Assembly: GCA_040380025.1 (NCBI GenBank)
Contig: JBEIJY010000003.1
Span: forward strand, 51,130 to 115,129
DNA length: 64,000 nucleotides
Origin: Bdellovibrionales bacterium
Lineage (GTDB): Bacteria > Bdellovibrionota > UBA1018 > CAIMNF01
Direction of reading: 5' to 3'
The notes under the pieces were generated by a model. The model searched no databases. It was not told the DNA's origin and saw only the letters and a program-made list of their open reading frames with translations. The position numbers were made by a program, and so were the translations under genes. Below are positions 1 to 64,000 of this stretch, piece by piece (position 1 is the stretch's first letter; each line of letters opens with the position of its first letter).

Positions 1-1
1 C

Positions 2-115
2 TCGTATGCGGAGTTTGATTTTCCCGGAATGCATTGGCCCGAATATTCCGAGCAGGAATACCGGAAGTCCCTGGACGCGTTCGGAAACAGGAAAAGGCGG
101 TTTGGGGCGGTATGA
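2..115 (+). CDS. uppS: Isoprenyl (undecaprenyl) diphosphate synthase, 3' end only (partial)
   Basis: Frame 2 translates to ...EFDFPGMHWPEYSEQEYRKSLDAFGNRKRRFGAV*, the typical UppS C-terminal RRFG tail. The stop overlaps the cdsA ATG (ATGA). The uppS-cdsA-rseP order is conserved in bacteria. Confidence 0.6.
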   Translation, partial: SYAEFDFPGMHWPEYSEQEYRKSLDAFGNRKRRFGAV

Positions 116-981
116 ACAGGAATCTCAAGCTTCGGGTGATGACGGCGATCGTCGGGGTTCCGGTGATCCTCGCGTTTTTGTTGTTCATGGGGATCGGCGG
201 GGTGGCATTCCTATCGTGGGTCATCTCGACCGGGATGCTGTTCGAATACTGCCGGATGAGCTTCCGGCTGAAGGACGCGCGACAAAAAACCACGATCGCG
301 CTGGTGACGAACGGACTCATTCACGGATTCAACTATGCGGTTCCCGCTTCGATCAGCCTTGCGTTTCTGAGCACCGCACCGGCGCTGGTCTTCTTTTCGA
401 TTTTCCTCTTCATGGTGCCGCCGCTTTTGGGTCATGGTGATGCGTCGGCGACCGAATCGCCTGAAGGGGTGGCGATTCTGAGGCAACACGTCCAAGAGCT
501 CATGGCTCTCTGTTTTGGCGTAGTGTATTGCATTTTATTCCCCCTGTTCATGGTGGCGATCCGGGAGCTTCCCTTCGGCGAGCATTGGCTGACTTTGACG
601 CTCTTTGTGATCTGGGCCAGCGATACGTTTGCGTACTTTGCGGGTCTCTCGTTCGGAAGCCGCAAGCTCTATGAACAGATCAGTCCCAAAAAAACCTGGG
701 AAGGGGCCTTGGGCGGAGCCTTGGGTGCCGTCCTGATCGGAGTCTTGTACGGTGCATTGTTTCTCCCCCGGGTGTCATCGGGATTCATCGCCGTGCTGGC
801 TGTTGTTTTGAGTGCCGTGGGAGTGGTGGGAGACCTTGCCGAGAGCCTGCTCAAACGGGCGACCGCATGCAAGGATTCCGGCTCGGTCCTTCCCGGTCAT
901 GGCGGGTTTCTGGACCGGTTTGACGGGGTCGTATTTGCTCTTCCTGTCATGTATTTGGTTCTCGTTCTGTATTATCACTGA
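112..981 (+). CDS. cdsA: Phosphatidate cytidylyltransferase (CDP-diglyceride synthase)
   Basis: Multi-pass membrane protein with the SPKKTWEG and GHGGxLDRxD signature motifs. Start chosen at MNRNLKLRV (ATG 112) inside the longer ORF 34..981. Confidence 0.85.
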   Translation: MNRNLKLRVMTAIVGVPVILAFLLFMGIGGVAFLSWVISTGMLFEYCRMSFRLKDARQKTTIALVTNGLIHGFNYAVPASISLAFLSTAPALVFFSIFLFMVPPLLGHGDASATESPEGVAILRQHVQELMALCFGVVYCILFPLFMVAIRELPFGEHWLTLTLFVIWASDTFAYFAGLSFGSRKLYEQISPKKTWEGALGGALGAVLIGVLYGALFLPRVSSGFIAVLAVVLSAVGVVGDLAESLLKRATACKDSGSVLPGHGGFLDRFDGVVFALPVMYLVLVLYYH

Positions 982-1043
982 TTTCTAGGATCTCCGCCCG
1001 TTTGCCGGTATAATGGCGCAGTAAGGAAAGGGCAGGTCTGACA

Positions 1044-2657
1044 ATGATTTCTGTCATCGGTTTTGTTCTCGTTCTGATTCCCCTCGTCGTCGTTCACGAG
1101 CTCGGGCATTTTCTGTTCGCAAAACTGTTTCATGTCCGGGCGGACGCGTTTTCGGTGGGGTTTGGCCCGGTGATTTTCAAGAAGAAATGGGGCGAGACGG
1201 AGTTCCGCGTCTCGGCGATTCCGCTCGGGGGCTATGTGAAGCTTCTCGGCGAGGATCCGAGCCAGGAGCTTTCGGACGAGGACAAAAAGCGCTCGCTCCA
1301 GTATCAGGCCCGGTGGAAGCGGTTTTTTGTGTTTTTCGGCGGGCCCCTGTTCAATTTTTTGTGGGCCGCACTGGTGTTCATGGTGATGATGGCGATCGGG
1401 GAGCCGCATCTTTCGACCGTGGTCGGGCGAGTGCTCAAGGATTCTCCTGCGGCAACGGCGGGCATTCAGGCCGGCGACCGCATCGTCGCGATCGACGGGC
1501 TGAAGGTCCGGAAGCTCGAAGAATTCATGAATGCGCTCTCTGAAAAACCCGAAATCCGGGTTTCGCTCGAAATCGAGCGCGGAGCCGGAACGGTGACGAT
1601 TCCGGTCACGACCGGTGCCGAAGAGGGGTTCTCGGTTTACGGAGAATCCCGCATGGTCGGCATTCTGGACGGGATCGTCCCGAGCGCGCGGATGACCAAA
1701 GTGGCCATCTCGGACCCCGAGTCGCGTGCCGCGAAGGCGGGACTCCGTTCGGGCGATGAAATCGTGGCCGTTCAAGGTCGGCCTGTCGAAACTTTCGAGC
1801 AGTTCGAGACCACGTATGCCGCATTGTCGGGAAGCGCCCTCGATCTTCGGGTCCGATCGGCCGATTCGGAACGGGAGGTCCGCATCGAAGGAACCTTGGC
1901 CGGGAATCCCGCCAAGGACTTCGGCATTCATTCCTCGGAGCTCTTCGTCGAGCAGACTGTGCCGGGTTCTCCCGCCGAGAAGGCCGGAATTCAAAAAGGC
2001 GATCAGCTGCTTGCCGTGAACGGTTCTCCGATCGGGAGTTTTTTTGAGCTTCGAAGAAAGATCCAGAAGTCGGGCGAGGATCACGGCAAGGTATCGGTGA
2101 CGGTCATGCGTGCGGGCAAAACGACGGATTTCGACCTCGTGCCGAGCGAGTCGACCGAGCGCGATCCCCTGCTGAAGAAAATGAAGCAGTTCACGATCGG
2201 CATCATGCCGGTTCCCTCGATGATCGAGCCCGTGATGGTGACCGAGAGAACCTGGAATCCCTTCGTGCTCGTGTACCGCGGCTTCGAGCGCATGATCGAG
2301 ATGAGTGCACGGAATCTCATTTCGATCGGCAAGATGGTGACGGGGCAGGTCTCGGTGAAGTCGCTCGGCGGGCCCATCCTGATCGGCAAGCTCGCCGGCG
2401 ATTCGATCTCGCGCGGTCTGATGGACTTCCTGCGGATGATGGCGATTCTCTCGATCGGTCTTGGCGTTTTGAACATCCTTCCGATTCCCGTGCTCGACGG
2501 AGGCCACATTGTGCTTCTCGGAATCGAGGCGATTCGCGGACGCTCCCTCTCGCTCAAGCAAATCGAGGTGGTGCAGACCGTGGGTCTTGCGGTGATCCTC
2601 TTCATCATGGTGATCGTCATGAAGAACGATATCTCGCGACTCCCGGTGTTCAACTGA
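1044..2657 (+). CDS. rseP: RIP metalloprotease RseP (site-2 protease, M50) with multiple PDZ domains
   Basis: N-terminal HELGH zinc motif in a transmembrane segment and repeated PDZ-like segments. Sits downstream of cdsA as in most bacteria. Confidence 0.85.
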   Translation: MISVIGFVLVLIPLVVVHELGHFLFAKLFHVRADAFSVGFGPVIFKKKWGETEFRVSAIPLGGYVKLLGEDPSQELSDEDKKRSLQYQARWKRFFVFFGGPLFNFLWAALVFMVMMAIGEPHLSTVVGRVLKDSPAATAGIQAGDRIVAIDGLKVRKLEEFMNALSEKPEIRVSLEIERGAGTVTIPVTTGAEEGFSVYGESRMVGILDGIVPSARMTKVAISDPESRAAKAGLRSGDEIVAVQGRPVETFEQFETTYAALSGSALDLRVRSADSEREVRIEGTLAGNPAKDFGIHSSELFVEQTVPGSPAEKAGIQKGDQLLAVNGSPIGSFFELRRKIQKSGEDHGKVSVTVMRAGKTTDFDLVPSESTERDPLLKKMKQFTIGIMPVPSMIEPVMVTERTWNPFVLVYRGFERMIEMSARNLISIGKMVTGQVSVKSLGGPILIGKLAGDSISRGLMDFLRMMAILSIGLGVLNILPIPVLDGGHIVLLGIEAIRGRSLSLKQIEVVQTVGLAVILFIMVIVMKNDISRLPVFN

Positions 2658-2658
2658 G

Positions 2659-3510
2659 ATGTCGCCCGATCCGGTCAAAAAATATCTCGCCTGGGACACC
2701 TCCTCGCTCGTCGGAATGATCGCCGCGTTCGAGATTTCGCAAGGGGTATGCCGCAAGGTATGTGCGTTCACCCTGAGCCTCGAGACCTCCCGCCATTCCG
2801 AGCGTCTGCTCTGGAGCATTCATCAGGTGCTCGAGGCGGCAGGCTGGAAGCTCGCGGATCTTTCGGGAATTGCCGTGGGAACCGGCCCCGGTTCCTTCAC
2901 CGGGCTCCGGATCGGACTCACGACCGCGCGGATTCTGGCCGGGGTGGTCCGCATTCCCCTGATTCCGCTCTCGAGTCTCGCCCTGCTCGCCCGCGGGGTT
3001 CTTCCTGCCTTGGAGCTTTTGCCGAAATCCGAAAAAATCCTCGTGATCGCTTGTACCGACGCCACGAAGGGCGAATGGTTCACGTGGATGGGAAGCTCGC
3101 GCATGATCCGCGATTGCATCGCCATGGCCGAAGGAGATCATGCCGGGATCTGGGGGCGGGGAGTGATCGAAGCCGTGTTCACTCCCGATGCCCTGATCGA
3201 AGAAATCGCGAAGCGGCTGAAGAAGGATCCCGATCTTCGCTGGCTCGCGGTGGGGCAGTCGGTGGCCCGGTATCCGGAGATCTGGAAGGGACTTCCGAAG
3301 CAGTCACGAATCTGTCTTTCGGCGACGGATTTCAATCGGATCCACGAAGACGCGTTGATTCGTATGGCGTCCGAGGCGATCGCGCAGGGCCTCGAACGAC
3401 AGGCGGATCACGTGAAACCCCGTTATCTTCGCGCATCCGAAGCCGAGGTGAAGTTGAGCAAGGGGCTGTTGAAGACGAGCCCGGTTCATCCCCGCGGAGG
3501 CACGGGTTGA
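2659..3510 (+). CDS. tsaB: tRNA threonylcarbamoyladenosine biosynthesis protein TsaB (YeaZ)
   Basis: YLAWDTSS N-terminus and the GPGSFTGLRIG motif typical of TsaB/YeaZ. Confidence 0.75.
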   Translation: MSPDPVKKYLAWDTSSLVGMIAAFEISQGVCRKVCAFTLSLETSRHSERLLWSIHQVLEAAGWKLADLSGIAVGTGPGSFTGLRIGLTTARILAGVVRIPLIPLSSLALLARGVLPALELLPKSEKILVIACTDATKGEWFTWMGSSRMIRDCIAMAEGDHAGIWGRGVIEAVFTPDALIEEIAKRLKKDPDLRWLAVGQSVARYPEIWKGLPKQSRICLSATDFNRIHEDALIRMASEAIAQGLERQADHVKPRYLRASEAEVKLSKGLLKTSPVHPRGGTG

Positions 3511-3571
3511 TCACGCGACGGGCCGATTCTTTTGCCCGATTTTTGAATTCTGATATCATGAAAGGCAGGCC

Positions 3572-4324
3572 ATGAGGAAAATCTACATCCTTCCGAATCT
3601 GGTGACGACGGCGAATCTTGCGTGCGGGATTCTCTCGATGATCCATTCCATTCGCGGAGACTTCACCAAAGCGGCCTGGTTTGTCATCATCGGCGCGATC
3701 TGCGATTCGCTCGACGGCAGGATCGCCCGCTTCGCGCGCGCGACCTCGGCCTTCGGGGTCCAGTACGATTCCCTCTCGGATCTGACTTCTTTCGGAATCG
3801 CTCCGGCGATCCTGCTCTATGCCTACGGACTTCGCGGAATCGAGATCGGCGTGAGTGCGGTCGTGCTCTACGCGATCTGCGCCGCACTCCGGCTCGCCCG
3901 CTTCAATGTGAGCGCCGAGGAGAAAGATCCCTCCAAACTCCGAAAAATCAGAAAAGGCTATTTTCAGGGTCTTCCGTCGCCGGCATCGGCGGGGCTGATC
4001 GTGACCGCCATTCTGGTCCAGATTGAATTCTCTTTGCTTCCTCCCGGAATGATCGATACGGCGACCTTGTGCCTGGCCCTCGGGCTCGGCGTGCTCATGG
4101 TGAGCAATGTCCCGTTTCCCTCGTTCAAGGAGGTCAACTGGAGATCCAAAGGAAAAGCATGGATTTTGCTGATCCCCGTGATCTTCGTCTTGTGTGTGAT
4201 GCAGGCCCCCGAGCTGACGTTGTTCCTCTCGGGGTACTTGTATCTCACTCTCGGCCTCGGATGGGCCGCTTATCTCTGTTGGTTCAAGGATCGAAACAAA
4301 GGAGAAACGCTTGTGCCGGAATGA
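3572..4324 (+). CDS. pssA: CDP-diacylglycerol--serine O-phosphatidyltransferase (CDP-alcohol phosphatidyltransferase family)
   Basis: DGxxAR...G...D...D CDP-OH phosphotransferase motif (CDSLDGRIARFARATSAFGVQYDSLSD) in a multi-pass membrane protein. Confidence 0.75.
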   Translation: MRKIYILPNLVTTANLACGILSMIHSIRGDFTKAAWFVIIGAICDSLDGRIARFARATSAFGVQYDSLSDLTSFGIAPAILLYAYGLRGIEIGVSAVVLYAICAALRLARFNVSAEEKDPSKLRKIRKGYFQGLPSPASAGLIVTAILVQIEFSLLPPGMIDTATLCLALGLGVLMVSNVPFPSFKEVNWRSKGKAWILLIPVIFVLCVMQAPELTLFLSGYLYLTLGLGWAAYLCWFKDRNKGETLVPE

Positions 4325-6545
4325 AACGAAGGTCCGACCACTTTTGATTTTCATCTTCCTCCCGCTTCTCGTCCCCGGATGGGTTCGTGCGGGCGTGCTG
4401 GTCAATGCACCGCCACCGCACGATCAGCACCAAATGGGCGAAGCCAGCTACACGATCCATCAGGGCGGGAACAATACCGGGGTCCCCGCACAGACCGGAA
4501 CCTTCAATTCCACTCTGGGCTATCGATTCATCAACACGACCCTGAACACCGTCGAGAACCTGATCTGGCTCGATGTGAGCACGGACGACACCATCCAGGT
4601 GGATGCCGGAAAAAAACTCGTGGTGACCCTCTCGACCGGCACCAGTCCCGGTACCGAGATTCCGCTGACCGGTGCGGGACAGCCCGCGGCACCTAATGCT
4701 CCTCCTCCGGCATGCAACTTCGGGACGGTCACCTGTCAGGGGGGAGCGGGCGGAACGCTCTCTGCGATTTACCAGCGGGGCTCGGTTCTCAGGGTTTCGT
4801 TTTCGGTGCAGGCCCTCTGCGGAGCGGGCGCCACGGGAACGCTCTGCTCGGCAGGTGTCCCCGCGAACTTCGGGTCGGGGGCGACCCTCTCCCAGTCCAT
4901 CACGGTGAGCTTCAGTGCCGTGAATGATGGAACCACCGGGACTCTGGGCGGAACGAATTCGGGGACGTTCACTCTTGCCGTTTCTGACATCCCTCCGGTG
5001 ATTTCCTGCCCCGGAAGCGGAAACGTGGTCGATTATTACTTTCCGGGCGACGGCATGGTCTTTTTGGATCCGTCCCGGTACGGGCTGACCGCGGGTTCCT
5101 CGGGGAGTTATGCGGGCTTCGATGTGAAGTCGGTTGTGGTTCTCGCGAATCGTGGCTCTGTGAACGGGTTCACCGGCAACTTCGTGCCTGCGAACGAGGT
5201 GATCGCCTATGCAAAGGTGAACGGGGGGACCCAGGCGATTCCGGGCTTCGTGAACACCACCAATGGTACGGACAACAAGTACCAGGTGAAGCTCTACGCG
5301 CAGAACCTTGCCGGAATCGTTTCGCCGCTCGCCTGTGAGGTGACCCATCCGGATTTTCAGTTCCAGTCCCAGCCCATTCAGGGGGTCTTGAACGAGAGCA
5401 AGTGCTTCATCGCGACCGCCGCCTATCAGGACGGACGGGCCGCACCGGTGATGATGCTCCGGCGATTCCGGGACACGATCCTTGCCAAGCGGGAATGGGG
5501 CAGGCGCTTCATCGAAACCTACTACCGGCATTCCCCCGCTTGGGCGGAGTGGGCTTGGGACAAACCGCTGATTCGCTCTCTCGCTTTGCGCTTGCTTGCG
5601 CCGATCGAGCTTGCGGCCTGGCTCATTCTGAAGGCCTCGCAGGCCGAAGAGGTTTCCCCCCAGCCCTACATCGACAGCCTGAAGCAGGAGCTTGGGCTGT
5701 CCGGGCCCGCAGTGGCAGAAAGCTATATCGAGAGCGAGAAAGCCAAACTCGAAATCCCCGCTTCGAGCGGGGATCCAGAGGAATACATCAACCGGCTGAA
5801 GGGCGAGATCGGCCCCGGTGACTCGGGAGCCGGATACGCCGAGAGCGAACGGGTGAAATTACCCGAGCAGAAATCCGGACCGGGACCCATCGAGATGGTC
5901 TTGCGGGGCGAGGACCGTCTTCCCGAGCCCGAGAGGCCTGCGATCCATTCTGCTTTGGGGTTCATGGTCGGAGTCGCCCCCGGCATTGAGGTCACGAATA
6001 CCGGAGGAGCCTTGCAGTATAGCGACGTATACGGAGGAAAGTGGCAGCCTGAGCTTTTGGTCCATTACGAACGGCAACTCTTCCATTCCGAGACATTGGG
6101 GAGCTTCGGTCTGGGCGTCGACGGAGGGCTCTCGTTCGCGGACGGGTACGGAAGACTGACTTACCAGTTCAATGGCTCCACCGTGTCGCAGACGAAGTTC
6201 ACGTTTTATCAGTTTCCGGTGCTGTTCTCGGCCTATTACCGCTTCAATTTTTTGAAATTCATCAGACCCTACGCCGGCGGAAGCCTCGGTTCGATTTTTT
6301 ACATCGAAGATCGGAATGACGATGTCGACACGAAACGGGGTTACAATTTCGTGTACGCGGCTCATGCCGGCGTGAGCATTCTCCTCGATTTCTTCGATTC
6401 TCGCACCGCACGCGACGGGTACCTTTCTTCGGGCATCCAGCATTCCTACCTGTTCGCCGAATACCTGTACCTCGACAGCTTCAATCAAAGCGGCCTCGTT
6501 CTGAGCCGTTCCGGGATTTACACCGGATTTCTTTTCGAGATCTGA
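4311..6545 (+). CDS. Large secreted/surface protein: signal peptide, Gly/Thr/Ser-rich low-complexity region, CFIATAAY...RRFRD motif, C-terminal aromatic-rich beta-barrel-like domain
   Basis: N-terminal signal peptide (LLIFIFLPLLVPGWVRA). G/T/S/N-rich segment of about 350 aa. CFIATAAYQD...MMLRRFRDTIL...ETYYRHSPAWAEW motif. C-terminus has alternating aromatic/hydrophobic strands ending ...GFLFEI. Confidence 0.6.
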   Translation: MCRNETKVRPLLIFIFLPLLVPGWVRAGVLVNAPPPHDQHQMGEASYTIHQGGNNTGVPAQTGTFNSTLGYRFINTTLNTVENLIWLDVSTDDTIQVDAGKKLVVTLSTGTSPGTEIPLTGAGQPAAPNAPPPACNFGTVTCQGGAGGTLSAIYQRGSVLRVSFSVQALCGAGATGTLCSAGVPANFGSGATLSQSITVSFSAVNDGTTGTLGGTNSGTFTLAVSDIPPVISCPGSGNVVDYYFPGDGMVFLDPSRYGLTAGSSGSYAGFDVKSVVVLANRGSVNGFTGNFVPANEVIAYAKVNGGTQAIPGFVNTTNGTDNKYQVKLYAQNLAGIVSPLACEVTHPDFQFQSQPIQGVLNESKCFIATAAYQDGRAAPVMMLRRFRDTILAKREWGRRFIETYYRHSPAWAEWAWDKPLIRSLALRLLAPIELAAWLILKASQAEEVSPQPYIDSLKQELGLSGPAVAESYIESEKAKLEIPASSGDPEEYINRLKGEIGPGDSGAGYAESERVKLPEQKSGPGPIEMVLRGEDRLPEPERPAIHSALGFMVGVAPGIEVTNTGGALQYSDVYGGKWQPELLVHYERQLFHSETLGSFGLGVDGGLSFADGYGRLTYQFNGSTVSQTKFTFYQFPVLFSAYYRFNFLKFIRPYAGGSLGSIFYIEDRNDDVDTKRGYNFVYAAHAGVSILLDFFDSRTARDGYLSSGIQHSYLFAEYLYLDSFNQSGLVLSRSGIYTGFLFEI

Positions 6546-6546
6546 G

Positions 6547-7425
6547 ATGAAAGTCGCTCTTCGAATCGCTTACCTCGGAAAAAACTACTGCGGCTGGCAA
6601 CGCCAGAGCCGCGAGGTCCTTCCGGCGCGCCTGCCGAGCATCCAGGAGACCATCGAGGGCGCGCTCTCCCGCATTCATGACTCCCGGATCACCATCGTCG
6701 GAAGCGGCCGGACGGACGCCGGCGTGAATGCGCTCGGACAGATCGCGCACTTCTTCTCGCCGAATCCGAAATTCACCCCGAGGATTCTCATGAACGGACT
6801 GAACTCGCTTCTTCCGCAGGACATTCGCGTGCTGGAGGCATTCCGGGTGGAGGACTCCTTTCATGCCCAGCGTTCGGCCGTGAAGAAGCAATACAGTTAT
6901 TACTTCCAGCAGGGGCCTGCGCCGCTCCCCCAGTGGATGGACACTTCTTGGTGGATCCGTCGCACCCTCGATGTGGCCGCGATGGACGAGGCGGTGAGGA
7001 TCCTCCTCGGAGAGCAGGATTTCGCGAGCTTTCAGGCATCGGGGGGGAATCCCGGAAAATCCACCGTGCGGACGATTCTCGAAGCCGGAGTTTCTCTTGT
7101 TCCGATGCCGGAGTTTCCGGGGGCGGATCTCAACGAGCGGGGTTTCGGAATGGTGCGGGTGCGGCTCGTGGGCACCGGTTTTTTGAAGCAGATGGTAAGG
7201 GGAATTGCAGGAACGCTTCTTCAGATCGGCGAGGCTCAACGAAAAGCATCTGAGATGCGCACAGTCCTCGAATCGCGAAGGCGCGAGCTGGTGGGGCCCA
7301 CTGCCCCTGCAAAAGGGCTGACTTTGGAGCGGGTTTGGTATATACCTGACCTTTATGGAAATTCAGATCAAGTTAGAGAATGTATCGGCGATCCAGAAGA
7401 AATTCATCGTCACGATCCCCGCTGA
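6547..7425 (+). CDS. truA: tRNA pseudouridine(38-40) synthase TruA
   Basis: GSGRTDAGVNALGQIAHF catalytic-Asp motif. The C-terminal tail overlaps the tig start by about 70 nt. Confidence 0.8.
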   Translation: MKVALRIAYLGKNYCGWQRQSREVLPARLPSIQETIEGALSRIHDSRITIVGSGRTDAGVNALGQIAHFFSPNPKFTPRILMNGLNSLLPQDIRVLEAFRVEDSFHAQRSAVKKQYSYYFQQGPAPLPQWMDTSWWIRRTLDVAAMDEAVRILLGEQDFASFQASGGNPGKSTVRTILEAGVSLVPMPEFPGADLNERGFGMVRVRLVGTGFLKQMVRGIAGTLLQIGEAQRKASEMRTVLESRRRELVGPTAPAKGLTLERVWYIPDLYGNSDQVRECIGDPEEIHRHDPR

Positions 7426-8686
7426 AAAAGTTTCGAAAACCGTCGAAAAGAAGTTCCTCGAGACCCAAAAGGTCGCGAGTCTGAAGGGCTTTCGCCCCGG
7501 CAAGGTGCCTCTTGCGATGGTGAAGCAGTTTTATGCCGCAGACGTGAAGCAAAAGGCGCTCCAGACGCTCATCAGCGAATCGTATTCGGAAGCAGTCCGC
7601 CAGCATCCGCTTCGCATTGTGGGCGATCCCCAGATCGAGGGCGTTCCCCACGGCCATGACCACGAAGAAGGCCACGAGCACCACCACATTCACATCCACG
7701 AAGGCGAGGCGCTTTCGTTCGCCGCGACCGTCGAAATCGTGCCCGAGATCGAACCGAAAGAGTACAAAGGGCTTTCGCTTCAGAAGGTTTCCGGAGACGT
7801 CACCGATGAAGACGTGGCCGGTGTCCGAAAAAGCCTTCTCGACCGCAAGGCCGAGCTGACTCCCGTCGATCGCGCCGCCGCAATCGGCGACCAGGTGGAC
7901 TTCAAATACGAAGGACGCGTGAAGACCGAAAACGGCTGGGAGTTGAGTCCTGACCTGAGCGGTGATCGTTCGGCCGAGCTCGGATCGGGCCAGCTTCTTC
8001 CGGAGTTCGAAAAAGGAATCGTGGGTGTGAAGGCCGGCGGAACCAAGACCTTCACCATGACCTATGCCAAAGATTACCGCGAACAGAACCTCGCCGGAAA
8101 AGAAGCCGAGTACACGGTGGATGTCCGCGAAGTGAAAGAAAAACGTCTTCCCGAGTGGAATGAAGAGTACGCAAAAGAGTTCGGCTACGAGAGCATCGCG
8201 GACTTCGAAAAGAAAGCACGCGAGCGCCTCGCAAAAACCAAGCGCGAAGAAGCCGAAAACACCCTCCGCAACGGAATGATCACCAAGCTGATCGAAAAGA
8301 ACCCGTTCGAGGTGCCGCAAGCGCTGGTGTACAGCCAGATCCGTGCGCTCGCCGACGACTACTCGAACGAGCTCAAGCGCTACGGGTTCAACGAGCAGAT
8401 GATCCAGTCCGCGGTGGTCAGCCAGCTCGAGGATTTCCGCAAGCGCGCCGAGACCCAGGTTCGCGCGGGTATTCTGCTCGATGCGATCGCGAAAAAAGAA
8501 AAGATCGAGCCGAAGGCCGCCGATTATGAGGCCGAACTCGCCCGGATGGCCGGCAATTTCGGGGTCGAAGTGAAGGTCCTGCAGGACCGGTTCGAATCGA
8601 GCCCGCGCGAGAAGGCGAACTTCGAGTTCCGCGTGCGCGAAGAAATGACCATTCGCTTGATCCTCGACAGCGCCAAGATCAAATAA
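7355..8686 (+). CDS. tig: Trigger factor (ribosome-associated PPIase chaperone) carrying a His-rich insertion
   Basis: Trigger-factor architecture (N-terminal ribosome-binding, central FKBP-like, C-terminal arm). Unusual HGHDHEEGHEHHHIHIHEGE insertion in the N-terminal domain. Confidence 0.8.
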   Translation: MEIQIKLENVSAIQKKFIVTIPAEKVSKTVEKKFLETQKVASLKGFRPGKVPLAMVKQFYAADVKQKALQTLISESYSEAVRQHPLRIVGDPQIEGVPHGHDHEEGHEHHHIHIHEGEALSFAATVEIVPEIEPKEYKGLSLQKVSGDVTDEDVAGVRKSLLDRKAELTPVDRAAAIGDQVDFKYEGRVKTENGWELSPDLSGDRSAELGSGQLLPEFEKGIVGVKAGGTKTFTMTYAKDYREQNLAGKEAEYTVDVREVKEKRLPEWNEEYAKEFGYESIADFEKKARERLAKTKREEAENTLRNGMITKLIEKNPFEVPQALVYSQIRALADDYSNELKRYGFNEQMIQSAVVSQLEDFRKRAETQVRAGILLDAIAKKEKIEPKAADYEAELARMAGNFGVEVKVLQDRFESSPREKANFEFRVREEMTIRLILDSAKIK

Positions 8687-8789
8687 GGCCGGATTCGGCG
8701 GTTCCCACCAGAATCTGACAATCCGATCATTCAATTTCATTGATCCCCCCTGACTCCTTGTGGCAGAACAAGGGCGGGGGGGACCTTGA

Positions 8790-9971
8790 ATGCTCCGACC
8801 GATTGCCGCCAGATTCGGAATTTTCATTTTTTCATTCGTCTTCCTGATTGGCCCGGCAAGGGCCGATGCGGAGCTCGATCGCTTGTACGAGAATGCCAGC
8901 GGAGCCCCCCAACTCGCGATGATCGAGCAGGCGAAGACCTCGATCGACATCGAGATTTACTCAATGAAGGACTCGTCCGTGTTCCAGGCGCTCACGCGCG
9001 CGCTCGATCGCGGCATCACCCTCAGGATCGTCCAGGAACCGAGACCGGTCGCCGACCCGTGCCGGGTGTTTGATCCGCCGACCCAGGCCGACGAGCCGAA
9101 ATGCCGTGAACAGAAGAACTTCGTCGGGCTGGTCCGCTCGAAGGGCGGTCGCTATGAGCCTTTCGAAAAGGCCCTGTGCGGTCCGGGGGACGGTAGCGGA
9201 ATGTGCTATCAGCACGGCAAGATTCTGATCGTCGATGCGAATCTGGTGGCGATCAGTACGGGCAATTTCGATGCCTCGAGCTTTTGCCATCGCGAGCAGG
9301 GGCCATCGAAGTGCAATCGCGACTACACGGTCGTCTCGCGCGATCCCAAGGTGGTGCGCGCGATCCGGTCGGTGTTCGAGGCGGATCTGGCAAAAAAAAC
9401 CACCGATATTCCCTCGATTCTCGCATCTGCGCCCAGGGTCACCGTGAGTCCGCATTCTCTTGCCCCGATTCTTTCGTTTTTGAACTCCGCAAAAAAGACG
9501 ATCCAAATCCAAAATCAGTACCTGAAGAATCCCGATGTCAATGCTGCCTTGATCCGCGCCGCCCAGCGAGGGGTGAGGGTGTTCGTGATGGTGGTGAGTG
9601 CCTGTTTCTTCGGTAGGCCTGATCAGAACGCCGTGGAGCACTGGACCCGCATCTATACCGCATTCGATGCCGCGGGAATCCAGACGCGCGTGTTCAACTC
9701 GAGCATCCAGATCGGCGGGCTTCCCGGCTACTTGCATGCCAAGGCGATTCTGATCGACAGCGCCCGCGCCTGGGTGGGCTCGGTGAACGGCTCGACAACA
9801 AGCCTTGCCGCGAACCGCGAATACGGGATTTTTTCGGACGAGCCCGCGGTGGTGCGGGATCTGGGATCGTTGATGTACACCGACTATGTGGCGCCCGGCG
9901 CGGGCACCTGGCGCGAGAGCCTGCAGTGCAGGCCGGATCACTCCGCATCGAGACTTCCGGAAGAGCCCTGA
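8790..9971 (+). CDS. Secreted phospholipase D-family protein (two HKD motifs)
   Basis: Signal peptide. Two HxKxxxxD motifs (HGKILIVD...STGN and HAKAILID...GSVN). Confidence 0.7.
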   Translation: MLRPIAARFGIFIFSFVFLIGPARADAELDRLYENASGAPQLAMIEQAKTSIDIEIYSMKDSSVFQALTRALDRGITLRIVQEPRPVADPCRVFDPPTQADEPKCREQKNFVGLVRSKGGRYEPFEKALCGPGDGSGMCYQHGKILIVDANLVAISTGNFDASSFCHREQGPSKCNRDYTVVSRDPKVVRAIRSVFEADLAKKTTDIPSILASAPRVTVSPHSLAPILSFLNSAKKTIQIQNQYLKNPDVNAALIRAAQRGVRVFVMVVSACFFGRPDQNAVEHWTRIYTAFDAAGIQTRVFNSSIQIGGLPGYLHAKAILIDSARAWVGSVNGSTTSLAANREYGIFSDEPAVVRDLGSLMYTDYVAPGAGTWRESLQCRPDHSASRLPEEP

Positions 9972-9989
9972 GGGCCGGTCTCAAAACAA

Positions 9990-10024
9990 AACCGCGCCCC
10001 TGGCAGCTTGCCGGGAGCGCGGTT
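9990..10024. terminator. GC-rich hairpin between convergent PLD and parB genes
   Basis: AACCGCGC...GCGCGGTT 8-bp stem. The flanking A-run on the plus strand gives a U-tract for the minus-strand transcript. Confidence 0.45.
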
Positions 10025-10045
10025 CGGGTTGAGTAATCTCTCGCG

Positions 10046-10942
10046 CTACTTCAGATTCGCGAGCGTGCGATCGACCGCCTCCGAGAGCCGCATCAGCTCC
10101 GCGCGCATCTGCTCCAGACGCTCGCGTCCTTCGCCGGCCTTCCAGGTGAACCCCGGGATCTTCACTTTCTTCGGAGTCACCGCATAGGTGAACGGCTTCG
10201 GCCCCGTTGCAGGCTTGCTTTGGTTTGTCTTCAGGATTCGCGCCTTCGAGATCAGCAGATCGCCCTCGTCCTCGCGCGAGGCATTGGCGATGATCGACAC
10301 ATGCTCCTCGACCGGTGCGTTCAGGAGATTCCGGAGGAGGGAGCGGTTCTTCAGGTTCTTCTCTTTCAAAAGCTCCTTGGTTTCGGCCGGAAGTCGCGTG
10401 AATCCGATGCACTCGGTGATGCGGGATTTCTTCTTGCCGAATCCGGTCGCGATCGCCTCGTGGCTCGAATACGCACCTGCGGTCAGAAGCGAGTTGTAGC
10501 CTTCGCCTTCTTCGATCGGGTGGAGGTCGACGCGGTCGAGGTTCTCGCGCAGGGCGATCTCGTGAACCGCCTTGTCGGTCGAGTTGATCACGCGCGCGGG
10601 AATCCGCTCGAGTCCGGCCAGTTTCGAGGCGCGCAGACGGCGCTCACCGGCGATCACCTTGTAGCGGTCGCCGTCTTGCACCACGAGGATGGGCTGGAGC
10701 ACGCCGTGCTCCTTGATGGAGTGGGCGAGGGCCGCGATTTCTTCGTCATCGAAATGCGTCCGCACCTGGAGCTCGGATGCGTCGACTTTTTCGACCGGGA
10801 CGAAGTTCACCAGAAACGTGGTGAGGCCCTTCAGTCCGCTGTGGGTGTTGTCGGCGCTCACCCGCGCGGTCGAGTAGAGTTGCTTCAGATATCCGCTTCC
10901 TTGGCGGGTTTTTGCTTCTTTTTTGTTGTCTTTGGTTTCCAT
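10046..10942 (-). CDS. parB: ParB/Spo0J-family partition protein
   Basis: ParB N-terminal domain with the GERRLRASKLAGL box (GERRxRA) and an HTH segment. Confidence 0.8.
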   Translation of the reverse strand: METKDNKKEAKTRQGSGYLKQLYSTARVSADNTHSGLKGLTTFLVNFVPVEKVDASELQVRTHFDDEEIAALAHSIKEHGVLQPILVVQDGDRYKVIAGERRLRASKLAGLERIPARVINSTDKAVHEIALRENLDRVDLHPIEEGEGYNSLLTAGAYSSHEAIATGFGKKKSRITECIGFTRLPAETKELLKEKNLKNRSLLRNLLNAPVEEHVSIIANASREDEGDLLISKARILKTNQSKPATGPKPFTYAVTPKKVKIPGFTWKAGEGRERLEQMRAELMRLSEAVDRTLANLK

Positions 10943-10973
10943 TCGTTCCTCCTTGATTTTATGAGAGTTCCGC

Positions 10974-12032
10974 TCAGTTCAGGAGCTCGCGGGTGAGCTC
11001 GGTCAGATCTTGCGCGCCATTTCCCTTCGAGTTCACGTCGAGCACGACGGTCCGGCGCTTGGTGGCCTCGTTCAGGTCGGCGCTCCGGTTCACCACCGAT
11101 TGGGCGCAAAAATCGGCGAATTGCGAGCGCAGCTCACCCAGCACTTCCTGGCTGATCACCTCGCGGTTGTCGTACATGTTCGGGATGATCTTCACATCGA
11201 GGGTCCGCCGGAACTCGCGTTGCATCTCATCGATGGTCGCCATGACGAGCGACATTCCGTGGAACGAGAGCGGATTCGTCGCGCAGATCACGTTCACGCG
11301 ATTCGAGGCCACCAGCATGGAGCCGTTCAGGATCGATGCGGCCGGGTTCGTGTCGGCGATGATGAGATCATACTGGTCCGAGATGCGGGTGATCGCCTCG
11401 GAGAGGCGGTATTCGCGCCGGGTTTTGTTGTTCAGCGGGATCTCGATGTTGCAGAGCTGAAGGTTCGCCGGAATCAGATCGAGTCCGGGAGAAACATTCA
11501 TCACGGCCTGATCGATCGGGAGATCATTGATGAGCACATCGTAAATGGTGGGGCGTTCGTGCGCATCGAGCACATCGAGATTCACGGTCAGGTGGCCTTG
11601 ACCGTCGAGATCGATCGCAAGCACGCGGTAGCCCAGGATGGATGCGATCATGACGAACTGCGCCGTAAGAGTGGATTTGCCGGTTCCGCCTTTTACGTTG
11701 TAGAACATCTGGATTTTATTTTTTGGATGCGGCGCGACATGCCTGGTCGCCGCGGCGATCGCGTCGCTCACCACAAGAGCGCTTCCTGCGGCTTCCGCGC
11801 CTGCGCCCATCAGTTCGGCGCGCACCGATTCGTGAACGCTCAGGTCGAATTCCCGGAGCATTCGAAAGAAATTTTGAACCTCCTCAAGGGCGATGACTTT
11901 TCGATCGACGTTCCCCACGCGCTTTTTTTGCGTGTTGATGATGCCGTTGTTTTCGAATGCTGGAATGAGATTTTTATCGATTTTGGCGAGCTGGGCAAAT
12001 TCGTTGGGTGTAAAGACCATGTCTCGTAGCAT
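10974..12032 (-). CDS. parA: ParA-family partition ATPase with an N-terminal extension of about 95 aa (type-Ia-like)
   Basis: Deviant Walker A KGGTGKST. Start moved to MLRDMVF, which has a GGAGG RBS 5 nt upstream. The pre-Walker extension suggests an HTH/operator-binding domain as in P1 ParA and F SopA. Confidence 0.75.
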   Translation of the reverse strand: MLRDMVFTPNEFAQLAKIDKNLIPAFENNGIINTQKKRVGNVDRKVIALEEVQNFFRMLREFDLSVHESVRAELMGAGAEAAGSALVVSDAIAAATRHVAPHPKNKIQMFYNVKGGTGKSTLTAQFVMIASILGYRVLAIDLDGQGHLTVNLDVLDAHERPTIYDVLINDLPIDQAVMNVSPGLDLIPANLQLCNIEIPLNNKTRREYRLSEAITRISDQYDLIIADTNPAASILNGSMLVASNRVNVICATNPLSFHGMSLVMATIDEMQREFRRTLDVKIIPNMYDNREVISQEVLGELRSQFADFCAQSVVNRSADLNEATKRRTVVLDVNSKGNGAQDLTELTRELLN

Positions 12033-12111
12033 AGATTCCTCCTTGATCTGTCTCACTGAGTGTAAATCGAGAAGATCAAGAATCAATCAAAAACTAAACA
12101 AAAAGAGTAGA

Positions 12112-12232
12112 CCGGTCGCCGTGGCGACCGGTGGAGAAAATACTCTCGATGGTGTTGCGTCGGACTCAAGTCGGTCGCCGTGGCGACCGATGAAGATGGG
12201 TTACCCTGATCGGTCGCCACGGCGACCGGTGA
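12112..12232. repeat. Three copies of a 16-20 bp palindrome (CGGTCGCC-GT/AC-GGCGACCG) upstream of parA
   Basis: Copies at 12112-12131, 12171-12190 and 12211-12230 with perfect 8-9 bp inverted arms. Candidate par operator or centromere-like site. Confidence 0.6.
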
Positions 12233-12248
12233 TTTCATGGATCGCGTC

Positions 12249-13034
12249 TTACGAGCTCGCGCTCTGGTAGCGTCGCAAGCCGGCTCGCCACAAAAAGCGA
12301 ATCAGCAATCCGTAGCCTGCCAGAACCGCAAGCACGAGCGGATACACCCAGATCGAGATTTTTCCGGTCAGTACCTGGGCCGGAATCGAGCCCATGAAGG
12401 CGAAGGGTAGAGCGGTCTTCAGGAGGTATCGAATCGCTTTCGGGTAGATCGCCTCGGGTTTGTTTGCGAGCGCGTAGAGCTGATAGTAGAGGTGCGAGAC
12501 CGAGATTCCCCGCTCAAGCCAGAACACCCAGATCACAAAAAAGAACCGAAGCAGGTATTGGGTCGCAAGCCCGATCAACACCCACAGCACGAGCTCGGCC
12601 CATCCCCATCCTCCTGCGAATCCCGCCGCTGGCCCGTAGTGGTTCACGATGAAGATCCCGAGGGCGAGATTCACGATCTGCGAAAAGTTGATGTCCCGAA
12701 AGGTGGCAAGAAAAGCCGTGTTGATCGGCTTCGTGAGCAGAATGTCGAGATCCCCCTGGTTGATCATGTACGGCAGGGTCCAGAACGATCGCTGAAAGAA
12801 CGTCGTGAAGAGCGTGTCGCTACAAACAAATATGCCCAAAAAAAAGAACACCTGCTCCCGGGTCCAACCATTGATCGCCTCGGTGTTCCGGTAGATCACC
12901 TCGAAGAGGGCGAGTTCGACCACCACCCAAATCAAATCCGCAATCGTGAGCGCGATCGTGTTCGATCGATAAATGAACTCTCGCACGAGGTTGTTTTTCA
13001 GGCTGGTCAAGAACACATCCCAAAGAGTCCGCAT
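12249..13034 (-). CDS. ABC-2 family transporter permease
   Basis: Six-TM hydrophobic protein in an operon with a second permease and an ABC ATPase. Confidence 0.65.
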   Translation of the reverse strand: MRTLWDVFLTSLKNNLVREFIYRSNTIALTIADLIWVVVELALFEVIYRNTEAINGWTREQVFFFLGIFVCSDTLFTTFFQRSFWTLPYMINQGDLDILLTKPINTAFLATFRDINFSQIVNLALGIFIVNHYGPAAGFAGGWGWAELVLWVLIGLATQYLLRFFFVIWVFWLERGISVSHLYYQLYALANKPEAIYPKAIRYLLKTALPFAFMGSIPAQVLTGKISIWVYPLVLAVLAGYGLLIRFLWRAGLRRYQSASS

Positions 13035-13037
13035 GGG

Positions 13038-13850
13038 TCAGCCTCCGATTCCCTGATAACGATGAATCGCGAAGCGCCAGCTCGCATGGAGCACGCCCCA
13101 AAGCAGCAGAATCCAAAAGAACGCGATTCCCATTTGGGTTCCCCACATCGCCGCATCCCATTTGCCTGTGGCCACCTGGGTGGGGCCAAAAACGAACAAA
13201 TAAAACGGAAGCGCCTTCCAGATCAGGGCATATTGCTCGGGAACGACCGAGAGGGGAATCAGCTCGCCCGAAAGAAGACTTACGGCCATGTTCTTGACCA
13301 TGAGTACGGCGAATGCGTTCTCCCAGTAAAACGCGGCTCCGGCCAAAATCGCGCCAAACAGATACGCAATGATGTTTCCCATGAGAGCAAGCGTGAGCCC
13401 CATGAGCAGGTTTGAAAGATTCATCGACGTAAACGCCGTCGCGATCGCGCCGAGGGTGAGGCACATCCCTGCGGTGATGAGCTTCTCGCCGATGCCTTTG
13501 AAGTACGTGAACTCCACAACGCCGACGGGTCTGAGTAGATAGTTATTCAGACCCCCGGTGCGAATCAGCTCGATCAGGGTGAAGTCATGGTTCCCGCCCC
13601 GAATCTGACTGAACAGCATCGAGGTCCAGGTGTAGGCCAGGAGCTCGGCGTGGGTCATTCCTGCAAAGGTACCGCCCTCCTGACTCGAAAAAATCGAGTG
13701 CCAGAGCATGAGCTGGATTCCCACGGGGACGATCGACGAGCCGATCAGATCGAGCAAAAAATCGCCCCGATAGGCCATCGTCTCTTTGATGCCGTTCCGG
13801 ATCGCCGCGATCCTCCATTCCATTCCCCACGAAGAAAAAGCCGTCGTCAT
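13038..13850 (-). CDS. ABC-2 family transporter permease (second subunit)
   Basis: Membrane protein. Start trimmed to MTTAFSSWG, 8 nt after the ATPase stop. Confidence 0.6.
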   Translation of the reverse strand: MTTAFSSWGMEWRIAAIRNGIKETMAYRGDFLLDLIGSSIVPVGIQLMLWHSIFSSQEGGTFAGMTHAELLAYTWTSMLFSQIRGGNHDFTLIELIRTGGLNNYLLRPVGVVEFTYFKGIGEKLITAGMCLTLGAIATAFTSMNLSNLLMGLTLALMGNIIAYLFGAILAGAAFYWENAFAVLMVKNMAVSLLSGELIPLSVVPEQYALIWKALPFYLFVFGPTQVATGKWDAAMWGTQMGIAFFWILLLWGVLHASWRFAIHRYQGIGG

Positions 13851-13858
13851 CTGATTCC

Positions 13859-14857
13859 TCAGCTCTGGTAGATCCGTTGGATCACCCGCTCCAGCGAGGA
13901 TTCCTGGATTCCGATATCCGCCACTTCGAAATTCGCGAGGAGCTTCTGAAAGTACTCGGTGATGCGAGAGCGGGCGATGGGGATCAGATAGGTGGTGGGG
14001 TCTTCTTCGTCCATGGTCACGGCAGAGGCATCGAGTCCGAGGGTTGTTGATACCTGTGCCGCTTCGGGCGAGCTCAAGAGCTTCACCTTGAGCGTGCATT
14101 CGTCCCGCTCGATCAGGGTCTTCGGGTTTCCATCAAAAATCAGCGAGCCCTCTTTGATCAAAAGAATGCGCTTACAGAGCTCCGAGATGTCATCCATGTT
14201 GTGACTGGTCAGGATGATCGTTGCTCCCTCCTTCTGGTTGTGGGTCCGCAAAAACTCCCGGAGCCGCTTCGAGGCCAGAACATCAAGGCCGATCGTGGGC
14301 TCATCCAAAAAGATCACCTTGGGCAGATGAAGAATCGCGCCGATCACCTCCATCTTCATTCGCTCCCCGAGTGAGAGGCGGCGAATCTGGGTGTTCAGGA
14401 GCTTCTCGACCCCGAGGAGGGCGGTAAGCTCGTCCACCCGCGTACGATACACCTCGCGGGGGATCTGATAGAGCGCGCGCAGAAGATCAAAGGCCTCGAG
14501 TGCGGGAAGATCCCACCAGAGCTGGGCCTTCTGCCCCATGACGATCGAAATCTGACGGCGGAACTCGATCGAGCGTTCGAACGGAGTGAAGCCCAGAACC
14601 CGAGCGTCTCCCGAGGTCGGGGGGATCAGGCCCGATAAGATTTTCAGGAGCGTGGTTTTGCCGGCACCGTTTGCGCCAATCAGACCGGTGAACTCTCCCT
14701 GCTGGACCTCGAACGAGACGCCCTTCAGGGCCTCATGGACTTGGTATTCCGGTCGGAACAGGAGCTTCAGGACTCCTTGAAGGCCCTCTTGTTTTTTGAC
14801 GGACTTGAAGGTGCGCCGGACATCCCGAACAAAGAGCGCAGGCTCATTCGATCTCAT
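13859..14857 (-). CDS. ABC transporter ATP-binding protein
   Basis: Walker A GANGAGKTT, ABC signature LSLGER, Walker B FLDEPT. Confidence 0.85.
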   Translation of the reverse strand: MRSNEPALFVRDVRRTFKSVKKQEGLQGVLKLLFRPEYQVHEALKGVSFEVQQGEFTGLIGANGAGKTTLLKILSGLIPPTSGDARVLGFTPFERSIEFRRQISIVMGQKAQLWWDLPALEAFDLLRALYQIPREVYRTRVDELTALLGVEKLLNTQIRRLSLGERMKMEVIGAILHLPKVIFLDEPTIGLDVLASKRLREFLRTHNQKEGATIILTSHNMDDISELCKRILLIKEGSLIFDGNPKTLIERDECTLKVKLLSSPEAAQVSTTLGLDASAVTMDEEDPTTYLIPIARSRITEYFQKLLANFEVADIGIQESSLERVIQRIYQS

Positions 14858-15845
14858 GAGTCACCCATCGCTTTCCGACCATTTTCTCGGCGGGGAGGGA
14901 CTTCGGCAGAACGGCATTGTACCGGAGCTTGATCGGTACCGATTCGCCCAAGCCTTCGGGTTTGAAGAGGGTCCCTGCAAAGCTTTCTTCGACCGGGAAC
15001 ACGGTGATCAGCGCAGGGCTCTCGGGAGGCGCGTTCTTTCTTTGGGTCAAAATCGAATAAATCAGAATCGCCTTGTTCTTTCCGTGAGGGTTGTCTTTCA
15101 AAAAAGGAACGATGTCCGTCCGGATCTCGATGGTCTCGTCCTCGGCCGTGATTTGCTCGATCAGACGCCGCGGTTTCAGTGAGGCAAAGTCAAACTTCAA
15201 CAGCTCCCGCGGTGCCCGATGCGCGGACTTGCGAGCAAGATCCGACATCTTCTTCATGCCCTCATTCGAATCCCGAAAGGCGATCCTTCCGGCAAGAAGG
15301 CTCAAGTTCAAAAGAAGAGTGCCTTTTTTGGGCATTCCCCCGAGCAGTCCTTCGGACAAACCGAAGCCCGCCTCGATTTCATGCTTCCCATAGCGGGCGC
15401 GTTTGTAGCCGTACGGGGTTCTGACGGTGCTGAAGAGGTAACCGTAGGTGTGGGTGAGGCCCGCATGCCCGGTGGTGTAAGTTTCGTCAAAGGGGACCTT
15501 CAATGTCCGGTTGAAGAACTGAAGCAGATTCGCCGGAACGGTTTTGGTCCCGGTTGCGAGATTGCTCTCGTCGATGTTGCGGCTCAGGCCCCAGAGCGAG
15601 AGGAGTCCGGGCGTTTTTTGATCCCGCTCGAGCTGGCGCAAAAACCCGGGGATTGATTTCTCGAGGGTGGCGCGAATCGTTTTGGGATCCTCGATGCCTT
15701 CGAGGGAGCGGGCCGTTCCGGCCCAAGGGCAGTCCTCGCGCGTTTCGAGAGCCTCGGGGTTCGGGCACTGGGCCCGGCCAGGGGCTCCGAAGGCGAGGCC
15801 TGCGAGCCCCAGAAGTGCCTGAAGGAGTGTAATTTTTGCGCGCAT
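14844..15845 (-). CDS. Secreted hypothetical protein
   Basis: Start set at MRAKITLLQALLGLAGLAFGAPGRAQ (signal peptide). No recognizable catalytic motif. Confidence 0.5.
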   Translation of the reverse strand: MRAKITLLQALLGLAGLAFGAPGRAQCPNPEALETREDCPWAGTARSLEGIEDPKTIRATLEKSIPGFLRQLERDQKTPGLLSLWGLSRNIDESNLATGTKTVPANLLQFFNRTLKVPFDETYTTGHAGLTHTYGYLFSTVRTPYGYKRARYGKHEIEAGFGLSEGLLGGMPKKGTLLLNLSLLAGRIAFRDSNEGMKKMSDLARKSAHRAPRELLKFDFASLKPRRLIEQITAEDETIEIRTDIVPFLKDNPHGKNKAILIYSILTQRKNAPPESPALITVFPVEESFAGTLFKPEGLGESVPIKLRYNAVLPKSLPAEKMVGKRWVTHEIE

Positions 15846-15875
15846 GGGTGTATCGTTTAGCCGAAAGACCCCCAA

Positions 15876-16511
15876 ATGAAAAGTCAAGACTCTGTCCCCT
15901 ACTATGAGCACCACGCCCTTCGCCTTGCGGAGCAGGATCTTCGAGTGAAGTCTCCGGGAGAACTCGTGCCGTTCCTCGAGCTTCTGGTCCCGAACGGACG
16001 GGTGCTCGATCTCGGATGCGGCTCGGGGTTCGACTTGCAGTGGATCCGGCGCTCCGGTCGGGAAGGGGTGGGAATCGATGCCGCACCCTCGCGGGCCCGG
16101 ATTGCGCGCGAACAAAACCCGGGGGCCGAGATTCTCGAAAAAAACTTTCTGTTTTACTCCCCGAAAGAGTCCGAGTGGGACGGAGTCTGGGCGAATCGAT
16201 CGCTTCATCATGATTCCCCCGAGGCGGTCCAACGGGTGGTGGCAGGCGTATTCCGGGGACTCAGACCGGGAGGGATTTTCGGAGTGGTCGTGTACGAGGG
16301 ATCAGGCGGGTTTCAGGATCGCGAGGGCGACTACTTGGGACCGTCCCGGTCTTTGCACCCGTGGAGAGAAAAGGCGCTTTGCAGTCTCTTGGAGCAAACC
16401 GGATTTCAGATTCTGAAGGTCGGACGAAAGCCCGCGGCTCCCGAAGAAGGGCATGCGCTCCCCGGGCTATTGGTTCTGGCAAAAAAAATCGGGTCTAGGG
16501 TTTCTGGCTGA
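15876..16511 (+). CDS. Class I SAM-dependent methyltransferase
   Basis: VLDLGCGSG motif I and downstream Rossmann-like motifs. Confidence 0.7.
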   Translation: MKSQDSVPYYEHHALRLAEQDLRVKSPGELVPFLELLVPNGRVLDLGCGSGFDLQWIRRSGREGVGIDAAPSRARIAREQNPGAEILEKNFLFYSPKESEWDGVWANRSLHHDSPEAVQRVVAGVFRGLRPGGIFGVVVYEGSGGFQDREGDYLGPSRSLHPWREKALCSLLEQTGFQILKVGRKPAAPEEGHALPGLLVLAKKIGSRVSG

Positions 16512-17175
16512 CGCGTGCGGATGCGATTTTGGTGGCCCGGGTTCCGAGAATCCAGTCCCAAAGCGGGAAGACAATGTTGAAGTTCCAGTGCGCCATCATT
16601 CCCTTGTGATGGTGGATCCGGTGGTGCTCCCGCAAAAACCAAAGCCCCGGAACCTGAAATACCTTTGAGTCTTCTTTGAAGTGACAGATCGCATGCACCG
16701 TCTCGTAGGCAAAAAAGAAGAGCGGCCCGAGAATCAGGGCGAGCGCACCTTTGGACGGGCCGAATACTTGGGTGAGGACAAACGAAAGCGGCAGGTTCAA
16801 GCCGTACTGCAACACGGCGACTCCCCAGACCGGGAACAGCACATGAAAAAACTCGCGAGAATTCTGAGCCTCGATCCGGTCATGGGTGAAGTACTGATGA
16901 TGACTCAGGGTGTGTTGGTTGTAGGCGGGAGCCGAACCGGGCAAGCGATGGTGCAGGGGGTAGCGGTGGGTCGCATACTCCACGAGGGATGCGATCGTGA
17001 GCATGACCGGAATGAACACGAGGTCCGAGGGCGTCAGCCCCCCGGGGATTTGCGAGAGGGTGACGATGCCGTACGCGATCAGCGGAAAGCTCACCGCGCT
17101 GGTTCCGAGAAAATGAAGCCCGGCATGATAAATCCGGGGAATGGGACGGATTCGGGGTTTTTCCTGGGTACTCAT
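16495..17175 (-). CDS. Fatty acid hydroxylase / sterol desaturase superfamily membrane protein
   Basis: Histidine boxes HRYPLHH, HHQYFTHD and HHRIHHH in a membrane protein. Confidence 0.7.
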   Translation of the reverse strand: MSTQEKPRIRPIPRIYHAGLHFLGTSAVSFPLIAYGIVTLSQIPGGLTPSDLVFIPVMLTIASLVEYATHRYPLHHRLPGSAPAYNQHTLSHHQYFTHDRIEAQNSREFFHVLFPVWGVAVLQYGLNLPLSFVLTQVFGPSKGALALILGPLFFFAYETVHAICHFKEDSKVFQVPGLWFLREHHRIHHHKGMMAHWNFNIVFPLWDWILGTRATKIASARVSQKP

Positions 17176-17248
17176 CGAGTCCGGATTGTAGCACGATTTG
17201 CGGCGTTCGATTCCATCTTTCCCGAAAACCGAGTATGCTTTTTTGACG

Positions 17249-17872
17249 ATGAATTCCGGTCAAAAAATCAAAATGGGAATCGGTTTGTTCGGATTGGCGG
17301 GACCGCTGTATCTGGTGCCCAATCATTTTCCGACCTATGAGCCCTTCGAGCTTCCGTTGACGCTCCTCGACCGCATGGTGCCGCTTCTCCCTGCATCCAT
17401 CTATGTTTATTTGAGCGAGTATTTTTTGATCTTTTCGGCCTATTTTTTGGTTCGCGACCCTGCCATCACTGCCCGCTACCTCAGGGCGATGTTGTGTCTG
17501 TTGCTGGTGAGTGCCCTGGTGTTTGTGCTCTTCCCGACCACCTATCCGCGCCATCTTTACCCGCTTCCGGATGGCTTGGATCCGGCAACGAGGTTCTTTT
17601 TTGAGCTTCAGCGGTTTGCGGACACCCCGAACAATTGTTTTCCGAGCCTCCATGTCGGGACCGTGCTCATGGCCGCTCTTTCTCTTCGCGAAAACCGCCG
17701 CTGGTTCGGCATTTACCTCGTCTGGGCCTTATTGATCTCGATTTCGACCCTCACCACCAAGCAACACTACGTGTGGGATGTTTTTGGCGGTGCCACGCTC
17801 GCGTTGACTCTGGACTGGTATTTTCTGCGGCGGCAATCTTTGCCGGTTCGCGTTGTCGCACAACAAAAATAA
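17249..17872 (+). CDS. PAP2-superfamily membrane protein, sphingomyelin/IPC-synthase-like
   Basis: CFPSLHVGT and HYVWDVFGGATLA resemble the D3 (C-G-D-x3-S-G-H-T) and D4 (H-Y-T-x-D-V) motifs of sphingomyelin-synthase / PAP2_C-type transferases. Divergent from the hydroxylase gene. Confidence 0.55.
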   Translation: MNSGQKIKMGIGLFGLAGPLYLVPNHFPTYEPFELPLTLLDRMVPLLPASIYVYLSEYFLIFSAYFLVRDPAITARYLRAMLCLLLVSALVFVLFPTTYPRHLYPLPDGLDPATRFFFELQRFADTPNNCFPSLHVGTVLMAALSLRENRRWFGIYLVWALLISISTLTTKQHYVWDVFGGATLALTLDWYFLRRQSLPVRVVAQQK

Positions 17873-17920
17873 TTGTTTCCCCCCGATTCCGGGCGGTATT
17901 CTAAGAATCAGGAGGCTTCG

Positions 17921-18550
17921 ATGAAGTTGCTGAGAGCCATCGTCCTGATTCTGCCTTTTTTTTGGGTGCCATCCTCTCGAGCATTCGAGGCGGGGATTTT
18001 AGGGGGAGTCAATTCCTTCGGGCCGGATTTGAAAGCCGGTCCGGCGTCCCCGGGGTTCACGTTCACGGCAGTACCCAGAACCGCATCGGGATTCGGGGCT
18101 TTTGTGAAGTTCCCCCTGGTTTCTGTGTTTGATCTTGAGTTGGATTTCATTCGTGCGGACAAAAAGATCGTGCAGACCGCAAGTTCGAGCTCTTTTTCGA
18201 ACGTCACGACGATCGAGATGTCCTCTTGGATGGTTCCGCTCCTGCTTCGAGTGAATGTGGTTCCCGGGGGCTTTTTAAGCCTTGCCGCCGGTGGGTACTA
18301 CGAGTGGGCGTCGGGTCGGGAGTACAAGGTCAACGGGGTCAGCACCGATTACGCCGGTTCCGGGTTCAATCACCGTGACATCGGGGTGTTGGGATCCCTC
18401 CGGCTTCGTTTTCCGGTCTTTTTCGGAGCCCATGCGATTCTGGATGGCCGCTATTTGATGGGGCTTCAGGAACAAGCAACGGACACGACCCAGTTCACGA
18501 TGAAGAGCCGGCACTTGCAGGCTTTTTTCGGGGTTTCGTTCGGTTCCTGA
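17921..18550 (+). CDS. Outer-membrane beta-barrel protein (OmpA/OmpW-like small barrel)
   Basis: Signal peptide MKLLRAIVLILPFFWVPSSRA. Alternating hydrophobic strands and a C-terminal aromatic (FGVSFGS). Confidence 0.6.
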   Translation: MKLLRAIVLILPFFWVPSSRAFEAGILGGVNSFGPDLKAGPASPGFTFTAVPRTASGFGAFVKFPLVSVFDLELDFIRADKKIVQTASSSSFSNVTTIEMSSWMVPLLLRVNVVPGGFLSLAAGGYYEWASGREYKVNGVSTDYAGSGFNHRDIGVLGSLRLRFPVFFGAHAILDGRYLMGLQEQATDTTQFTMKSRHLQAFFGVSFGS

Positions 18551-19010
18551 GAACGTCGCCGCAATCGGCACAAATCCCGGTGAACTCCACGAAGTGACGG
18601 ACTTCGCGGAACCCCATGTTCTTCACGGTCTCAAGGAGCTTCATCCAGTCCTTCCCGCCGCAGGCTTCGAGGACGGCCATCTTTCCGCATTTGCGGCAGA
18701 GCAAATGATGGTGATGGGTCTCGGCCGAGTCGAGTTCGAAGCGAACGGTTCCGTCGGCAAGGGGGGTTCGGACGACGATTTGGTTTTCTTCAAAAAAAAG
18801 AAGGGTCCGATAAACCGTGACCCGGTCGATGCGGCCGGTCTTCGAAGCCAGTTCGACAATCTGATCGACGGTGAGCGGCGAGTCCGCATCGCGGAGAATC
18901 TTCGTGATGCGCTCACGGCCCGGGGTCCATTTTCCGCCCCGTTTTTTCACCGCCTCACGAATGGCGCTGATCTTGGTGGGTTCTTCAGACTTGCACATCC
19001 GGGACTTCAT
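18495..19010 (-). CDS. fur: Fur-family metal-responsive transcriptional regulator (Fur/Zur/PerR)
   Basis: HHHHLLCRKCG and C-terminal CADCG metal-site motifs with a winged-helix N-terminus. Co-directional with, and downstream of, the paralog array and the GH-like gene. Confidence 0.75.
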   Translation of the reverse strand: MKSRMCKSEEPTKISAIREAVKKRGGKWTPGRERITKILRDADSPLTVDQIVELASKTGRIDRVTVYRTLLFFEENQIVVRTPLADGTVRFELDSAETHHHHLLCRKCGKMAVLEACGGKDWMKLLETVKNMGFREVRHFVEFTGICADCGDVLRNRTKPRKKPASAGSSS

Positions 19011-19011
19011 A

Positions 19012-20103
19012 TCACGGGCTGGGCAAATCGTCGATGAAGCGGGCAAGAAGCAGGGTCTCGAGCGCCACGATGTGGGTCACGGGCGTGAACTGCCCGGGGC
19101 TTTCGGGGTTCACCCAGCGCAGCGGGTACCAGCCGCATTTGTTCTTGGGTGATCGGATCACCAGCTCTGCTTGCCGGTCGACGAACGAGCGAAGCTCCTC
19201 GAGGCGCGGGTCGTTCTGTTCGGCGAAGGCGCGCACCAAAGGATAGAGCGACTTCATGAAGATTCCCTTGAAGGTCACGCCGTCGACGCCGCAGGGTTTT
19301 TTCCCGCCCTCGGACTCGCAGTGCCGCTCGGCGAACGCTCCGCGGTCGTTGAGGTAATAGTTGCGCGAGGCCTGGAAGAGCGACCAGGCGCGGTCGAGGT
19401 TTCCGAGCCGGGTGAAGACCTCGATGTAGAGTCCCTGGTTGTATGTCCAGTAGTCGCCGATTGCATTGCACTTCGCATCGAGTCCATCGTCGATGAGCCC
19501 CTCGGGGTTCCGGACGATGGCGGAGTTTTCGATCCAATGGACGATCTTGAGCGCGCGTTCGCGGTACACCGGATCGCCCGTCAGTTCGAAGAGCCGAAGG
19601 TTCAGGACGGCATAAATGCCGTTTGTGACGGAATTCTGGTACTTGTTCTCGGGCTTCCAAACGAGACTTCCGCCGCAGGTCGAAACCCAGGCGCGCTCGT
19701 GAATGTGTTTATAGAGCGCAAGGGAGCGCTTCAGGTATTTCTTTTTGGTCCGGCCCGAGGCCTCATAGGCATGAAGCCAGGTGAGCGCCCACCAGCCCTC
19801 GTCATCGAAGATGCCGTTCACGTAGTTCAAGATCGGCCGGAAGCTCAAAAAAAAGTAAGTCTGATCAAGACTCCCGATCAGCTCCCGGTCGAACCGCAAA
19901 AGGCCGTCGATGTTGTGTGATTGGGTCCACCAAGTCGAGCGAGGCCAATCCCGAAGCAAAAACCGTCGCGATTCCTGATGGGTCTTACCGGCCTCTTCGA
20001 TCGCGGCATCAAGCTCTGCTCTTTCGATCCCTCGTGCGGGGGGAGCTCCCGCAATGCTCATGAAGACTGCGACAAGAAGGGTCGAAAGAGTGAGACGGTT
20101 CAT
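19012..20103 (-). CDS. Secreted six-hairpin (alpha/alpha)6 glycoside-hydrolase-like protein (GH76-like)
   Basis: Signal peptide and W-rich motifs (DDEGWWALTW, NSVTNGIY) reminiscent of GH76-type hydrolases. Family assignment is uncertain. Confidence 0.45.
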   Translation of the reverse strand: MNRLTLSTLLVAVFMSIAGAPPARGIERAELDAAIEEAGKTHQESRRFLLRDWPRSTWWTQSHNIDGLLRFDRELIGSLDQTYFFLSFRPILNYVNGIFDDEGWWALTWLHAYEASGRTKKKYLKRSLALYKHIHERAWVSTCGGSLVWKPENKYQNSVTNGIYAVLNLRLFELTGDPVYRERALKIVHWIENSAIVRNPEGLIDDGLDAKCNAIGDYWTYNQGLYIEVFTRLGNLDRAWSLFQASRNYYLNDRGAFAERHCESEGGKKPCGVDGVTFKGIFMKSLYPLVRAFAEQNDPRLEELRSFVDRQAELVIRSPKNKCGWYPLRWVNPESPGQFTPVTHIVALETLLLARFIDDLPSP

Positions 20104-20137
20104 CCAGTAGCTCCCGGTTCCACGATCGAAATTTCGT

Positions 20138-20689
20138 TCAATACTTCGGTCCTAGGTCGAGCGGCCGGGTTTCCTGCCGGAGCTCTTCGAGCTCCCGCTT
20201 GCGAAGATCCTGTTCCTGCGGGCTCGCCTCGATGGCGGCTTGCGCGCGTTCCGTGATCTCGGCGGTGATCTCCGCACGGCGTACCTCGCACTCGTGCAGG
20301 GACCGGAACTCCCGGTTCTGATCGTAGGTGTAGTTCGGAATCGCGAACTCCGCAACCGGCTTCGGAAGCGCCCCGACCACCAGGACCGCATATTGCGAGC
20401 CGTAGTTCTGATGGAGCGCAGGTCCGAGATCGACCTTGATGCGTTCCACTCGGTCTTCCTCGCGACGGGCGCGATCGCACCGGATCGCCGCATGCGCTTG
20501 CTCGCACACATTCTTCAGGTCTGACAGGTTCGATTCGGTTTTCGAGATGCGGATCAGAACATACGATCCGCCGGTCTTCAGGTACAGGCGGTCGAACCAG
20601 CCCTCGCGGAACTCGCAGGCTCCTTGCGCCTGTGCGGCCGAAGCCGAAATGAAAAGTGCTGCCAACAATGCCGATCCGTACTTGCTCAT
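20138..20689 (-). CDS. Small secreted four-cysteine paralog A (type-2 subfamily)
   Basis: Signal peptide. Conserved C-x-F, LKNVCEQ...C, ECE and AQxAI motifs. RBS GGAGGAGAGG. Own AT-rich promoter element. Confidence 0.7.
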   Translation of the reverse strand: MSKYGSALLAALFISASAAQAQGACEFREGWFDRLYLKTGGSYVLIRISKTESNLSDLKNVCEQAHAAIRCDRARREEDRVERIKVDLGPALHQNYGSQYAVLVVGALPKPVAEFAIPNYTYDQNREFRSLHECEVRRAEITAEITERAQAAIEASPQEQDLRKRELEELRQETRPLDLGPKY

Positions 20690-20722
20690 GGGTTCCTCTC
20701 CTCCTTCAGAAAAGAAAGGAAC

Positions 20723-20788
20723 ATCTTGCAGAGGCTGAAAACAAGTGTCAATTATAATTTATATAATATTAGAATAAAAACTAATGGG
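20723..20788 (-). promoter_or_regulatory. Conserved AT-rich element plus TTGACA (-35) and N17 then CAAGAT promoter of paralog A
   Basis: 43-nt element tgtcaattataatttatataatattagaataaaaactaatggg is repeated nearly identically at 21877-21920 and 23036-23078. TTGACA sits at its gene-proximal end. Confidence 0.6.
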
Positions 20789-20796
20789 AGTTGCGG

Positions 20797-21252
20797 TCAG
20801 CGCAGACGCGTGCCCCATTTGCGGTCTTCGATTTGTCTTTGTTCTTCGGGACGCAGAGCGATCGCATCTTGGGCCCGTCCCGTGGCACGGATGGAAAACC
20901 ACGAGCGGTGCGTTTCGCACTCCTCGAAGGAATCGAACATGCGATTGAAACCGACCGAAGGCACGGGACCCGCGAATTGGAGGATCCATTCCGGAAGTTC
21001 CCCGACATAAAAGAGCGTGAACTCCGAGCCGGGATTCAAAACGCAATGACTGGCGCGCAGGGTTTCGTCACAGAGGTTCTTCAGGTCGCCGATGTTCTGC
21101 GGGGTTCTCGAAACCCGGATCGGAAGCGTACTGCCGTTCCCCGCGTTCAGGCGGACCGAGTAAAACGGACCCTGCGAAAAAAAACAAGCCTCCTCTGCAT
21201 TCGCAGAAAAGGCTTGCATCAATATCATTGAAACGAAAGCAAAACGAAGCAT
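20797..21252 (-). CDS. Small secreted four-cysteine paralog B (type-2 subfamily)
   Basis: Start at MLRFAF with an AAGGGGGG RBS. Shares the PEWIxQF and EECE motifs with paralog D. Co-transcribed downstream of paralog C. Confidence 0.65.
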   Translation of the reverse strand: MLRFAFVSMILMQAFSANAEEACFFSQGPFYSVRLNAGNGSTLPIRVSRTPQNIGDLKNLCDETLRASHCVLNPGSEFTLFYVGELPEWILQFAGPVPSVGFNRMFDSFEECETHRSWFSIRATGRAQDAIALRPEEQRQIEDRKWGTRLR

Positions 21253-21293
21253 GTTATCCCCCCTTTTCTTCAGATCAAGCGACACCGGAAGAA

Positions 21294-21821
21294 TCAGATT
21301 TTTCCGGGAGTCAGGCGGCGCCCCTGTTCGCGGAGCTGTTGATCGTCGCGAGCATTGGTCGAGCGAGCCTCGATCGCCTTCTGGGCGTTCTCGACCGCTT
21401 GAATGGCAACGTCGGCCCGGTGGCTTTCGCAGGCTTGCACCGAGGCGTAAGACTTACCCGCATAGCTCGGCGCGAATTGCGCGATCCACTGGTTCCGCGG
21501 ATGGAATTCATATTCGAGGGTGGCGAAGTTCTTTCCGAGATCGACATAGGTACTCGGGCCGAGATCGGAATCAATGCGCACGCTCTCGCCGGTGTAGCGG
21601 ACATGCTCGATGCACAGGACCGCCTTGAAGGTCTCATCGCAGACGGTCTTGAGTGTGTTCAGGTTCTCGTCGGTTTGTGCCACGCGAATCCCGACGTACT
21701 GGGAATCGCTCGACTGAATGTAAGAGTGGCCGAAAACCCCCGTCGAAAAATAGCAGTTCGCCTCTGCCGAAGCTCCTGCCATCATCAATGCCACTGCCAA
21801 TCCTGAAACTTGTTTGAACAT
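21294..21821 (-). CDS. Small secreted four-cysteine paralog C (type-1 subfamily)
   Basis: Start at MFKQVSGLAV with a GAGGAGAGG RBS. CYFSTG, CDETFKAVLC and ACESHR motifs. Closest to paralog E. Confidence 0.7.
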   Translation of the reverse strand: MFKQVSGLAVALMMAGASAEANCYFSTGVFGHSYIQSSDSQYVGIRVAQTDENLNTLKTVCDETFKAVLCIEHVRYTGESVRIDSDLGPSTYVDLGKNFATLEYEFHPRNQWIAQFAPSYAGKSYASVQACESHRADVAIQAVENAQKAIEARSTNARDDQQLREQGRRLTPGKI

Positions 21822-21852
21822 GATACCTCTCCTCATTTTTGAAACGACGCAG

Positions 21853-21920
21853 AATGCTTGCACGTCATGACTGGCGCGTCAATTATTATTTATAGTAAAT
21901 AAGAATAAAAACTAATGGCG
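21853..21920 (-). promoter_or_regulatory. Conserved AT-rich element plus TTGACG (-35) promoter of the C-B unit
   Basis: Second copy of the 43-nt AT-rich element, immediately upstream of paralog C. Confidence 0.55.
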
Positions 21921-21960
21921 ATCGGTCGCACGGGCTTGCGCGGGCCTTCGGCGGGGCTTA

Positions 21961-22425
21961 TTACCAGGGGCGCGCTTGATACACCGATTCCCGGATGCGT
22001 TTTTGCTCTTCGGGATTGGCCGCGATGGCGGCATGGGCGCGTTCGGTCGCAAGAATGGCGAATTCGGAGCGCGCGATCTCGCACTCTTTCTGGGAGTTCA
22101 GAAGCTGGTTCCAGCCATAGCCGAAGATCGGGTTGGTATATTGCGCGATCCATTCCGGAACAGCGTGGATGAACAACAGGGTGACTCCTGATTCTTTTGT
22201 GGGAAGGCACTCCGCGGCCTCGAGGCTCGTATTGCACACCTCTCTCAGGATCGAGCGGTTGTTATTGCTTCGGGTGACCTGGATCACGAGGAACTTCCCG
22301 TGTCCCGAGTTCAAATGAAGCGAATCGAATTGTCCGCTCGAAAAAGTGCAGCTGTCTTTGGCGTGGGCGGCCGAGGCGGTCATCGCCAACAAAATCGTAA
22401 GAACGGTTCTAGTCATTGCCAACAT
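21961..22425 (-). CDS. Small secreted four-cysteine paralog D (type-2 subfamily)
   Basis: Signal peptide, PEWIAQY and KECEIAR motifs. GGAGG RBS. Co-transcribed downstream of paralog E. Confidence 0.65.
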   Translation of the reverse strand: MLAMTRTVLTILLAMTASAAHAKDSCTFSSGQFDSLHLNSGHGKFLVIQVTRSNNNRSILREVCNTSLEAAECLPTKESGVTLLFIHAVPEWIAQYTNPIFGYGWNQLLNSQKECEIARSEFAILATERAHAAIAANPEEQKRIRESVYQARPW

Positions 22426-22455
22426 GATTTTCATCCTCCGAAAGATTCCCCGATT

Positions 22456-22980
22456 CTACCATTTGCCCGGAGTATAGAGATCGCGCCGGTCGGGTTGATT
22501 CTCGAGAGGGGACCCGCGCGCGGTGGATTCATTGTAGCGGATCGCCTTTTGTGCGATTTCGACGGTCCCGATCGCGATTCGATCCCGCTGAGCCAAGCAT
22601 GCTTCGTAAGACGCGTATTTCTTGCCGGACCAGTCATTCGGCACGAATTGCTGGATCCACTCGGGCAGATTGCTCACGCCAAGGGTCACTTCCACCAGTC
22701 CGAAGTTGGTGTATTCCTTGATGCCGAATTCCGAGGGATGACTCACGACCTGATCATAAGTACGGGTGGTGCCCTCGCACCGGACGGCCTTGTAGGTCTC
22801 GTTGCAAACGGTTTGCAAAAGGTTCTTGTTTTCGACGGTCGGTGTGATCCGGATCAGATCGTACTGGTCTTCGCTCGCGTGGATGTACTCGCCGAGGTAA
22901 CCCCCGGAGAAGTAACACTGCGCCCCGGCCGAAGAACCTGCCGCCATCATCAATGCGATTGCCGAAAATTTCTTGAACAT
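22456..22980 (-). CDS. Small secreted four-cysteine paralog E (type-1 subfamily)
   Basis: Start at MFKKFSAIAL with a GGAGAGG RBS. CYFSGG, CNETYKAVRC and ACLAQR motifs. Ends ...TPGKW (paralog C ends TPGKI). Confidence 0.7.
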   Translation of the reverse strand: MFKKFSAIALMMAAGSSAGAQCYFSGGYLGEYIHASEDQYDLIRITPTVENKNLLQTVCNETYKAVRCEGTTRTYDQVVSHPSEFGIKEYTNFGLVEVTLGVSNLPEWIQQFVPNDWSGKKYASYEACLAQRDRIAIGTVEIAQKAIRYNESTARGSPLENQPDRRDLYTPGKW

Positions 22981-23012
22981 GAACTGCCTCTCCTCTTCGT
23001 TTCGAAGTCGGC

Positions 23013-23078
23013 GCATCTTCGCACGGGCAAGGTGATGTGTCAATTATTTTTTATATGAAGTTAGAATAAAAACTGATG
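23013..23078 (-). promoter_or_regulatory. Conserved AT-rich element plus TTGACA (-35) and N17 then GAAGAT promoter of the E-D unit
   Basis: Third copy of the 43-nt element. Confidence 0.6.
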
Positions 23079-23089
23079 AGGGGGTCGCA

Positions 23090-23575
23090 TCAGTTCGGAC
23101 GGGTGCGGGCGGCGCGCGCCTGGCGGATCGCCTCGCGCTGGGAGGCCATCACATCGATGATCTCGAGCGCTTCGTAACGAAGGTCGTTCTCGAAAATGAA
23201 GCGGTAGAAGTTCTCGATGTCCGGATGGTGGCGGAAGTTCTTGAGCGATCCGGAGTTGGTGTCGGTTCCCGCAGTCGCGGCCGCCATGGCAAGGCCTGCG
23301 GCCGAGATTCCGGGAGCGGCGGCGCCTTCTTCTTCTTCGTCCTCATCCGAGGACGCGGTGCCGGTCACGAGTTCGGCTTTCAGCTCGATGGTGTCGGATT
23401 TCTTGTCTTTGCCCGCGCCTTTTTTCTCGATCGCGATTTTCACTTTGGGTTCGGGCTTCTTGGTCGACTTGGCCACCGGCTTTGCGGAAGGCTTCGGAGC
23501 GGCCTTGGCGGGTTTCGCGGGAACGGGTTTTTTCGCGTTTGTTTTTTTAGCGGGTTCTTTTTTCGATTTTGCCAT
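23090..23575 (-). CDS. Lysine/Ala/Pro-rich histone-H1-like small protein with acidic linker and conserved C-terminal domain
   Basis: MAKSKKEPAKKTNAKKPVPAKPAKAAPKPSAKPVAK... tail, then an SDEDEEEE run, then NFRHHPDIENFYRFIFENDLRYEALEII. Start trimmed to MAKSKK. Confidence 0.5.
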   Translation of the reverse strand: MAKSKKEPAKKTNAKKPVPAKPAKAAPKPSAKPVAKSTKKPEPKVKIAIEKKGAGKDKKSDTIELKAELVTGTASSDEDEEEEGAAAPGISAAGLAMAAATAGTDTNSGSLKNFRHHPDIENFYRFIFENDLRYEALEIIDVMASQREAIRQARAARTRPN

Positions 23576-23603
23576 GGCACTGCCTCCTGGGTTTCGGGTC
23601 AAT

Positions 23604-24989
23604 TTACAGTTTCGCCTCGGATTTGTCCAAAATTCCGTAGCGGTGAAGTTTGTTGTACAGGGTCTTGATCGTGATCCCGAGCGAATGCGCCGCACGGGTC
23701 TTGTTGCCTTCGAAGTGGCCGAGACAACGCAAAATATGGATTTTTTCGAGTTCCTCGAGGGGCATTTCGACCGGGGGCGGGCCGGTCAGCTCTCTCGACG
23801 CACTCTGGGCCGGACCCCGGATCGATCCAGGCAGATCCGCCGGTTCGATCCGTCCGTCTCCCGAAAGAATCCGGATCCGCTCGATCGCGTTCTGAAGCTC
23901 CCGGATGTTTCCGGGCCAGGGGTGGTTCTTCAGGAGCTCGAGCGCCTCGCTCGAAATCCGGGCGAGCATACCCGAAGAAAAATGCTCGATCAGAAGGGGA
24001 ATGTCGTCTTTCCGGTCGCGCAATGCCGGGGATTTGAGCGTGATGGTGTTCAGACGGTAAAAGAGATCCTCACGGAACCGGCTGTTCTGAATCTCGGTCT
24101 CGAGGTCGCGATTGGTGGCGCTCACCACCCGCACATCGACGCGGATCGGCTCCTTGCCGCCTACGCGATAGAATTCGCCTTCTTGCAAAAATCGCAGGAT
24201 CTTCGACTGGAGGGCGAGGGCCATTTCGCCGATTTCGTCCAAAAACAGGGTTCCGCGATGGGCCTGCTCGACCAGTCCTTTTTTGGTGCCTGTGGCGCCG
24301 GTGAACGAGCCTTTTTCGTGTCCGAACAGCTCGCTTTCGAGCAGGGATTCGGTGATCGCGCCGCAATTGATTGCCACAAAGGGAAGCTCGCTTCTCGGGC
24401 TCTGTGCGTGGATCCGTCGCGCGATCAGCTCTTTGCCGGTTCCGCTCTCGCCCAAAATGAGCACGGATGCCGAGGTCGGAGCCACGCGGTCGATCAGGTT
24501 CAGAATCTTGCCGAGTTTTTCGCTCCGGCCGATCAGGGGAACGGTCTGGGCTGCTGCGCGGGAGGGTTTCCTGGGCTCGCGGACCTTGCCACCCAGGGTG
24601 AGACCGGGAAGCGCGGGAGCAAGAAGGCGTCCGAGTTCGGTTGCCGCAAGCTCAATCAAAATCGTCTCGCCCGTGAGCCATTTGCCTTCCGGACGGTATG
24701 CGAACAGCACTCCGGTGATCCGGTTCTCAAAAATGCAAGGGACGATGAAAATCCGGTTCAGCGGCTCGATCACCGACTGGCGCAGACGCACGGACTGATC
24801 GAGGGTGCGGGGGTCGAACGGGGGGAAGCCCGGGGTCGCCGCGAATTGATCCTTGGGGAGCTCGGTTGCCGCATTTGCCCGTGCGATCGCGAACTTCGCG
24901 AACGAGAGTTCGCGATTCAGGAAGTCCAGGCTTCCGTCGAACTCGTCATTCAGTTTTCGGATCAGGCTCAGCGCCGACAAGGGTTCCAT
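23604..24989 (-). CDS. Sigma-54-dependent transcriptional activator with an N-terminal GAF-like sensor domain
   Basis: AAA+ sigma-54 activation domain (GESGTGKE Walker A, GAFTGA-like ESELFGHEKGSFTGA), C-terminal Fis-type HTH, and no receiver Asp domain. Start trimmed to MEPLSALS. Confidence 0.8.
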   Translation of the reverse strand: MEPLSALSLIRKLNDEFDGSLDFLNRELSFAKFAIARANAATELPKDQFAATPGFPPFDPRTLDQSVRLRQSVIEPLNRIFIVPCIFENRITGVLFAYRPEGKWLTGETILIELAATELGRLLAPALPGLTLGGKVREPRKPSRAAAQTVPLIGRSEKLGKILNLIDRVAPTSASVLILGESGTGKELIARRIHAQSPRSELPFVAINCGAITESLLESELFGHEKGSFTGATGTKKGLVEQAHRGTLFLDEIGEMALALQSKILRFLQEGEFYRVGGKEPIRVDVRVVSATNRDLETEIQNSRFREDLFYRLNTITLKSPALRDRKDDIPLLIEHFSSGMLARISSEALELLKNHPWPGNIRELQNAIERIRILSGDGRIEPADLPGSIRGPAQSASRELTGPPPVEMPLEELEKIHILRCLGHFEGNKTRAAHSLGITIKTLYNKLHRYGILDKSEAKL

Positions 24990-25029
24990 CGCGACGGTGG
25001 ATTCTAGCAGTACTGTGTAAAAATTGCAA

Positions 25030-25455
25030 TTAAAAACTGATATAAAAAGTAAGATTTTCAGTAAGGGGGCGGACCACGGTGTACAGCGCAAGCACTGCCA
25101 GCCCGGCCCAGGCAAGGCCTCGCGCCCGGTTCCACGAGGGAATCGGAAGTCGCCCGGTCGCCGCAAGCGCCGAGACGACGGGCATTCCCGAAAACAAGGG
25201 GAGCGAGAGCAGGTTCTGCCGGAACGCCTCTTGCCACTCTCCGAAAAACAAATGCACAAAGGCATGGGTCATGCCGCAAAACGAGCACTTCATTCCGGTC
25301 CACATGCGCAGGGGGCAAACCGGCGGAAGCGCATCCAGGATCGAAAACGCCTGCTCCCGCCCGAGCAGATGCAGGCTCGCTCCCGAAGCAACAAACAGCA
25401 GCAGCAGGAGTCTCCCGGACCAAACAAGCAGAGAAGACTTCGAAGAAGAACTCAA
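25030..25455 (-). CDS. DUF2752-like small membrane protein
   Basis: CPLRMWTGMKCSFCGMTHAF, i.e. a CPxxxxxGxxCxxCGxT(H/R)A motif, plus TM segments. The 3' end runs into an AT-rich tract. Confidence 0.5.
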   Translation of the reverse strand: MSSSSKSSLLVWSGRLLLLLFVASGASLHLLGREQAFSILDALPPVCPLRMWTGMKCSFCGMTHAFVHLFFGEWQEAFRQNLLSLPLFSGMPVVSALAATGRLPIPSWNRARGLAWAGLAVLALYTVVRPLTENLTFYISF

Positions 25456-28406
25456 AGAAGGGCTCCCGGTTCGATCGAAAAGAACAGAACCGAGGTTCCC
25501 CCGAAATCACGACGGGTTCCTTGCTGGAATTCCAGATTGAATCGCAGCGGCAGCCAATACAGGACTTCGGTATCGAGGCTGAGTCCCGCACCGAACGAGG
25601 GGAGCACCACACTCGTGCCGCCGATGCCCTGCAGTCCGAGCGCCTCCGAGAACACGAAGCCGTGAATCTGCTTCCAGAACACCGGACGGGTGCCGCCGAG
25701 CCCTGAGAACTCGCGAATCAGGGGGAAGTGAAAATCCAGAGCGGCAATTCCGAATTGTCGCGGCAGAAGCACCGAGGAAGGATAATCGGTGTATCCACGA
25801 AACACCGTCTGGCTCAGGGTGACGGACTCGCCGCGATCGTAGGGGTTTTCGACATCCTTGCCGACCAGATCGGTGGCGGTGAGGCCCGACTCGGGTATGC
25901 GACTCGTTCCGAACCACTGGGTTTTCGAGCGCAGGACAAAGTGGTTGCCGAGGTCGAAGTAATGCTTCCAGGATGCCAGGTATTTTGCGATCGAATACCG
26001 CCCGGGATTGAACCGGTTGTCGCCGATGAGCGAGATCTCCTCGCCCATCTCGGGCATGAACCCGAGCGGCGTGCGTCGCGCGTTCGAGAAGCGGATCGCT
26101 CCTCGCACCCCCGGAACCGAAGGATTCGAGAACTGGAAGTCCGGGACATCGACCGCCTCTCCGTTCGAGAGTTTGCGTACCTTGCTCCAGCGTTGATACG
26201 CGGTGAGCGAGGGAACGAGAGAACTCCGGACCCAGAACAAGGGGTAAGACAGGGTGAGCGCCACCTCGTGGTTTCTGCGATAGCGTTGTCCGAAAAAATC
26301 GGTGGCGATGTTTGTGGTCTCGGACCACGCGCTCAGGTCGATCTTCGGCCGGAACTCATAAATCGAGTACTCGACTCCGCCGTCGAAGGTCTTCGGAAGA
26401 AAATTGTAGCCCCCTGAAACCTGATACTGCTGCTTGCCGGTCGAGTCGAAGCCGAATGCCGAACCGGCGATGGTGGTGCCCGATTTCGAGCCGAACGAAA
26501 GAGCGGCAATCGGCGACCACGCCCGCGGAGCCATGCTCGACCAAGGCGAGTAGTCCTTGGAATCGGACTCCTTCAGCCCGAGTGAGGGCGACTGAAGCGC
26601 CTCTTCTAGGACGGGCGGGGCTTGCGGGCTTGCCAGAACGGGTTTGAGCGTGGGCAGCACCTCGGCGGATTCGAACTTCACGATCTGGTAGCCGTCCGGG
26701 GTGAGGAGATTCGCATGGAGCTGACCGGACGGAGAAAAAAACGGGAACGCCGTGCCGGTCACGACATTGGTCACGCGCGTGCTTTTTCTGTCCCGGAGCT
26801 CGTGGATGTTCTCGATGCCGGTTTCGTTTGATACAAAAAAAATACGGTCATTTCGCGCAACCGGGTTCCGGTTCATGAACCCGTTCTGCAAAAGAATCCG
26901 CGATTCTCCCGTGGATACATCGACCGATTGCACGACCGATTCTCCCGTGCCGAGCTCCTGATTCGAAAACAGAAGGACTCGATCATTCTGGAACTGCGGA
27001 GCCGAGAGGATCGAGAAGGGCTTCGACACCAGCACCGGATGAATCTCCGACAAGGCCGGGCCTTCTTTGCCGAGGGCAAGCGCCGCGGACTCGATCCGAA
27101 CGGTACCTCGCTGGACCGAGAGCCATGCGAGTTGTTTTCCGTCGGGAGAAATCGCAGGGTCCTTCGCCCGGCGGGCCTCGGTGAGCTGGATCGTCCGGTC
27201 TTCTTGCAGGTCGTAGGCGAAGAGGTCGGAATACAGCTGATACGAGTTCTCGCGCACAAGCGCGCTGTAGATCACATAGCGAGAATCGGGGGTGAAGGCG
27301 AGGCCGGCTCCGAGAACCTTCTCGTCGAGGCGCCTTTTCTTTCCTGTGGCAAGCTCCACCGCAATCAGACGGGCGCGATCATGAAGGGAGGTCTCGGAAT
27401 AGGCGAGCCACCTGCCATCGGGCGAGAACACTCCGCCGAGCGCCTGAAAGTCGCTTCGGGCGACGACCTCATGCCCGGTCTCGCCTTCCGCCCGCACGCG
27501 TTCGATCTCTTCTCCGAGGCGTTCTTTCGCCTCCATCGCAAAGGAGTTCCAGTACACGCTCCAGTTCTTGTGCATCACATTGTCGAGATTTCCCTCGATG
27601 AAATAAGGGACACGGGCCGAGGAGCGCATCGAGAGTTCTCCCATCGCGTCCTCGGGGTTCGCATGAGTGGCCCGATCGCGCGAGAACTGCTCCCAAAGGT
27701 GATACCCGAAAAGGTACGGGACTTCCCCGCCCGGAAACCACGGGTAATCGCCATTTACGCGATCAAGCGTGATGGAACGGGGGGCTCCGGTCTGGAGTCG
27801 ATTCCCGGCGACCATCGCTCGAAGAATCCCCTCGTAGTAGGGACTCCGTCCGCGTCCGAGGCGGGAGGTCCGGGTCTCGAAATACACCGCGAGTCCTTCG
27901 AGCATCCAAGGCGGCAGGAGCCCGTTCGGTCGTACGGCATCGCCGAACACGATGCGAAGCCCCTCCATCCATTCTGTGGTGGGGTCGATGTTCAAAAAAT
28001 GCACATATTCATGGAACACGAGGAGCTTGATCCAGTCCTCGGCGTACGAGGTCGAAAACCACGTTTCAGGCGGCGTTGCGATCAGCACCATTCCCACCCG
28101 GAACAGCGGCATGGCAAAGCCGTTTGCCGCATCCATGTTGTCGGCGATCAGCACCGTGGTTTTTTGGCGTGGGGTCCAGCGCAGCACCGGCTGGAGGATC
28201 GAATGGGCGTGCTCGAAGTGGTTCGCGGCATTTTCGGTGAATTCAAAATAGCCATCGGCATAGACGAAGCGAAAGTTCTTCGTTTCGAAGGTTTTGTAGG
28301 CGGTCTCGGGCGAGAGGCCCGCGACCTCGAGGTACGAAACCGGTGGCGGCGTCGCGCACCCGCCGAGAAAGAGCAGACTTGCCAGAAGCGTCTTCGCGAG
28401 CCGCAT
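25452..28406 (-). CDS. Large lipoprotein: HExxH metallopeptidase-like N-domain, TolB-like beta-propeller repeats, C-terminal beta-rich domain
   Basis: Lipobox LFLGGC. HEYVHF motif. Repeated SPDGxxLAY/W TolB-like blades. Long beta-strand-rich C-terminus. Confidence 0.6.
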   Translation of the reverse strand: MRLAKTLLASLLFLGGCATPPPVSYLEVAGLSPETAYKTFETKNFRFVYADGYFEFTENAANHFEHAHSILQPVLRWTPRQKTTVLIADNMDAANGFAMPLFRVGMVLIATPPETWFSTSYAEDWIKLLVFHEYVHFLNIDPTTEWMEGLRIVFGDAVRPNGLLPPWMLEGLAVYFETRTSRLGRGRSPYYEGILRAMVAGNRLQTGAPRSITLDRVNGDYPWFPGGEVPYLFGYHLWEQFSRDRATHANPEDAMGELSMRSSARVPYFIEGNLDNVMHKNWSVYWNSFAMEAKERLGEEIERVRAEGETGHEVVARSDFQALGGVFSPDGRWLAYSETSLHDRARLIAVELATGKKRRLDEKVLGAGLAFTPDSRYVIYSALVRENSYQLYSDLFAYDLQEDRTIQLTEARRAKDPAISPDGKQLAWLSVQRGTVRIESAALALGKEGPALSEIHPVLVSKPFSILSAPQFQNDRVLLFSNQELGTGESVVQSVDVSTGESRILLQNGFMNRNPVARNDRIFFVSNETGIENIHELRDRKSTRVTNVVTGTAFPFFSPSGQLHANLLTPDGYQIVKFESAEVLPTLKPVLASPQAPPVLEEALQSPSLGLKESDSKDYSPWSSMAPRAWSPIAALSFGSKSGTTIAGSAFGFDSTGKQQYQVSGGYNFLPKTFDGGVEYSIYEFRPKIDLSAWSETTNIATDFFGQRYRRNHEVALTLSYPLFWVRSSLVPSLTAYQRWSKVRKLSNGEAVDVPDFQFSNPSVPGVRGAIRFSNARRTPLGFMPEMGEEISLIGDNRFNPGRYSIAKYLASWKHYFDLGNHFVLRSKTQWFGTSRIPESGLTATDLVGKDVENPYDRGESVTLSQTVFRGYTDYPSSVLLPRQFGIAALDFHFPLIREFSGLGGTRPVFWKQIHGFVFSEALGLQGIGGTSVVLPSFGAGLSLDTEVLYWLPLRFNLEFQQGTRRDFGGTSVLFFSIEPGALL

Positions 28407-28408
28407 CC

Positions 28409-29062
28409 TCACGGGGCCGCCCGGATCAGCTTCCACTCGCAGTCAGCCGAGCGAAAGCGGGTTCCGGGCCTCAGGTGCGTGCGGCGGATCACCGCCAATG
28501 CCTGAGCGCCCGATCGGGACGTGAGCACGCCGACCTCTTGCGACTCGGCAGAAAAAACCGGACAGGGCAGAGTCCCGGCAAACGATTTGTCGGTGCGCAG
28601 AAGGCAGAGTTTGCGGGCGGGAGATCCTAGCGAGATGATTTTCTCGATCACCTCCTGCCCCGGATAACAGCCCTTCTGGTCGGCAATCGCAGAGCGCAGA
28701 TTCACCTCGAGAGGATTGGTTCTGCCATCCGCATGGAACTCGAATCCTTCGCGCGGGGTGAGTGCAAGAATGCGCGCTTCCTCGTTTTCGGCTTTTTCTT
28801 CGCCCGCAGGGAGCGGTGTCAATTCGTAGCGCTCATCGAAGGTGTAGTGATCCATGAGCGAAAGAAAGGCCTCTTGGAAGGCGATCTCGGCGGAATCGCC
28901 GTCCGTTCGCGTGATCTCGAAGAAACAGAGGATTTTTCCCTCCGGATTCAAAATGAGGCCCGGAGCGGGGACTCCTGTGGCAAGAGCATGGATGTCGACT
29001 GAACTGATTCGATGGAGGAGATCCAGGCCGGCCCGGCCTTTCAGCAAAACCCTTTGTCTCAT
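28409..29062 (-). CDS. ygfZ: YgfZ/GcvT-like folate-binding protein
   Basis: KGCYPGQE signature of the YgfZ family. Confidence 0.7.
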   Translation of the reverse strand: MRQRVLLKGRAGLDLLHRISSVDIHALATGVPAPGLILNPEGKILCFFEITRTDGDSAEIAFQEAFLSLMDHYTFDERYELTPLPAGEEKAENEEARILALTPREGFEFHADGRTNPLEVNLRSAIADQKGCYPGQEVIEKIISLGSPARKLCLLRTDKSFAGTLPCPVFSAESQEVGVLTSRSGAQALAVIRRTHLRPGTRFRSADCEWKLIRAAP

Positions 29063-29093
29063 GATGAGGGGTAGAGTACATTACTTCCCTGCT

Positions 29094-30092
29094 ATGAAAT
29101 ACCCAAAATCTCAGTTCTCCAAAGGGATTCGCGATCAGGACCGGATCTCCAGCCCGTTCCTCGTCAAATACAGCGCGGTTGCGACCGGAAAGACCGGCAA
29201 ACCCTACATGAACGTGGTTTTGACCGACAAAACGGGCGATGTCGAGGCGCGCATCTTCGACCAAGTGCCCCGGTATTCCTCGCAGGCCGTGAAGGACACC
29301 TTCGTGCAAGTCGAGGGTGTGGCCCAGACCTTCAACGGACGGATCCAGATTCACATCAAAGATCTCACCGTGCTCCGCGAAGACGAGGTTCAGGTCGAGG
29401 AATATCTTGCGGAGTCTTTTTTGAATGCCGACAAGCTGTATGAAGAGGTGAAGGCGATCCTCGCTTCGATGAAGGATCCGTATTACCGCGCGCTCCTCGA
29501 GTCGATCTTCATCGATGATGCCGACATCGTCGCGCGGGTGAAGCGCGCTCCCGCAGCAAAGAGTTTTCATCATGCGTATCCGGTCGGATTGCTCGAACAC
29601 GTGGTCTCGATCGCAAAAATCCTCGAATTTCTCGCGGCCCACTATGGTCCGCAGGTCGATCGCGATCTCTTGTTCGTGGGGGGATTCTTGCACGATCTCG
29701 CGAAGATCTGGGAGCTTCAGTACGACAAGGTCGTCGATTACACCATGGAGGGGCGTCTGCTCGGCCATCTCGTCATGGGTTCCGAGCTGATCGAAAAGAA
29801 GGTGCAACAGCTCGAAGCCGAAGAAGGGCGCTTGCCCGGTCCGTTCCCGGTCGAAAAGAAGCTTCTCGCGAAACACATGGTCGTCGCCCACCATGGCAAG
29901 CTCGAGTTCGGATCGCCGAAGGAGCCGGCTTGTCTGGAGGCGCTTCTGGTGCACATGATCGACGACCTCGATTCGAAAGTGAATTCCATCCGGACCTTCA
30001 TCGAGCAGGATTCCGCGCCGGGCTCGTGGACCCTGCTGCACCGGCAATATGAGCGCTATTTTTACAAGCCTGAGTGGGCGCGGAAATCATGA
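29094..30092 (+). CDS. YhaM-like OB-fold plus HD-domain 3'-5' exoribonuclease
   Basis: N-terminal OB-fold, then HD motif region (HHAYPVGLLEHV...HDLAK). Start at MKYPKSQ. Confidence 0.6.
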   Translation: MKYPKSQFSKGIRDQDRISSPFLVKYSAVATGKTGKPYMNVVLTDKTGDVEARIFDQVPRYSSQAVKDTFVQVEGVAQTFNGRIQIHIKDLTVLREDEVQVEEYLAESFLNADKLYEEVKAILASMKDPYYRALLESIFIDDADIVARVKRAPAAKSFHHAYPVGLLEHVVSIAKILEFLAAHYGPQVDRDLLFVGGFLHDLAKIWELQYDKVVDYTMEGRLLGHLVMGSELIEKKVQQLEAEEGRLPGPFPVEKKLLAKHMVVAHHGKLEFGSPKEPACLEALLVHMIDDLDSKVNSIRTFIEQDSAPGSWTLLHRQYERYFYKPEWARKS

Positions 30093-30781
30093 TCGAACCC
30101 GCTCTGGAGCGGAATCCCGTGTTGAGGGCGATCTGCGACCGGGTGAGGCGAATTCCTCCGGTTGATGCGGGCCATGACTTCGGGCATGTGCTTCGGGTGG
30201 CAAATCAGGCCGTCGCGATTTTGAGCTTTGAGACCCTCGAAGCCGAATCCAGGCCCGCTACTGCGGCCGAGATCGACGCCGTGCTTGCGGCGGCCCTTCT
30301 TCATGATTGTGTGCCGGTTCCCAAAAACTCCCCGCTCCGAAAAGAAAGCGCCCGCCTTTGCAGCGAAAAAGCCCGCGAATGGCTCTTGGAGCTGGGCTGG
30401 ACACCCGCAGAATGGATCGATCCCATCGCACAGGCGATTTTGGACCACAGCTACTCCGCGGGACGGACTCCAGAAACCCCGATCGGAAAAGCCCTGCAAG
30501 ATGCCGACCGCCTGGAGGCTTTGGGGGCGCTCGGTCTTTATCGCACGATCGCTACCGGTGTTTCGATGGGGGCGCTGTTGTTTGATCCCGAGGATCCCTG
30601 GTCGGAGCGACGCGAGCTCGACGACCGGCGGTTCACGGTGGATCATTTTTTCACCAAGCTGTTGAAGCTTCCCGCGACCTTCCAGACCCGCGCCGCGCGG
30701 GAAGAGGCCGAAAAACGCGCCCAGTTTCTTCGGGAGTTCCTCTCGGAACTCCGCCGGGAGCTCCTAAATTGCCCCCTTTGA
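30089..30781 (+). CDS. HD-domain phosphohydrolase
   Basis: GHDFGHVLRV...LLHD HD motifs. 4-nt overlap with the upstream gene. Confidence 0.65.
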   Translation: MIEPALERNPVLRAICDRVRRIPPVDAGHDFGHVLRVANQAVAILSFETLEAESRPATAAEIDAVLAAALLHDCVPVPKNSPLRKESARLCSEKAREWLLELGWTPAEWIDPIAQAILDHSYSAGRTPETPIGKALQDADRLEALGALGLYRTIATGVSMGALLFDPEDPWSERRELDDRRFTVDHFFTKLLKLPATFQTRAAREEAEKRAQFLREFLSELRRELLNCPL

Positions 30782-30805
30782 TTGCACCTGATGAAGGAAC
30801 AGGAT

Positions 30806-30926
30806 GGGGAGAGGGGGCCGGAATGATTCGATTTTTGCCGACTCTCGCGAGCGCGTGACGCGCGAAAGCGAGGCCGCACGACGCGGCTCGGAGGTAAAAA
30901 CCGAATCATTCCGGCCTCCTCTCCCC
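30806..30926 (+). ncRNA. Candidate structured RNA / cis-regulatory element, copy 1 (long outer stem enclosing a conserved 59-nt hairpin core)
   Basis: 25-bp outer stem GGGGAGAGGGGGCCGGAATGATTCG / CGAATCATTCCGGCCTCCTCTCCCC (one G-U). Core GCCGACTCTCGCGAGCGCGTGACGCGCGAAAGCGAGGCCGCACGACGCGGCTCGGAGG matches the copy at 63760-63904 at 57 of 59 positions, while the outer stems differ yet stay complementary. Confidence 0.45.
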
Positions 30927-31101
30927 GTCCCGTTCCCGAAAAAAGAGCACTCATTGGGTACAGTTCGGGAGCTCCCGCCGAGAGTTCAAACACTCTTTAC
31001 GATGCCTCAAGCCCAGATCAAATTTACGAACGGTCGGTAATTTTTCTTCAGCGCACTGCGCGAATCGTCTATAAGTGCGCGCTAAGGATTTACCCGCATC
31101 A

Positions 31102-33246
31102 ATGATCAACACCCTTTTTTTTGAGCAAAAACTCAACACCGAATGCCGTCCGGTCCGCGACCGGTTCTTTTTGGAAGTCCACTGGACCACCTTCCGGGTT
31201 GTCCTGGCCTATGCCGCATTGAACGCGGCAGGGCAGGCGTGGTTCACCTTTGCATCCCTGCTCCTCGGAATCCTCGTCCTGACTCCGCTCACGCTTGCTT
31301 TGTATCGACGCGGGCTCACGAGGCTCGCGCGCATGAGCTTCGTGCTCGGCTTTTGCTACTATGTCTTTGCCGCTTCGTTCGGTCATGGCCATCAAGGGTC
31401 ATTCGATTACTACTGTTTGCCCGGAGTGGTGGTGGCGTTTGTGTTGTTCGAACCCGGTCGTTGGCGGTGGCTCGTGCCGGGAATTTTGCTTCCGGTTCTG
31501 ACTTGGCTTGCGATTCATCAACGGTATGTTCCCGTTTTTTTGGGGGGAGGCGATGTCATCCGGCCCGGAGACGCCGATTTCGAGTTGATCAATTTTTTTG
31601 GTGCGTATCTGATGCTGGCGATCTTTGTGTACAACCTGATCCAGGCGAACCTGAGGCGCCATCGCGATCTTCGTCGTGCGAAGGGACGGATCGAGAAGTT
31701 CTTCACGCTCTCGCCGGATCTCATGTGCATTCTCGACTCGCAATCGCGGCTGATCCGGGTGAATCCGAGCTTCAGGACGATTCTGGGCTATGATGCGGGC
31801 GAGACGATCGGAAGAAAAGCGAGCGATCTCGTGCATCCCGAGGATGCGGGAGATCTGCAGGCCGAGATGGAACGGCTTTCGAGCGGGTACCGCGAATGCC
31901 GGATCCGCGCGCGGTTCCGCCACAAGAGCGGGGAGTACCGGACCCTGAGTTGGACGGCGCATGTGAACCCGGGCGAGCGCGAAGTGTTCGCCACAGGACG
32001 GGACATCACCCCGCTCATCCGGCACGAGCAGGAAATCCGCGAGCGGAAGCAGTTCCTCGAGGCCATTCTGGAACATCTTCCTCTTACGGTCATGGTCAAG
32101 GACTGTCGAGATGGCTTTCGCTTCAACCTCATGAACCGCGCAGGAGAATCACTGCTCGGGATGCCGGCGGGGAAGGTCATCGGAAAAACCCTGTTCGATC
32201 TCGCTCCGGCCGAGACAGCAGCCCATCATCGAGCGATCGACGAGCGGGTTCTCAGCGAAAAGAAGGAGTTCCGCGTCGAACGCGAGGATTTCACTCTTCC
32301 CGGAGGCACGAAGAAAAGCATCTCGATCAGCAAGGTGCCCACCTTCGACGAGAATGGCGATCCGCACCTGATCATCACCATCGTGAACGACATTACGGGA
32401 GAAATCGCCATGCAGGACGCGCTCGACCGCGAGCGCACGAAGAGCATCCAGAGCGCGAAGATGGCCACTCTGGGCGAGATGTCGGCCGGGATCGCGCACG
32501 AGATCAACAACCCTCTTGCGATCCTCTCGGGCGCGGTGCAGACGCTGGCGCGGTACCTCGATGATCCCGAAAAAATCGAATCCAGGCTCTTTGCCATGAA
32601 GACCGCGATCGACCGGATCAGCCGGATCGTCTCCGGGCTCCGCAAGTTCTCTCGAAGCGCCGATCACTCGCGAAAGGAAATTCACGATTTGCGCAAGATT
32701 CTGCGCGAGGTGCTGATTCTCGTGCAGAACCGCTCTGCGGAGTTCGCGGTGCCGGTCACGATCGAGGCCGCGACCGATGCCTTCGTTTCGTGCAACGAAA
32801 TCGAGATGCAGCAGATCTTCATCAATCTCATCAATAACGGAATTGATGCCGTCCGCGACCGCGACGAGCGCTGGGTGCGGATCCGTCTCTTCCGCAAGAA
32901 GGGACGCGTGGTGGTGCAGATCCGCGACTCCGGAAATGGAATCGATCCGGCCTGTGCCGAAAAGCTTTTTCAGCCCTTCTTCACCACCAAGCCCGTGGGA
33001 GAGGGCACCGGGCTCGGGCTCTCGATCGTGAAAGGGATTCTCGACGAGCACCATGCCTCGATCGAGCTCCTCGAAAACGACCGGAACACCTGTTTTGAGC
33101 TCGTGTTCGAAGAGGCCGAAGCCGCTCGGCGCGGACGACGGGTTCCTACTCGAGTTCTCCGAGGTTCCGAAATGCCGCAGATCGTGCGAAGTCCCCGGGA
33201 GAAAGTCCGGGCATTCCATCCGGCGGGGTACCGCGGAAGTGCCTGA
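31102..33246 (+). CDS. Membrane-anchored PAS-domain sensor histidine kinase
   Basis: N-terminal TM region and PAS repeats. H-box HEINNPLAIL. HATPase G-boxes GNGIDP and GTGLGLSIV. Confidence 0.85.
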   Translation: MINTLFFEQKLNTECRPVRDRFFLEVHWTTFRVVLAYAALNAAGQAWFTFASLLLGILVLTPLTLALYRRGLTRLARMSFVLGFCYYVFAASFGHGHQGSFDYYCLPGVVVAFVLFEPGRWRWLVPGILLPVLTWLAIHQRYVPVFLGGGDVIRPGDADFELINFFGAYLMLAIFVYNLIQANLRRHRDLRRAKGRIEKFFTLSPDLMCILDSQSRLIRVNPSFRTILGYDAGETIGRKASDLVHPEDAGDLQAEMERLSSGYRECRIRARFRHKSGEYRTLSWTAHVNPGEREVFATGRDITPLIRHEQEIRERKQFLEAILEHLPLTVMVKDCRDGFRFNLMNRAGESLLGMPAGKVIGKTLFDLAPAETAAHHRAIDERVLSEKKEFRVEREDFTLPGGTKKSISISKVPTFDENGDPHLIITIVNDITGEIAMQDALDRERTKSIQSAKMATLGEMSAGIAHEINNPLAILSGAVQTLARYLDDPEKIESRLFAMKTAIDRISRIVSGLRKFSRSADHSRKEIHDLRKILREVLILVQNRSAEFAVPVTIEAATDAFVSCNEIEMQQIFINLINNGIDAVRDRDERWVRIRLFRKKGRVVVQIRDSGNGIDPACAEKLFQPFFTTKPVGEGTGLGLSIVKGILDEHHASIELLENDRNTCFELVFEEAEAARRGRRVPTRVLRGSEMPQIVRSPREKVRAFHPAGYRGSA

Positions 33247-33802
33247 TCCATTCTTCGCGACGGACCCGGAAGTGCATGGGCTTCGGGGAAACCGGAACCG
33301 GCAGAAACGGATTCAGGAATTTTGCGACAAACTCGGAGCAATACAGCTTTTCGCCGGAGCCGTCGAAGTTGTCCCAGAGGTAATCGGAGTCATAGCTCAG
33401 GCCCTCGAATGAGGATCGAAAGGATCGGGAGAGTGCCCCCGGATCGAGGTTCAGATCACCGGAGTCGCTGGCACGGGGTCGCAGGATCACCGGTCGGCTT
33501 CCGCGCCGGGCGAGCTTCAAGAAGGCATCGAGCGGAGTGCTTGCGACTTTGCGGAAGGAATCCAGAACGCGGATTCCGGCAGGATCCTCGAGAATCACGC
33601 CGATGTGGGAGTAAGGGGAGTCGTCCTCGTCTTCGATGAGGGCGCAGAGGCGGCACGGAAGCGAGATCAGGATCACATCACCCGAGCGCAGGTCCGATCG
33701 GGGGATGGCTTGGGCCCCGGGTGCGAGAAGTGCCAGAAGCAGACCGATCAGGAGGGGGAAACTGCGGGAACGGGGGCTTTTGTGGGATTCAACCGGATTC
33801 AT
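33146..33802 (-). CDS. Secreted permuted papain-like amidase (YiiX/YaeF, C92 family)
   Basis: Signal peptide plus GDVILISLPCRLCALIED...YSHIGVI motif. Start at MNPVESHK. 3' end overlaps the histidine-kinase 3' end by about 100 nt. Confidence 0.55.
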   Translation of the reverse strand: MNPVESHKSPRSRSFPLLIGLLLALLAPGAQAIPRSDLRSGDVILISLPCRLCALIEDEDDSPYSHIGVILEDPAGIRVLDSFRKVASTPLDAFLKLARRGSRPVILRPRASDSGDLNLDPGALSRSFRSSFEGLSYDSDYLWDNFDGSGEKLYCSEFVAKFLNPFLPVPVSPKPMHFRVRREEWIRHFRGTPPDGMPGLSPGDFARSAAFRNLGELE

Positions 33803-33869
33803 TTTCTCTCCTACAGTTGACTTTATTGCACAGATTTTGTATAAAACCCCGATTCTGGAAAGGAACCGT

Positions 33870-34367
33870 ATGCCTTCATTCGATATTACCTCGGACGTCG
33901 ATTGGCAAGAAGTCGACAACGCTGTGAACACATCCCTGAAAGAACTCGCCACGCGCTTTGACTTCAAAGGCGTGAAGAGCGAGATCGCCTTCGACCGCAA
34001 GGCGAAGACCATCACGCTCATCTGCTCCGAAGAGGGCAAGCTCGACAACCTGAAGGACATCGTCCAGACCAAGCTGATCAAGCGCGGGATTTCGCTGTTG
34101 TCCCTCGAGTACAAGCCGGTCGAGGCCGCCTTCGGGGGCTCTGTGCGCCAGGTGATCAATGTCACGGCCGGGATCTCGAAAGACAAGGGCAAGGAAGTGA
34201 TCGCGCACATCAAGGATTCGAAGATCAAGGTCCAGGGCCAGATCCAGGACGAGAAAGTCCGGGTCACCGGCAAGAACCGCGATGATCTGCAAGAGTGCAT
34301 CACCCTGCTTCGCGGAAGCCAGGACAAGTTGAAGCTCCCCATGCAGTTCGGAAATTTCAGGGATTAG
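33870..34367 (+). CDS. yajQ: YajQ-family (UPF0234) nucleotide/c-di-GMP-binding protein
   Basis: MPSFDITSDVDWQEVDNAVN N-terminus typical of YajQ. Confidence 0.8.
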   Translation: MPSFDITSDVDWQEVDNAVNTSLKELATRFDFKGVKSEIAFDRKAKTITLICSEEGKLDNLKDIVQTKLIKRGISLLSLEYKPVEAAFGGSVRQVINVTAGISKDKGKEVIAHIKDSKIKVQGQIQDEKVRVTGKNRDDLQECITLLRGSQDKLKLPMQFGNFRD

Positions 34368-34371
34368 TTTT

Positions 34372-35835
34372 ATGATGAAGAAGTCGCCCGTTTATTTTGT
34401 CTCGCTCGGATGCCCGAAGAACCTCGTCGACTCCCAAGTCATGCTGGGCAAGCTCGAGAACGATCGCTACGAGATCGCTCCCTCGCCCGAAGGCGCCGAG
34501 GTGATCATCGTCAACACCTGCTCGTTCATCCAGGCGGCGAAAGAAGAATCGATCGAGACGATCCTCGAGATGTCGCAGTTCAAAGAAGAGGGATCCTGCA
34601 AGGCGCTCGTCGTGTCGGGATGTCTTCCTCAGCGGTATGCGAAAGAGCTCGAAAAAGAGATGCCCGAAGTGGATCTCATGATCGGAACCGGGCAATACCA
34701 CAAGATCACCGAGCTTCTCGATTTGCACGAGAAGGCCCGCGAACAGGGCGCGCCTCTTCCGAAGCGCTCCTACATCGACTTCCCCGCCTTCATTCACACC
34801 GAAAAAGATGCGCGCGTCCACACCGGTCCGCGCTTCACGGGGTTCTTGAAGCTCTCCGAGGGCTGCAACCGCCGGTGCTCGTTTTGCATCATTCCGAAGC
34901 TCCGCGGGAACGTTCGCTCCCGGACGATCGCCTCGCTCGTCGAGGAGGCAAAAGCCATGGCCGCAGAAGGCGTGCGCGAGTTGAATCTGGTGGCCCAGGA
35001 CCTGACCGAGTACGGCATGGAATGGAAGTACCGCGAGAACCTCGAGATGCTGCTTCCCGAGCTGTGCAAGGTCGAAGGCATCGAGTGGATCCGCCTGCAT
35101 TATGTGTACCCCGATCAGTTCTCCGATGAACTGGTTGAAATCATCGCGCGCGAGCCAAAGATCGTGAAATACCTCGATATGCCGATCCAGCACACCAATG
35201 ACCGCGTGCTCGGCCTCATGAACCGCAGGCTCACCAAGGCGAAATTGTACGATCTGATGGAAAAACTCCGCGCCAGGATTCCGGGGCTCGTGCTCCGGAC
35301 TTCGATCATCGTGGGATTCCCGGGCGAGACCGATGCCGAGTTCGAGGAGCTGTGCGAAGACCTGAACCGGCTCGGGCTCGATCATGTCGGTGTGTTCAGT
35401 TACTCGAAAGAAGAAGGCACCAAGGCGGCCGAGCTCGACGGGCATCTGCATGCCAATGTGAAGAGAAAGCGCCGGAAGCGCCTGATCGAGATTCTCCAGA
35501 AACAGCGCGGATCGAAACTCTCCGCACTCATCGGAAGCCGGGTCGAAGTCATGATCGAGGGGAACTCCGAGGAGACCGAGCTTTTGATCCAGGCGCGCAT
35601 GCCGACCCAGGCCCAAGAAATCGACGGGCGGGTGCTCGTGAATGATCTGGGCGAATGGAATGCGGCCGATCTGAATCCGGGCGACCTGGCCCTGGTCGAG
35701 ATCACCGAGCTTGCCGACATGGACCTGATCGGAAAACTCGTTCGGGTCACGAAGCCCGCTCTGCCGGCGGCGCCCGGTCTCGCGACGAAGATCGCGACCG
35801 GACCCGAGATGAGAAGTGGACAGACCGCGCACTGA
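34372..35835 (+). CDS. rimO: Ribosomal protein S12 methylthiotransferase RimO (radical SAM MTTase)
   Basis: VSLGCPKNLVDS MTTase N-domain, CNRRCSFC radical-SAM cluster, C-terminal TRAM-like segment. Confidence 0.75.
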   Translation: MMKKSPVYFVSLGCPKNLVDSQVMLGKLENDRYEIAPSPEGAEVIIVNTCSFIQAAKEESIETILEMSQFKEEGSCKALVVSGCLPQRYAKELEKEMPEVDLMIGTGQYHKITELLDLHEKAREQGAPLPKRSYIDFPAFIHTEKDARVHTGPRFTGFLKLSEGCNRRCSFCIIPKLRGNVRSRTIASLVEEAKAMAAEGVRELNLVAQDLTEYGMEWKYRENLEMLLPELCKVEGIEWIRLHYVYPDQFSDELVEIIAREPKIVKYLDMPIQHTNDRVLGLMNRRLTKAKLYDLMEKLRARIPGLVLRTSIIVGFPGETDAEFEELCEDLNRLGLDHVGVFSYSKEEGTKAAELDGHLHANVKRKRRKRLIEILQKQRGSKLSALIGSRVEVMIEGNSEETELLIQARMPTQAQEIDGRVLVNDLGEWNAADLNPGDLALVEITELADMDLIGKLVRVTKPALPAAPGLATKIATGPEMRSGQTAH

Positions 35836-36790
35836 TTCTCACGCGGATTCTTATAAGGATCCTCTGTGGGGCCGGATCGAATCGGCGCTGACCGATGAGG
35901 GATTCCCTGCTTCGTCCGTGGTCGATTATTCTTTGGCCCGCGAGGAGTACGCCCGGGACGTGTCCCGCTACCGTGATTGGATTCAGGCCGGGAATCATGC
36001 CGACATGGGCTACTTGTTGCGTGGGCTCGACCGCAGGGCCGATCCCGCGCTCGTGTTCCCCGGGCTCGAAGGCGTGATCACCGTGCTCCGGCCCTATCCG
36101 CCCGAGCCGGCGGGAACCGCGGACCTCCGCTACGCACGTTATCTGAACGGTCCTGACTACCACGATGTGATGAAAGAGCGCATGGAGGCGGCCTTTGCAC
36201 GTCTGCGCGATGCGCACGCGCTTCCCGGGGACTTCCGATACAAAATCTGCGTCGATACCTCGGCGGTGTTGGAGCGCGCTTGGGCACGGATCTCGGGGCT
36301 CGGTTGGATCGGAAAGAACACCTTGCTCATTCATCCCAAGCTCGGAAGCTATGTGTTCCTCGGAGTCGTGTTCACGAATCACCGCTTCGGGGCTCCTCCT
36401 GTGCTTTTGAAGGATTATTGCGGTCCATGCACGCGGTGTCTTCAGGCGTGCCCCGTCAATGCGCTTTTGCCCCATGAACTCGATTCGCGAAAGTGCATCA
36501 GTTATCTGACTATCGAAAAACGCGGGTCCTGGGAACAGGCGGTCGACACGAAGGGATTCGTGGCCGGGTGTGATCTTTGCCAGGAGGCGTGTCCGTACAA
36601 CTTCAAACCTGCGAAATACGCTTCTCCCGCGGGGCTTGCGCCTCATTTGGTGATCGACGCTGATTCCTTGATGCGCGAAACCGAGGAAGAGTATCGGGCG
36701 CGGATCGCGGGAACGGCCCTCGATCGGATCCGGCCTGCGGATTTCAAACGGAATGTCCGGGCTACGCGGTCCGCACCCCGTACAGAATGA
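35816..36790 (+). CDS. queG: Epoxyqueuosine reductase QueG
   Basis: GWIGKNT and two 4Fe-4S motifs (CGPCTRCLQACP, CDLCQEACP). Confidence 0.8.
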   Translation: MDRPRTDSHADSYKDPLWGRIESALTDEGFPASSVVDYSLAREEYARDVSRYRDWIQAGNHADMGYLLRGLDRRADPALVFPGLEGVITVLRPYPPEPAGTADLRYARYLNGPDYHDVMKERMEAAFARLRDAHALPGDFRYKICVDTSAVLERAWARISGLGWIGKNTLLIHPKLGSYVFLGVVFTNHRFGAPPVLLKDYCGPCTRCLQACPVNALLPHELDSRKCISYLTIEKRGSWEQAVDTKGFVAGCDLCQEACPYNFKPAKYASPAGLAPHLVIDADSLMRETEEEYRARIAGTALDRIRPADFKRNVRATRSAPRTE

Positions 36791-37724
36791 CGGGGTTTTC
36801 GACTGCGTTCAAAAACCGGATCGTGATTTTTCCTTTCAAGACGAGTGACGAGCCGACCACTTCACAGATTCCCGAACCACGATTGATTTCAGCGATCGCC
36901 GAGCCCTTGTCGCCCAGTCGGGTGTTGGCTCCATAGTGAGGCTGAGGAAGGGGCTCGTCGTTGAAGTGAATGGTGAAGCGGGCATTGTCGCGGGCATCGG
37001 GGTGGGTGACCGCGATGATCCGCAGATGCGATCCCTCGAAGTCGAAGCTCATTCCGGCGGCAGAGTCCTCGGTCGCCATGGAGTCTCCGGCGGGGATCCA
37101 TTTTCCGGCAAGCAAGAGTTCCCGGGCCGGAATGCTTTTCCGGTCGATCGATTTGGTCACTTCAATAATTCCCGCCTCGGCAAGGGGAAGTCCCGGATCC
37201 TCGACCCGGAGAGTTCGATGGAGCATGGCCTCGGCTTCTCCGAAGACCTTCACCGGATCGGGCAGGAGCGGCAGATTCAAAAGTTCCTCGCTTTGCCGGA
37301 GAATCACGATTCTTGGTTCCTCTTTGGCATCGAAGTGCGAGAACCAATCCCCCTTCGCGTCCAGATGGACCGGGAGCTCCCCGAAGATCTTCGAGTTCCG
37401 GAAGCGCTCGAAGTACCGCGTTCCGCGGAGAAACAAGTATTTTTGCTCGATTGCGATGATAGAGCGCACGGGCAGGCCACGATATTCGTTGCTGATGCGC
37501 TCGATCGCATCGAGGACCGGGTCGAGCAGGTAATCGGCCGCATCGAGCAAGAACAACAAAACAATATTCTGCTCGGCCAAGTCATGCAGCGGGAGGATCT
37601 TCGTTCCTGCCGGCGTGCCCAAAATTCCGAACCACGGAGGAGCGTGCAGCCAGTTCGGTTGGCTCGTTTGGATCATCCGTTCTTTGATTTCTTCGATCGT
37701 GAGGACTTTTTCTTTTCGCTTCAT
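36762..37724 (-). CDS. Hypothetical protein
   Basis: 320-aa ORF with codon usage consistent with its neighbours. No recognizable motif. Confidence 0.45.
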   Translation of the reverse strand: MKRKEKVLTIEEIKERMIQTSQPNWLHAPPWFGILGTPAGTKILPLHDLAEQNIVLLFLLDAADYLLDPVLDAIERISNEYRGLPVRSIIAIEQKYLFLRGTRYFERFRNSKIFGELPVHLDAKGDWFSHFDAKEEPRIVILRQSEELLNLPLLPDPVKVFGEAEAMLHRTLRVEDPGLPLAEAGIIEVTKSIDRKSIPARELLLAGKWIPAGDSMATEDSAAGMSFDFEGSHLRIIAVTHPDARDNARFTIHFNDEPLPQPHYGANTRLGDKGSAIAEINRGSGICEVVGSSLVLKGKITIRFLNAVENPVILYGVRTA

Positions 37725-37740
37725 GATGGTTCGTCCGTTC

Positions 37741-38460
37741 TTAAAAATCGAGACGGTATTCGATTCCCGCCCTGCCGTCGGTTTGATTGTTCAATTCGGG
37801 AATCTGCGAGGAGCCCACCGAAAAGTTCAGATGCTCGGTGAGCGGGTGCCGGAGCTGAGTCGAGAACGACCGGCTCCGGCTGAAGTAATTCAGTTCGGCC
37901 ATCGTCCGGGTGGTCGAGAGACTCCGGTTCACATTCAGGCCCAAACCCGAGGTGCCGTCGTAAAAAACACGGCTGTTCAGAAACGGGGACTCGAGGTTGA
38001 AGTCTCCTCGGCCTGCCCGTCCATCCACACGCGACGATACCCGGAAAAGATCGGTTTTGATCAGTCGGACCGTGACGCCGAACCAGAGCGCCGCCGCACC
38101 GGCGAGCACGCTGGCCGGGCCACCGAGGCTCTGGCTCTGATCGAGAATGGTCTTGCCGCGGGTGGTGATTTTTTCGAGGGCGATCGCCAGTTGTTCGTCT
38201 TTCAGCAGATTTGTCATTTGCTCGGCCCGTTGTCGTCCGAGGATCAGATTTCGTCCGAGGGTCCCCGGATCCCGATTTCCCATGGCTGCCGCTTGCTCGT
38301 TTCGACTCAATGTCGAGCGGGTCTCTTGTTCGAGAAGGGGATTTTGTTTTGTGCTCAGGAGATCCCTCTCGTTCGAAGGAGGCGGGGGCGTGGCCGATCC
38401 GATCGACCTTTCCGCGTGCAGGGACAAAAGCAGAATCAAAAGGAACACACTCCGACTCAT
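37741..38460 (-). CDS. Secreted hypothetical protein
   Basis: Signal peptide MSRSVFLLILLLSLHA. C-terminal ...EYRLDF. Confidence 0.45.
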   Translation of the reverse strand: MSRSVFLLILLLSLHAERSIGSATPPPPSNERDLLSTKQNPLLEQETRSTLSRNEQAAAMGNRDPGTLGRNLILGRQRAEQMTNLLKDEQLAIALEKITTRGKTILDQSQSLGGPASVLAGAAALWFGVTVRLIKTDLFRVSSRVDGRAGRGDFNLESPFLNSRVFYDGTSGLGLNVNRSLSTTRTMAELNYFSRSRSFSTQLRHPLTEHLNFSVGSSQIPELNNQTDGRAGIEYRLDF

Positions 38461-38506
38461 CTCTCCGTCTTATCGGAATTTCTGGCCATAACTTGAAGAG
38501 CCCCGG

Positions 38507-39328
38507 TCAGCCCCGGAGCTTGGAGAGCAGGAACCCGGTGGCGCTGAACTGGTCGGCGCAGGGGGCCATCCGGAGTCCGTCCGCCGCAAGGCGAATGGCC
38601 CGATCCCGTCCTAAAAGAGAGAGAATGTTCTTTTTGGATTGGTTCCGGTCCTGCTCCTCATCCTCGAGGTCGTCAGCGATCTGAAATGCAAAGCCGAACG
38701 CCGAGGCGTACCGGTCGAGCTCCTCGATTTTTTTGGATTCGGGAGGTTCTCCCGAGAGGAGCACGGGGGTCAGGATGCTGGCGCGAAAGAGGGCGCCGGT
38801 TTTGAGCTCCTGGACCTTCAGCAGGGTTTCCAGGTCGGCTTGGCGCATGCCTCTTACGATCTCGAGTTCGAGCATCTGGCCCCCGATCATTCCCTCTCCT
38901 CCGATCGATCTCGAAAAGCACTCGAGCATGATCCCGAATGCGCCGGCATTCGGGGCAAAGGGAGCGAGCCCCGCGACCAGACGGTAGGAGAAGTTCAAAA
39001 GCTCATCGCCGGCGAGGAGTGCGGTTCCCTCGTCGAATTTTTTGTGAACGGTGGGAAGTCCCCGCCGCCAGTCATCGTTGTCCAAGGCGGGAAGATCATC
39101 ATGGATCAATGAAAAAAGGTGAACAGACTCGATGGCACTTGCCAAGGCGAGAACGGCTTCGGGAGCGAGATTCACGCGGGCTCCGGACTCGTGGACGAAT
39201 TGCGGTCGAAGGCGTTTTCCGGGGGCTTCCGCCGCGTACAGCAGTGCGGAGCGAAGAAGGGGGGAGGCGATCGGCGCCTCCTGAAGAGTCCTAAGGAGGT
39301 GCGCATTGAAGGTCGAAAGCCACTGCAT
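38507..39328 (-). CDS. ispA: Short-chain polyprenyl diphosphate synthase (farnesyl-diphosphate synthase)
   Basis: Aspartate-rich motifs LIHDDLPALDNDDWRRG and FQIADDLED. Confidence 0.8.
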   Translation of the reverse strand: MQWLSTFNAHLLRTLQEAPIASPLLRSALLYAAEAPGKRLRPQFVHESGARVNLAPEAVLALASAIESVHLFSLIHDDLPALDNDDWRRGLPTVHKKFDEGTALLAGDELLNFSYRLVAGLAPFAPNAGAFGIMLECFSRSIGGEGMIGGQMLELEIVRGMRQADLETLLKVQELKTGALFRASILTPVLLSGEPPESKKIEELDRYASAFGFAFQIADDLEDEEQDRNQSKKNILSLLGRDRAIRLAADGLRMAPCADQFSATGFLLSKLRG

Positions 39329-39427
39329 GGAAGAACCCTAACGGAAATCGCCAGGCCAGACAACGAAAACACGGAACACTTTAATCGGGTTTCGGTTTGT
39401 GGTAGATTCCGCCCGTAAAGGAGTATC

Positions 39428-40546
39428 ATGAGCGACGAACGGTTCACCGAGCAGTCCACTGAGAATTCCACTGAGAATTTCACCGAGCGGTTCATCCGCC
39501 GGAAGGCCGATCATATCCGGTTTTCGCTCGCTCCCGAAAGTGAGGCGCGGAACGTCCGCACCCTCGATCGCTACCGTCTCCTCCATGATTCCCTGCCCGA
39601 TCTCGATTTCGAGAGCATTTCCCTTTCGTCCCCGTTTTTGGGGTTCACGCAAAAGACTCCCTTTTTTGTGGCGGGGATGACCGCGGGGCACCCGGATGCC
39701 CGGATGATCAACGACCGCCTGGCGGCCGCTGCTGCCCGAAGGGGCTGGGGCTTCGGTCTGGGTTCCCAGCGTCGCGAGCTCGACGGGGCGTTCGTCGATG
39801 CCCCGATCGGAGCGATCCGGAAGGCCCATCCCGATCTCAAAATTCTTTCGAATCTCGGAATCGCCCAATTGATCGGGATTTTTCGATCGCAACACTGGAG
39901 CCGGCTGAACGAGCTTCTGGAACGAAGCGGCGCCGATGCCCTTGCCATTCACCTGAACCCTCTTCAGGAGGCGATCCAGGAGGAAGGCACCCGTGATTTT
40001 CGCGGCGGGCGCGATGCGATTTGTGCGCTACTGGATTCGGTGCGGATTCCCGTGATTTTGAAAGAAACCGGCTCGGGCATGAGTCGGATGTTCCTCGGGC
40101 GGATCGCGGATCTTCCGGTTCATGCGGTTGACGTGAGCGGTCTCGGAGGCACGCACTGGGGCCGGATCGAGGGAATGCGGGCCGAAGAGGGTTCCCGTTC
40201 GCGGACACTGGGCGAAACCTTTGCGGACTGGGGCGTCCCGACGGCGCGCTCGATCGAAACCGCCCGGAATCTGCTGAAGACAAGCCCGATTCGCATTTGG
40301 GCGAGCGGGGGAATCCGCACGGGGCTCGATGCTGCGAAATGTCTCGCACTCGGAGCGCATGCCGCTGGATTCGCGCGGGTCGCACTCGAAGCCGCGATCG
40401 CGGGTGAGGCATCGCTGGATCGCTGGATGGAGCGCATTGAGGACGAACTTCGTACGGCGATGTTTTGTACGAATTCGGCGCAGGTCACCGACCTCACCCC
40501 GGACAAGATCGAAATCGGAGAAAGTCATGAGCAAAGAACGATTTGA
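39428..40546 (+). CDS. fni: Type 2 (FMN-dependent) isopentenyl-diphosphate delta-isomerase
   Basis: KADHIRFS start region and TIM-barrel FMN-binding motifs (ILKETGSGMS, ASGGIRTGLD). Confidence 0.8.
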   Translation: MSDERFTEQSTENSTENFTERFIRRKADHIRFSLAPESEARNVRTLDRYRLLHDSLPDLDFESISLSSPFLGFTQKTPFFVAGMTAGHPDARMINDRLAAAAARRGWGFGLGSQRRELDGAFVDAPIGAIRKAHPDLKILSNLGIAQLIGIFRSQHWSRLNELLERSGADALAIHLNPLQEAIQEEGTRDFRGGRDAICALLDSVRIPVILKETGSGMSRMFLGRIADLPVHAVDVSGLGGTHWGRIEGMRAEEGSRSRTLGETFADWGVPTARSIETARNLLKTSPIRIWASGGIRTGLDAAKCLALGAHAAGFARVALEAAIAGEASLDRWMERIEDELRTAMFCTNSAQVTDLTPDKIEIGESHEQRTI

Positions 40547-41834
40547 ATCCCTGTTGCAGGATTTCCACCGGATTCCCTTCGAGGAACGGCAAGCCCGCCT
40601 TGCGCGCTGGTGCGATCTTGATCCTCAGGAACTGCAAATCCTGAAGGGCGTGAATGCCCTGCCGGTCGAAACCGCAGAGCACTTCATCGAGAACGTGATC
40701 GGCGTGTTTCCGGTCCCGATGGGAGTCGCGACCTATTTCACGATCGACGGACGGGACGTGCTGATCCCGATGGCGGTCGAAGAGACCTCGATCATCGCGG
40801 CGGTGAGCTCCACTGCAAAATGGATCCGCAAACTGGGCGGGAAGATCACAACGGAATCGCGCGGGAAACTCATCATCGGGCAGATCCAGATCCCGCGGGC
40901 GGGCGATGTCGAAGGTTCCCTCGAAAAACTGACCCAACTGCGCGAAGAGCTGATTGCGGACGCGAACTCGATTGTTCCGGGGCTTGTGGCCCGCGGAGGG
41001 GGCGTTCGCGACATCCAATTCCGCACCCTTCCTCGCGAGGATGGAACAGGAACCATGCTCGTGATCCATGTGCTGTGTGATCCGAAAGATGCGATGGGCG
41101 CGAATCTCATCAATCAGATCTGCGAGGGGCTGAAGCCCGGAATCGAAGAGGTGACCGGCGAGAAGGTCGGACTCTGCATTCTTTCGAATCTGGTCGATAC
41201 CAAGCTCACCCATGCCAAAGTCGAGATCGACGGAGTCGATGCCCCGACGGGAATCGGCATCGCAGAGGCCGCACAATTCGCAAAAAGCGATCCGTATCGC
41301 GCCAGCACCCACAACAAGGGCGTCATGAACGGAATCGACCCCGTACTGGTGGCCACCGGAAACGACTGGCGTGCCGTCGAAGCGGGCGTGCATTCGTTCG
41401 CCGCCCGTTCGGGAACCTATCAGCCCGTGACGGACTGGCGATATGAGAACGGTCGACTGACCGGCGAGTTCCTTGCTCCGCTTGCCGTGGGGACGGTCGG
41501 AGGAGTCACCATGCTTCATCCGACGGCACGCTTGGCGCTGAAGATCATGGGCGTGCAGAGTGCCGAGGGCCTTGCTTCGATTCTTGCGGCGACGGGGCTC
41601 GTGCAGAATCTCGGGGCACTGAAGGCGCTGGCGACGGTGGGAATCGTAAAGGGCCACATGCGGCTTCATGCCGCGAATCTCGCGCTTCAGGCCGGTGCGA
41701 ACGAAGAAGAGCTTCCGCGACTTCGTGCCGAGCTGTCGAGTGTTCTGACCCGCGAGAAGCGGATCAACCTGACACGGGCGAAAGAGATCCTCGAAAGCAT
41801 CCGGTCCTCGACCGGGAACCATCATCTCAATTAG
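40527..41834 (+). CDS. mvaA: Class II hydroxymethylglutaryl-CoA reductase
   Basis: Start at MSKERFES. Motifs ENVIG, DAMGANLIN and GTVGG typical of class-II HMGR. Confidence 0.8.
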   Translation: MSKERFESLLQDFHRIPFEERQARLARWCDLDPQELQILKGVNALPVETAEHFIENVIGVFPVPMGVATYFTIDGRDVLIPMAVEETSIIAAVSSTAKWIRKLGGKITTESRGKLIIGQIQIPRAGDVEGSLEKLTQLREELIADANSIVPGLVARGGGVRDIQFRTLPREDGTGTMLVIHVLCDPKDAMGANLINQICEGLKPGIEEVTGEKVGLCILSNLVDTKLTHAKVEIDGVDAPTGIGIAEAAQFAKSDPYRASTHNKGVMNGIDPVLVATGNDWRAVEAGVHSFAARSGTYQPVTDWRYENGRLTGEFLAPLAVGTVGGVTMLHPTARLALKIMGVQSAEGLASILAATGLVQNLGALKALATVGIVKGHMRLHAANLALQAGANEEELPRLRAELSSVLTREKRINLTRAKEILESIRSSTGNHHLN

Positions 41835-43564
41835 TTTTTTTCGGCGAACGAGAGCAGACGCTGGAATTCCCCGTTTTTCTCGACCAGATCGGAGTAGGTT
41901 CCGCTCTCGAGAATCCGGCCCTGCTTCATCACCACGATCCGGTCGGCGTTCCGGATCGTCGAGAGCCGGTGCGCGATGACCAGAGTGGTGCGGTTTTCCA
42001 TCAGTTTTTCGAGGCTGCTTTGCACCATCTTCTCGGATTCATTGTCGAGATTCGAGGTCGCCTCATCGAGTACGAGGCAGGGAGCGTTCCGCAAAAACGC
42101 CCGCGCAATCGAAATCCTCTGCCGTTCGCCGCCCGAGAGCTTCACGCCCCGGTCGCCCACGATGGTGTTAAACCCCTGGGGCAGGCGCGAGATGAATCCC
42201 GTCGCGTGAGCCTGCGAAGCCGCTTCGAGGACTTCCTCCCGCGTGGCATCCGGCTTTCCCATGCGAATGTTTTCGTAAATCGAATCATGGAACAAAAACA
42301 CATCTTGGCTCACGACCGCGATCTGCGAGCGCCAACCGGCAAGATCGAGCGACCGGAGGTCATGTCCGTTCACGAAGATCCCTCCTTCGGTGACATCGTA
42401 CATGCGGGTCAGGAGTTGGACGACCGAGCTTTTTCCCGAACCGCTTTGTCCGACCAGAGCCAGGGTCTTTCCTCGCGGAAGCACGAATGAGATTCCATCC
42501 AGGATTTTCCGTTTCGGCTCATCCGGATACGAGAAGCCGATTCCCCGGAACTCGATTCCGGATTCGATCGCGGGAACCGGGATGCCGTTTTCGGGCAAGG
42601 TGATCCGCGGTTTCCAGGAAAGAAACTGGTTGATCCGCTCCATCGCGGCGGCTGCAGCATGAAGTTTCGCATTGATGTCGGTGAGCTGGCGGATCGGATT
42701 GATCATCATTCCGAATGCGGCAAAAAACGCGAGAAGATCGCCCGACGTCATCTCGCCCCGCAAGACCGCGCTCCCCCCGAAATAAAGAATGATCGCGATG
42801 GCGATCGAGGTCACGAGTTCAATCGAGGGTCCCGCGATCTCCTCCATTTTGCTGATCTTCAAAAGCAAGCGCGTGAGGCCGTTGAGCTGGTCCCGGAATC
42901 GTCGGACCCGGTCGGACTCAAGCCCGAATAGCTGAATCACGCGGATTCCACTGATCGCTTCCTGGACGGTCGAGTAGGTTTCTCCGTTCTGGATTTGGAA
43001 TTCCCCGATTTTTTGTTTGATGTACCGGCCGGTTCTTCCGAACACGAATCCGAGCGCTGGCACGATGGTGAGCGTGATCACCGTGAGCTTCCAGTTCGTG
43101 TACAGGGCGTATAAAAAGAGTGCGCTGAAGGTGATCGGCTCCCGGAGCAGCACATTGGTCGAGGCGACGGCACTGTCGAGCTGCGCCACGTCCACGGTGA
43201 CCCGCGAGAGGAGGGTGCCGGCTTTGTGCTCGGAATAGTAATCGACCGAAAGCGAGAGCAGGTGCGCGTAAAGGCGTTCGCGAATGGCCTGGTTTGTGCG
43301 AACCACCGCGATCCGGATCGCGTAGAAATGAAAAAACCGTACGAACAGGTTCAAAAAATACATCGCCACGATCGCGATCGGAATGAGCAGAAGCTTCTGC
43401 GGATCCTTTTTGACCAGGATCTCATCGACAAGGTACCGGACGAGCGGAATCGGCCCCGCTCTCAGTGCGGAGAGGGGGATGGCCATGGCAAGACTGAACC
43501 AGATCCAACTCCGGTTCGGTCTGAGATAAGGGAGGAGCGTTTTAAGCGATCCTAGCGAAAACAT
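41831..43564 (-). CDS. ABC exporter, fused permease/ATPase (MsbA-like)
   Basis: Six-TM domain plus Walker A GQSGSGKSS, signature LSGGERQRISIARAF, Walker B LVLDEATS. Confidence 0.85.
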   Translation of the reverse strand: MFSLGSLKTLLPYLRPNRSWIWFSLAMAIPLSALRAGPIPLVRYLVDEILVKKDPQKLLLIPIAIVAMYFLNLFVRFFHFYAIRIAVVRTNQAIRERLYAHLLSLSVDYYSEHKAGTLLSRVTVDVAQLDSAVASTNVLLREPITFSALFLYALYTNWKLTVITLTIVPALGFVFGRTGRYIKQKIGEFQIQNGETYSTVQEAISGIRVIQLFGLESDRVRRFRDQLNGLTRLLLKISKMEEIAGPSIELVTSIAIAIILYFGGSAVLRGEMTSGDLLAFFAAFGMMINPIRQLTDINAKLHAAAAAMERINQFLSWKPRITLPENGIPVPAIESGIEFRGIGFSYPDEPKRKILDGISFVLPRGKTLALVGQSGSGKSSVVQLLTRMYDVTEGGIFVNGHDLRSLDLAGWRSQIAVVSQDVFLFHDSIYENIRMGKPDATREEVLEAASQAHATGFISRLPQGFNTIVGDRGVKLSGGERQRISIARAFLRNAPCLVLDEATSNLDNESEKMVQSSLEKLMENRTTLVIAHRLSTIRNADRIVVMKQGRILESGTYSDLVEKNGEFQRLLSFAEKN

Positions 43565-43599
43565 AAGAATTCCCGATACCTTATGCTATGATCAGAGGC

Positions 43600-44094
43600 A
43601 TGGCAAAGGCCGTTTTTTTGGATCGGGATGAGACCTTGAATCCGGATCCGGGGTACATCAGCGACCCCGCCCTGTTCATGCTGTACCCGTGGGTGGCCTC
43701 GGAGCTCCGACGGCTCAAGGATGCGGGATTTTTGCTCATTGTGATTTCCAACCAGTCCGGGGTGGGGCGCGGTTTGATTCCCGCGGGAGCACTCGAGGCG
43801 ATCCACCAAAAGTTGAACGATCTTCTCGATGCGGCCTCCGGGGTGCGGATTGACCACTTCGCGATTTGCACCCATCGTCCCGAGGATTCGTGCGAATGCC
43901 GGAAGCCGAAACCGAAGCTCATTCTGGACTCGGCAAGCCTTTTCGAGATCGATCTTTCTTCGTCGTTCATGATCGGCGATCGGGAGTCCGATCGAAAGGC
44001 GGGCGAAAAAGCGGGGGTCCGGATCAGCTTCCAGATCGATCCGGGCGATGAGGCGTCCTTCAAACTTGCCATTCGGGCGATTTTAGGAACCTGA
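43600..44094 (+). CDS. gmhB: D,D-heptose 1,7-bisphosphate phosphatase (HAD-IIIA)
   Basis: VFLDRDETLN DxD motif and ISNQSGVGRG. Confidence 0.7.
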   Translation: MAKAVFLDRDETLNPDPGYISDPALFMLYPWVASELRRLKDAGFLLIVISNQSGVGRGLIPAGALEAIHQKLNDLLDAASGVRIDHFAICTHRPEDSCECRKPKPKLILDSASLFEIDLSSSFMIGDRESDRKAGEKAGVRISFQIDPGDEASFKLAIRAILGT

Positions 44095-44878
44095 GCGATC
44101 CGAAGGGGGTGCGATCAAGCCCCGGCACAAAGTATTGCAAATGCCGCTCCAGAAAGTCCAAGAGCTCCTCGTGCTCCTTAGGGTAGGCCACGAACTCGAT
44201 TTTTCGCACCGGTTGCAGCATCGAGTGGTAGGCGTCCAGAATCGCGTTTTTCGTGAGCGTCGATTCCGGGTTGCTTCCGGCGCATCCGATGCAGACCCAA
44301 GCTCCCCGCGAAACCTGTGGCACGACACGGTCCCCTTCGACCTCGTTCAGCGGCTTGCCGCAAGCGATGCATCGGGTGAGTTGGGGCTGAACCCCGAGCC
44401 ACTGGGTGAGTTTCAAGAGGAACGCGTTCACCACCGGCAGGGACTCCTCGGGGGGACGTTCCTGGATTGCGAAGAGTGCGTTTGAATACAGCTTGAAGAG
44501 CTCCGGAGCCGGACGCTGGGATGGAACGGCCCGAAGGACCAGTTCGTTCAGCGCCGAGGCTCCGGAGAGTTTTTCGAAATGTTTGCCAAGCGACCCGGCC
44601 TCGTGCCTCACCTGGGCCGAGAGCACCTGGACCAGCGCCTCGTCGATGCCATCATTGATGGCCTCGGCAATGCGGATGGTTTTCAGATCGAGCTCGAACT
44701 CCGAGCAGGTAAAGAGGTCGAGGCTCCCGCCGAAGCGTCGGGATTGGACGCCGTTCCGGGCGATTCCCGAGAACTTTCCCCGCCGCTCCGAGAGAAACAC
44801 TGCGATCAGGTGCCGCTCCTGAAACGGATAGGTCTTCAGGACATAGCAAAGCTCGCGGGTTTCTGGGGGGTTCGTCAC
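44060..44878 (-). CDS. recO: DNA repair protein RecO
   Basis: OB-fold N-terminus and a C4 zinc-finger region (CIACGKP...CIGCAG). Confidence 0.7.
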   Translation of the reverse strand: MTNPPETRELCYVLKTYPFQERHLIAVFLSERRGKFSGIARNGVQSRRFGGSLDLFTCSEFELDLKTIRIAEAINDGIDEALVQVLSAQVRHEAGSLGKHFEKLSGASALNELVLRAVPSQRPAPELFKLYSNALFAIQERPPEESLPVVNAFLLKLTQWLGVQPQLTRCIACGKPLNEVEGDRVVPQVSRGAWVCIGCAGSNPESTLTKNAILDAYHSMLQPVRKIEFVAYPKEHEELLDFLERHLQYFVPGLDRTPFGSLRFLKSPEWQV

Positions 44879-44909
44879 GCGGGCAGGGTATCAAAAAATC
44901 CCTGTTCCG

Positions 44910-46094
44910 TCATTCCGGCATTCCCTCCAGGGTGAGTTCCACCGGAATCGCACTCAGCTGATTCAGCAGGTCGAGGTTCACGGCGCCTTTTTTCAGGGCT
45001 TCGGCATCGATCCTAAGGCTCAGCTCGGCGCGATGGCGCTTGGAGTTGAGCGGCTCGGCACTCACCATCTTGTAGAGCAAAATCTGCCGGCCCCGGTCTT
45101 CGATCAGAAGCTTCGGATCGAAATCGCGGTCCGCAAGAACAAGGTCGGTCGCCATGGGACGCTTTCGGGTCAGGAGCAGATGGCCCACGAATGGCACTTC
45201 GGGTGTGCGGTCGAGCGAGAACGAGATCCGGTCGCGTCCGAGAACCCCGCCACTCATGGTCATGGTTGCGAAGTCGCGGAATTTTTGAAGGGCGATGGCG
45301 CGGATTTTGAGCTCGATCTGAAGAATTTTTTGAGTCGCGCTCAGGACCTGTTCGGTCTTCTTTTGATCCACCACCTGATAAAAATACGAGCTGGAGTTCG
45401 TCTTCAGCACGATTTTTTCGCCCTGCAAAGTCGCCGTGATCGTCTCTTGCAGAGGTCCCTGCTCCCGAAAATCGGCGAACTTCACGCTCACCGAGGCCAC
45501 GGTATGGAGCTTCAGGTTCCGGCCTGCCGCCACCTGAACCGGCTTTTGGCAGGTGTAGGGGACTTGCACCACATTCGGTACGCTCTGGCACACTTGGCGA
45601 GCCACATTTTGGCAGATGGTCTCGGGGTAGTTCGAACACTGATAGCGTTGCTCGTTCCGGCAGACCTGGTCGATCCGGGTCTGACACTGGTTGATGGTCT
45701 GGCAGATGTTCCGGGGCACCTGCACGCATCCGTTCATGTTGCACACGCGGTCCATCACGGTCCGACAAACCTGCTGAGGAAAGCACACGTTTCGCGGAAT
45801 GTTCTGGCACACCGGAAAGTTCTGATACGAGCACTGCTGGCGATACTCGGTCCGGCAGACGCGATCGTTCTGGGTCTGGCACTCCTGGCGCGTGCCCTGC
45901 ACCTCGCTCCGATAGCAGGTCTCGTTCACGTATTCGGTGCGATAAATGGTCTCGTATTCTTTAGACTCGAGATCGAACTGCTGGGTTTCTTGATTCAGCG
46001 AAAAGTCGCGCGCGGACGGAAGATCGGTTTCGGCCTGGGCGGGGAGGGCCCCTCCCAGGAACAAGAACAGCAGAGTCGGGACGAGGTGATTCAT
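44910..46094 (-). CDS. Secreted protein with about 15 tandem cysteine octad repeats (C-x7-C)
   Basis: Signal peptide. CQTQNDRVCRTEYRQQCSYQNFPVCQNIPRNVCFPQQVCRTVMDRVC... Each roughly 8-9 aa unit is Cys-Gln/Arg-x5-Val/Ile. Confidence 0.6.
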   Translation of the reverse strand: MNHLVPTLLFLFLGGALPAQAETDLPSARDFSLNQETQQFDLESKEYETIYRTEYVNETCYRSEVQGTRQECQTQNDRVCRTEYRQQCSYQNFPVCQNIPRNVCFPQQVCRTVMDRVCNMNGCVQVPRNICQTINQCQTRIDQVCRNEQRYQCSNYPETICQNVARQVCQSVPNVVQVPYTCQKPVQVAAGRNLKLHTVASVSVKFADFREQGPLQETITATLQGEKIVLKTNSSSYFYQVVDQKKTEQVLSATQKILQIELKIRAIALQKFRDFATMTMSGGVLGRDRISFSLDRTPEVPFVGHLLLTRKRPMATDLVLADRDFDPKLLIEDRGRQILLYKMVSAEPLNSKRHRAELSLRIDAEALKKGAVNLDLLNQLSAIPVELTLEGMPE

Positions 46095-46211
46095 GGGCGG
46101 TTTCTCCTTTTTTCCGGCATTTTGCAGTGTGCAATCGCCGTTTCAGAGGAACATAAATGAATTTAGTTGAATTGTCATGATTTTAATGCTCCGTGTGCCG
46201 GCGAAGTCGCG

Positions 46212-47189
46212 CTACCGGGAATCGCTTTGATCCAGAAACCTCAAGATTTCCTCAGTGCCCTGCAGGCTCTTGATTCCGTCCCACCACGGCGCATTTTTGC
46301 GCGAGTGCAGATATCGCGCCCATTGTTTGATCCGGTTCCCCGAGGGCTGGAGCCGGGAGTACTCCCGAAACACCCGCGCCCAGGAGCGGGGTTGATCATC
46401 ATCAGGAAAACGAAGCGGATCCGGAGTTTCTTGAACCGGAATCCCGAGCTCCCGCCGCATTTCTTCGGCGAGATTCGGCACGGCCAGCGCACCCCGCCCG
46501 ATCATGAAGTGAATCGCCCCGGTCTCTTCGCGGCACCGCCGGAAGTCCTCGATCGTCCAGAGCTCCCCGTTCGCGACCACGGGAATCGAGAGCGCCTGTG
46601 CCACCCGTCCGATGGGGCGCCAGTATGCCGGGGGCTGGTATCCTTGGGTTTTCGTGCGTCCGTGGATGGTGATCCAGCTCGCGCCGCCTTGTTCGGCTCG
46701 ACGCGCGTTCTCGTCGATCACAGATGGATCATCAAACCCGAGCCGCATTTTGGCACTCACCGGAAACCGCGCCGGAACCGCATCCCGTACCGCCCGCACG
46801 ATGGCCTCGATTCGTTCAGGAAACCGAAGCAACGTCGCGCCCCCGTCATTGCGATTCACGGTGGGGGCGGGACAGCCGAAGTTCAGGTCGATTCCGGTGG
46901 CACCGGCCTCGATCGCGGCGACGGCGCTCTCGGCCATCCGGCCCGGGTGGCCCCCCAGAATCTGCACCTGGACAGGAATCCCCGAGGAGGTTCGGGCATT
47001 CTGCCGGAGTTCGGGAATGTGCCGCAAAAACGCCTTGGGCCCGAGGGCTTGCATGCTGACGCGGATGAACTCGCTCACGCAATAGTCATAAAAACCGGTG
47101 CGGGTGATCAGTTCCCGAAATGGGGCATCGGTGACCCCTTCCATCGGGGCCAGAATGACTGCGGGTTGTCCTGGTTTCAAAAAGCTCAT
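46212..47189 (-). CDS. dusC: tRNA-dihydrouridine synthase (DusC-like)
   Basis: LAPMEGVTD...SEFIRV and NFGCP motifs. Confidence 0.7.
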   Translation of the reverse strand: MSFLKPGQPAVILAPMEGVTDAPFRELITRTGFYDYCVSEFIRVSMQALGPKAFLRHIPELRQNARTSSGIPVQVQILGGHPGRMAESAVAAIEAGATGIDLNFGCPAPTVNRNDGGATLLRFPERIEAIVRAVRDAVPARFPVSAKMRLGFDDPSVIDENARRAEQGGASWITIHGRTKTQGYQPPAYWRPIGRVAQALSIPVVANGELWTIEDFRRCREETGAIHFMIGRGALAVPNLAEEMRRELGIPVQETPDPLRFPDDDQPRSWARVFREYSRLQPSGNRIKQWARYLHSRKNAPWWDGIKSLQGTEEILRFLDQSDSR

Positions 47190-47278
47190 GAATCCTGCCT
47201 TGCGCGCCGAATTCTAGCACGATTCCGGCCGTTTCGCCATTTGCGCCCGCGAACAAAGAAGTTTACAGTGGCGCGGTC

Positions 47279-47773
47279 ATGATCGAGGCATTCCGGCCCG
47301 TGAGGGTGTTTCTTCCGTTCGGATTCGTGTTTGTGGTCCTGTACTTCGGTCTCGGGCGACCCGAATCGCTTCTTGCCGGGGCGGTGTTCGCGATTGTGGC
47401 GGGAACCGGAATCCGCTGGCCGATTCCGATCGCGCGCGCCCTCCCGATGCTCCTCCTTTTGACCCTTCTGCTGGGCATGGGCTTTCTTCCCGCATCGGGG
47501 ACCTCGACGGTGGTTCTTCATGCGGCGAGCCTTTTGCTTTCGTTCCGGATTCTTCTTTCGGTCCTCGCCCGGGTTCGTTCTCCGGACCAACGGCATGTCC
47601 GTTCGCTCGTGCCGTTTGCGATGGGGCTCGGGGCGCAGTTCTTCATTTCGCTTTTGTTGCTGATCGCTTCTTTGCGCGGAATCGACCCGCGGGTTCTGCT
47701 GATCGTGCGGATTCTCGACCTGAAGCTTCTTGCGGTCGGGCTCGTCGCGCATTTGTTGAGATCCGCGCGATGA
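47279..47773 (+). CDS. Hypothetical membrane protein
   Basis: Four to five hydrophobic helices. 4-nt overlap (ATGA) with the next gene. Confidence 0.45.
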   Translation: MIEAFRPVRVFLPFGFVFVVLYFGLGRPESLLAGAVFAIVAGTGIRWPIPIARALPMLLLLTLLLGMGFLPASGTSTVVLHAASLLLSFRILLSVLARVRSPDQRHVRSLVPFAMGLGAQFFISLLLLIASLRGIDPRVLLIVRILDLKLLAVGLVAHLLRSAR

Positions 47774-48585
47774 AGCGACCGAACCGGGCGGAACGCGCGC
47801 GGATCATCGAGGATCTGTACGGGCGGTTCCATGATCCGAAATATCTCGAGTGGGATCCGCTCGGAGTGATCCGCGAGTATCATGCCTCCGGCGATCAGGA
47901 ATACATCGCGCTCCTTTCGGCCTTGTTCGCCTTCGGAGGCGTGAAGCAAATCATCGCCTCGGTCAGGAATGCGCTCGGGCGCTTGGAGCTTACGCCGGCC
48001 CGCGGTGGAATCGAGAATCTGGAAGAGCCAGTGCTTTCCGAAAAACTCGCGGGGTTTGTCCATCGCATTTACATCGACCGCGACCTGATCGCCCTGACCA
48101 TGCTGTACCGGCAGTCGCTTCGCGTGCATGGCTCGCTTCGGGATCATTTTTTGGTGCATCATGATTCCGGCGCACCCACTGTCGAACAGGGCCTTGCGGG
48201 ACTGATTCGCGATTATCGGGTTTGGTCCGAGGCTCTTGCGCTGAAAGGACCGCACTTTCGGCACATGCTGAACTCGCCCGAAGACGGCGGAACCTGCAAG
48301 CGCTGGCTCATGCTTTTGAAGTGGCTCATCCGGCCGGATGATGGAATCGATCTCGGCCTTTGGGCGGGGAACCCGGCTCTTCGCCCGGAACAGCTTTTGA
48401 TTCCGCTCGACACGCATTTGTTCAAGATCTCGCGTCAGCTCGGGCTCACGAAAAAGAAAACCGCGAACTGGGCCGCCGCGGTCGAGGTTACGAACGCGCT
48501 TCGCGTCCTCGATCCGGTCGATCCGGTGAAGTATGATTTCTCGCTCTGCCGGTTCGGGATGTTCGATTATCGGGGGATGCTTTAA
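47770..48585 (+). CDS. DUF2400/TIGR02757-like hypothetical protein
   Basis: DPLGVIREYHASGDQEYIALLSALFAFGGVKQI resembles the TIGR02757 family. Assignment made from memory only. Confidence 0.4.
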   Translation: MKRPNRAERARIIEDLYGRFHDPKYLEWDPLGVIREYHASGDQEYIALLSALFAFGGVKQIIASVRNALGRLELTPARGGIENLEEPVLSEKLAGFVHRIYIDRDLIALTMLYRQSLRVHGSLRDHFLVHHDSGAPTVEQGLAGLIRDYRVWSEALALKGPHFRHMLNSPEDGGTCKRWLMLLKWLIRPDDGIDLGLWAGNPALRPEQLLIPLDTHLFKISRQLGLTKKKTANWAAAVEVTNALRVLDPVDPVKYDFSLCRFGMFDYRGML

Positions 48586-50387
48586 ATCCCCTCGTTCATC
48601 CCACGGAGCGCCTTCAGGTTGCGGTTCACGATTTCTTCGATTTTGCGGCTTCTCGACCGGGGTTCCCCGATTCCGATCACCCTCCGGATCACCCGAAAGG
48701 TCTCTTCTGCGCTCAGACGCTTCCGGTTCCGGATCAGGCTGGTGGTGAAGTGCAGGATTCCATCGCCCGTGAGGCGCAATTCGGGGTTTTCGACCGACGA
48801 CCGCATCGTGAGCTGAAGAAGCGTCTTGTTCAGATTCCCCTGATGGAACCGCTCCGAGACGAGTCGGGCGACCGCAAGGTACCGCTCTTGGAGTGCCCGG
48901 ATGGTCTTGCTTCGTGCGGGTCTGCTCTTCAGGTCGCGCGGGCGGGCGTAGCTCGAACGGATCAGGTTCACCAAATCCGGCTCTGGCAAGGGACGCGCGT
49001 TCTCGCAAAGCCGCTTCGGTAGCTCGCGGTTCAGGCTCGCCATGCAAAACACGGCATCTCCCGTGATGCCATCGGGAGTCCGATAGGTTCCTTGCACCGA
49101 TTGCACCCGCTCGAGAGTGGCGTGCAGACGCTTCAGCTTGCCAACCTGCCCGGGGTGCTTTTCGAGCAAAAATGCTGTTTGTTCGCGTGAATACCCCAGC
49201 TTCCGGAGCAGGTTCTGCTGAAGACACCGCCGAAAATTCCGATCGAAGAGCTTGAGCAGCGGATCCTTCCGGAAGGCCTCGATCGGGCGCTTTTTTCCGC
49301 TCAAAAGAAAATCGCGGATCTGCGCGAAGTTCTGCACGGTGTAGCGCGCCTTGATCCGTTGTTCGGGGATGTTCGTCGACATGCGGTCGACATCGTCGTA
49401 GCGGTACTCGCGGTGGAACAGCCCGAACTGCCGGACCGAGCCGTAGTCGATGATGCCCCCGTTCGCCAGGATGTTGTCGCCATCCCAGTCGAGCCAGCAA
49501 AACACATATTCCGCTTCGAACTTGGCCGCGATCGCCGAGAAGGTCAGTGCCTCGTATTCCGCGAATCGCTCGTAGCGCTTTCGGGCGGGGAGACCCTTCA
49601 TGTCGGGGAGGTCGCCGTTTTCGGCCTGGCGGGCGATGAAATAATCGACCGCTTGTCGCAAATCCTGCAAGCGGCCCTGTTTTAAAAAATGGAACAAATG
49701 CGCCGGGCGCAGAAGATTCGGTCCCGCCCGCACATTGATCGACGACCCGCCTTCGAACGAGATGAGCGCAAGCGTCCGCTCGGTCTCGATGCCCTGAAGA
49801 TGAAACGACTCGCTCATCAAAGCGGCGCTCAAGCCGTCTTGCAAATAGTTGTAGCCGTTTCCGTAGCCGACCCGCTGGTCGCCCGTCTTGATGAATTTTT
49901 TGGTCATCGCATAGGCCGGGCTCAGGCGGGTGGCGCCGGTGCCCGAGCTGATGATGTCCCAGGTTCTTCCCCGGTGACGGATCTCGCCGTTCCAGATGCC
50001 GCGTCCGTCGCCCGAGGTCGTGCCCTTCTTGTCGGGGTGTTGCAGTTGCAGGTACCGGGTCGCCATGTAGGGATGGGGCCGGATGTCGCACTCCGGGATG
50101 GCGACATTTTTTTGGAGGTCGTATTCGTTGATGATCTGAAGCGAAAAGGTGTCGAGAATCTTCGTCCGAAGTGCCGAGGTCAGGGTGTCGGGGTGGTCGC
50201 GGTCGATCAGGCCCATCTGTTTTGCGAGCTCGAAGTTGAAGAAGTACACCGTTCCGCCCGGACGGAATCGGACGCGGTAATCGATGTGGCCGTTCGGGAC
50301 GGCCGCGCGGTAGGAGTGGGAGCCGTCGATTTGGTCGAATGCCTCATAGGCGGTGCCCTCGGGGAGGCGAGCTTTTTTGAGACCCAT
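48582..50387 (-). CDS. SelO/YdiU-like protein adenylyltransferase family protein
   Basis: About 600 aa with LLRPAHLFHF and a pseudokinase-like core reminiscent of SelO. Confidence 0.45.
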   Translation of the reverse strand: MGLKKARLPEGTAYEAFDQIDGSHSYRAAVPNGHIDYRVRFRPGGTVYFFNFELAKQMGLIDRDHPDTLTSALRTKILDTFSLQIINEYDLQKNVAIPECDIRPHPYMATRYLQLQHPDKKGTTSGDGRGIWNGEIRHRGRTWDIISSGTGATRLSPAYAMTKKFIKTGDQRVGYGNGYNYLQDGLSAALMSESFHLQGIETERTLALISFEGGSSINVRAGPNLLRPAHLFHFLKQGRLQDLRQAVDYFIARQAENGDLPDMKGLPARKRYERFAEYEALTFSAIAAKFEAEYVFCWLDWDGDNILANGGIIDYGSVRQFGLFHREYRYDDVDRMSTNIPEQRIKARYTVQNFAQIRDFLLSGKKRPIEAFRKDPLLKLFDRNFRRCLQQNLLRKLGYSREQTAFLLEKHPGQVGKLKRLHATLERVQSVQGTYRTPDGITGDAVFCMASLNRELPKRLCENARPLPEPDLVNLIRSSYARPRDLKSRPARSKTIRALQERYLAVARLVSERFHQGNLNKTLLQLTMRSSVENPELRLTGDGILHFTTSLIRNRKRLSAEETFRVIRRVIGIGEPRSRSRKIEEIVNRNLKALRGMNEGI

Positions 50388-50485
50388 ATTCCTAGGATCG
50401 GAAGATTCGCGCGAAAAATTAAATCGCGGGTCGGCCCCGACACACTTTTCAGATGGCCCTTCCCTCGCTATCCTGAAGCAACCCC

Positions 50486-51166
50486 ATGAATCTCGTTCTG
50501 TACTCCGGAGGACAATCCCGAAGCAACCATCGCCTCCACCGCGCGGTGGTCGACCTTGCCCGCGCCCGAAGGCGCGGTCGCCGGACTCTGCAGCTCACCT
50601 ACATTCCGTTCTGCGCCGACTCCTCGAGTGTGTTCTTCCTGCGCGCCATGAGGCGCTATCGGGCCCACGGTGTCGAGCGGTTCTTCTGCCTTCATGCCGA
50701 CGAACCCCATTCCCGGGACGAGGTCCGCATGGCACTCGAAAGCGACATCATCTACCTTGCGGGCGGGAACACCTTTTACTTTTTGAAGCACCTGCGCGAA
50801 TCCGGGCTTCTCGAAAAGATCAGGGATTTCGCCCATCAGGGCGGTGTGTTAGCCGGGCTCAGCGCCGGCGGCCTCATCATGAGCCCGACCATCGCGAGTG
50901 CGGGCGAGCCATCCCTGAACCCGGACGAAAACGAGGTCGGGCTTCGGGACCTGCGGGGAATGAACCTCTTCCCCTTCGAGTTCTCGCCGCACTTCGAGAG
51001 GAGCAAGGCCGAGATTCGTGCCCACCTCGATTATTCCCGAAAGACCCGCCACCCGGTTTATGCGGCGGCCGACGGGGGTGGAATGGTTCTGAACGGCGAA
51101 ACCTGGAGCGTGTACGGGGAGGCGGTTTTGTTCCAAAAAGGCGTAATGATTCGACTCGAAAAATGA
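50486..51166 (+). CDS. Peptidase S51 family (dipeptidase E / cyanophycinase-like)
   Basis: IYLAGGNTFY and GLSAGG (nucleophile Ser) motifs. Confidence 0.65.
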   Translation: MNLVLYSGGQSRSNHRLHRAVVDLARARRRGRRTLQLTYIPFCADSSSVFFLRAMRRYRAHGVERFFCLHADEPHSRDEVRMALESDIIYLAGGNTFYFLKHLRESGLLEKIRDFAHQGGVLAGLSAGGLIMSPTIASAGEPSLNPDENEVGLRDLRGMNLFPFEFSPHFERSKAEIRAHLDYSRKTRHPVYAAADGGGMVLNGETWSVYGEAVLFQKGVMIRLEK

Positions 51167-51191
51167 ACTTCTACCTGTTAGACTCGCGGGC

Positions 51192-51560
51192 ATGGAACAC
51201 ACACCCGAAAATCAAAAAGTTCAAGCGACCCTGAAAACCCTGAATGAGCTGAAGGAAAAGGTGGAAACCTTGTTCTCTCGCGAAAAACTGCACGAACTGC
51301 AGTCGACCATCGCCTCTTCGATCGAAGAAACCCAGGCCGTGGTCGGACATCGCATCGATGCCGAGATGAAGAAGACCCTGAAAGGCACCGTGCAGTTTCT
51401 GAACGGCGCCCGCGCCGAGCTCGACGGAATCCAAAAGCGGATTCTGAAGCTCATGAGCACCAAAAAGACTTCGGCCAAAAAAGTCGCCAAGAAGCCGGCC
51501 AAGAAAGCCGCTAAAAAGGCGCCGGCCCGCAAGGTCGCCGCAAAAGCCCGGAAGGCCTGA
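51192..51560 (+). CDS. Small coiled-coil protein with a histone-H1-like lysine-rich tail (phasin/PhaF-like or nucleoid-associated)
   Basis: C-terminal KKTSAKKVAKKPAKKAAKKAPARKVAAKARKA. N-terminal amphipathic helices. Confidence 0.5.
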   Translation: MEHTPENQKVQATLKTLNELKEKVETLFSREKLHELQSTIASSIEETQAVVGHRIDAEMKKTLKGTVQFLNGARAELDGIQKRILKLMSTKKTSAKKVAKKPAKKAAKKAPARKVAAKARKA

Positions 51561-51579
51561 TTTCATTTCTTCGGGGCTC

Positions 51580-51614
51580 GGGGTGTGCATTCGCCAAGCG
51601 AGAGTGCACACCCC
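51580..51614. terminator. GC-rich hairpin between convergent genes
   Basis: GGGGTGTGCA...TGCACACCCC 10-bp stem with a 15-nt loop. No clear U-tract. Confidence 0.4.
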
Positions 51615-51636
51615 GAATTCCGGAGTCCCCGCTCGT

Positions 51637-52629
51637 TCAGTAAATTCTCTTTCCGAGAGCCGAACCCACGAGCTCCAAACCCAATTCCACAGTAATGTTC
51701 CCCTCGCCGCGATGGGCGGGGTCCACGTATCCCAATCGAGGATTGATCTCGACCAGATCCATTCCGGTCAGCATTCCGGTTTCGGCGACACTTTCGGCGA
51801 TGTAGTGCGCCTCACGATAGTTCAGGCCTCCGCGAACTCGCGTTCCCGTGCTCGGTGCGAAGTGCGGGTCGACCGAGTCGATGTCGTAGCTCAAATGCAA
51901 GGGTCTTGGCCCGTCTCGATGCAAAATCCCGAGCGTCCGCTCCATTACTCCGCCGATTCCGTAGCGATCGACCTCGGTCATCGAGAACACATTCACGCCC
52001 CAGGATTTCATGAGCTCGCGTTCTTCGGAATCGATCGAGCGAATGCCGATCAGCACGAGTTGGTTGGGGGACAGATGATTTCGAAGCCAGTCAAAGCCCG
52101 GAAGGGCGTATTTCTTCATGAGCCCCGTCAAGAACGAGAGCGGCATGCCGTGGATGTTCCCCGACGGCGAAGTCTCGGGAGTGTTGAAGTCTCCGTGGGC
52201 ATCGACCCAGATCACGCCGAGATTCGGACGCGCCATCAGGGCGCCTCCGATCGAGCCGATCGCAACGCTGTGATCGCCGCCCAGGGTGAGCGAGAACTCG
52301 TTTTTGCGATGGCATTCCTCGGCAAGAAGCGCGATCTCGCGGCAGGTGTCGCCGAGCTCGGTCGGGAACTTGATCTTGAGCCCGTGCTGATGGGCCGGGA
52401 GCATTCCTTTCGGCGAGTTCCAGCGCAGATCATGCGGATCGACCTCGGTGACGGTCGCGACCTTCCAGCCGAGCGACTCGATCTGGCCCAGGATTCCGTT
52501 TTTGATCAAGATCTCGGGTGCCTCATCGACGCCCTCAAGGGTTTGGCCCAGGGCCACCGGGGCCTCGATGATGTTCACGGATTTACTGCTCAGGTAACTG
52601 GAGGGAGGACTTTGCATAGGAGGTCTCAT
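51637..52629 (-). CDS. Arginase/agmatinase-family ureohydrolase
   Basis: GGDHS, DAHGD and SYDIDSVDP manganese-ligand motifs. Confidence 0.8.
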   Translation of the reverse strand: MRPPMQSPPSSYLSSKSVNIIEAPVALGQTLEGVDEAPEILIKNGILGQIESLGWKVATVTEVDPHDLRWNSPKGMLPAHQHGLKIKFPTELGDTCREIALLAEECHRKNEFSLTLGGDHSVAIGSIGGALMARPNLGVIWVDAHGDFNTPETSPSGNIHGMPLSFLTGLMKKYALPGFDWLRNHLSPNQLVLIGIRSIDSEERELMKSWGVNVFSMTEVDRYGIGGVMERTLGILHRDGPRPLHLSYDIDSVDPHFAPSTGTRVRGGLNYREAHYIAESVAETGMLTGMDLVEINPRLGYVDPAHRGEGNITVELGLELVGSALGKRIY

Positions 52630-54077
52630 TTCGGTCGCGCATTCACGGGTAATTCCGCAAAATATTTTAAAACTCCGTTTTTAAGCCCGCTCACCACATC
52701 CCGGAGCCGCGCCGGATACCGAAAGCTCATGCCCCGGTACGAGGCCGATTCGGTGGCCCGCGCAAGACGCGGGAACTCGTCGACATGATCGTAGTGCAAG
52801 CACTCCATGTACACCGTGAGTGCCCGAAGGTTCCTGCGGTTCAAATAAAGATTGCGCGCGTACACGCCGTTTTTGACGCGAATCGAGCTCATGAATTCGG
52901 GCGAATCGAGGAGCGGAAGCCCCGCGCTCTTCGAAAGCTCACCCGTCATGGCCGAGGCGAGCTCGACCGATTCGCGCCAACGGCGCACCTCGAGCAGGTG
53001 CTTCAGGTGGTGGCTCCGGAATACGCGCGACCCGGTCTCATTCGCGCGGACTCCCCCCGGAACAAAGGCTTCGATCGAGGTCTGCGTGCTCTGGAGCTTG
53101 TCGCTTTGGCTCGCATCATAGTGAATGACGAGCACGAGGTCCGGATCGACTGAATCGATGATCCGTGAGCGGGCCTCAAGGTCCTCACCGAAGATGAAAA
53201 ACTGCCCGCGTTGCAGGGACGACCTGGCCTTCGCTGTCTCTGGCGCGCTCTTCACGGCCCGAATGGCCGATGATTCCGGAAGATTCAGGAGCGGGCTCAT
53301 CCAGGAGTCCTTGGCATTGTAAAAATACTGGTTCACGTAAGGCTCGACGTTGAAGCCCGCGGGCGTGGTCGAGGCCACTGTGCCGCCTCGGGTTCGGGTC
53401 AGGGTCACGGTTGCTCCGAGAGATTCCAGTTCGTTCGCCAAAAGAAGAGACGTCCAGAGCGCGATCTCCCCCTCGCTCACCTTTTGGCCTCCGATCTTCA
53501 CGAACTTGCCGGTCTCGACGTCCCAGTGTTCGGTTCCCATGTGGCCCGGGTCAATCACGATTCGAAGGCCCGCAAGGGGAGTCGCAGAAAGTCTCTTGCG
53601 GAAGCGGTGGGCGATGAACCGGAGCCGGAACAAAAGCGAATCCGAATCGAGGCTCCGCGCCTGGCTCGAGAGCGGATACGTGAACTCCAAAAAATGAGAG
53701 GGCAAAAACGCCTCGAAGAACGCGCGATAAAACGAGAGGCTTCCCTGTTCGAACCGCAAGTACCGACGAAGGCCCCCGTCCGGATCGATCGCGCGGAAGT
53801 TCGCCGTCATCTCGGCCTCATTCACCAGTCCTGCGGCCGGAAAGCCCTGAAAATCCGGAGCGGGCTCCGGCGGGATTCCGAGCGCTTCGAGAGCGGCCGA
53901 GAACTTGCGCTCGCGCTCCTCGGAGGGGCCGGGGAGGTCGAACGATATGGTGTCGCGAAACTCCGTGATCGTCGGGTCGATGTATCCGTGCTGATCTTCG
54001 GACTCATACGCGAGCGCACCGGAAGCCATCAGAAAAGAACAAAAAAGAGCAAGAAAAAGCCGATTGAATCCCATCAT
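52626..54077 (-). CDS. Secreted N-acetylmuramoyl-L-alanine amidase (Amidase_3 family)
   Basis: Signal peptide. GLRIVIDPGHMG amidase_3 motif. Confidence 0.6.
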   Translation of the reverse strand: MMGFNRLFLALFCSFLMASGALAYESEDQHGYIDPTITEFRDTISFDLPGPSEERERKFSAALEALGIPPEPAPDFQGFPAAGLVNEAEMTANFRAIDPDGGLRRYLRFEQGSLSFYRAFFEAFLPSHFLEFTYPLSSQARSLDSDSLLFRLRFIAHRFRKRLSATPLAGLRIVIDPGHMGTEHWDVETGKFVKIGGQKVSEGEIALWTSLLLANELESLGATVTLTRTRGGTVASTTPAGFNVEPYVNQYFYNAKDSWMSPLLNLPESSAIRAVKSAPETAKARSSLQRGQFFIFGEDLEARSRIIDSVDPDLVLVIHYDASQSDKLQSTQTSIEAFVPGGVRANETGSRVFRSHHLKHLLEVRRWRESVELASAMTGELSKSAGLPLLDSPEFMSSIRVKNGVYARNLYLNRRNLRALTVYMECLHYDHVDEFPRLARATESASYRGMSFRYPARLRDVVSGLKNGVLKYFAELPVNARPK

Positions 54078-54111
54078 CCGGCCAAGATCTTTAGCGGGAT
54101 CCGGCCCGAAG

Positions 54112-54624
54112 TCAACCCGAAAGCCCGGGCCAGGCCGCAAGCGGAAAGAACCGCAGGACCACGGCAAGAATCGCCCACGACAACACGCCCGCCAGCAGAT
54201 CATCGGCGATGACTCCGAAGGATTGCAGGGGGCCGATCGGGAAGCGTTTTCCGTACTGATCGAGCTGGCGGATCGGCGGGGGCTTCAGCGCATCGAGCAG
54301 GCGGAACAAAACAAACTGAACGAAAAGAATTGAAAAATCCGCGGGAAACATTCCCATCGCCAGAAGAAACCCGAGCACCTCGTCGATCACGATTTTTTGC
54401 GAATCCGGCTCCCCTGTGTTCCGGCTCCATTCGAGGGTGGCCCACCAGCCGGCAAAAAAAAGTGCCAAAAAAAGCACGAGAAGGGCCAAAGGGCTCCAGT
54501 CCCGGGTCACGAGGACGATCGGTACCGCCATCAGGGTGCCCATGGTTCCGGGCGCTTTCGGCGCAAATCCCGCGCCCCCGGCCGTGGCGAGGAACGCGAC
54601 AAGGAATCGTTTTGTTTTTTGCAC
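54112..54624 (-). CDS. pgpA: Phosphatidylglycerophosphatase A
   Basis: GTMGTLMA...DEVLG motifs. Confidence 0.75.
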   Translation of the reverse strand: MQKTKRFLVAFLATAGGAGFAPKAPGTMGTLMAVPIVLVTRDWSPLALLVLFLALFFAGWWATLEWSRNTGEPDSQKIVIDEVLGFLLAMGMFPADFSILFVQFVLFRLLDALKPPPIRQLDQYGKRFPIGPLQSFGVIADDLLAGVLSWAILAVVLRFFPLAAWPGLSG

Positions 54625-54659
54625 GGAGAGTTCGTATCAAAGAACAGGGGCGCCGGTCG

Positions 54660-55940
54660 ATGAACTTTTCATTGATGGAGTCTCGGCCGGTGGGGTACTT
54701 TCGGGAGGCGATGCCCCCGAAGACACCCGTCCCTCTGGCAAAATGGAAAATCGGCGAAAGCGTGCTCCGAGTACTGATCGGAGGACGCTCGTTTCTTGAT
54801 TCCAAGGAAGGCTTCCGGGGCGTATTCCGAAGCCGCCATTCGGCCGCGAATTATCTTCACGCGTATGGATTTGATCTCCAGGATCCGATCGAAAAGGCGG
54901 AGCTTCGCGGAACCCTCCAGGAGGCCATGCGCTTCATCAAGACGTATTTCTTGAAGCCCTCGAACCCGGAGGGACTCAGTCTCGAGATTCCAAGAAAAAT
55001 CCTCGAGGTCAATGACGTCACCGATCTTCTCATGTTCGCCAGCTCCGAGGGACGGAACGAGCTCCGGGCTTGGGCGGGTGCGCTTCTTCGGGTCATCCAT
55101 ACCCTGAGCCATGTCGATCGCGATCTCCGCACGCATTACTTCAAGGACATTCAAACCCAGATTCTCGACCGGTTCTACCGCCAGCTCCACCGCGACGAGG
55201 CAGGAACCCTGTACCTGGGACGCACGCCCGATGATCCCTTCCGGGTCGATCTCGTGCAGTTCGATGTGAAACCCAAAAAAGCGCGCGACAGCACGATCAT
55301 CAAACTGCTGCACAAGCCAGAGAGCGTCGCCGAAGAGCTGTTCGATCGCGTCGGCGTCCGCTTTGTCACCCGGACCCGGCTCGATGCCGTGCGGGTGATC
55401 CAGTATCTCGAGCACGCCAACGTGGTCGTGGGCGCGAACATCAAGCCGTCGCGCTCGCGGAACACCCTCATCAATGTGGATCGCTTCGAGACCGTGCTCC
55501 ACGAGAACCTGCCGCGGCTCCGGTCGCGCGAGCTCACCGAAGAAGAATTCGTCGCTTTGCTCGAGAAAGTCCCCTTCCCCGAGGAGAAGCCGGGCGAGAA
55601 TCCCTTCAGCTCCGAGCACTATCGCGCCATCCAGTTCACCTGCCGCCAGCTGATCAAGATCAAGAACCCCCTCTCGGACCAGATCCGCGAGCTCAAGGCC
55701 GCGGCGCGGGGCAAGGAGCTCGATCCGGCCCTCACGGCCGCGATCGAGAAGGTCGATCAAAAGTATGTCCAGCGGGTCGTGCGGTTCTTTTATCCGTACG
55801 AGGTGCAGGTCATGGACGAGCGGAGTTTTCAAGAAAACGAAAAAGGAAGAAGCGCCCATCGCGAGTACAAGAAGGCCCAGCAGCGGGCGGCACTCACGCG
55901 GGTGATGGGGGTTCTGGCGGGGAATGAAGCTCAGGGTTGA
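54660..55940 (+). CDS. Hypothetical protein, first gene of a putative three-gene operon
   Basis: 426 aa with no recognizable motif. Overlaps the next gene by 17 nt. Confidence 0.5.
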   Translation: MNFSLMESRPVGYFREAMPPKTPVPLAKWKIGESVLRVLIGGRSFLDSKEGFRGVFRSRHSAANYLHAYGFDLQDPIEKAELRGTLQEAMRFIKTYFLKPSNPEGLSLEIPRKILEVNDVTDLLMFASSEGRNELRAWAGALLRVIHTLSHVDRDLRTHYFKDIQTQILDRFYRQLHRDEAGTLYLGRTPDDPFRVDLVQFDVKPKKARDSTIIKLLHKPESVAEELFDRVGVRFVTRTRLDAVRVIQYLEHANVVVGANIKPSRSRNTLINVDRFETVLHENLPRLRSRELTEEEFVALLEKVPFPEEKPGENPFSSEHYRAIQFTCRQLIKIKNPLSDQIRELKAAARGKELDPALTAAIEKVDQKYVQRVVRFFYPYEVQVMDERSFQENEKGRSAHREYKKAQQRAALTRVMGVLAGNEAQG

Positions 55941-57108
55941 TTACCTGCTGATCGGAACCGGAGCCGCTCCCTTGCTTGCGGCGCAGAAGCTCACCGCGCG
56001 GGGGGATTCGGTGATGATCCTGAATCCTGATTCTGATTTTTTTCTCGAGAACTCCGAGCTCTCCCTCGATCTTCTGAGCTTTGAATCGAATACGACCGAC
56101 CTGAGCCGGCGCTTCGCCAACAATTTTCCCGAGCAGGTGTACCGCGACTTGATTCCCGAATTCCCGGGAGCGGTCGAGATCGCGCGCGAAGAAGACCTGC
56201 GTCGTTCCGCAGGACCGTATCAGGTCGCAGAGGCGCCGTGGATCCGCTCGCGGCACCGGCTCTGGGTCGCTCCCGAGCGCGGCGTGGCCCGTGATCGTCT
56301 CGAGGTGTTGTATCTTCGTGCGCTCGATCTCGGTCTGAAGCCCCAGTGGCTCGAGGGACTTCCGCTCGCGAAGCGGTTTCCCGGATTTTCGTTTCGCGAT
56401 GTCGAGTCCCGCAATCTCGACGGCTGGGTCGGGTTTGTCGGTCCCCGGCTCGGAGACATCGATGTCTCGCGCTATCGCACGGGGCTGCTCGAGTTCGTGC
56501 GCGAGCGACTCGGTCGCGAGAATGTCATGACGGGCGTGCATCTTCTGAACGCCGACCAGAAAGGCGTGCGGTTTCAAAAAAGCGAGGGTCTGCCGAAGAA
56601 CATCGAGGTCGGTCGCGCGGTGCTCTTTTTCTGGACCCCGAAGCTCGATCGCATGCTCCGGCAAAATCTCGAGCGGCATTTTCCCCGCGGGCTCAAGGCG
56701 TATCAGGAGTCCGCCTCGCTTCAGCGTTGGGAGGAGTGGGATCTCCTCTCGCGCGATCCTGTGAATCCGTTTTTGGTCGCGCATCTCGAGCGGGTGCGGA
56801 TCTGGGCGCACGGCGAGGGACCGCCCCCCGCGGCCGGTTGGAACCAGATCAAGGTGATGATGCGCGAGAAGTCCGATACCTGGGTCGATCAGGAGTCGTT
56901 CGACGAGCTCTCGCGCCTGGTGTTCCAGTTCATGGGTTGGGATCGCTTCACGGTTCGCAAGATGACTCCGAGGGCCTTGTACCGCTGGAACGGAATGACG
57001 CCGATCGAATACGAAACAGGCGGGCTCCGCACGCTGATCATTCCCTCCTGCGACGGGCCCTTGCACTGGATCGCAGGTCAGGTCCGAAAGACGATTGACG
57101 GGGTTTAG
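55924..57108 (+). CDS. FAD/NAD(P)-binding Rossmann-fold protein
   Basis: DYLLIGTGAAPLLAAQKL...VMILNPDSD beta-alpha-beta dinucleotide-binding motif. Confidence 0.55.
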   Translation: MKLRVDYLLIGTGAAPLLAAQKLTARGDSVMILNPDSDFFLENSELSLDLLSFESNTTDLSRRFANNFPEQVYRDLIPEFPGAVEIAREEDLRRSAGPYQVAEAPWIRSRHRLWVAPERGVARDRLEVLYLRALDLGLKPQWLEGLPLAKRFPGFSFRDVESRNLDGWVGFVGPRLGDIDVSRYRTGLLEFVRERLGRENVMTGVHLLNADQKGVRFQKSEGLPKNIEVGRAVLFFWTPKLDRMLRQNLERHFPRGLKAYQESASLQRWEEWDLLSRDPVNPFLVAHLERVRIWAHGEGPPPAAGWNQIKVMMREKSDTWVDQESFDELSRLVFQFMGWDRFTVRKMTPRALYRWNGMTPIEYETGGLRTLIIPSCDGPLHWIAGQVRKTIDGV

Positions 57109-57111
57109 CAC

Positions 57112-59001
57112 ATGAAAATGAGAGACGGTCAGATCGATGTCGCCCTTCTTGCGGGACCCCGCCTCGGTCGCTGGCCGACCCAAGGGGTTCGGGTTCTTTC
57201 GCGGCATTGCTCCGATGCGGGACTCCGCGTGGGTTGGTACGGCGGCCCCGGCATGAACGTGCGCGGAGTTTTGCCGCTCGATGCAGGAGGCGCGCTCGTG
57301 ATGGTCGAGGACGTGCAGGGGCGGCTCCACCGGATTCGCGCCAAGGCCGTGGTGAAGGTCTCGCCGGAGCTGGAGTTTCCGATGCCGTTCGAGGGCTGGT
57401 ACTCGCCCGGATTGATTCCCGAATCGACCGCACGAAAACTGATGGCGCAAGGAAGCCTGAACTGGCAACCCGTGGTGGTCATTCTGGGTACGGGAACCCG
57501 CGCACTCCGGCTCGGCTCCGAACTGATGGAGTCGCGTCTTGCATCGCGGGTCGTGTGCGTCGAATCGGTGTTCAGTGAGGTCCAAGGATGGGAGGTCGAA
57601 CGCCGGCGCTTCGAGATCCGCGGCGGAAAAATCCTCTTCGGCACTCCCGTGGTCCTTGCCCAGAAATCCCCCTCCCTTTGGTCGATCCGGATCCGCGATG
57701 ATCACGGAGTCCGCGTGCTCGATGCCGCGCGGGTCATCTCGGTCGGGCCCTTCGTCGAAGATTCCGGCTATCGGGAGTATCCGGCGGGGAGTCTGCTCGT
57801 GGAGTGGGAGAACAGCGAGTCCGATCGCTTGCGCGACGATGCCGAAACGGTGCTTTTGGACGAGCATCGCGCCGTGGTGCTCGCCTCGCGCTTCATCAAG
57901 GGGCTTGCCGATCCGTCGCCAAGGTTCAAGTCCGAATTCGAGCGCGTTCTTTGGTCGAGCAAGCAAAAGCTGAAAGAAATGGAATCACTCCCCGCACGGC
58001 GCCACCAATGGGCCTACGAGGGAAAGTGGCTTTCGACCTCCAGCCGCGAGACCTTGCGGACCTTCGAGGGAGTGCCCTCGAAGCTGAAGCCCGAGGGCAT
58101 GATGGCCTCGATCGAGTGCGTGGAGCCGATCGGCTGCAAGATTTGCGAGAAGTCATGCCCGGCGAATGCCATCAAGATCGACCGCGAGAAAAAAACATTC
58201 CTGATCGAGGACCGGTGCACGGGCTGCGGGTTTTGTCTTCAGGCTTGTCCGAGCGGGGTTCCTGTGATGATCGAGGGCGAGGCGAAGGGAAGCTATGTGA
58301 ACCTCGTGTTCCCGTTCTCCGAAAAGCCCTTTCCGAAAAAAGGCGAACGCGCAGGACTCTTGAGCAGAAGGGGCGAAGTGCTTGCACAGGGGCGGATCAT
58401 GGATCAGTTCCTCGACGGACCGGTTCCCTTGTTCAAGGTCGAGGTTCCCTCGCATCTGGCCTGGGAGGTGCGGGGAGTCCAACCCTCGCCGCTCGAGGCT
58501 TCGGCCGAGAACAGCGAGGAGTTCTATCAGGAGCGCGGGACCCGCGTGGAGGTGCAGATCCACGGCGAGACGAGGCGGGTGCGCGAGGGACAGCTCGTGT
58601 CGGTCGCGCTCTTCGAGATCGGCATGGCCCGCCCGAACGACATTTTGATGTGCGGGGACGGAAGCTGCGGCCTCTGCCAGATCGAGGTCGACGGGCAAAA
58701 AAAATTCGCCTGCGAAACGACCATTCATCAGGGAATGGACCTGCGCTTCACCCGCGACCATCCGGCATCCTCGGAGCTTTGTCCCTGTGCGGGGATCACG
58801 GTCCGGGACATCGAAGAAAAAATCGCCTCGGTCAAGCCCGATACCCTCGAGGCCCTCTCCCAGGTCAGCGGAGTCTGTCAGGGAAAATGCCACGGACTCT
58901 TGTGCCGGCAGTCGTGGATCTCGGTCTGCCGGTCGGGAGGGATCGAGGGGGGGAGGTTTAATGACTGGCGGTTTCCGTGGGTCGATTGGGTCATTAAGTA
59001 G
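57112..59001 (+). CDS. Multi-cluster iron-sulfur protein: two 4Fe-4S ferredoxin motifs, a 2Fe-2S motif and a BFD-like Cys motif
   Basis: CKICEKSCP and CTGCGFCLQACP (4Fe-4S). CGDGSCGLCQ (2Fe-2S). CPCAGITVRDIEEKI (BFD-like). N-terminal GTGTRA Rossmann-like segment. Confidence 0.6.
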   Translation: MKMRDGQIDVALLAGPRLGRWPTQGVRVLSRHCSDAGLRVGWYGGPGMNVRGVLPLDAGGALVMVEDVQGRLHRIRAKAVVKVSPELEFPMPFEGWYSPGLIPESTARKLMAQGSLNWQPVVVILGTGTRALRLGSELMESRLASRVVCVESVFSEVQGWEVERRRFEIRGGKILFGTPVVLAQKSPSLWSIRIRDDHGVRVLDAARVISVGPFVEDSGYREYPAGSLLVEWENSESDRLRDDAETVLLDEHRAVVLASRFIKGLADPSPRFKSEFERVLWSSKQKLKEMESLPARRHQWAYEGKWLSTSSRETLRTFEGVPSKLKPEGMMASIECVEPIGCKICEKSCPANAIKIDREKKTFLIEDRCTGCGFCLQACPSGVPVMIEGEAKGSYVNLVFPFSEKPFPKKGERAGLLSRRGEVLAQGRIMDQFLDGPVPLFKVEVPSHLAWEVRGVQPSPLEASAENSEEFYQERGTRVEVQIHGETRRVREGQLVSVALFEIGMARPNDILMCGDGSCGLCQIEVDGQKKFACETTIHQGMDLRFTRDHPASSELCPCAGITVRDIEEKIASVKPDTLEALSQVSGVCQGKCHGLLCRQSWISVCRSGGIEGGRFNDWRFPWVDWVIK

Positions 59002-59002
59002 T

Positions 59003-59082
59003 GGATATCAAAAGCGATAAAATTTTGACTAAAACCAACTTTTATTGTTGCGTATTGGTGTGTTATTTATTAAACTGACCAT
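59003..59082 (+). promoter_or_regulatory. 80-bp AT-rich intergenic region (putative promoter) upstream of the XRE regulator
   Basis: ...aaaattttgactaaaaccaacttttattgttgcgtattggtgtgttatttattaaactgacc... Strongly AT-rich in a GC-rich genome and contains a TTGACT hexamer. Confidence 0.4.
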
Positions 59083-59535
59083 ATGGAAAATGTAAGTAAG
59101 AAAGGTTTATCCAAGTCGCCCAACTGGGTAGGCTCCTTCATCCGCCAGAAGCGCGAGGCGAAGGGTCTGTCGCAAAAAGAGCTGGGCCAGAAGTTCGATC
59201 CACCCGTGACCACGCAGTTTGTTTCCAACCTTGAGCGCGGCATTACCCCCATCCCGGCAGCCCACATCCAGGCCATCGTCCGGTCCCTCGAAATCAACGA
59301 GGGCGAGCTCATGGTGTTGATGGAGAAAGAGTACGCCGCCAAGCTCACCAACAAGATCGCAGGCCATCACTTCGACCACGGAGAGAATTCTCCGGCCGTG
59401 CTGGTCATCCCCAGACAGGACGAGGAGTTCTTCAAGTGGGTGGTGCAGAGCTTTAACAACCTGAGCGATGTCGATCGCGCGCAGTTCAAGGCCCAGCTGA
59501 AGAGCTGGTTCGAGCTGAGCCTGAAGCGAGCCTGA
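59083..59535 (+). CDS. XRE-family helix-turn-helix transcriptional regulator
   Basis: IRQKREAKGLSQKELGQK HTH_3 segment. Confidence 0.65.
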   Translation: MENVSKKGLSKSPNWVGSFIRQKREAKGLSQKELGQKFDPPVTTQFVSNLERGITPIPAAHIQAIVRSLEINEGELMVLMEKEYAAKLTNKIAGHHFDHGENSPAVLVIPRQDEEFFKWVVQSFNNLSDVDRAQFKAQLKSWFELSLKRA

Positions 59536-59544
59536 TCGCGGGTT

Positions 59545-60498
59545 ATGGGGGGCGACAAGTTAAAAAAGAGCGGGAATCCCCGGACCATGGGGGCCCGCTC
59601 TTTGTTTTTGGAGAGTCAGGAGCGCGAGCCGGTCCCAGTCCGGTTCGGGACCGTGAAGTCGTTCGATGGCACCCCGGTGTTTTATTGCGAGGAGGGCGAG
59701 GGTCCTCCTCTGGTTTTTTGCTACGGCATCGCTTGTTCGACGCTCCATTGGACCTACCAGATCGATCACTTCCGTCGAAACTATCGCTGCATCTGGTTTG
59801 ATTACCGCGGTCATCGCAACACCCCCATTCCCGAAAAGCCTGAGTCGATGACAATCGCCGCAAGCGCCCGTGACCTCGAGTGCGTGCTGGATTCTCTCGG
59901 GGTCGAGAAGGCTGACCTTTTGGGGCATAGCATGGGAGTCAGCGTGGTGCTCGAGTTCGCCCGAAAGAACCCCGAGCGTGTGAACCGCATGGTGCTTGCG
60001 AATGGCACTCCAAAGAGGCCTCTCGATACGCTGCTCGGAGGCAACTACCTGAGTCCCGCCTTCGGACTCCTGAAGCGGTATCAGGATCTGAAGCCCGATT
60101 GGGTCAAGCGTTTCTGGCGCCTGCAAAACAACGAACTCGCCGCCTCGGCCATGTTCGGCATTCTGGGATTCAACCGGAATCTGTGCGACCCGGGGGACAT
60201 CCGCACCTACGCGCGCCAGATCGCGGAGCTTCCGCCCGAGGTTTTCACGCATCTGATGGATGACTACCGGAACTTCGACGCCACCCCGTGGCTCCATGAG
60301 CTCGGGCATTCGTCGCTCGTGCTCTCGGGCGAGCAGGATCTCGTGACTCCGCCCGGCACGCAGGATCTCCTGCATCAGCTTCTTCCGCGCTCCGAGCTCG
60401 TGCGGATCCGGCACGGCAGTCATTGCTCCACGCTCGATCTGCCGGAGTATGTGAATCTCGTCCTTGAGAAGTTCCTGGTGCCGCGATCCGCGCGATGA
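59545..60498 (+). CDS. Alpha/beta-fold hydrolase
   Basis: GHSMG nucleophile elbow. C-terminal His in GSHCS. Confidence 0.7.
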   Translation: MGGDKLKKSGNPRTMGARSLFLESQEREPVPVRFGTVKSFDGTPVFYCEEGEGPPLVFCYGIACSTLHWTYQIDHFRRNYRCIWFDYRGHRNTPIPEKPESMTIAASARDLECVLDSLGVEKADLLGHSMGVSVVLEFARKNPERVNRMVLANGTPKRPLDTLLGGNYLSPAFGLLKRYQDLKPDWVKRFWRLQNNELAASAMFGILGFNRNLCDPGDIRTYARQIAELPPEVFTHLMDDYRNFDATPWLHELGHSSLVLSGEQDLVTPPGTQDLLHQLLPRSELVRIRHGSHCSTLDLPEYVNLVLEKFLVPRSAR

Positions 60499-60533
60499 AG
60501 CATCCCGAGAAGCCGGCGAACCTTCCCGGTCAA

Positions 60534-62672
60534 TTATGAGGTCTTCAGGTGTGCCGACTCGATTTTGCCGGCGGTTTCGAGGTATTCCCGGAAGGGCCTC
60601 GCATCGGTGCTCCGGAGGCCCGGGTCCTTTTCGATCAGCTCGATCACATCCTCGCGGGCCTTCATGAGCCAGTCCTGATCGCGCACAAGGGACGCGATCT
60701 TGAAAGGGAGAGCCCCTGATTGCCTCGTGCCCAAAAACTCACCGGGACCCCGCAGCTCCAGATCCGCCTCGGCGATCTTGAATCCGTCCTCGGTCTCGCA
60801 CATCACCTCAAGCCGCTCGGGAGTCGGCAGGTTCTGCGGTCGATCGGTCTTCAAAAAACAAGTCGATTGGAATTTTCCGCGCCCGATCCGGCCCCGGAGC
60901 TGATGCAGTTGCGAGAGCCCGAACCGCTCCGGATGCTCGATCACCATGATCGTCGCATTCGGCACATCCACGCCGACCTCGACCACCGTGGTCGACACCA
61001 GAATTTGCACATCATTCGCCCTGAACCGCTCCATGACCGAGGCCTTCTCGGCCGGGCTCAGTTTGCCGTGCAGGAGTCCCACTTTGAATTCCGAGAAGGT
61101 CTCATTTGCCAGTTGTTCCGCCGCCGAGACCGCGCTCTTCAGATGCGTGAAGCCTTCTTCTTCGGAGTCATTCACGAGCGGAAAAATAAAATACGCTTGC
61201 CGCCCGTCACGCAGTTCTTTTTTGATGAACTCGATCATTTTGCCATGCTCATGCTGACGGACGAGCCGTGTTTTGATCGGAGTCCGGCCCGGTGGTCGCT
61301 CGCGGATCACCGAGACGGCCAGATCGCCATAGGCGGTCAGGGCGAGTGTGCGGGGAATGGGAGTCGCCGTCATCACCAGAGTATGCGGTTGGATCACGGA
61401 CTTCTCGCGCAGTTTTCGCCTCTGTTCGACGCCGAATCGATGTTGCTCGTCGATGATCACATAGCCGAGGTTCCGGAATCGCACGGGGTCTTCGATCAGG
61501 GCATGGGTGCCGATGATGAGGGCCGCGCGGTTCTCATCCAAAAGCGCCTGCACGGATTTTCGCTCGCTTGTGGTGGTTTTACCGAGGAGTAGCTTTGCCG
61601 GCACATCGGCTCCGAAAATTTTCAGCAAATTCTGGTAGTGCTGCTCTGCCAGGATCTCGGTCGGCGCCATGAGCGCAACTTGGAATCCCTGATCCATCAT
61701 TGCCAGGGCCGACAAGAGGGCCACCGCGGTTTTTCCCGCGCCCACATCGCCCTGTAAAAGCCGGTTCATCGGAAAAGGCTGGGAGGCGTCTTTTGCGATT
61801 TCTTGCAGGGCTGTTGCTTGTCCCGCGGTCAGGGCGAAGGGAAGCCGCTTCTTCGAGCGCTCGAGGCTCGTTTCGAGTTTCGCGGAATCCAGCGCATGGC
61901 CCTTTTCTTTTTGAAGGTCAAGCCTCCGCGAGAGCATGTGGTACTCGAACTTGAAGAACTCCTCGTAGATCAGCCGGAAATGCGCGGGCGAGCGGAAGTC
62001 CGCGAATCCCGATGCACCATCCTTGCCCGTGTTCCCGCTCGGAAAATGCACCTCGCGGATCGCCTTCGGGAGCGGCGGAAGCTGGTGGCGTCGCAGGTAG
62101 ACGTGCGGAAGCTCGTCTTTCAGGGCCGGAACGGCTTGTTCGAGGGCGGTGTCGAGGATGCGGCGGAGGGTCTTCGTGGGAACGCCCTCGATCTCGGTGT
62201 ACACGGGCACGATCCGACCGACATTCAGGCCTTCTTCGAGGTCGAATTCGATTTCGGGGTGGATCATCTCGCGAATCGAGCCGAAGCTCTTCAGGTTGCC
62301 GGTGGCGATGATTTTTCGTCCGGGCTCGAATTTTCCCTCGAAGCCCTTGAAGGTGCGGAACCACTTGAGCGAGATCCACTGCTTTTCGGGGTCGAAGGCC
62401 TTGACCTCGAAAAGCTTCGAGAACCGGCCCCGGAGAGGACGCACGAAGGCCTGATGGATCGTGAGCTCGATCGAGGCATCGCCGCCCTCGGGCAGGTCGC
62501 GGAGCACGCTCATTTTTGAGCGATCCTCGTACTTGCGCGGAAAAAAATAAAGAAGGTCCCGGACCGTGATGATGTCGCGCGAGCCGAAGATTCCGGCCAT
62601 GCGCGGGCCGACGCCTTTTAAAAACTGCACCCGCCGGTCGAGCGGGTTCTCGGTGAATTCGGGCTTGGTCAC
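60534..62672 (-). CDS. recG: ATP-dependent DNA helicase RecG
   Basis: Wedge domain plus DEAD-box helicase motifs ([15 protein letters not shown]). Confidence 0.85.
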
Positions 62673-63157
62673 ATGTAGCGGATTTTGACCACGGTGTAGT
62701 TCACGACACCGCGGGGAGCGTTCACCTCGACGCCATCGCCCTCTTGTTTTCCGATCAGGGAGCGAGCCAGAGGCGAGGAGATGCTGATTTTGTTCTTTTT
62801 GATGTCCGCCTCGTCCTGTCCCACGATCTTGTAGGTAATCGCGTTCCCGGATTCCTCTTCTTCGAGCTCGACCGTGGCCCCGAAAACGACCTTATCGCTC
62901 CGAATCGTCGTGGGATCGATGATCTGGGCACGCGCGATCTTGCCGTTGATCTCCTGGATCCGTCCCTCGATGAACCCTTGCCGTTCCTTTGCCGCCGAAT
63001 AATCGGCGTTCTCAGAAAGGTCGCCCAGTGACCTCGCATGCTCGATGGCCGCGATGATCTTCGGGCGCTCCACCTGCATCAGGTTCTTCAGTTCCTCATC
63101 GAGCAGGCGCTTCCCTTCGACGGTCATGGGGATTTTTTCTTCTGCCATAAGGGCCAC
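62669..63157 (-). CDS. greA: Transcription elongation factor GreA
   Basis: IPMTVEG...LSENADY coiled-coil and FKBP-like C-terminus. 4-nt overlap with recG. Confidence 0.8.
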
Positions 63158-63194
63158 AGGCTACCACGCGGTAAATGCCGAAGTCAAAGAGGGG

Positions 63195-63677
63195 TCAGTG
63201 GCAGGGGCCGAGGTAATCGGCGACGGGAGCCAAGGGTCTTTCCTGGATGGTTCGAGGAGCCTCGAACGATCGCTCGAAGCGAAGGCGAGATTCCGCGAGC
63301 GGAAAGTGAAGGCCCGGGGCCTGGAGGCTTGCCGTGGCCGGAATTCCGTTCGGACCAGGAGCAAAAAGCCCGCGCAGGGAGGAGAATCCGATCGAGAGTC
63401 CCGAGCAGGTCGGGATGCTTCCCGGCTGATCGTCTGATGGAGCGAATTCGACACGAAACGCGCAGGTGGAGCCGTCTTCGACGACGGTGCCTGAAATCGC
63501 ATGCGAGGGCGCTGTTCGAGGCTCCGGATTCACCCGGAGCAGAAAGTGCTTTTCTTCTCCGGTCGGAAGCACGAAGTCCAGCGAGTATTCCCGGATCGTG
63601 GGGGTGAAGGGGGTTTGGGCGGAGCTATCCGCGATTCCCCCGAGCAATACCAGAACCAACCAAGTCATCATCCTCAT
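63195..63677 (-). CDS. Secreted hypothetical protein
   Basis: Signal peptide MRMMTWLVLVLLGGIADSSAQ. The ORF could extend to 63719. Confidence 0.45.
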   Translation of the reverse strand: MRMMTWLVLVLLGGIADSSAQTPFTPTIREYSLDFVLPTGEEKHFLLRVNPEPRTAPSHAISGTVVEDGSTCAFRVEFAPSDDQPGSIPTCSGLSIGFSSLRGLFAPGPNGIPATASLQAPGLHFPLAESRLRFERSFEAPRTIQERPLAPVADYLGPCH

Positions 63678-63759
63678 CCGGCGCGCAAAATACCGGAAAA
63701 TCCGCGCGGAATCAAGCAAGAATGAGAGAAGCCCCGTCCGATTCGTCGTGTTGGGAAAT

Positions 63760-63904
63760 GGAATCCTCTTTGAGCCAGGGCCGGCACATAAAAAGAGGGT
63801 TCGCCTCCGAGCCGCGTCCTGCGGCCTCGCTTTCGCGCATCACGCGCTCGCGAGAGTCGGCAACCCCTCTTTTGATGTGCCGGCCCTGACTCAAAGAGGA
63901 TTCC
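63760..63904 (-). ncRNA. Candidate structured RNA / cis-regulatory element, copy 2
   Basis: 40-bp outer stem (GGAATCCTCTTTGAG...AAAAGAGGG / CCCCTCTTTT...CAAAGAGGATTCC) enclosing the same 59-nt core as copy 1. Same orientation relative to the downstream (minus-strand) gene. Confidence 0.45.
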
Positions 63905-63942
63905 TTCACCTCGTCCCGACGAAGCGGAACGGGGATCACTTT

Positions 63943-64000
63943 TTCTTGAAGAGTGCTTCGGCCGCGGCTTTCAGGGCATCCTTCTTCGCGCCGGATTGCC
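63943..64000 (-). CDS. 3' end of an unidentified minus-strand gene (partial)
   Basis: Reverse-strand reading ends ...ALKAAAEALFKKK*. Confidence 0.25.

Follow-up and report, generated by a model that had tools for sequence, protein, structure and literature searches.

The element described here lies on the minus strand near the end of the window, by which we mean the whole stretch of 64,000 nucleotides that was analysed. On this strand the order is carB, a small CxxC-protein gene, the hairpin, a gene for a 160-aa protein, greA and recG. The features of the locus, and those of the partner copy in the window, are the following.

63936-64000, minus strand: 3' end of the upstream small CxxC-protein gene (stop codon 63936-63938), which exits through the window end.
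63917-63948, minus strand: 5' side of an outer imperfect stem (32-nt repeat, 75%, and fold), overlapping the stop codon of the CxxC gene (63936-63938) and its last codons.
63859-63904, minus strand: 5' arm of a near-perfect stem with locus-specific sequence (inverted repeat and fold).
63806-63858, minus strand: conserved 53-nt core, a three-way junction (pattern match, alignments and RNAalifold).
63855-63858, minus strand: 5' junction of the core, GACU.
63826-63854, minus strand: core hairpin A, CUCGC-GA-GCGCG-UGA-UGCGC-GAAA-GCGAG.
63811-63825, minus strand: core hairpin B, GCCGC-AGGAC-GCGGC.
63806-63810, minus strand: 3' junction of the core, UCGGA.
63760-63805, minus strand: 3' arm of the near-perfect stem (inverted repeat and fold).
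63717-63748, minus strand: 3' side of the outer imperfect stem (inverted repeat and fold).
63687-63715, minus strand: weak promoter-like sequence TTGATT-17 nt-TATTTT, read by eye, for the 160-aa gene.
63195-63677, minus strand: downstream gene of the 160-aa protein with a signal-peptide-like N-terminus, separate from the element.
30752-30980, plus strand: copy 1 of the element, with its core at 30837-30894 (pattern match, repeat and fold).
30752-30839 and 30893-30980, plus strand: arms of copy 1, 88 nt, 76% complementary.

The arms of the element at 63760-63904, hereafter copy 2, are 46 nt each (63760-63805 and 63859-63904), 91% complementary and separated by a gap of 53 nt, and an outer arm pair, 63717-63748 with 63917-63948 (32 nt, 75% complementary), lengthens the hairpin. 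The RNA fold of the minus strand between 63700 and 63960 reached -153.3 kcal/mol (z = -11.2), which none of 200 shuffled sequences equalled, and that of the plus strand -142.6 kcal/mol. For copy 1, with its arms of 88 nt, the fold was -158.8 kcal/mol (z = -14). No other inverted repeat of the 64-kb window comes near the two copies in length, the arms of all others being at most 24 nt long, and on this ground a general abundance of long hairpins in the genome, as possible targets for an insertion of the core, was rejected. The initial annotation had noted one C-A mispair of the outer stem that becomes a G-U pair on the gene strand. This was right in kind, yet there are two such positions: on the gene (minus) strand, the 46-bp stem of copy 2 consists of 42 Watson-Crick pairs, two G-U pairs (positions 4 and 31 counted from the junction) and two true mismatches, which are repaired on neither strand.

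A degenerate pattern of the core (58 nt) matched the window only at 30837-30894 (+) and 63804-63861 (-), with no mismatch at either site, where the number of matches expected by chance is zero. As the two sites are identical at 56 of 58 positions, the hairpin is indeed a second copy of the element previously seen at 30806-30926, and the claim that both copies have the same orientation relative to their local genes was also confirmed.

Copies outside the window were searched for at the level of DNA and of protein. The exact-pattern scan of GTDB genomes yielded one true copy, in a Bdellovibrionales MAG (L002), and that of JGI metagenomes another (L005); the remaining matches were attributed to chance, those in GTDB (L001 and L003) lying within coding sequence and that in JGI (L004) within a gene. 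Protein databases searched with translations of the core returned the gene-caller ORFs P0241, P0242, P0244 and P0245, of which P0244 led to the locus L019, belonging to the same ENA sample as the relative L018. At this locus the covariance model identified two copies, 4.2 kb apart, at 10003-10107 (c6) and 14203-14306 (c8). Over approximately 258 kb of sequence (the window and its relatives) the covariance model revealed no further or degenerate copies, and a 16-bit match at 46655-46747 proved to be coding sequence. No copy was found in viral contigs by exact-pattern scans or in plasmids and phages by BLAST.

Eight copies of the family were thus found, from four or more Bdellovibrionales-type genomes. 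Six are available as DNA, namely c1 and c2 (copies 1 and 2 of the window), c3 and c4 (in L002 and L005) and c6 and c8 (in L019), while c5 (P0242, fused to a GIY-YIG domain) and c7 (P0245) are seen solely as read-through ORFs. It is probably under-counted, because the short-read assembly L006 breaks inside the core. The whole window gave no match to Rfam 15 at gathering thresholds; at E <= 10 the best match was a plant miRNA-precursor model with 45.5 bits against a threshold of 142, which reflects a generic long hairpin. The element is a previously uncatalogued hairpin family in Bdellovibrio-like bacteria.

Hairpin adapters or amplification chimeras can produce palindromes with a constant centre, and a chance similarity or an assembly or chimera artefact, e.g., a fold-back read, was therefore considered. 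The probability of this explanation is practically negligible. The arms do not match perfectly and run out into ordinary genes on either side, compensatory changes separate the copies, no core match is expected by chance, and the element is found in independent assemblies from Logan (L006), JGI (P0241 and P0245), ENA (L019) and an NCBI MAG (L002). With regard to copy 2, the independent Logan contig L006 terminates within the core, and P0241, on a JGI contig, is the copy 2 read-through ORF of a near-identical strain with one amino-acid difference. As these two sources show it independently, copy 2 is real and not an assembly artefact.

All copies have the same layout on the sense strand, which begins with the outer stem, G A N U, hairpin A and hairpin B and ends with N N N' G A and the outer stem. 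The consensus of hairpin A is CUCGC-GA-GCGCR-KGA-YGCGC-GAAA-GCGAG, and that of hairpin B is GCSGC, a 5-nt loop and GCSGY. The core alignment of four copies is gapless, and RNAalifold, which was given no structure, returned the same three-way junction. In the alignment of six copies (30815-30917 (+) and 63781-63883 (-) of the window, L002, L005 and two in L019), 95.9% of the cells are paired and 25 pairs are changed on both sides, a result reached in 0 of 500 shuffles and not approached by any slid register. In the core of these six copies all pair-cells (96/96) are paired; three pairs covary, and on the sense strand there are five G-U but no A-C cells. Pair 41-45 occurs as G-C, G-U or A-U, pair 61-71 as C-G or G-C, pair 28-76 as C-G or A-U and pair 59-73 as G-C or G-U, and the remaining variation is confined to the two hairpin loops or the linker columns 74-75. 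No copy departs from G26 A27, G77 A78, the C25-G79 pair or the GA/GAAA internal loop. The substitutions in the core are of the kind that constraint on a structured nucleic acid leaves.

The core has a GC content of about 70% in every copy, and the arms share the local base composition. On its own the core does not exceed shuffled GC-rich sequence in stability (z = -1.2 to -2.3), so its fold is supported by a handful of covariation events; the full hairpins are strongly non-random in all six copies (z = -5.4 to -14). The core can be read without a stop in five or six frames. In the gene-finder frame almost all differences between copies are non-synonymous (T/M, V/R, R/G, R/C, GS/RR) and track the base pairs, and a small protein-coding gene was rejected for this reason.

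The initial annotation had assigned the element to the 5' leader of the downstream secreted-protein gene, the product of which (160 aa) belongs to no Pfam family. A cis-regulatory leader, attenuator or riboswitch-like element for this gene agrees with the position of copy 2, which stands 83 nt in front of the first ATG (63677) and has the orientation of the gene, and copy 1 is likewise co-oriented with its downstream gene. The comparison with relatives, however, makes this assignment extremely unlikely. The GreA protein of the window has a 100% identical match on a 115.8-kb contig and is 88% identical to a protein labelled "MAG: ... [Bdellovibrionales bacterium]". In L007-L010 (GreA 88% identical) the CxxC gene is directly followed by greA, while in L011-L015 (GreA 91-94% identical) the secreted-protein gene is present, preceded by a spacer of 120-167 nt that contains no core. 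The element is thus not a fixture of the secreted-protein gene, whose orthologues in L011-L015 do without it. The small CxxC gene follows carB in all relatives, and the element is co-oriented with it. In addition, the sequence TTGATT-17-TATTTT sits in a block (cttgattccg...) that is common to L013 and lies 3' of the hairpin, so that the hairpin is possibly outside the 5' UTR of the 160-aa gene; this sequence scores 8/12, below the threshold of the consensus scan, which called no promoter there. No Rfam cis-regulatory family was matched either.

The gene contexts of the eight copies, with the sense strand of the element written from left to right, are as follows.

c1: HD gene upstream and histidine-kinase gene downstream, both co-directional with the element.
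c2: CxxC gene upstream and secreted-protein gene downstream, both co-directional.
c3: GNAT acetyltransferase upstream, co-directional; valS downstream, convergent.
c4: lipoprotein-like ORF upstream, reversed and pointing away from the element; aminotransferase downstream, convergent.
c5: GIY-YIG gene downstream, co-directional.
c6: 72-aa ORF upstream, co-directional; GNAT acetyltransferase downstream, convergent.
c7: nadA upstream, co-directional; 73-aa ORF downstream, convergent.
c8: exbD upstream, co-directional; 73-aa ORF downstream, convergent.

Among the seven copies with a known upstream neighbour, to which the orientation counts apply (all but c5), six are co-oriented with the upstream gene (c1, c2, c3, c6, c7 and c8), the exception being c4, which is antisense to both neighbouring genes. 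The one-sided binomial probability of this bias, calculated by hand, is about 0.06. Four of the seven copies (c3, c6, c7 and c8) occupy a slot between convergent genes, none lies between divergent genes, and in c1, c2 and c3 the stop codon of a neighbouring gene is found within the stem or at its base. The genes adjoining different copies are unrelated, and the downstream neighbours include no recurrent gene class of the kind served by a riboswitch or 5' leader. This lack of any common feature among the neighbours excludes a riboswitch or leader that is specific to one gene. The proposed link to the downstream gene is unsupported for the same reason, the more so as four copies face a convergent gene, leaving nothing downstream to regulate, and one is antisense to both neighbours.

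In its place immediately behind stop codons, frequently with a convergent gene beyond, and in its GC-rich hairpin of great stability the element recalls an intrinsic terminator, and it could be an ordinary, possibly bidirectional Rho-independent terminator that is merely long. We consider this very unlikely. In the terminator scan of four copies no T-run followed the base of the stem directly on either strand, the sequences 3' of the stems being AUUUCCC, GUCCCGUU, CGGCUCC and GGGCAUA, and the only match of the scan in the region was an internal sub-hairpin. The stems of 25-90 bp, many times longer than those of terminators, and the conserved 53-nt branched cap are far outside the usual terminator anatomy, and the same core recurs in different genomes. 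The fallback offered in the initial annotation, an action on the upstream gene, accords with the data better than the leader does: the co-orientation of six copies out of seven and the position abutting or overlapping the stop codon agree with it, but without a U-tract the element is not a canonical terminator. Because the stems lack this tract, classical termination is not expected, and a role at the 3' end would be an analogy.

The sense strand of the element is distinguished from its complement in two respects. The six-copy alignment contains 11 G-U cells against two A-C cells on this strand, and in the four copies tested the sense strand is 2-12 kcal/mol more stable than the antisense strand. 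The G-U excess and the better fold favour a single-stranded form of the sense strand, probably RNA. The RNA-level structure claimed earlier is supported to this extent, although the strand bias is compatible with RNA and with single-stranded DNA. Both the orientation bias and the G-U bias are only suggestive, several G-U cells being shared by descent. Since the GC skew is positive throughout the window and copy 1 lies on the plus and copy 2 on the minus strand, the orientation of these two copies is not tied to the direction of replication.

A structured RNA of its own is one way to account for such a strand. The element may be an independent small RNA whose core is a module released from, or displayed on, the long double-stranded stem, such as a k-turn-like or k-junction-like site for a protein, which would act in trans or as a scaffold and would be made from its own promoter or by 3'-UTR processing. 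The core changes only in loops and linkers or through compensatory or wobble pairs, it is highly conserved across genomes with differing flank GC, and c4 retains the sense-strand G-U although its flanking genes run in the opposite direction. The likeness to k-turns and k-junctions consists of invariant G-A and A-G dinucleotides that face each other beside a short variable linker and a C-G-closed helix in a three-way junction. In the alignment, G26 A27, G77 A78 and C25-G79 do not vary, the linker columns 74-75 are variable, and G59-C73 is the closing pair of hairpin B. The facing GA dinucleotides may form tandem sheared pairs as in k-turns or k-junctions, with which the invariant GA/GAAA loop would also be compatible. 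This likeness is at the level of sequence only, and column 76, which would hold the flipped-out base, pairs and covaries with column 28. The hammerhead ribozyme, a three-way junction with the core CUGANGA ... GAAA ... UH, was rejected: the junction strands are GACU, none and UCGGA, and the CUCGCGA before the inner hairpin lacks G5 and A6; none of the Rfam ribozyme models scores. An independent small RNA is, on balance, rather unlikely. No promoter-like site was found upstream of the copies on the sense strand in the four-copy scan, and the element has no Rfam relative. Moreover, an old RNA family would usually show more variation in its paired stems than the core does, and several copies per genome with locus-specific stems are atypical for a trans-acting sRNA.

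The arms have a history different from that of the core. Among c1-c4 the centres are 91-97% identical and the cores differ by about 3-10%, whereas no significant resemblance of more than about 7 nt was seen among the arms (z between -1.6 and 2.4), and homology among the arms of c1, c2, c3 and c4 was accordingly rejected. The stems range from 25 to 90 bp in length with a sequence that differs at each site, and in c3 the arms have a GC content of 40-47% against 70% for the core. The left arm of copy 1 includes the final 10 codons of the HD-domain gene. As the ...ELRREL end of this gene is conserved among homologues, the distal right arm is the in-register inverted copy of native coding sequence. 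In L016 and L017 a convergent peptidase gene comes 3 nt after the HD gene, and in L018 a 238-aa ORF stands between the HD gene and that peptidase gene; compared with L016-L018, the window has the element and a histidine-kinase gene inserted after the HD gene. The direct repeat at the borders of the kinase insertion is a single 12-mer, which by our estimate is compatible with chance.

Two pairs of copies share more than the core. Between c6 and c8, 18 of 24 arm positions are shared, three compensatory transitions are seen, and the likeness extends about 35 nt beyond the right arm. By back-translation, c5 has arms of the c1 type, in which all 36 arm pairs can be Watson-Crick; relative to c1 three adjacent pairs are changed on both sides, and the three non-Watson-Crick positions of c1 are standard pairs in c5. 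In both comparisons the divergence of the arms is about three times that of the core. These pairs suggest that whole hairpins can be duplicated or inherited as units. For c1 and c2, a core difference of 3% cannot yield unrelated arms gradually, and their arms were thus replaced or newly built. A purely vertical history of an RNA gene does not account for unrelated arms on near-identical cores. The template-switch correction of inverted repeats is a documented process in bacteria, and it would yield mirrored, clustered changes and outward growth of the palindrome (PMC5941160); we infer that it may act on the arms of the element. As quasipalindrome correction (PMC5941160), it accounts for the mirrored clustered changes in the arms and for the growth of the palindrome into neighbouring coding sequence, but it is a mutational process and not an element family, and it leaves the shared 53-nt core unexplained.

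Arms of this kind also suit a selfish DNA palindrome, in which the core would be a folded single-stranded or duplex DNA site for a transposase, recombinase or nuclease encoded in trans. The arms would then be left over from copying of the flank by hairpin priming or template switching, and any effects on RNA would be incidental. The REP elements with their RAYT and the end hairpins of IS200/IS605 are comparable cases. The presence or absence of copies between close relatives, the whole hairpin duplicated within one genome (c6/c8), the mostly unrelated arms of local composition, among them the c1 arm with inverted native coding sequence, and the antisense position of c4 with respect to neighbouring genes all point in this direction, as do overall arm energies that are approximately equal on both strands in c1, c3 and c4. 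The paired core is nearly invariant across genomes, as it would be for sequence-specific recognition by a protein, and its paired sequences would also fit recognition by a DNA-binding enzyme. Nevertheless, we regard a selfish DNA palindrome as an improbable, if serious, alternative. Beside the copies, housekeeping genes were seen but no transposase, recombinase or RAYT-like gene, although an enzyme acting in trans could lie elsewhere. The element lacks target-site duplications and sharp ends, and the two window copies lie opposite each other with respect to the constant GC skew, which shows no lock to a replication strand. Neither the G-U excess of the sense strand nor the co-orientation with the upstream gene is predicted by selfish DNA.

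The element was compared with the known kinds of bacterial interspersed palindromes. REP, BIME and REPIN sequences are extragenic palindromes of proteobacteria that are located after stop codons and between convergent genes and whose copy number varies among relatives; REP elements are transcribed as the 3' tails of mRNA and can stabilise the upstream message. The present element resembles REP and REPIN in its post-stop or convergent position and in its presence/absence polymorphism. In REP and REPIN, however, the arms are conserved and the loop or spacer is variable, while here the apex is conserved and the arms vary (those of c1-c4 being unrelated, in contrast to their near-identical centres), and stems of 25-90 bp stand against the approximately 15-35 nt of REP. 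ERIC/IRU, Correia (CREE/NEMIS), RUP and BOX elements are co-transcribed palindromes of approximately 100-250 nt, some of which are cleaved by RNase III. Hairpins of the ERIC and Correia type can be processed and alter mRNA stability, and their presence is polymorphic. They are conserved over their full length and have defined terminal inverted repeats and usually target-site duplications, whereas only the central 53-70 nt, approximately, are common to all copies of our element, the ends of which are fuzzy, with no duplication seen. Since its arms vary and it has no terminal repeats accompanied by target duplications, the element is outside the REP/REPIN, ERIC and Correia kinds. It does not have the features of a MITE either: complementarity fades outward, no flanking direct repeats were found, and the arms differ between most copies. 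The attC sites of integrons are imperfect palindromes 3' of ORFs that function as folded single strands, adjoin variable genes and form arrays beside an integrase gene. They have a conserved base and a variable centre, unlike the conserved apex of our element, copies of which are singletons among housekeeping genes with no integrase nearby.

The explanation that we prefer, tentatively and with somewhat less than even confidence, is that of an interspersed 3'-UTR hairpin that would form or protect the 3' end of the upstream mRNA and carry a conserved recognition module. According to this explanation, the element would be transcribed as the 3' tail of the upstream message, which for copy 2 would be that of the small CxxC gene after carB. 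Its hairpin of approximately 235 nt would constitute a very stable 3' structure that defines, protects or processes the transcript end, either as a barrier to exonucleases or as a substrate of a double-strand-specific RNase, and it might insulate this end from the next transcription unit. The conserved junction would be the recognition module for a protein partner. From the gene contexts, copy 2 would most likely act on the small CxxC gene and not on the secreted-protein gene. The family itself would spread as DNA, with whole hairpins duplicated and copies present or absent between close relatives, and the arms would be kept complementary through compensatory or templated (template-switch) changes and could grow into the local flank.

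Along with the 3'-UTR hairpin we considered, as a less probable and rather speculative possibility, that the 53-nt core is a mobile structured module that seeds its own long hairpin from the flank. The core with a short clamp would land behind a gene, and the flank would be copied in inverted form by hairpin-primed or template-switch synthesis. The result would be a locus-specific double-stranded stem presenting the invariant G-A-bounded junction to a dedicated protein. Should such self-seeding be true, the family would represent a previously undescribed class of bacterial 3'-UTR RNA element and a new manner in which a repeat assembles itself out of host sequence.

If the 3'-UTR hairpin is the correct reading, the element is an unusual bacterial interspersed palindrome, the layout of which is the reverse of the REP type, with a conserved apex and locus-specific arms. 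It would then also be a candidate for a new RNA motif or protein-recognition module, which can be tested, and a natural case in which local sequence, even the 3' end of a coding gene, serves to build and maintain palindrome arms. Its carriers belong to a poorly studied lineage of predatory bacteria. The element can also fragment metagenome-assembled genomes, as short-read assemblies break inside it (L006).

The octamer GCGAAAGC, a "mini-hairpin" known from the origin of phage G4 (PMC13037366), is present in the core. It occurs eight times in the window, and for this reason it was given no weight.

The genes considered beside the two copies of the hairpin repeat in the window are as follows:

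31075-33246, PAS-HisKA-HATPase sensor kinase gene, adjoining element copy 1
63195-63677, minus strand, gene for a protein of 160 aa whose N-terminus is signal-peptide-like and which has no Pfam family
63936-64000, minus strand, 3' end of the gene for the CxxC protein, which continues beyond the window (9672-9959 in the relative's locus L008 and 4265-4549 in L011)

The 94-95-aa protein with several CxxC motifs, which has no recorded Pfam family, is encoded directly 3' of carB in every relative examined. The gene for the 160-aa protein is confined to the closest relatives (L011-L015, GreA 91-94% identical) and is missing from L007-L010 (GreA 88% identical), and its intergenic slot is therefore a hotspot of gene gain and loss. 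Beside copy 1, the sensor kinase gene is missing at the orthologous HD/Peptidase_C92 junction in the relatives' loci L016-L018. The 3' tail of the kinase ORF shares an overlap of ~98 nt with the convergent peptidase gene, which suggests that the kinase gene is a recent insertion.

One relative's locus (L019) carries two copies of the element, at 10003-10107 and 14203-14306, with 4.2 kb between them. The arms of both copies are homologous, and the flank similarity runs ~35 nt past the right arm, which is evidence for duplication of the whole hairpin.

An independent short-read assembly of this same stretch stops in the middle of the core: positions 1-26 of the Logan contig L006 correspond to window ~63804-63829. 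The palindrome of the element makes assemblers break, so the element family is likely both to be under-represented in public assemblies and to fragment them. On a contig of 60,329 nt, a gene caller joined the read-through of element copy c5 to a small GIY-YIG nuclease-domain protein (P0242). As neither the window nor any of the loci fetched contains a GIY-YIG gene, this association of the element with GIY-YIG is probably coincidental.

Elsewhere in the window, a perfect 20-bp palindrome (ACCGGTCGCCGTGGCGACCG and close variants) occurs three times in the 120 nt at 12111-12230, ahead of an ATG at ~12238. The trio resembles a triple operator to which a dimeric regulator would bind.
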